A stretch of DNA of 32,000 bases from Acaryochloris thomasi RCC1774 (lineage in GTDB: Bacteria > Cyanobacteriota > Cyanobacteriia > Thermosynechococcales > Thermosynechococcaceae). A model generated the notes under the pieces. It searched no databases, was not told the DNA's origin, and saw only the letters and a program-made list of their open reading frames with translations. Below, one piece after another: positions 1 to 32,000 of this stretch. The stretch lies in assembly GCF_003231495.1 (NCBI RefSeq), contig NZ_PQWO01000001.1:570001-602000 (forward strand). Direction: 5' to 3'. Each line of letters starts with the position of its first letter. The stretch's first letter is position 1. A program made the position numbers and the translations under genes.

Positions 1-870
1 ATGGTTGCCCTTCATGGCTTCTCCCACCATTTGGGGGGCAAGGAACAGTCCCTGAAGCATCAGTCGCGTTTGATCTAGGGTTGCACCTCCTGCGAGACCA
101 ATGCCCGGTGAGGTGAGTCGACAGGCGGCTTGTTCCACAAGGTCAGCCTTTCCAGCGATGTAGCCCCCGGCCGTTGCGATGGTTCCGCCCGGGTTTTTAA
201 TCAACGAACCGGCAATTAAATCCGCGCCCACCATTGTGGGTTCACGATCTTCGACAAATTCGCCGTAGCAGTTATCTATGCAGCAAACGGTATTGGGATT
301 TTGCTGTTTGACGCTTTCTACAATTCGAGCAATATCATCAATGCTAAGGCTGGGACGCCAGTCATAGCCACAGGAACGTTGGATAAAAACAAGGCGGGTC
401 TGAGGCTGTACAGCCTTGCCGAGCATCTGCCAGTTGATAGTGCCGGCCTTGGTGAGTTCAAGCTGACGATAGTGGATGCCGAATTCTTTGAGAGAGCCTT
501 GTCCTTGTCCTCGGACGCCGATCACCTCTTCTAGGGTGTCGTAGGGAGGGCCAGCGACGGCTAGCATTTCGTCGCCGGGGCGGAGAACGCCGTATAGGGT
601 GGACGCGATCGCATGTGTTCCCGAGACAAACTGCACCCTCACGGCTGCCGCCTCAGCTCCCATCACCTGAGCAAAGACCCGATCTAAAACCTGACGTCCC
701 AGATCATCGTGACCGTAACCCGAAACCCCTGCGAAATGGTGCGCTCCGACTTTATGGTCGCGGAATGCCTGCAGCACGCGTTGTAAATTTTTCTTGACTT
801 TCGTATCAATTTTAGCAAAAGTGAAGGTTAGTGCTTTTTCTGCTGCCTCTAGCTGTGAGTGGGTGTTCAT
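1..870 (-). CDS. Methionine gamma-lyase family / 'aluminium resistance' PLP-dependent protein (YnbB-like); the 3' end runs off the window
   Basis: Not in the ORF track because it is open at the window edge. My minus-strand translation from ATG (868-870) is open to base 1 (290 codons). It reads MNTHSQLEAAEKALTF...VQFVSGTHAIASTLYGVLRPGDEMLAV...FIQRSCGYDWRPS...LIKNPGGTIATAGGYIAGKADLVEQAA. This matches the motif pattern I recall for the family (SGTHAI, IQRSxGY, KNPGG). Confidence 0.7.
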   Translation of the reverse strand, partial: MNTHSQLEAAEKALTFTFAKIDTKVKKNLQRVLQAFRDHKVGAHHFAGVSGYGHDDLGRQVLDRVFAQVMGAEAAAVRVQFVSGTHAIASTLYGVLRPGDEMLAVAGPPYDTLEEVIGVRGQGQGSLKEFGIHYRQLELTKAGTINWQMLGKAVQPQTRLVFIQRSCGYDWRPSLSIDDIARIVESVKQQNPNTVCCIDNCYGEFVEDREPTMVGADLIAGSLIKNPGGTIATAGGYIAGKADLVEQAACRLTSPGIGLAGGATLDQTRLMLQGLFLAPQMVGEAMKGNH

Positions 871-991
871 CAAGATTTTATTAACTAACTCCTATAGACG
901 ACTGGGCACCCTAATGTTTGGAAGAGACGGGGCTATTTTGGGCGGAGAGGGGGCATACCTCGTCAATCATCACTTACATAAAGATGTTTAA

Positions 992-1828
992 ATGACTATT
1001 GCAACAGAACGTCCAGTCGAGCCAAACCAACTAAAGAAAAGTTGGCCCTTTATCATAGTCCTGGCTGTGGTGCATGTTGGAGCACTTTTTGCGCTCCTCC
1101 CCTCAAACTTTAGCTGGGCTGCTGTCGGTCTCGCTTTATTTTTGCACTGGGTCACAGGCGGTCTAGGAATTACGCTGGGGTGGCATCGTATGCTAACCCA
1201 CCGCAGCTTTCAGGTTCCAAAGCCTCTCGAATATTTCTTGGCCTTCTGCGGCACTCTGGCCTGCGAAGGCGGCGTAATCTGGTGGGTTGGTTTGCACCGC
1301 AACCATCACATGCACTCGGATACTGATAATGACCAGCACAACTCCAATAGAGGCTTCTGGTGGAGCCACATGGGCTGGATGATGCATGAGACCCCTGCGG
1401 CATCAGAGGTTGAGCGTCTCACAAAAGATATGCGTGACGACCCTGTTTATCAGTTCTTAGATAATTACTTTTTCCCAATTCAGATTGCTTTTGGTGCGCT
1501 GCTATTTTTAGTGGGTGGCTGGTCCTTTGTCGTGTGGGGCATCTTTGTTCGCTTGGTGCTGGTTTATCACTGCACTTGGTTTGTCAACAGTGCGACTCAC
1601 AAGTTTGGCTATCAAACCTACGAATCTGACGATAACTCCACCAACTGCTGGTGGGTTGCGATGCTGACCTACGGTGAGGGCTGGCACAATAATCATCATG
1701 CGTTTCCGCAATCTGCTCGCCACGGCATTCAGTGGTGGGAAATCGACACCACCTGGATGTTGATTCAGCTCTTTCAAACGCTGGGACTCGCCTCGAAGGT
1801 CCGGCTTCCGGCTGAAAGCAAGGTCTAA
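992..1828 (+). CDS. desC: Delta-9 acyl-lipid/acyl-CoA fatty acid desaturase
   Basis: 278 aa membrane protein with the three desaturase His boxes: HRMLTHRSF, HRNHHMHSD and HNNHHAFP. Confidence 0.9.
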   Translation: MTIATERPVEPNQLKKSWPFIIVLAVVHVGALFALLPSNFSWAAVGLALFLHWVTGGLGITLGWHRMLTHRSFQVPKPLEYFLAFCGTLACEGGVIWWVGLHRNHHMHSDTDNDQHNSNRGFWWSHMGWMMHETPAASEVERLTKDMRDDPVYQFLDNYFFPIQIAFGALLFLVGGWSFVVWGIFVRLVLVYHCTWFVNSATHKFGYQTYESDDNSTNCWWVAMLTYGEGWHNNHHAFPQSARHGIQWWEIDTTWMLIQLFQTLGLASKVRLPAESKV

Positions 1829-1975
1829 ATTTAGGCAAGCTCTGTTGTCCTGACGGACGGAATTTAGAAATCGGCATTGAGCTTCGGCTTACTGCCGATT
1901 TTTTCATGGGCGATAATTTTCGCATCCCACCAGATATCCCCTGTACACTTTAGATTGAAGTTTTGAGCTAACCCT

Positions 1976-3556
1976 GTGGATATAAACTTACTCGCCACTG
2001 AGATGGCAACAGAAGGCGAAGAATTGATCGCCAATAATCTTAAACAGTTTTTACTGGTACTGTCGGTCTCTCTCAGTGTCGCTACTTTACCGCAGGTGTT
2101 TAGCTGGTTCCGTCAAATCCCCTACACCTTACTGTTGGTGATCGTAGGGCTGTGTCTAGCCTTTGTCGATGTGCGACTGGTAGATCTATCGCCGGGGCTA
2201 ATTCTGGCAATTTTTCTCCCCCCGCTGCTGTTCGAAGCGGCTTGGAATCTTAAGTGGGCCGATCTCAAAAGTGATTTAGTGCCCATTTGTTTGTTTGCCG
2301 TGTTGGGCGTAGTGATCTCCATTGCCGGGGTTGCCCTGGGGCTCAATCAGTTTGCTGGGGTTCCGATTGCGACCGCGTTGTTAATTGGGGCCAGTCTCTC
2401 TGCCACCGACCCCGTCTCGGTGGTGGCTCTGTTTCGAGAGCTGGGGGTCGGGAAACGCCTGCGAACGCTCATGGAAGGCGAAAGCCTCTTCAACGACGGC
2501 ATGGCGGTCGTTGCCTTCAGCGTTTTGGTGGGCATCCCGCTGGGGCAGACAGACCTTGCACCGCCTCAGGTTTTGGGCGAGCTATTGGCGGTTGTCGGCA
2601 TTGGTTTAGGTGTGGGGGGTTTGGTTGGTTTTGGCATCTCATACCTCACGCAGCGCTTTGATCTGCCACTGGTAGAGCAGTCATTGACGCTGGTGTCAGC
2701 CTATGGAACGTATCTGGTGACGGAAGATTTAGGCGGCTCAGGCGTTATTGGCGTGGTAACGACGGGGTTGATTTTAGGAAACTTTGGCTCGCGGATCGGG
2801 ATGAATCCACGGACTCGGCTAATCGTGACGGAGTTTTGGGATTTCCTCGCTTTTTTCGTCAACTCGATTGTCTTTTTATTGATTGGTGACCAGATTCGAT
2901 TTGCAATCTTGGGTGATAATTTGCAAACCATCGCAGTCACCATTGCCGCAATGATTGCAGCACGTGCTGTTTCAACCTACGGTCTTGGCTTTATTAGCAA
3001 CAGACTAGTTGGCTCTGAAATTGGCATTCCTGATCAAACGGTGCTGTGGTGGGGTGGTTTACGGGGATCTGTTTCCATTGCCCTGGCCCTCAGTGTCCCA
3101 AAAGTATTAGGAGAGCGAGAAGAGATTATCGCAACAGTATTTGGCGTCGTTCTGTTTACACTGCTGGTGCAGGGACTAACGACGAAGCCACTGCTGCAAA
3201 ACCTGGGCTTAATGGGTGGTCGCGCCTATGAGCAAGACTATCAGAAGGCAATTGCTCGACGGGCGGCGCTCGGGCGGGTTGTGGAATATTTAGAGAAGGG
3301 CGATCGCAAGCTCGAAGTTGATCCCGAATACTATCGCTACCAAACGGCTTTGGTGAAGGGGGAGCTAGAAAAAATTGAATCTCAGCTTGAGAAACTGCAA
3401 ATAACGCATCCTGAACTCAAGGAATTCACCGCCGAAAAGCTGCGAGATGAGTTGATGGCTATCGAGGCCGACACCTATGCTGAATTTGTCCGAGCGGGGC
3501 GATTAAATAAGGAGCTGGCTCCCTATCTGTCAGATGCGCTCATGGGGAATGTTTGA
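1976..3556 (+). CDS. CPA1-family Na+/H+ (cation:proton) antiporter, NhaP/NhaS type, with a cytoplasmic C-terminal tail
   Basis: 526 aa polytopic membrane protein. It carries the typical CPA1 motifs (SATDPVSVVALFRELG, ESLFNDG), followed by a coiled, charged C-terminus. The track start is GTG at 1976. An in-frame ATG at 2003 is an alternative start. Confidence 0.85.
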   Translation: MDINLLATEMATEGEELIANNLKQFLLVLSVSLSVATLPQVFSWFRQIPYTLLLVIVGLCLAFVDVRLVDLSPGLILAIFLPPLLFEAAWNLKWADLKSDLVPICLFAVLGVVISIAGVALGLNQFAGVPIATALLIGASLSATDPVSVVALFRELGVGKRLRTLMEGESLFNDGMAVVAFSVLVGIPLGQTDLAPPQVLGELLAVVGIGLGVGGLVGFGISYLTQRFDLPLVEQSLTLVSAYGTYLVTEDLGGSGVIGVVTTGLILGNFGSRIGMNPRTRLIVTEFWDFLAFFVNSIVFLLIGDQIRFAILGDNLQTIAVTIAAMIAARAVSTYGLGFISNRLVGSEIGIPDQTVLWWGGLRGSVSIALALSVPKVLGEREEIIATVFGVVLFTLLVQGLTTKPLLQNLGLMGGRAYEQDYQKAIARRAALGRVVEYLEKGDRKLEVDPEYYRYQTALVKGELEKIESQLEKLQITHPELKEFTAEKLRDELMAIEADTYAEFVRAGRLNKELAPYLSDALMGNV

Positions 3557-3709
3557 ATACTCAGCTATTGAGCCCCGATTTTAGAGGACTGCTGCCTACA
3601 GCAGCACAGGTTCCTGCTACCTAAGGCAGAGTGTGAGAGACGCCCCCTTAGGCGTGGTTGTTGGATGTTGTCCCTCTAACTCTAGGAAATCGCCTGTGTT
3701 GTTGCAGGA

Positions 3710-4504
3710 CTACAGGCTTTTTTGAAATGTCAGCACATGCTGCTGTGGCAACACCTTCTGATTGCCTTTCCATTTCAGTCCGACGGCCTGCATTTCTTTA
3801 CGAACTTGTCTGACGGACATCTTGTGGTGTGGCTTGATAAAGATAAGAGGGTTCTCTGCTTTGTATTCGACTAGGACCACTCTGCCACCCGGCTTGAGAG
3901 CTTGGGTAACGGCCTCCATCATTTCGCGGGGGTAGGCAAACTCGTGGTAGGCATCCACCATTAGAGCTAAGTCCACGCTTTCATGCGCTAGGTTAGGATT
4001 TTTCTCGGTTCCCAGGATGCCTTGAATGTTGGCGATCTGCCGTTGCTGTTGAACGCTCTCCAAAATCTCTAGCATTTCGGGCTGCACATCTACGGCGAGG
4101 ACTTTGCCTTCAGGCAGTAGGGGGGCGAGTCGAAAGCTGATGAATCCTGTCCCGGCACCAATGTCAGCGACGGTGTCGGTGGGTTCTAGGTTCAAGGCTG
4201 GAATGAACTGCTGCGGTTGTTCTGAGATGGATCGGCTGGGCCGCTCTAGCCAGCCAGCACCTTGATGTCCCATCACCTGAGAGATCTCTCGTCCCATGTA
4301 GATCTTGCCAATGCCGTCGGAGCTAGGTTGAGCCTGTGATTTGTAAACGGTCGCTAAAGGATCGGTAGTATGCTGCACAATCGGAATTGCAGCAGGATGA
4401 GCCAGCAGTTCAGAAGTCTGTGCCGGTAGAGCCAGCCCTATCTGGAGCAAAAGACAGAGGGTGAACGGTCCAAGGGTAGACCATATATGAGTAGAGCGGT
4501 TCAC
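3710..4504 (-). CDS. Class I SAM-dependent methyltransferase with an N-terminal signal peptide or membrane anchor
   Basis: GTG start. The N-terminus has a hydrophobic segment, LGPFTLCLLLQIGLALPAQT. The SAM-binding motif I is VADIGAGTGFISFRLA, followed by VLAVDVQPEML and GGRVVLVEY. Confidence 0.7.
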   Translation of the reverse strand: MNRSTHIWSTLGPFTLCLLLQIGLALPAQTSELLAHPAAIPIVQHTTDPLATVYKSQAQPSSDGIGKIYMGREISQVMGHQGAGWLERPSRSISEQPQQFIPALNLEPTDTVADIGAGTGFISFRLAPLLPEGKVLAVDVQPEMLEILESVQQQRQIANIQGILGTEKNPNLAHESVDLALMVDAYHEFAYPREMMEAVTQALKPGGRVVLVEYKAENPLIFIKPHHKMSVRQVRKEMQAVGLKWKGNQKVLPQQHVLTFQKSL

Positions 4505-4686
4505 AGTAATCCTGAGACGACGACCTCTGTATGTTAAACCGTATCGCTAGCGCGTAATGCTTCTACATTGGTACCGCACCAGAGCGCCCTTTGCAGGATG
4601 CGACAGTCAGAGGCTGGTGGTTGACCACCGTATCTCAAGCGAAAACTTTTTCTATACCAGTACCTACCTGTGCGAAGGGTGCTGAT

Positions 4687-6702
<2,016 letters not shown>

Positions 6703-6787
6703 CTAGCATAAAAGCCTTGGTCGCGGCCCTAGAAGCGTCTATGAGGGAATTTAGATTGCAGATCCACCTCAAAAAGTTTTGTAACCC

Positions 6788-7693
6788 ATGATACAGCCCG
6801 GTCTGATTGTGATTTGTGGCCCTACGGCGACGGGTAAGTCACGGTTAGCGCTTCACTTAGCTGAGCGTCTTGGCGGTCCAATCCTTAGCGCTGATTCGCG
6901 GCAGGTCTATCGGGAGTTTGATATTGGTACTGCTAAACCTTCTCGGGAGGAACAATCGCAAGTTCCTCATCACCTCATTGACATCTGTGATCCCACAGAG
7001 ACATTTACCCTTGCTCAGTTTCAGCAGCAGGCTCAAGAACTGATTGCTCAGTATCAGGCTCAGGGCATTATACCCCTATTAGTGGGGGGCACCGGACTCT
7101 ATATTAAAGCTGTGGTTCAGGGACTGAAGATCCCACAGGTGGGGCCGCAGTTGGAGTTGAGATCGCAACTCCCTGATCAAACTCAAAGCTATGGCTGGCT
7201 GCAGCAGGTCGACCCTAGCTCCGCCGCCAAAATTCACCCCAACGATCGGGTCCGAACGCTAAGAGCCCTGGAGGTTTACTACGTGACCGGCCTTCCCCTC
7301 TCACAGCAGCAGGGCCGCTGTCCGCCAACCTATCCCATCCTGCAGATTGGGCTGGACGATCAGGATTTAGAGCTGCACACCCAGAGGATTCAGCAGCGCA
7401 CTCAGGTCATGATCGAGCAGGGCTGGCTCACAGAAATACGAAACTTGATGGAGCAATATGGCCCCAAGCTACCGTTGCTCAATACCCTCGGCTATCAAGA
7501 AATGCGACAGCACCTGCAGCATGAAATTTCTTTAGAGCAAGCCCAAGACTTAACGGTTATTCATACTCGTCAGTTCGCCAAACGCCAGCGGACCTGGTTT
7601 CGGGCTGATCCCACTATCACATGGCTAGCGGCCTCAAACCCTGATTGGCTCGTCCTTGAGCAGGTCATCGATCGCTTTATCCGTCCGCTCTAG
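6788..7693 (+). CDS. miaA: tRNA dimethylallyltransferase (tRNA isopentenyltransferase)
   Basis: P-loop at the N-terminus (ICGPTATGKSRLALHLA), then ILSADSRQVYREFDIGTAKP and LVGGTGLYIKAV. Length is 301 aa. Confidence 0.93.
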   Translation: MIQPGLIVICGPTATGKSRLALHLAERLGGPILSADSRQVYREFDIGTAKPSREEQSQVPHHLIDICDPTETFTLAQFQQQAQELIAQYQAQGIIPLLVGGTGLYIKAVVQGLKIPQVGPQLELRSQLPDQTQSYGWLQQVDPSSAAKIHPNDRVRTLRALEVYYVTGLPLSQQQGRCPPTYPILQIGLDDQDLELHTQRIQQRTQVMIEQGWLTEIRNLMEQYGPKLPLLNTLGYQEMRQHLQHEISLEQAQDLTVIHTRQFAKRQRTWFRADPTITWLAASNPDWLVLEQVIDRFIRPL

Positions 7694-7750
7694 CTCAGGC
7701 CCTGAAATTTCCTCCGCACAAGCTCACAGGGCTTTGTTAAAATAGCGGGG

Positions 7751-8290
7751 TTGTTTAGAATTCAACCTCATTTGACTCAATCGCTTGACTTACCTCAGGT
7801 GGGTGATCCTAAGGCTGACGAGTTTCTGCAAGAGTTAGCCGCCATCCAGCAGACTAGCTCCAAACGCATTGCCCTGCTTGGATCCCGCCACGTGCCGCTC
7901 ATGCATCAGCATATGATTGAAATGATGAGCTATGCCCTCGTGCTCACCGGCAATCAACTATTGACCTCGGGAGCGATTGGCACCAATGCCGCCGCTATTA
8001 GAGGTGCGATGCGAGCTGATCCCAGCCTATTAACGGTCATTTTGCCCCAAAGCATGGGCCGCCAGCCCCGCGAGTCAAGGGAACAGCTTGAGAATGTCAT
8101 GCACCTGGTTGAAAAGCCTGAAAACGACGGTCTTGCTTTAGGTGAAGCCAGCGCTCTCTGTAATCAAGAAATCGTATCTCGCTGTGATCAGCTGGTTTGC
8201 TTTGCATTCCATGACAGCCAAACACTCTTAAAAACCTGCCACGATGCTGAGGCCCAGCGCAAGCTGGTGACTCTATTCTATTTCGATTGA
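7751..8290 (+). CDS. Stand-alone DprA/Smf-like Rossmann-fold protein (DNA recombination-mediator protein A-like)
   Basis: 179 aa with a TTG start. The pattern IALLGSRHVP...LTGNQLLTSGAIGTNAAAIRGAM resembles the DprA core (VGSR...SG.A.GiD..AH.gAL). It lacks the SAM and winged-helix domains of full-length DprA. The call rests on recalled motif similarity only. Confidence 0.45.
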   Translation: MFRIQPHLTQSLDLPQVGDPKADEFLQELAAIQQTSSKRIALLGSRHVPLMHQHMIEMMSYALVLTGNQLLTSGAIGTNAAAIRGAMRADPSLLTVILPQSMGRQPRESREQLENVMHLVEKPENDGLALGEASALCNQEIVSRCDQLVCFAFHDSQTLLKTCHDAEAQRKLVTLFYFD

Positions 8291-8314
8291 TGAGACCGGT
8301 CTGACCCTCGGGGG

Positions 8315-9211
8315 CTAGGTCTGCAAACCGTGGTCAGACTGCGGTTTTGACTCTGCTGATTTTCCGGCAGCCAGGAACTCTTCAAAGGATGAGCTAGGAT
8401 CCACTTTTGGAGGTTCTGGGTGAGACGGAGGAGCGTCAGGAGACACGGGTTTCCAGATAAGTTTAGCGCCGTTCGCTGATGGCTGTGACGTTCCACCACC
8501 ATTGGCTGCAGCAGTCTCTGCGGTGGTCGCCGGTGGCGTGCGCGGCGCGACCTTGGGCAATGATGTAAAGCGAGACGGATCAGATATCGGTTTTGGTTGA
8601 TGGCTAGGTTCTGAAGTCAGTTGTTCCGGTGCTTCCTGGACCACGAAGGCAGCAGCATCTGGCTCAGCAGCAGAATTCAGAGGTGTTGATGGCGCTGCAG
8701 TTGTTTTCGGGGGTGACGAGTTTGCCGCAGTCGTGGCGTCATTACTCAATGCTGAGGAAGCTGAAGGCTCTGGGGAGGTGGCAGATGGCGGAACTGTGGC
8801 AGCCGCGGCCGGGGGCGGAGATTGGGCAGGCTGAGGTTCTGAAGCTGGAACATTAACGGCAAAGTCCTGGTCGCTGCAGCTCAGCAAACGCCAGCCGGGA
8901 TTGGCCGCACTTCGCTTAAGGAGACTTTGATAGACCTGACTGCAGTGATTATTGCTTTGCAGCGGTAGTTCTTCGTTCTTCACCACCAGCTCAAAGTCTG
9001 CTGCATGCATTGTTGAACGGGTGCTATCTACGAGTACTTCGACGGTCGCCAGCTTAGTGAACGGAACTTGACCAGGCTTTTCCCTGGCCATGAGATAGTC
9101 TTCCCTGAAAATTAGTACCTCAAGGCTACAGCTCTTGAGAAGCTCTGTAATATTGGGATAAAGATTTGCGAGGGCAACAGCCACTGTGACTGAGCAGGTA
9201 TATCGAGCCAT
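8315..9211 (-). CDS. Hypothetical protein: a roughly 115-aa folded N-domain plus a roughly 180-aa Pro/Ala/Ser/Thr-rich low-complexity tail
   Basis: 298-aa ORF with an ATG start one nucleotide after the stop of the upstream small ORF. The C-terminal two-thirds is compositionally biased (PAQSPPPAAAATVPPSATSPEPSASS...). I recognise no family. Confidence 0.5.
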   Translation of the reverse strand: MARYTCSVTVAVALANLYPNITELLKSCSLEVLIFREDYLMAREKPGQVPFTKLATVEVLVDSTRSTMHAADFELVVKNEELPLQSNNHCSQVYQSLLKRSAANPGWRLLSCSDQDFAVNVPASEPQPAQSPPPAAAATVPPSATSPEPSASSALSNDATTAANSSPPKTTAAPSTPLNSAAEPDAAAFVVQEAPEQLTSEPSHQPKPISDPSRFTSLPKVAPRTPPATTAETAAANGGGTSQPSANGAKLIWKPVSPDAPPSHPEPPKVDPSSSFEEFLAAGKSAESKPQSDHGLQT

Positions 9212-9212
9212 G

Positions 9213-9416
9213 TTAAGGGAGGATAAACTTTTTAAGCGGCAAAGGGAAGGTCGAATTCACTTCAGCATAGCGAGTAAATTCGTCTTGGCAAGTTTTGCCC
9301 CCGGTTGCAAGGATTTTTGAACAATCCACCTTCCACTTAAACATAAGCTGACTCCTAGGTTTGATCAAGGCACAGAGAGGATAAAACCTTGTCAGCTCGG
9401 CACGATAGACATCCAC
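9213..9416 (-). CDS. Small hypothetical protein (67 aa), possibly translationally coupled to the downstream gene
   Basis: The ORF ends TAA-C-ATG against the next gene. It has no recognisable motif and some rare AGG codons. It could be non-coding leader sequence instead. Confidence 0.3.
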   Translation of the reverse strand: MDVYRAELTRFYPLCALIKPRSQLMFKWKVDCSKILATGGKTCQDEFTRYAEVNSTFPLPLKKFILP

Positions 9417-9539
9417 TTCCCTCCTTCCGCAGACCGTTAAATTTCATCAAAGTTTAATGCATGCCGCTGTCCCGCGATGACTTCGTAGCGTAATGTCTTT
9501 GGACCTGTTTCAATATTTGTGTATCCACGGCAGGTATCT

Positions 9540-10223
9540 ATGCAGGGCAAGTTAATTGTTTTTGAAGGCGGAGAAGGGGGCGGCAAATCAACGCAGCTGA
9601 TGCGATTGAAGGACTGGCTGTTAGCGAGTTCTTTTTGGGCGCAGCGACAGGGAGGCGAGCCGCCTGTCGTCACAACGCGTGAACCCGGTGGTACAGCTTT
9701 GGGGGCGCGGCTGCGGGCGTTGCTTTTGAACACTCAAGATTCAGCGGAGGTTGCGATCGCAAATCGTTCTGAACTCCTGCTTTACGCGGCAGACCGAGCC
9801 CAGCATGTTGCCGAGTTTATTACTCCCCATCTAGAGCAGGGAGACCTCGTGCTTTGCGATCGCTACACGGCTTCAACCGTGGCCTACCAGGGCTACGGTC
9901 GCGGTCTGGATCTGGGTCTCATTAAACAACTCAACCAAATTGCTACGGCAGGGGTTACCTGCGACTTGACCCTTTGGCTTGATCTTGATGTCAGCATTGG
10001 CCTTGAGCGAGTCCGGCAGCGTGGTGAGACCTTCGATCGCATGGAGACCGGGGAGGTCGCCTTCCATCAACGGATTCGAGATGGATTTACGGCGATTGCG
10101 GCTCAACAGCCCACGATGGTGCAGATCGATGCGGCCCGCGATCCTGATACGGTGGCTGCTCATATTCAAGCCGTTATCCAAGAGTACCTACAGCAATGGT
10201 ATCCGCCCCTTTCTCAGAATTAG
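9540..10223 (+). CDS. tmk: dTMP (thymidylate) kinase
   Basis: MQGKLIVFEGGEGGGKSTQ P-loop, TREPGGT, and the DRY motif (CDRYTASTVAYQGYG). The start is set at the ATG at 9540, which gives the canonical N-terminus. The track ORF begins 7 codons earlier. Confidence 0.92.
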   Translation: MQGKLIVFEGGEGGGKSTQLMRLKDWLLASSFWAQRQGGEPPVVTTREPGGTALGARLRALLLNTQDSAEVAIANRSELLLYAADRAQHVAEFITPHLEQGDLVLCDRYTASTVAYQGYGRGLDLGLIKQLNQIATAGVTCDLTLWLDLDVSIGLERVRQRGETFDRMETGEVAFHQRIRDGFTAIAAQQPTMVQIDAARDPDTVAAHIQAVIQEYLQQWYPPLSQN

Positions 10224-11128
10224 TTGGACAAGAGCAGGCAACTAAGCTGCTGCTACGTGCGATCGCAACCCACCGCATTGCCCCTGCATACCTCTTTGTA
10301 GGCCCCCACGGTGTTGGACGTCGCTTAGCAGCTCAAGCCTTCCTGCAGCAATTGCTTCAAGGTTCTACTCACCGCGCCATTGAGAACCATCCCGACGTGC
10401 TGTGGATCGAACCCACCTATACACAGCAGGGCAAACTGATCACGGTCTCTGCCCTAGCCGCCAAAGGAGACAAGCCTCCTAAAGCTCAGCCACAGGTCCG
10501 TTTGGCTCAAATTCGCCAGATTGCTCAGTTCCTTAGTCAGTCACCTTTAGAAGCAGCCCGCCAGTGCGTCGTCATTGATCATGCCGAGACGATGAAAGAA
10601 GCCGCCGCCAACGGCCTGCTCAAAACCCTAGAAGAACCGGGAAGTGCAACCCTGATTCTGTTAGCCCCCACCGCCGATAGTCTTCTGCCCACCCTCGTCT
10701 CTCGCTGTCAGCAGATCCCATTCCGGCCCCTCTCTGCCGCTCACATGCAGCAGGTGTTAGGCCAAGCGGGCCACGCCGAAGTCCTCAGCAATATTCCTGT
10801 TCTCTCAATGGCCCAGGGCAGTCCTGGTGCTGCCATCACCGCCTGGGAACAGCTCCAGACAATCCCATCTGAACTTCTTGAGCGCTGCCATCTCTGCCCG
10901 ACGACCGCTTCTGACTGCCTAGCGCTCGCGCAGTCCGTTGAGCAGTCCTTAGAGGTCGATGCTCAGCTCTGGCTGATTGATTATCTGCAGCAGATTGACT
11001 GGCAAACTTATGGGCAAGCCCAGCGACTTCATATTCTCGAAACCGCGAGGCGCTATCTGCGCTCCTATGCTCAGCCCCGCCTTGTCTGGGAAGTTACCCT
11101 GTTAGAGCTTATGGAAACAGTGCCTTAG
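10196..11128 (+). CDS. holB: DNA polymerase III delta-prime subunit (clamp loader)
   Basis: FSELVGQEQATKLLLRAIATHRIAPAYLFVGPHGVGRRLAA, then LLKTLEEP and TLVSRCQQIPFRPL. It overlaps the tmk 3' end by 28 nt. The tmk-holB order is conserved in many bacteria. Confidence 0.85.
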   Translation: MVSAPFSELVGQEQATKLLLRAIATHRIAPAYLFVGPHGVGRRLAAQAFLQQLLQGSTHRAIENHPDVLWIEPTYTQQGKLITVSALAAKGDKPPKAQPQVRLAQIRQIAQFLSQSPLEAARQCVVIDHAETMKEAAANGLLKTLEEPGSATLILLAPTADSLLPTLVSRCQQIPFRPLSAAHMQQVLGQAGHAEVLSNIPVLSMAQGSPGAAITAWEQLQTIPSELLERCHLCPTTASDCLALAQSVEQSLEVDAQLWLIDYLQQIDWQTYGQAQRLHILETARRYLRSYAQPRLVWEVTLLELMETVP

Positions 11129-11161
11129 TTCGTCAATTCGGTGCTACAATTATTCGAGTCC

Positions 11162-11234
<73 letters not shown>

Positions 11235-11274
11235 TTTAAACTAGAAGCCTCTCGTACAGCATTTTGTGCTGGCA

Positions 11275-11712
11275 TCACCTTTTTGGTGCATTTTTAGGAG
11301 GCAGTCTTACGATCGTAAACCAGAATTCTTCCAGCAACTGCACAATTTTGGTTAGCCCGTCTAGCCCAATCGGTTTAGTGACGTAGGCATTGGCTCCAAT
11401 GCGATAGCTCTTGAGGACATCTTCATCCGCCTCAGAGGTCGTGAGGATAACCACAGGCAGGTGCCTTAGACCGTCATGGGCGCGAATTTTTTCTAGCACC
11501 TCACGGCCATCCATTTGGGGCATATTGAGGTCAAGCAGGATCAGATCGGGTAGGTTTGGCTCTGGCTTATCAAGTTGTTCGTGTAGGTATGACATAGCCT
11601 CCACGCCATTGCGAGCAACTTCCATCTCTAGCTGCACCTTGGTCTCTTCTAGAGCAATTTCAATAAGTTCAATGTCGCCCAAGTCGTCGTCAACTAATAA
11701 AACCGTAATCAA
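11275..11712 (-). CDS. Single-domain CheY-like response regulator (Rcp1-like)
   Basis: 145-aa receiver with VLLVDDD, the phospho-acceptor context LILLDLNMPQMDG, then LTTS and YVTKP. It lies directly downstream of the histidine kinase, 62 bp away on the same strand. Confidence 0.9.
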   Translation of the reverse strand: MITVLLVDDDLGDIELIEIALEETKVQLEMEVARNGVEAMSYLHEQLDKPEPNLPDLILLDLNMPQMDGREVLEKIRAHDGLRHLPVVILTTSEADEDVLKSYRIGANAYVTKPIGLDGLTKIVQLLEEFWFTIVRLPPKNAPKR

Positions 11713-11774
11713 GATTCAATTCTCCCTTACTTCGATAAACTTACCGTGATTGATAGCCTTTGCGCTGAACTGAT

Positions 11775-14312
11775 TTATGCGCTGACCTCAACAGCAGCTA
11801 GAGTCACCTCTTGGTGGTGTGAATCCAGTTTTCGCTGGGTTGAGAGTGTGAACATGAAGGTAGCTCCTGGCTCCGAGGACTCGCTCAACCAAATCTTTCC
11901 CCCATGTCGTTCGATAATCTTTTTGCAGACGGCTAAACCAATTCCAGTGCCAGAATAGGCTTCACGATTGTGGAGGCGCTGAAAAATGATAAAGATGCGG
12001 TCTGCATACTCAGGAGCAATACCAATGCCGTTGTCTTGAACAGAGAAAGTCCAGATTGCATCAGATTGAACCGCTCGAATTTGAATCTTCGGAATCTCAG
12101 CCTGACAGTACTTGATCGCGTTGCTCACCAGATTTTGAAATAACTGCCGCATTTGCGACGGATCTGCAGGTAAGGTCGGCAAGGGCTGAGATTCAATTTG
12201 GACCTGTCGTTCTGTAATGATATGAGTCAGATCGGACTGAATATCCGCCAAGATCGTGTTCAGATCAGTGGGCTGAACATTGAGCTCTGCCCGTCCGACC
12301 CGAGAGTAGGTCAGCAGATCGCGGATCAACACCTGCATTCGGCTGGTGCCGTCCATAATATGGTTCATGTAGCGCTCTGCTTTTTCATCTCCTTCTCCTG
12401 GGTAGCGTTTAAACAGAAGTTCAGTGAAGCTTTTAATCTTACGCAGGGGTTCTTGAAGATCATGGGAGGCAACGTAGGCGAATTGGCCCAGTTCTTGATT
12501 TGAGCGTGAGAGTTCGTGGTTGAGCTGGTGTAGCTCTTCTTCTACTGCTTTGCGATCGCTAATATCAAGGTGTACGCCAGCCATGCGTGAGGGCTGATTC
12601 TGCCCATCTCGCTCAACCACTTTCCCGAGGTTGGCAATCCATTTCCATGCGCCGGATTCCGTCAGCATTCGATAGTCAAAGGCATAGGGAGTAGAGGCAT
12701 CTTTAAGGTGAGCCGCAAGAATATTTTGAACCCAGGGTAAATCATCGGGATGGACTAGGTTTTCCCAAGTCAAATAATTTCCTTTGCCTTGTTGATCCGT
12801 ATAGCCCAGCATTGTGAAGTACTGAGGACTCAGGTTAAGTGCGCCAGTCTCGATATCCCAATTCCACCAGGCTGCACCCGATGCCTCTAGTGCCAGCTCT
12901 AGCTGTTCTTGGCTCTGTTTTAGACTTGCTTCAGCTTGTCGTCGATCCTGTACCTCTTGCTGCAGTAACTGGTTGGCTGTGAGCAGCTCTTGCGTGCGCT
13001 CTTTGACTCGATTTTCTAGGTCTTCCTTTGCTTGCTGGAGCTGTCGTTCGAGCTGCTTTCGCACAGTGATATCTCGCCAGCTTGATCGACTTTGAACAAC
13101 CTGTCCCTGTTGATCGCGGATAGCATGCACATTGAGGCTAACATCCATCTGACTACCGTCTTTACGCTGGAGCTGAAGTTGCGCATCTTGCACTCTTCCG
13201 GTTTGGACGAATTGCTGAAAGGCCACTTCAACGTCTGGTAGACAAGCAGGGTGATAGACGTCAAAAATCCTTCGATCCAATATTTCAGTCTTGGTATAGC
13301 CCAGTGCGTTCGTTAGGGTCTGGTTACAGCGAAGAATTTTTTTGCTCTCCGCATCAACAGAGACGTACATGTCGGGCGCATTTTCGTAGAGATCTTGATA
13401 TTCTGCCTGAGACTCCTGCAACCGAATGTAGGTCTGCTCAAGATCCGCAGTTCGTTCCTGAATTCTCGCTTCTAAATCCTCATTAAGAATTTGTAGGTCG
13501 GCTTCGTACTGCTTACGGGCGGTAATATCTTGAATCTGAGAGACAAAGTATTGTGGATGTCCCTCCGGTCCATAAACTGTGGATACGCTTAGGAGTGCCC
13601 AGATTACCTGCCCATCCTTGTGAAAATAGCGTTTTTCCATTTCATAGCGGCTGATTTCCCCCAAGAACATATGCTGTACATAATTCAAGTCTTTGTCTAG
13701 ATCCTCAGGGTGGGTGATGGCTTGAAAGGTCGTTTGTAACAGCTCTGCCTCTGAATAGCCAGTGAGTTCACAAAGGGCTGAATTGACCTTTAGCCAGCTT
13801 CCGTCTAGGTCAACGAGTGCTTTGCCAATGGGGGCATAGTCAAAGGCATTTTGGAAAAGCTGCTGGCTATCTGTTAATTCTGCTTCAATGCGTTGTCGCT
13901 CTGCCATAGAGAACGTTAGGGCGCGGTTGACTTTTTCCAGCTCCGCAGGACTCTTGAGCGCTAAGGCTTGGGGGACAACAAACAAAAGCTGAATCGCGGT
14001 CATCACTGAAATAATGGCAGTCACGGCTTTCGCAAAGCCTGATATCCAGTAGTCAGGATTCCATAACGTCCAGATTTCTAAAAGATGAGTGGTACCGCAG
14101 GCAAGAATAAAGGCTCCGAACAGTACGAATACTCTGGAATACATCAAGTCTTTTCGCTGATAGACGAAGTAAACCAGCATGCAAGGGATAGAAAAATATG
14201 CGATCGCAACTAGCGCATCCGAGATCACATGCAGCCCAACTAACTCTGGTTTCCAGAGATAGCAATGGCCATGGGGGATAAAAAAGCTCGGAGAGTAGGA
14301 AGTATCCAGCAT
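11775..14312 (-). CDS. Membrane sensor histidine kinase: N-terminal ethylene-binding-domain-like 3-TM module, three PAS domains, HisKA and HATPase
   Basis: 845 aa. Residues 1-125 are hydrophobic and align by eye to Arabidopsis ETR1 residues 20-110 (see findings). There are three PAS-like repeats separated by coiled-coil linkers. The H-box is [16 protein letters not shown], the N-box is [10 protein letters not shown] and the G-boxes are DNGIGI and [11 protein letters not shown]. Confidence 0.9.
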   Translation of the reverse strand: [845 protein letters not shown]

Positions 14313-14363
14313 TTTGACTTGTTATTCAATAATCTCGACCAGCCCCTCAAGATAGGCCAACAC

Positions 14364-14966
14364 TCAGTCGCGGTTCAGTGCCGCTTGACAGAACAAATTG
14401 GGTAGTCGCCGCCGCACAAACATCAGCAGATAAACGCCGATATACAGTACATTCACGGCAATGAAGAGACCCTGTACAAACACCGACTCAACGATCGGGA
14501 ATAAATACAGCGTGGCGATCAGCACCAGCAAAATTTCCACTAGGGCCACAATGTAGCCATGGTGCCTTGGATCCCAATACGATACGGGGCTGATGAAACG
14601 ATAGTGATGGAAGGGAAAAAAGTGACGGTGTGCATCATCATGGTGGACGGGAAGGTCTAATAGTGAATGCAGCACGGCACTACCGGACAACAGTGCTAAC
14701 GTGTGTGATTGGCATAGGATACCCACACCCACTCCCACACTCGCCAAGGGAATAGAATGAAATAGATCAGTCCAGGTTTGCCAGAATGGCAGGTAGTACG
14801 TTTCGGTCCATAGTTGCCGTGCTGGAATACGTCGAATCTTTGCCCATGCATACAGCACAAACATCGGAACATCAGGCAATATAGCTCCTAATGTGATAAT
14901 CGGGAGTGCTTGAGGTTCCGGTAGCAGCAGAGCAAGATTTAGAATTGCATGGCTGGGCGTATTCAC
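14364..14966 (-). CDS. Polytopic membrane protein, possibly a YdjM/DUF457-like membrane-bound metal-dependent hydrolase
   Basis: 200 aa with a GTG start and 5-6 hydrophobic segments. It has a His-rich patch (LPVHHDDAHRHFFPFHHY) and an N-terminal TPSHAIL motif like the YdjM family. The assignment is by recollection only. Confidence 0.4.
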   Translation of the reverse strand: MNTPSHAILNLALLLPEPQALPIITLGAILPDVPMFVLYAWAKIRRIPARQLWTETYYLPFWQTWTDLFHSIPLASVGVGVGILCQSHTLALLSGSAVLHSLLDLPVHHDDAHRHFFPFHHYRFISPVSYWDPRHHGYIVALVEILLVLIATLYLFPIVESVFVQGLFIAVNVLYIGVYLLMFVRRRLPNLFCQAALNRD

Positions 14967-15472
14967 AAATGATTAAACCAATAGAAACCTCTCTCAAGAT
15001 AGCATTGACATTGAGGCATTAATAATTCGTTGGAAGTGAGCGTCTTTGATATCTTAAAGATGCAGATTAGGGTGAAGCTAAGTGCCCATGATTAATCCAC
15101 CAAACCTATCTCTGACAGTAGATTCACTGTCTTTCTACGGCCGCCGACTGTTGATGGAAAAGCAAATACAGAACTGATTAAAATTCTCGCAAAAAAGTAT
15201 AATTCGCTTTAGCTTAGAACTATAGTCAGGTCTAATTGTTATCCAGGGCTAATGCGACTTTTCTTAGCAACGTTAAAGTTTTTTTGCCTTTAACGTTTAC
15301 AAGGTAGCCTGTCTCCGATTATCTGCACGGCACTCGCGATTATTCTCTCAGACCTCCATAAACCTTGGGCTTTGAAACTGCAGTTTCTCTACAAAGGGAC
15401 GTGCAAATAGTTTCAACTCATGTGAGAGAAACTTTCACTAGGGACTCACTTTAGAAGGTGCACAATTGCTTA

Positions 15473-15498
15473 CAGGTCTATCAAACCAGATAGACCTG
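15473..15498 (-). terminator. Perfect 10-bp stem / 6-nt loop hairpin about 84 nt downstream of the phosphoketolase stop codon
   Basis: CAGGTCTATC-aaacca-GATAGACCTG, with exact reverse complements. There is no U-tract on the minus strand, so it may be an RNA-stabilising or processing hairpin rather than a canonical intrinsic terminator. Confidence 0.3.
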
Positions 15499-15581
15499 CA
15501 AGGCTGAACTCTCAATTTCACAACTAGGTTAATTTGTTATGACTGATTTGAGACCTGATATCGGCAAAGGAGAGAAAGATG

Positions 15582-18011
15582 CTATTCACACATCTCAGAG
15601 TAGGGCCACCTCCAGTCGACAATCTCATCTTGGTCCTTGCCATGCGTATGAGCATAGGCCAAACACTCGATGATTTTATTCCGCATCCGCTCTTTTGCGT
15701 GGCCTGCCGCAGATCCTAGCTTTGGCACTCGGTCAATCACATCAATGACTAAATTAAAGCGATCCACTTCATTCTTAATTGCCAACTCTAGTGGCGTATT
15801 GATATTGCCCTGCTCTTTATAGCCCCGTACATGAATTCGTTCTTGATTAGAGCGACGATAAACCAGCTTGTGAATCAACCAGGGATAGCCATGGAAGTTG
15901 AAGATCATCGGCTTATCGCGGGTAAACAGAGAGTCAAAGTCTCGATCAGATAAACCGTGGGGATGCTCCCCTTCAGACACCAATTTGAATAAATCCACTA
16001 CGTTCACAAATCGCACCTTAAGCCAGGGAAATTCTTCCCGCAAAATCGCTGTCGCCGCTAACGATTCCATCGTCGGGATATCGCCACAGCAGGCCATCAC
16101 CACATCGGGTTCATCCGGCTCGATTCCGCAGTCATCATTACTGGCCCAATCCCAAATACCGATGCCCTTTGTGCAGTGGGCAACCGCCTCATCTATCGAC
16201 AGATACTGTAGGTGTTTCTGCTTGTCCGAGATGATTACGTTGATATAATCCACGCTGCGGAAACAGTGATCTGCCACCGATAGCAAACAGTTCGCATCCG
16301 GCGGGAAGTAAAGCCGCACCACATCTGGACTCTTGTTGGTTACTAAATCTACATAGCCTGGATCCTGGTGGCTGAAGCCGTTATGGTCCTGTCGCCATAC
16401 CAGTGACGACAACAAGATATTCAAGGATGAGACGGATCTCCGCCAGGGAACATGATTGCGACAAATATTCAGCCATTTAGCATGCTGATTAAACATTGAA
16501 TCGACCACATGGGCAAAGGCTTCATAGGTATGAAATAGGCCGTGACGTCCGGTGAGTAGGTAGGTCTCTAGCCACCCCTGCAGCGTATGCTCACTGAGCA
16601 TTTCCATGACCCGACCGTCCCGAGACAGTTCAGTCCCGTCTTCGTCTTCGGGATACATGTCTGCCATCCAAACTTTCTTGGTGACTTGATACACGTCCTG
16701 GAGACGATTCGAGGCTGTCTCATCTGGTCCCATTAACCGGAAGTTATCAGGGTTATCCCGCATGATCTCCCGCATGAATAGGCCTAGTGCTTTAGTATTC
16801 TCAAACTCGACGGTGCCGTGTTGCTCTCCAATATTGATGGCAAGGTCATGGAAGTTGGGCAGCTTCAGCGCCTTCCGCAGCAACCCTCCGTTAGCGTGGG
16901 GATTAGATCCCATGCGGCGATTTCCCATAGGTGCCAGTTCTTTCAGCTCTGGAATCAGCGTCCCGTTTTCATCAAATAGCTCTTCCGGTTTGTAGCCGCG
17001 CATCCACTCTTCGAGCTTGCGGAGGTGATCGGGGTTGTCGTGCATTCCGCCCATCGGGACTTGATGCGATCGCCAAAAGTCTTCGACCTTCTTTCCGTCC
17101 ACTTCTTGAGGCCCCGTCCAGCCCTTCGGAGTCCGCAAGACAATCATCGGCCAACGAGGGCGTTCAATCTTGCCCGTGGTGCGGGCTTCTTGCTGCACTT
17201 CTCGAATCTTGAGAACGCACTCCTCCATGACCGCAGCCATTTTCTGATGCATCTCCGCCGGATTCTTACCCTCAACAAAATAGGGCGTGTAGCCATAGCC
17301 CTTGAACAAACACTCCAGTTCCTCATGGGAGATCCGGGCCAGAATCGTGGGGTTGGCAATTTTATAGCCGTTCAGATTCAAAACCGGCAGCACGGCACCA
17401 TCACGGGCCGGATTGATGAACTTATTAGAATGCCAAGAGGTTGCTAATGGTCCTGTTTCTGATTCGCCGTCGCCTACCACGCAGGTCACAATCAGATCGG
17501 GGTTATCCAAAACTGCACCGTAGGCATGGGAAACGCTGTAGCCCAGTTCGCCCCCTTCATGAATTGACCCTGGCGTTTCGGGGGTGACATGACTGCCAAT
17601 AAAGCCAGGGAAGGAGAACTGCTTGAAAAAGCGCTGCATGCCCTCAGCATCTTCGCTTTTGTCGGGGTAGATTTCCGAATAGGTGCCTTCGAGGTAGACC
17701 GGTCCGAGGACTCCAGGCGCACCATGGCCGGGACCTGCCATGAAGATCATGTCGAGGTCGTATTTTTTGATTAACCGATTGCAGTGAATGTAGGTAAAGC
17801 TAAGGGCGGGGGAAGCGCCCCAGTGACCGAGTAAGCGATGTTTTATCTGTGAAGACTGGAGAGATTCTTTTAGCAGAGGATTATCTCGAAGATAAATCAT
17901 ACCAACGGCAAGATAGTTGCAGGCATGCCAGTAGGCATCAATTTTGTGCAATTCAGCGTCCGTCAATGGGTTGAGCGAAGAAATAGCTTGTGGAGCAGCC
18001 TGAATCATCAT
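15582..18011 (-). CDS. xfp: Phosphoketolase (xylulose-5-P/fructose-6-P phosphoketolase), ThDP-dependent
   Basis: 809 aa. Family signatures are [13 protein letters not shown], the ThDP motif region [19 protein letters not shown], and [16 protein letters not shown]. The size is typical of Xfp. Confidence 0.95.
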
Positions 18012-18202
18012 TTATCTCTCTTGTAGAAGTGTGGCGAAGTTTGAATCGGGCGAGGTTTCATTTCAGTCTGGAGGGATGACCACCCAAAACGCAGCATTAG
18101 AGAACACATCTTGTCAGGTTTTAGACATCTGAGGGGAGCTGCCAAGTTCTGCATTGGCCCCCGGCATTAGGGAGCTAGGGGACCATCCAAAGGCTGTTAC
18201 TT

Positions 18203-18913
18203 CTATTGCCGAACGTCAACAGATTCCACTTGCGCTGCGGGAAGATCGGTGTGCGGATTCTCGATAGGCAGATGAGTATGGGGACTCTTGAGACTGGACT
18301 GCTCTTCCATTGCCTGACAGGCCACCATTGTTTTGACATGCTCCATCTCATCATCACGAATGGCAACAAATACGTCATAGAGGGTGTCTACTGCGGGGCG
18401 ACGTGACTCAGGCGGCTGGGACGTTTGAAATTCATCGAACAGATAAAGATCGCCATCGCGGTAATAGCCGATTGCAATTTGAGGAGCCGGTTGGTTTTTC
18501 AGGTCAGCTTCATTAGCGCTCAAAAACTGATCGTAGGTGTGATATGCTTCTTCCTCGACCAGCTCCATGAAGCGATAGGCAGAGCGCGGCGAGACAACAT
18601 ATAGACCCACAATAATCCAGTAGTACAGCAGGGCCACATGGCGAGCCAGGAATCGATCTATCCACTGTTGATTGCCGCCCAGTTCTTCCATAATCAGAAG
18701 GTGGTGAAGCTCATTCCAGGATTCAGCAAAGTGAACTTTTAGCCAGTCCGCCCGCCGCCAGACCCCAATGGTTTCATAGAGGTGCAAAACGGAAAGGTAG
18801 GAGAAATAGGGGACACGAGCGACTGTTTCTAATACATAGAAGCGTGGAATGGGGCGATCTCGATAAATATTTTTCAAGACGAAGACCAAGACACCGACCA
18901 GCAATCGAATCAT
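18203..18913 (-). CDS. ptox: Plastoquinol terminal oxidase (PTOX) / alternative-oxidase-family di-iron quinol oxidase
   Basis: Di-iron carboxylate ligand motifs are present: LETVARVPYF, ESWNELHHLLIMEE (ExxH), EEEAYHTY and RDDEMEHV (ExxH). The start is set at the ATG at 18911-18913, which is preceded by AAGGAG on the minus strand. The track ORF begins 19 codons further upstream. Confidence 0.85.
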   Translation of the reverse strand: MIRLLVGVLVFVLKNIYRDRPIPRFYVLETVARVPYFSYLSVLHLYETIGVWRRADWLKVHFAESWNELHHLLIMEELGGNQQWIDRFLARHVALLYYWIIVGLYVVSPRSAYRFMELVEEEAYHTYDQFLSANEADLKNQPAPQIAIGYYRDGDLYLFDEFQTSQPPESRRPAVDTLYDVFVAIRDDEMEHVKTMVACQAMEEQSSLKSPHTHLPIENPHTDLPAAQVESVDVRQ

Positions 18914-19131
18914 GATGAAACACTCCTTTAATTCACTATCTGCATCCTGGCCGATCCACTCATGGGCCACAAGATAGGCACCCAGAGCGCCCCATAGTTA
19001 CCAGCAGCAAAAAGCTAGTACTCTCTCTGGCCTCTACGTGCTTCTGAAAAAAACATTAAATTTCTTGTAACTGTCAGCTAGGCATCTCGATAGAAGAGAT
19101 TCAGCCGCCAAGATAAAGGTAGCCACACTAA

Positions 19132-19506
19132 ATGGGTAAACAAATGAGCAAAATGCAGGACTGCCAAAACGTGCAGTGCCCGATTGAGTTCACCCTAGAT
19201 GTGTTGGGGGGAAAATGGGCTATCCCGATTCTGCGAGAGTTATTTGATGGAACCCGCCGTACGCATCAATTGCTAGATGCATTGCCGGGTATCAGCAGCA
19301 AAACCTTGATGGTTCGTCTCAGAGAGCTAGAACGCCACGGCCTTGTCGAACGGCAGGTCTTTGCAGAGGTTCCGCTACACGTAGAGTATTCCATCACTGA
19401 CAAGGGGCAACAGGTTCAGCCGGTTCTATCTGCGCTCTATCAAGTGGGGCAATTGTGGCTTGAACAGCAGGATTGCTATTGTCCTCTGAGTGAGAAAGTG
19501 AGCTAG
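19132..19506 (+). CDS. HxlR-family winged-helix transcriptional regulator
   Basis: 124 aa. CPIEFTLDVLGGKWAIPILRELFDGTRRTHQL...ISSKTLMVRLRELERHGLVERQVF...VEYSITDKG is the classic HxlR pattern. It is divergent from ptox. Confidence 0.85.
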   Translation: MGKQMSKMQDCQNVQCPIEFTLDVLGGKWAIPILRELFDGTRRTHQLLDALPGISSKTLMVRLRELERHGLVERQVFAEVPLHVEYSITDKGQQVQPVLSALYQVGQLWLEQQDCYCPLSEKVS

Positions 19507-19557
19507 AGAATCAGACTGGGCAAAGCGCTTAATCACGACGCTAAGTGCTAGCTTTGA

Positions 19558-19812
19558 GTGGGCGATCTTTCTGGAAGTACCGTGCTTCAAGCTATTTATG
19601 CCGCTCTAACAAACCCTCGCTATCGTTCTAAAGCACTGCGGGTGGCTTTGGTGGTGGGATCACTTCTGTTTGCAATTAATCATGGGTCAGCTTTGGTTGA
19701 GGGGCGAATGAAACGAGATCGCTGGATTTCTGCGGTCTTAACCTACTGTGTCCCTTATCTCGTTAGCATTCACGGCCAAAGCACAGGTGCTCAAGCCGCT
19801 CACAAAAGTTGA
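19558..19812 (+). CDS. nrtS: Small two-TM membrane protein, NrtS-type nitrate/nitrite transporter family
   Basis: 84 aa with a GTG start. ALRVALVVGSLLFAINHGSALVEG...RWISAVLTYCVPYLVSIHGQ matches my recollection of the NrtS family consensus. It was not verified by search. Confidence 0.55.
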   Translation: MGDLSGSTVLQAIYAALTNPRYRSKALRVALVVGSLLFAINHGSALVEGRMKRDRWISAVLTYCVPYLVSIHGQSTGAQAAHKS

Positions 19813-19821
19813 GTCGAGCTT

Positions 19822-20826
19822 TCAAGATTTAGATAAATTAGGCTCCACTATCTCCGGGAAGTCTGCGAAATTTCGCTTAACCCAATCCATCCCTACCTCA
19901 TTGTTGAGCCTGATCTTCTGAGGAGCGTCAGGGTAGAGCTTGCCGAGAATATCGGTATCTTGCTCCACAACCACTTTTCCGAAGTTGAGATATGTCTTGC
20001 CCAAAAGATTAAAGAGTGGATGCTTGGCCTGACCAAAGAGCAGAATGTAGGTGCGGGTTCGGTTCTCAGCTTCTGGAACAAAAAAGTGACACTGCGCTGC
20101 TTTCCCGAGAGGCATTTCGCCGTGAAAAATGACCAGTGACGGGAAGTGATTCTCTAAATGAGCTTGAATAGTCTCAGGCAGCAAGAACAAATCTGGCTTT
20201 CTCAGTTTTTCGACTAAGCGATAGGACTCTGTTGGTGTATCGAAATAGGCATGAGATTGGTGCCCCTGATCGATGAATTGATGAAAGTTGACTTGAGTAA
20301 TGCGAAAGAGATCCCGATGGGTTCCGTTTTGATGGTTGTAGTCATGCATATTCAGCAGCATGGGAAGCAGCTCGGTCTCAACGCTGCAGTCTGCGGTATG
20401 GCCAATAAAGCGATAGGTTTTGGCGATTTCATTCATGACCGAGGGAATCGGCCTCTGAGGCTCGTGTCCACCATAGGACCAAATGAAATCTCCCTGAACG
20501 ATGAGTTCTAGCGGCTGTAGCTGAGGTGCCGTTTTCTTTTCAGACCCCGGCAAAACAGTACATCCTGCTCCATCAAACTTGAGAGCATGAAAAGGGCAAA
20601 CGATACCAGAGGTATCAGATACTGCAGGATGTAATGATTCACACCATCCTTCCGACAACATTGCACCCATATGAGGACAGGTATTGGGCAATGCATGAAT
20701 CTTTTGAGAAGCATCTTTCCAGAGCACATAATCATTCCCATAGAGCGATACTCTGCGAGGCTGATTCTCGGCCAGCATAGATTTGTGCGCCAACAGCCAT
20801 GGCGCACCGGGAAGCATAGATCGCAT
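19822..20826 (-). CDS. Rieske [2Fe-2S] non-haem-iron oxygenase (alpha-subunit-like), substrate unknown
   Basis: The Rieske motif is CPHMGAMLSEG...CPFHALKF (CxH...CxxH). A mononuclear-iron motif, DxxHxxxxH, lies in NMHDYNHQNGTH. Length is 334 aa. Confidence 0.85.
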   Translation of the reverse strand: MRSMLPGAPWLLAHKSMLAENQPRRVSLYGNDYVLWKDASQKIHALPNTCPHMGAMLSEGWCESLHPAVSDTSGIVCPFHALKFDGAGCTVLPGSEKKTAPQLQPLELIVQGDFIWSYGGHEPQRPIPSVMNEIAKTYRFIGHTADCSVETELLPMLLNMHDYNHQNGTHRDLFRITQVNFHQFIDQGHQSHAYFDTPTESYRLVEKLRKPDLFLLPETIQAHLENHFPSLVIFHGEMPLGKAAQCHFFVPEAENRTRTYILLFGQAKHPLFNLLGKTYLNFGKVVVEQDTDILGKLYPDAPQKIRLNNEVGMDWVKRNFADFPEIVEPNLSKS

Positions 20827-20877
20827 GATCTTCTCCGTTCGCTATAAAATTGTGAAGAATTTGTCGTGTTTTAAATT

Positions 20878-28788: not shown

Positions 28789-30033
28789 CTAGGGCGATTT
28801 TAATTTGGCTCGAATGAGAGTGACAGGATTAAGGGGTTGCCAGCGCGTCAGAGTCGCGATCGGGACTGAACGTGACACTTGAATCTGCAATAACTGCGTT
28901 GACCAATGGTGGGTTCGTAGCCAGTGAAGAGCTATTTCTAAGGTTTCTAAGGTTGCGATCGCAAGCACAATAACGGTCTGTTTGCAGGCATGTATTTGAC
29001 AACAATCTAAAATAGTCGATAAGTTTCCGCCACTGCCACCAATAAAAATGCGGTCTGGAGGCGGCAGAGCTGCCAGTACATCGGGTGCTGTTCCGCAAAT
29101 TGCCTCAACGTTGTTGACCGCGAACCGCCGACAGTTTTGCTGGATCAAACGATGTCCAATTACCGTTTTTTCTACGGCATAGACGGTACTGCTCGCTGAA
29201 ATTCTGGCTGTTTCAATGGAAACAGAACCCGTTCCGGCTCCAATATCCCAAATGATCTGATTTTCACGGAGATCAAGTTCTGCGAGAGCTAAGACTCTGA
29301 CCTCACGCTTCGTAATCAGGCTAGGGCGATCAGGAAAGCTTAAAAAGCTCCCGTCCGGCAGACCTAGGTGTGGCCAATCTTGTTCTGAAGGGGTGGGTGT
29401 AAGCCGAATCAGAATAACAATGTTGAGAGCTGCAAAGGTCTGCCCCAGCAGTTGAGAGGGGGCAAATCCCTGCACTTGTTCTGACGGACTTCCTAAATCT
29501 TCGCAAACCCAAAACTGATAGGCGATAGGCAGATCAAGCGTTAGAAATAACTGAGCAATTGCCGCTGGCGTATAGGTGGGATCCGTAAAAATTGCGATTT
29601 TGTCATCCCCTTTCTGCAGGGCCTGAATCAATCGCTCTGGCGATCGCCCGTGCAGACTGACGATGTTCGCATCCTGCCACGGTACTTTGATGCGGCTGAA
29701 GGCCAGTTGGACGGCACTGAGGTGGGGATGAAACGTAAGCTGCTCTGCCGAGAACGTTGTGAGCAGCAGGCGGCCTAATCCAAAAAATAAGGGATCGCCC
29801 GAAGCGAGAATCACGACCTTTTTCTGGGGCGAGATCGCCAAATGGTCCTGGATTTGCTCTAAAGCAGAGCTTAAGTCTCCCAGCGTGAGCTTTGGGGCTG
29901 CATGGCTGGGGAAATAGCTGAGATGGCGCTGACCTCCGACGAGGAGCGTTGCCTGATCGACAGCGGCCTGTGCCGTGGGGCTGAGATCGGCTGCGCCTGC
30001 CAGCCCAATCCCCACCACCACTATGGGGTTCAT
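28789..30033 (-). CDS. cobL: Precorrin-6Y C5,15-methyltransferase (decarboxylating), fused CbiE/CbiT
   Basis: The N-terminal tetrapyrrole-methylase half has VVVGIGLAG and ILASGDPLFFGLG. The C-terminal CbiT half has the SAM motif IWDIGAGTGSVSIE. The start is set at the ATG at 30031-30033, which overlaps the cobH stop as ATGA. Confidence 0.9.
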   Translation of the reverse strand: MNPIVVVGIGLAGAADLSPTAQAAVDQATLLVGGQRHLSYFPSHAAPKLTLGDLSSALEQIQDHLAISPQKKVVILASGDPLFFGLGRLLLTTFSAEQLTFHPHLSAVQLAFSRIKVPWQDANIVSLHGRSPERLIQALQKGDDKIAIFTDPTYTPAAIAQLFLTLDLPIAYQFWVCEDLGSPSEQVQGFAPSQLLGQTFAALNIVILIRLTPTPSEQDWPHLGLPDGSFLSFPDRPSLITKREVRVLALAELDLRENQIIWDIGAGTGSVSIETARISASSTVYAVEKTVIGHRLIQQNCRRFAVNNVEAICGTAPDVLAALPPPDRIFIGGSGGNLSTILDCCQIHACKQTVIVLAIATLETLEIALHWLRTHHWSTQLLQIQVSRSVPIATLTRWQPLNPVTLIRAKLKSP

Positions 30034-30656
30034 AGGGATCGAGGACTCTGACGGTCCCAAGCCAGCATGATCAAGGCATTGATAATCGCAGAGGCGGCTG
30101 GGGACCCCCCTTTGCGGCCCTCAGTCCGAATTTGGGGCACCGCCTGCTGAGCCAAAGCCGCCTTTGATTCAACTACGGAGATGAAGCCGACGGGGGCGCC
30201 AATCACGAGACTAGGTGATTGTGATGCCGTTTTCAGATGGCGGCAGAGGGCCAAAAGCGCTGTGGGTGCGTTACCGATTACGTAGATGCCGGTAGGGTAC
30301 TGCTGTAGACACTGCAGGAGGCCGGTCTCGGTCCTCGTTTGGCCGGGTGCAGCCATCGAGGCGGTGCTCACGGCGGCTATAATTGGGTTGCCGAAAGTAT
30401 CTTGAACGAGCCGCTGGATGCCCCGTGCCACCATTTCAACATCTGTAATGATAGGGGTGCCTTGGGTCAGGGTTGCGATCGCATCTTCAATCACCCCAGA
30501 ACTGAACTGCAGCAGATGCTGAAACTCAAAATCAGCCGTACTGTGAATCACCCGCCGCACCACAGCATACTCATCTGCCGAGAACGAGTGATGACCCATT
30601 TCCTGATCGATTACAGCAAAGCTTTGCTGCAAAATAGGGTGAACCGTCGGAGACAT
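30030..30656 (-). CDS. cobH: Precorrin-8X methylmutase
   Basis: HPILQQSFAVIDQEMG...VVRRVIHSTADFEF...IITDVEMV...YVIGNAPTAL are CobH/CbiC signatures. I prefer the start at the ATG at 30654-30656 (MSPTVHPI). The track ORF begins 11 codons earlier. Confidence 0.88.
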   Translation of the reverse strand: MSPTVHPILQQSFAVIDQEMGHHSFSADEYAVVRRVIHSTADFEFQHLLQFSSGVIEDAIATLTQGTPIITDVEMVARGIQRLVQDTFGNPIIAAVSTASMAAPGQTRTETGLLQCLQQYPTGIYVIGNAPTALLALCRHLKTASQSPSLVIGAPVGFISVVESKAALAQQAVPQIRTEGRKGGSPAASAIINALIMLAWDRQSPRSL

Positions 30657-30816
30657 CTTTACTTCAGATTCATCAGTTGTACAAGCCACAGCATAATAGA
30701 TCGAAGCGTCCTCTTTGGGGCTGCGATGTAAATTGATGCCTGGAACTTCTCACCTCAGGAATGATTCAAGGCTAGCAATATTGCTCTAGAAAAGATTTCG
30801 TTAGATCTTGACAGTC

Positions 30817-31284
30817 ATGGCAAATCGAGTTCACTTCCCCCCACAACCGTCTCAACTTCGTCTGAGCCACCGACTAACCTGGATCTTTTTACTCTCCACA
30901 TCAGCCAGTTTATTAGGGCTAACCCCGAGCCTCACGCAGAACTTCTCACGCATTGAAATTGCCTCCGTTGCCTATGCTCAAGATTTGCTGCTTAAAATCG
31001 ACAATTATGCTAAATCCGTCCTACAGATGGAACCCCTCCGTATTCAAGCCTTGAATCAAGTGCAGGCAGAACTAGGTTCGCAGACCCCGAAAGACGTCTG
31101 CCGTCAAAATGAGCTACCCAACGCAGTGAAAACGATCTGCACCAACTTCTTTAATCAGTCTGCTGAAATTATTCGGCTCAACGGTCTGTCTAACCGGGAG
31201 TTCAATCAAATCACTGAAAAGGTACAGATGGATTCGCTTTATCGACAGCGCCTTAATGAGGCACTGCTGGAACAAACCAAATAA
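30817..31284 (+). CDS. Secreted DUF4168-like protein
   Basis: An N-terminal signal-like segment (LTWIFLLSTSASLLG...ASVAYAQ) is followed by an IDNYAKSVLQMEPLRIQALNQVQ pattern that I associate with DUF4168. A TTG at 30808 is an alternative start. Confidence 0.5.
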   Translation: MANRVHFPPQPSQLRLSHRLTWIFLLSTSASLLGLTPSLTQNFSRIEIASVAYAQDLLLKIDNYAKSVLQMEPLRIQALNQVQAELGSQTPKDVCRQNELPNAVKTICTNFFNQSAEIIRLNGLSNREFNQITEKVQMDSLYRQRLNEALLEQTK

Positions 31285-31355
31285 ACGATTCATTCTCTCA
31301 GCAACAGCTGAGGATGTGCGTCGATCGGTCCTAGATTCGCGTACTCTAAGTTGAT

Positions 31356-32000
31356 ATGCCTGTCTATCTTTACTGGGGTGAAGACCATTACCGCTTGAAC
31401 CGGGCCGTGGAAGCCCTCCATGCCCAAGTGCTTGATCCCGCTTGGCTGAGCTTTAACTACGATAAAATTGAGGTTGGATCCAGTGCGGATGCCGCCACCC
31501 AGATGATGCAGGGATTCAATCAAGCAATGACGCCCCCCTTTGGTGCAGGGCAACGACTGGTGTGGCTGATCAATCCCACCCTCGGGCGACAAGATAGCGA
31601 AGATGTGGTTTCAGAACTGGAGCGCACCCTGCCAGCCCTCCCGGAAACCTCTCACCTGTTGCTCACCTATGCTTCTAAGCCCAATGGTCGCAGTAAAGCG
31701 ATCAAACTTTTGCAAAAGCAAGCCCAAACTCAAGAATTTACCCCCATTCCTCCCTGGAAGACACAGCTTTTGATTCAGTCTGTTAAGCAAGCTGCCTCCG
31801 AGGTGGGTGTCAAGCTGTCTGCTGATGCCGTTGAACTACTGGCTGATTCCATAGGTAACGATACACAGCGTCTCTATTGCGAACTTAACAAGCTGCAGCT
31901 CTATGCTCAGCAGCAGTCTGCGGCCCTCACGGCCGAAGCAGTTGCCAAACTGGTGCCTGCAACCACCCAAAATAGCCTGCAGCTGGCCGATGCCATCCGC
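31356..32000 (+). CDS. holA: DNA polymerase III delta subunit (clamp loader); the 3' end runs off the window
   Basis: Not in the track because it is open-ended. My translation from the ATG at 31356 is open for 215 codons to base 32000. It reads MPVYLYWGEDHYRLNRAVEALHAQVLDPAWLSFNYDKI...PFGAGQRLVWL...AVELLADSIGNDTQRLYCELNKLQLYA, the typical HolA N-terminal and middle-domain pattern. Confidence 0.8.
   Translation, partial: MPVYLYWGEDHYRLNRAVEALHAQVLDPAWLSFNYDKIEVGSSADAATQMMQGFNQAMTPPFGAGQRLVWLINPTLGRQDSEDVVSELERTLPALPETSHLLLTYASKPNGRSKAIKLLQKQAQTQEFTPIPPWKTQLLIQSVKQAASEVGVKLSADAVELLADSIGNDTQRLYCELNKLQLYAQQQSAALTAEAVAKLVPATTQNSLQLADAIR

Follow-up and report, generated by a model that had tools for sequence, protein, structure and literature searches.

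The window, a 32,000-nt stretch of the Acaryochloris thomasi RCC1774 genome, carries a sensor histidine kinase gene followed by a response regulator gene on the same strand. The kinase ORF starts with ATG and encodes 845 aa. The receiver ORF lies downstream across a gap of 62 nt and encodes 145 aa from a TTG start, with a Shine-Dalgarno-like AGGGAG motif 9 nt 5' of this codon. Both ORFs were found where a preliminary description of this DNA had placed them, and the kinase peptide quoted there was found in the ORF translation. The features of the pair are as follows.

11775..14312 (-): sensor histidine kinase, ethylene-binding domain (EBD), three PAS domains, HisKA and HATPase_c (ORF, Pfam, ortholog in an Acaryochloris MAG, dN/dS)
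14253..14276 (-): N-terminal motif P13-H14-G15-H16-C17-Y18-L19-W20, 5' of the Pfam domain (conservation in homologues)
13956..14243 (-): ETR1-type EBD, residues 24-119 (PF25487; alignment to plant ETR1 and AzoEtr1)
14157..14249 (-): TM helix 1, residues 22-52, with D32, Y39, I42 and P43 (Kyte-Doolittle 27-52; AF2 22-52)
14061..14138 (-): TM helix 2, residues 59-84 (hydropathy peak 56-80; AF2 59-84)
13959..14051 (-): TM helix 3, residues 88-118, with K95 (hydropathy peak 92-119; AF2 88-118)
13524..13856 (-): PAS domain 1, residues 153-263 (PF00989, best stretch 153-263)
13056..13400 (-): PAS domain 2, residues 305-419 (PF13426/PF08448, residues 310-419)
12543..12905 (-): PAS domain 3, about residues 470-590, PAS_3 type, without Cys (PF08447, best stretch 493-581)
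12297..12491 (-): HisKA dimerisation and phospho-acceptor domain, residues 608-672 (PF00512)
11838..12164 (-): HATPase_c catalytic domain, residues 717-825 (PF02518, E = 2.8e-26)
11275..11712 (-): stand-alone Rcp1/RcpA-like receiver, 145 aa, with a C-terminal EEFWFTIVRLPP extension (PF00072; PDB)

The G+C content falls to 0.45-0.49 over 12-16 kb of the window. A genomic island at the tRNA-Phe gene (11162-11234) is unsupported, as no direct repeat with the tRNA end was found in 11100-22500 and no integrase was present among the ORFs scanned. Promoter and terminator searches of the locus gave matches at a frequency not above that of shuffled sequence.

The N-terminal region of the kinase is a true ETR1-type domain with its copper ligands in register, and the match is far beyond chance. 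The match of the curated Pfam profile ETR1_N (PF25487) to residues 24-119 covers positions 2-97 of the 97 in the profile and scores 136.7 bits (E = 3.3e-40), where the cut-off is 27. The preliminary description had paired seven ETR1 residues with the kinase; we used database sequences for this comparison, aligning with MAFFT the Brassicaceae ETR1 cluster representative P0122, P0214 (ETR1_PASED), P0192 (ETR2_PELHO) and AzoEtr1, the last taken from the A. brasilense Sp7 record and identified by its 525-aa length and by D35 and C75, the published mutants. ETR1 residues 25 to 69 align to the kinase without gaps at a constant offset of +7, so that D25, Y32, I35, P36, I62, C65 and H69 pair with D32, Y39, I42, P43, I69, C72 and H76, as had been proposed. 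The alignment with AzoEtr1 is likewise gapless over these residues. TM helix 2 bears I69 and both predicted Cu(I) ligands, C72 (TGC, at 14097-14099 as reported before) and H76 (CAT, 14085-14087). K95 in helix 3 aligns with ETR1 K91 and AzoEtr1 K98; the helix-3 Lys of AtETR1, K91, pairs with D25 for receptor output (PMC11819568).

The expected three membrane helices were found both as three Kyte-Doolittle peaks and as three AF2 helices, and there was no further hydropathy peak in the kinase beyond residue 130. The AF2 model (pLDDT 81.6) contains three long helices and a linker helix. No solved EBD structure was retrieved by a PDB sequence search (best E = 1.6), and Foldseek with the AF2 EBD model gave no match at E <= 0.001; the hits it returned were all generic three-helix membrane subunits, complex I NuoK among them.

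All seven binding residues, including C72 and H76, are invariant across 120 homologues, and of 29 EBDs taken from a genome set drawn independently, 27 carry the complete set. The segment 5' of the Pfam domain is conserved as well: H14, G15, C17, Y18, L19 and W20 are invariant in the 120 homologues and retained in 28 of the 29 independent loci. A single N-terminal Cys has been noted in cyanobacterial EBDs (PMC6682694), and C17 is a candidate for the dimer-disulfide Cys. From the homology, at roughly 40-50% identity, we infer that the EBD would bind copper and ethylene.

Downstream of the EBD, all three PAS domains that had been proposed were recovered by Pfam, and the HisKA/HATPase output proved to be a complete transmitter, with the H-box SHDLQEP containing His617 (12462-12464) and intact ATP-binding G1 and G2 boxes, DNGIG (760) and GTGIG (788). 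The best PDB relatives of the HisKA region are the histidine kinase 8f71 (7e-48) and bacteriophytochrome kinase modules. No GAF, PHY or cyanobacteriochrome domain was found in the kinase (PF01590, PF13185 and PF13492 absent at Pfam E <= 0.1), nor was there a LOV-type Cys motif or other photosensory signature in its PAS domains, the third of which has zero Cys. With no detectable photosensory module, the kinase is therefore consistent with light-independent sensing.

The neighbouring protein is, as previously described, an Rcp1-like single-domain receiver. Its only Pfam match is Response_reg (PF00072), and its best PDB matches are the phytochrome response regulators RcpA (1k68, 8e-32) and Rcp1 (1i3c, 1e-30), with the alignment extending through the C-terminal EEFWFTIVRLP. 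The catalytic set is kept: D9, D10, the phospho-acceptor D61 (11530-11532), T91/T92 and K113. The genome carries seven Rcp1-like receivers, so the pairing of this kinase with this receiver is a putative one, based on adjacency and conserved synteny. In an Acaryochloris MAG, orthologs of the kinase (60% identical end-to-end) and of the receiver (65%) sit in one cluster. An RR-GGDEF-EAL gene adjoins the EBD module in related loci.

The kinase is under purifying selection, with a dN/dS of 0.12 against its nearest relative. Conservation is highest in the EBD, which shows 98% identity to that relative versus 88-89% elsewhere. The closest relative bears just the label that had been anticipated, 'PAS domain S-box protein'. 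The rarity of the PAS-type architecture implied by the preliminary description did not hold: a sample of 401 genomes from the phylum contained 119 with ETR1_N, and a hand tally of precomputed Pfam lists for the 120 nearest EBD homologues showed that EBD, PAS and kinase without GAF is the commonest architecture (80/120), against 15 GAF-containing forms of the SynEtr1 kind. The pair is thus an ordinary example of a known family, and such kinases are common in cyanobacteria.

Among the closest characterised systems is AzoEtr1 from Azospirillum brasilense, an EBD-PAS-kinase with a stand-alone receiver encoded downstream; ethylene binding and signalling by AzoEtr1 were shown in 2025 (PMC11819568). 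Like AzoEtr1/AzoRR-Etr1 (Sp7), the locus combines a three-helix EBD, PAS and a histidine kinase with a same-strand receiver gene immediately downstream; the two EBDs are about 49% identical and share all seven binding residues and the helix-3 Lys. In contrast to AzoEtr1, which has one PAS domain in 525 aa, the present kinase has three in 845 aa, similarity outside the EBD is about 24%, and the receivers are 29% identical, AzoRR not being of the Rcp1 type. The AzoEtr1 host is a proteobacterium that carries the gene on a 1.75-Mb replicon. Judged by these comparisons, the two systems belong to the same architecture class and are not orthologous.

SynEtr1 (Slr1212/UirS/PixA) of Synechocystis sp. 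PCC 6803 is likewise a cyanobacterial EBD-histidine kinase; it binds ethylene and transfers phosphate to a response regulator (PMC6682694, PMC11819568). It is a dual light/ethylene receptor with a cyanobacteriochrome GAF domain, whereas our kinase has no GAF, and its partner Slr1213 activates small-RNA transcription, whereas the partner here is an output-less Rcp1-like receiver. The EBDs of SynEtr1 and AzoEtr1 bind ethylene when made in Pichia, and function is lost when the equivalent Cys or Asp is mutated (PMC6682694, PMC11819568). In Geitlerinema sp. PCC 7105, whose cells bind and respond to ethylene, GeiEtr1 and GeiEtr2 were studied physiologically (PMC6682694). These are also cyanobacterial EBD kinases that occur as paralogues in one genome, but both contain GAF and GeiEtr2 has a fused receiver, while the proteins of the present genome have PAS only and separate receivers.

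The plant subfamily 1 receptors ETR1/ERS1 of Arabidopsis share the homologous EBD, gapless across helices 1-2 with identical copper-ligand and binding residues, and the HisKA/HATPase transmitter. They differ in having GAF where the present kinase has PAS, two N-terminal Cys (C4, C6) in place of the bacterial P-H-G-x-C-Y-L-W motif, and a loop between helices 2 and 3 that is 3 residues longer; plant receptors signal mainly via CTR1 and not by phosphotransfer (PMC11819568). On the output side, the pair resembles Cph1-Rcp1 and CphA-RcpA, with the transmitter H-box SHDLQEPLR and a receiver of their subfamily. Similarity to bacteriophytochrome kinases reaches ~1e-39 in the kinase core; for the receiver, the match to RcpA/Rcp1 (~1e-31) takes in the C-terminal FW...LP extension as well. 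The input of Cph1/CphA is a bilin-binding PAS-GAF-PHY photosensory core, whereas here it is the EBD and PAS.

Taken together, we consider it likely, with a probability of roughly 0.8, that the kinase and receiver form an ethylene-sensing two-component system consisting of an ETR1-family membrane sensor and its Rcp1-like receiver partner. By homology, the three N-terminal helices would constitute the ethylene-binding domain, in which C72 and H76 of helix 2 hold the Cu(I) that binds ethylene, and D32 (helix 1) and K95 (helix 3) may link ligand binding to output. The signal would be relayed through a coiled-coil linker (residues 122-149) and the three cytoplasmic PAS domains, which may integrate additional signals, to the HisKA/HATPase transmitter, which would autophosphorylate His617 and pass the phosphate to Asp61 of the receiver. 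ETR1, SynEtr1 and AzoEtr1 suggest, by analogy, an inverse-agonist model: the kinase would probably be active in air and ethylene would inhibit it, thereby lowering receiver phosphorylation. What the analysis established is the identity of the domains, the register of the binding residues, the topology, the intactness of the catalytic motifs, and the conservation and selection; we infer the sign of regulation, the phosphotransfer to the 145-aa receiver and the output. Having no output domain, the receiver presumably works through protein-protein contacts, and the RR-GGDEF-EAL neighbour in related loci is a hint that its downstream target could be c-di-GMP, surface or motility behaviour.

The EBD might instead bind Cu(I) and respond to a signal other than ethylene, such as another small pi-ligand (other alkenes, CO, isonitriles) or the copper or redox state of the membrane. 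Ligand specificity has been measured for few EBDs only (PMC6682694, PMC11819568), and bacterial EBDs have the extra invariant N-terminal H-G-x-C that is absent from plant receptors, so the environment of the site may differ. We regard this as unlikely: the seven residues identified as needed for ethylene binding by alanine scanning of ETR1 are all invariant, and every tested cyanobacterial or proteobacterial EBD with this set binds ethylene with high affinity.

The same N-terminal motif bears on the paralogues in this genome, which contains a second complete EBD module and a third paralogue, on contig C7, with a degenerate copper site. In the C7 kinase, the copper-site Cys is replaced by Gly, D32 by Glu, P43 by Leu and I69 by Ala, and the H-G-x-C motif is absent. 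One could picture the three paralogues as a mixed receptor set, in which two are canonical and C7 is an ethylene-blind partner or modulator; the joint loss of the copper site and the motif would in that case suggest a role for the bacterial-specific, invariant P-H-G-x-C-Y-L-W in copper acquisition or the binding site and not only in a dimer disulfide. We hold this picture to be decidedly improbable. A conserved subfamily for the degenerate paralogue was not found: among 400 other genomes, the best match to it is ~50% identical and no closer than canonical EBDs, and C7 therefore looks lineage-specific.

Another reading takes the EBD as mainly a membrane anchor and dimerisation domain and places the real inputs (redox, oxygen, a metabolite, or light via an unrecognised cofactor) in the PAS domains, which number three and could dominate the input; in the PDB, PAS3 weakly resembles the PAS domains of LOV kinases and FixL. 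This is very unlikely, because the EBD is more conserved than the rest of the kinase, its ligand-site residues are invariant, which is unexpected for a mere anchor, and the PAS domains have no LOV Cys motif. Least plausible, and in effect dismissed, is a three-gene ethylene-sensing operon in which a His-rich 200-aa polytopic membrane ORF (14364-14966), on the kinase's strand 51 nt upstream, with clustered His and also adjoining the EBD kinase in a near-identical relative, would be a dedicated copper-loading partner: among 30 homologue loci from the 401-genome sample scanned with a purpose-built EBD HMM, the sole match was the positive control, the window's own locus (the 29 loci of other genomes in the phylum had no EBD within 1.5 kb), the locus of the 60% ortholog in Acaryochloris lacks the ORF, and its family has >1,000 homologues with a faint YdjM/DUF457 membrane-hydrolase affinity.

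The ethylene-sensing two-component system thus favoured here adds to a setting in which ethylene perception outside plants is documented in few organisms, namely Synechocystis, Geitlerinema and Azospirillum, while thousands of EBD-bearing bacterial kinases are labelled merely 'PAS domain S-box protein'. Ethylene forms photochemically in natural waters (PMC6682694). The locus is a clean and compact example from an Acaryochloris-related cyanobacterium, with a non-hybrid kinase, one small receiver and no photosensory domain, and it could offer an uncomplicated system in which to test light-independent ethylene signalling. It opens no new question; its value lies in correcting an annotation and in offering a candidate for the biochemistry of the structurally unsolved EBD.

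The kinase gene and, 62 nt downstream of it, the gene for a stand-alone receiver lie on the minus strand, with the following features in and around them:

11162-11234, plus strand: tRNA-Phe (GAA), convergent with the receiver gene and 40 nt from its end
11275-11712, minus strand: receiver ORF, 145 aa, start codon TTG with an AGGGAG motif ahead of it
11775-14312, minus strand: kinase ORF, 845 aa
14253-14276, within the kinase ORF: P-H-G-H-C-Y-L-W motif, residues 13-20, 5' of helix 1 and outside the Pfam model
14364-14966, minus strand: His-rich polytopic membrane ORF, 200 aa, 51 nt upstream of the kinase

In the kinase, the Pfam model ETR1_N (PF25487, 'Ethylene receptor 1-like, N-terminal domain') matches residues 24-119 over its whole 97 positions (136.7 bits, E = 3.3e-40), which bears out the ethylene-binding domain (EBD) proposed in the preliminary description. 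Pfam also found the rest of the predicted architecture, namely three PAS regions (residues 153-263, 305-419 and about 470-590), HisKA (608-672), HATPase_c (717-825) and an adjoining protein that consists of a receiver domain alone. NCBIfam gives only generic PAS/kinase models, all under their cut-offs; the nearest database relative is therefore named just 'PAS domain S-box protein', as had been anticipated. The transmitter has an intact H-box (SHDLQEP, with His617) as well as intact G1 and G2 boxes, and the closest PDB entry to the kinase core is 8f71, annotated only 'histidine kinase' (7e-48), while bacteriophytochrome kinase modules match it at about 1e-39. The receiver retains D9, D10, D61, T91/92 and K113; RcpA (8e-32) and Rcp1 (1e-30) are among its best PDB matches, with the alignment running through the C-terminal EEFWFTIVRLP extension; the earlier label 'Rcp1-like' is thus correct.

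The ethylene-site register had been proposed by comparison with Arabidopsis ETR1; an ETR1 sequence served here only as bait, and the comparison was made with plant receptors that the protein database lists by name: P0122 (representative of the Brassicaceae ETR1 cluster, 109 members), P0214 (Swiss-Prot ETR1_PASED) and P0192 (ETR2_PELHO). The sequence of AzoEtr1, published as a 525-aa protein of which D35A and C75A mutants were made (PMC11819568), was taken from an Azospirillum brasilense Sp7 replicon, and the identity of the ORF was confirmed by its matching length and by an Asp and a Cys at the mutated positions 35 and 75. The MAFFT alignment of the kinase with these proteins is ungapped over ETR1 residues 25-69 at a constant +7 offset, pairing D25, Y32, I35, P36, I62, C65 and H69 with D32, Y39, I42, P43, I69, C72 and H76 of the kinase. 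The seven proposed pairings therefore hold against database sequences, C72 and H76 are in register with C65 and H69, so that the misalignment named in advance as refuting the call does not occur, and codon 72 is TGC at 14097-14099, where it had been placed. Kinase K95 aligns with ETR1 K91, a lysine on helix 3 that has been proposed to link D25 with receptor output (PMC11819568).

None of the seven binding residues varies across the 120 best EBD homologues when these are aligned, and in a second set, drawn from other genomes with a different query, 27 of 29 EBDs keep all seven together with K95. Compared with the nearest relative (MAG label: Cyanobacteria bacterium P01_A01_bin.17), the kinase is 89.6% identical overall with a dN/dS of 0.12, and the EBD is its most conserved segment (98% versus 88-89%). 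An Acaryochloris sp. MAG encodes a full-length kinase ortholog with the same domain order (60% identity) and, beside it, a receiver ortholog (65%), indicating that the pair is a conserved module and that its host is a cyanobacterium related to Acaryochloris. In the N-terminal motif, H14, G15, C17, Y18, L19 and W20 are invariant among 120 cyanobacterial EBD proteins; AzoEtr1 has PHGVCLFW at this position, whereas plant ETR1 lacks the motif and has C4/C6 instead. Candidate roles for the motif are a dimer disulfide or metal handling.

The three transmembrane helices expected for the EBD appear both as Kyte-Doolittle peaks (residues 27-52, 56-80 and 92-119, with no value above 0.67 past residue 130) and as helices 22-52, 59-84 and 88-118 in an AlphaFold2 prediction for residues 1-150 that used a 120-sequence alignment (mean pLDDT 81.6). 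The model also contains a short N-terminal helix (14-20) and a linker helix (122-149), and on helix 2 a single helical turn separates C72 from H76. Neither sequence search nor fold search found a solved structure for the EBD.

Bacterial EBD proteins have been in the literature since the Synechocystis work. Of 401 genomes sampled from the phylum, 119 carry ETR1_N, as do 72 of the 156 genera, and one genome can have as many as about nine copies. Restricting a database search to the domain gave 2,523 proteins at E <= 1e-3 in the permitted length range. The best 120 were tallied by hand from precomputed Pfam lists, a sample biased by its ranking on EBD similarity.

Architectures among the best 120 EBD proteins
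EBD + PAS + kinase, no GAF, no fused receiver (as the window kinase): 32
EBD + PAS + kinase, no GAF, fused receiver: 48
GAF-containing (as SynEtr1 of Synechocystis): 15
EBD-kinase with or without receiver, no PAS: 20
GGDEF proteins: 4
Partial: 1

A 2025 study showed that AzoEtr1, itself an EBD-PAS-kinase whose gene is directly followed by one for a receiver, binds ethylene and governs biofilm formation and root colonisation (PMC11819568). Geitlerinema has two EBD kinases, and its cells react to ethylene at nL/L levels (PMC6682694). The view that this architecture would be overlooked holds for annotation pipelines, but the architecture is neither rare nor uncharacterised, and the window pair belongs to an already known type. 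EBD genes also lie on plasmids of Acaryochloris, Pseudanabaena, Azospirillum, Novosphingobium, Rhizobium and Deinococcus; the plasmid search gave a weak EBD-like match in Deinococcus aquaticus (37% identity). Three planctomycete loci (L078, L081 and L082; Gemmataceae MAGs and Zavarzinella formosa) match the kinase from residue 11-20 on, EBD included, and EBD-type kinases may, from these matches, also occur in Planctomycetota.

The genome has two more EBD genes:

contig C3:83081-86375 (fetched as L154:582-3876): kinase and two receiver ORFs, same strand
contig C7:221668-223122 approx. (L003:1423-2877): 484 aa, EBD-PAS-HisKA_2/HWE-type kinase

The C3 kinase (906 aa, EBD-PAS-HisKA-HATPase) has all seven binding residues and is followed by the two receivers, of which the first is Rcp1-like and shares 44% identity with the window receiver; this locus is a second, parallel complete canonical module. 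The C7 EBD scores lower (92.6 bits), carries D32->Glu, P43->Leu, I69->Ala and Gly for the Cu-ligand Cys, and has lost the N-terminal H-G-x-C motif while keeping the H76 and K95 equivalents; a search of 400 further genomes from the phylum gave no close counterpart. The EBD of L126, one among the 29 loci, is also degenerate (C->S, Y->C, P->F).

Receiver adjacency varies among non-hybrid EBD-PAS kinases: the database proteins P0015, P0087 and P0078 are orphans, while at the locus of P0013 and at an Acaryochloris locus the neighbours are a second kinase, an RR-GGDEF-EAL gene and a stand-alone receiver. At L006:3432-10777 (Acaryochloris MAG) and L148:234-8792 (P0013 contig), an orthologous or similar EBD-PAS-kinase belongs to a larger signalling cluster that also encodes one or two stand-alone receivers, a second PAS-kinase and an RR-(PAS)-GGDEF-EAL protein. 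This makeup hints that the output in these relatives may be linked to c-di-GMP. RR-GGDEF proteins of the window genome are up to 58% identical to that RR-GGDEF-EAL neighbour but are located elsewhere, and a c-di-GMP output of the window system is a conjecture.

The His-rich ORF itself has no Pfam or NCBIfam match. Its family comprises >1,000 unnamed homologues, mostly cyanobacterial by source name, with a faint YdjM/DUF457 affinity: a few carry PF04307 (YdjM), and one source names a homologue DUF457/YbcI membrane-bound metal-dependent hydrolase. A paralogue lies at C3:177576-178124. A role as copper-loading partner is unsupported, because no homologue lies within 1.5 kb of an EBD in the 29 other genomes (0/29); the positive control, the window's own locus, did match. 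Between this ORF and the phosphoketolase gene, 14967-15581 (615 bp) contains no ORF of at least 80 aa, unusually long for the window. The block at 15582-19506 encodes phosphoketolase (XFP, 809 aa), a PTOX/alternative-oxidase homologue (255 aa) and a divergent HxlR-family regulator, and is syntenic in the nearest relative (L086). G+C is 0.45-0.49 over 12-16 kb versus about 0.52 in the flanks, and neither a duplicated tRNA end nor another att-like repeat was found within the next 11 kb of the tRNA-Phe gene.

Taken together, kinase and receiver are best explained as an ethylene-responsive two-component system; the observation itself is confirmed, and the preliminary interpretation is supported within the reach of computation. 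The analysis establishes the identity of the domains, their residue register, the topology, the intact motifs and the constraint, while metal and ethylene binding, the direction of regulation, the choice of partner and the output are inferred. C72 and H76 would hold Cu(I), at which ethylene would bind in the three-helix bundle, and the transmitter would receive the signal by way of D32-K95, the coiled-coil linker and the PAS domains. The kinase would be active in air and inhibited by ethylene, as in the analogous ETR1, SynEtr1 and AzoEtr1; His617 would pass its phosphate to Asp61 of the Rcp1-like receiver, which would in turn act on putative partners. The locus is of modest interest and its chief worth is an annotation correction; the kinase also offers a compact candidate for biochemistry on the ethylene-binding domain.
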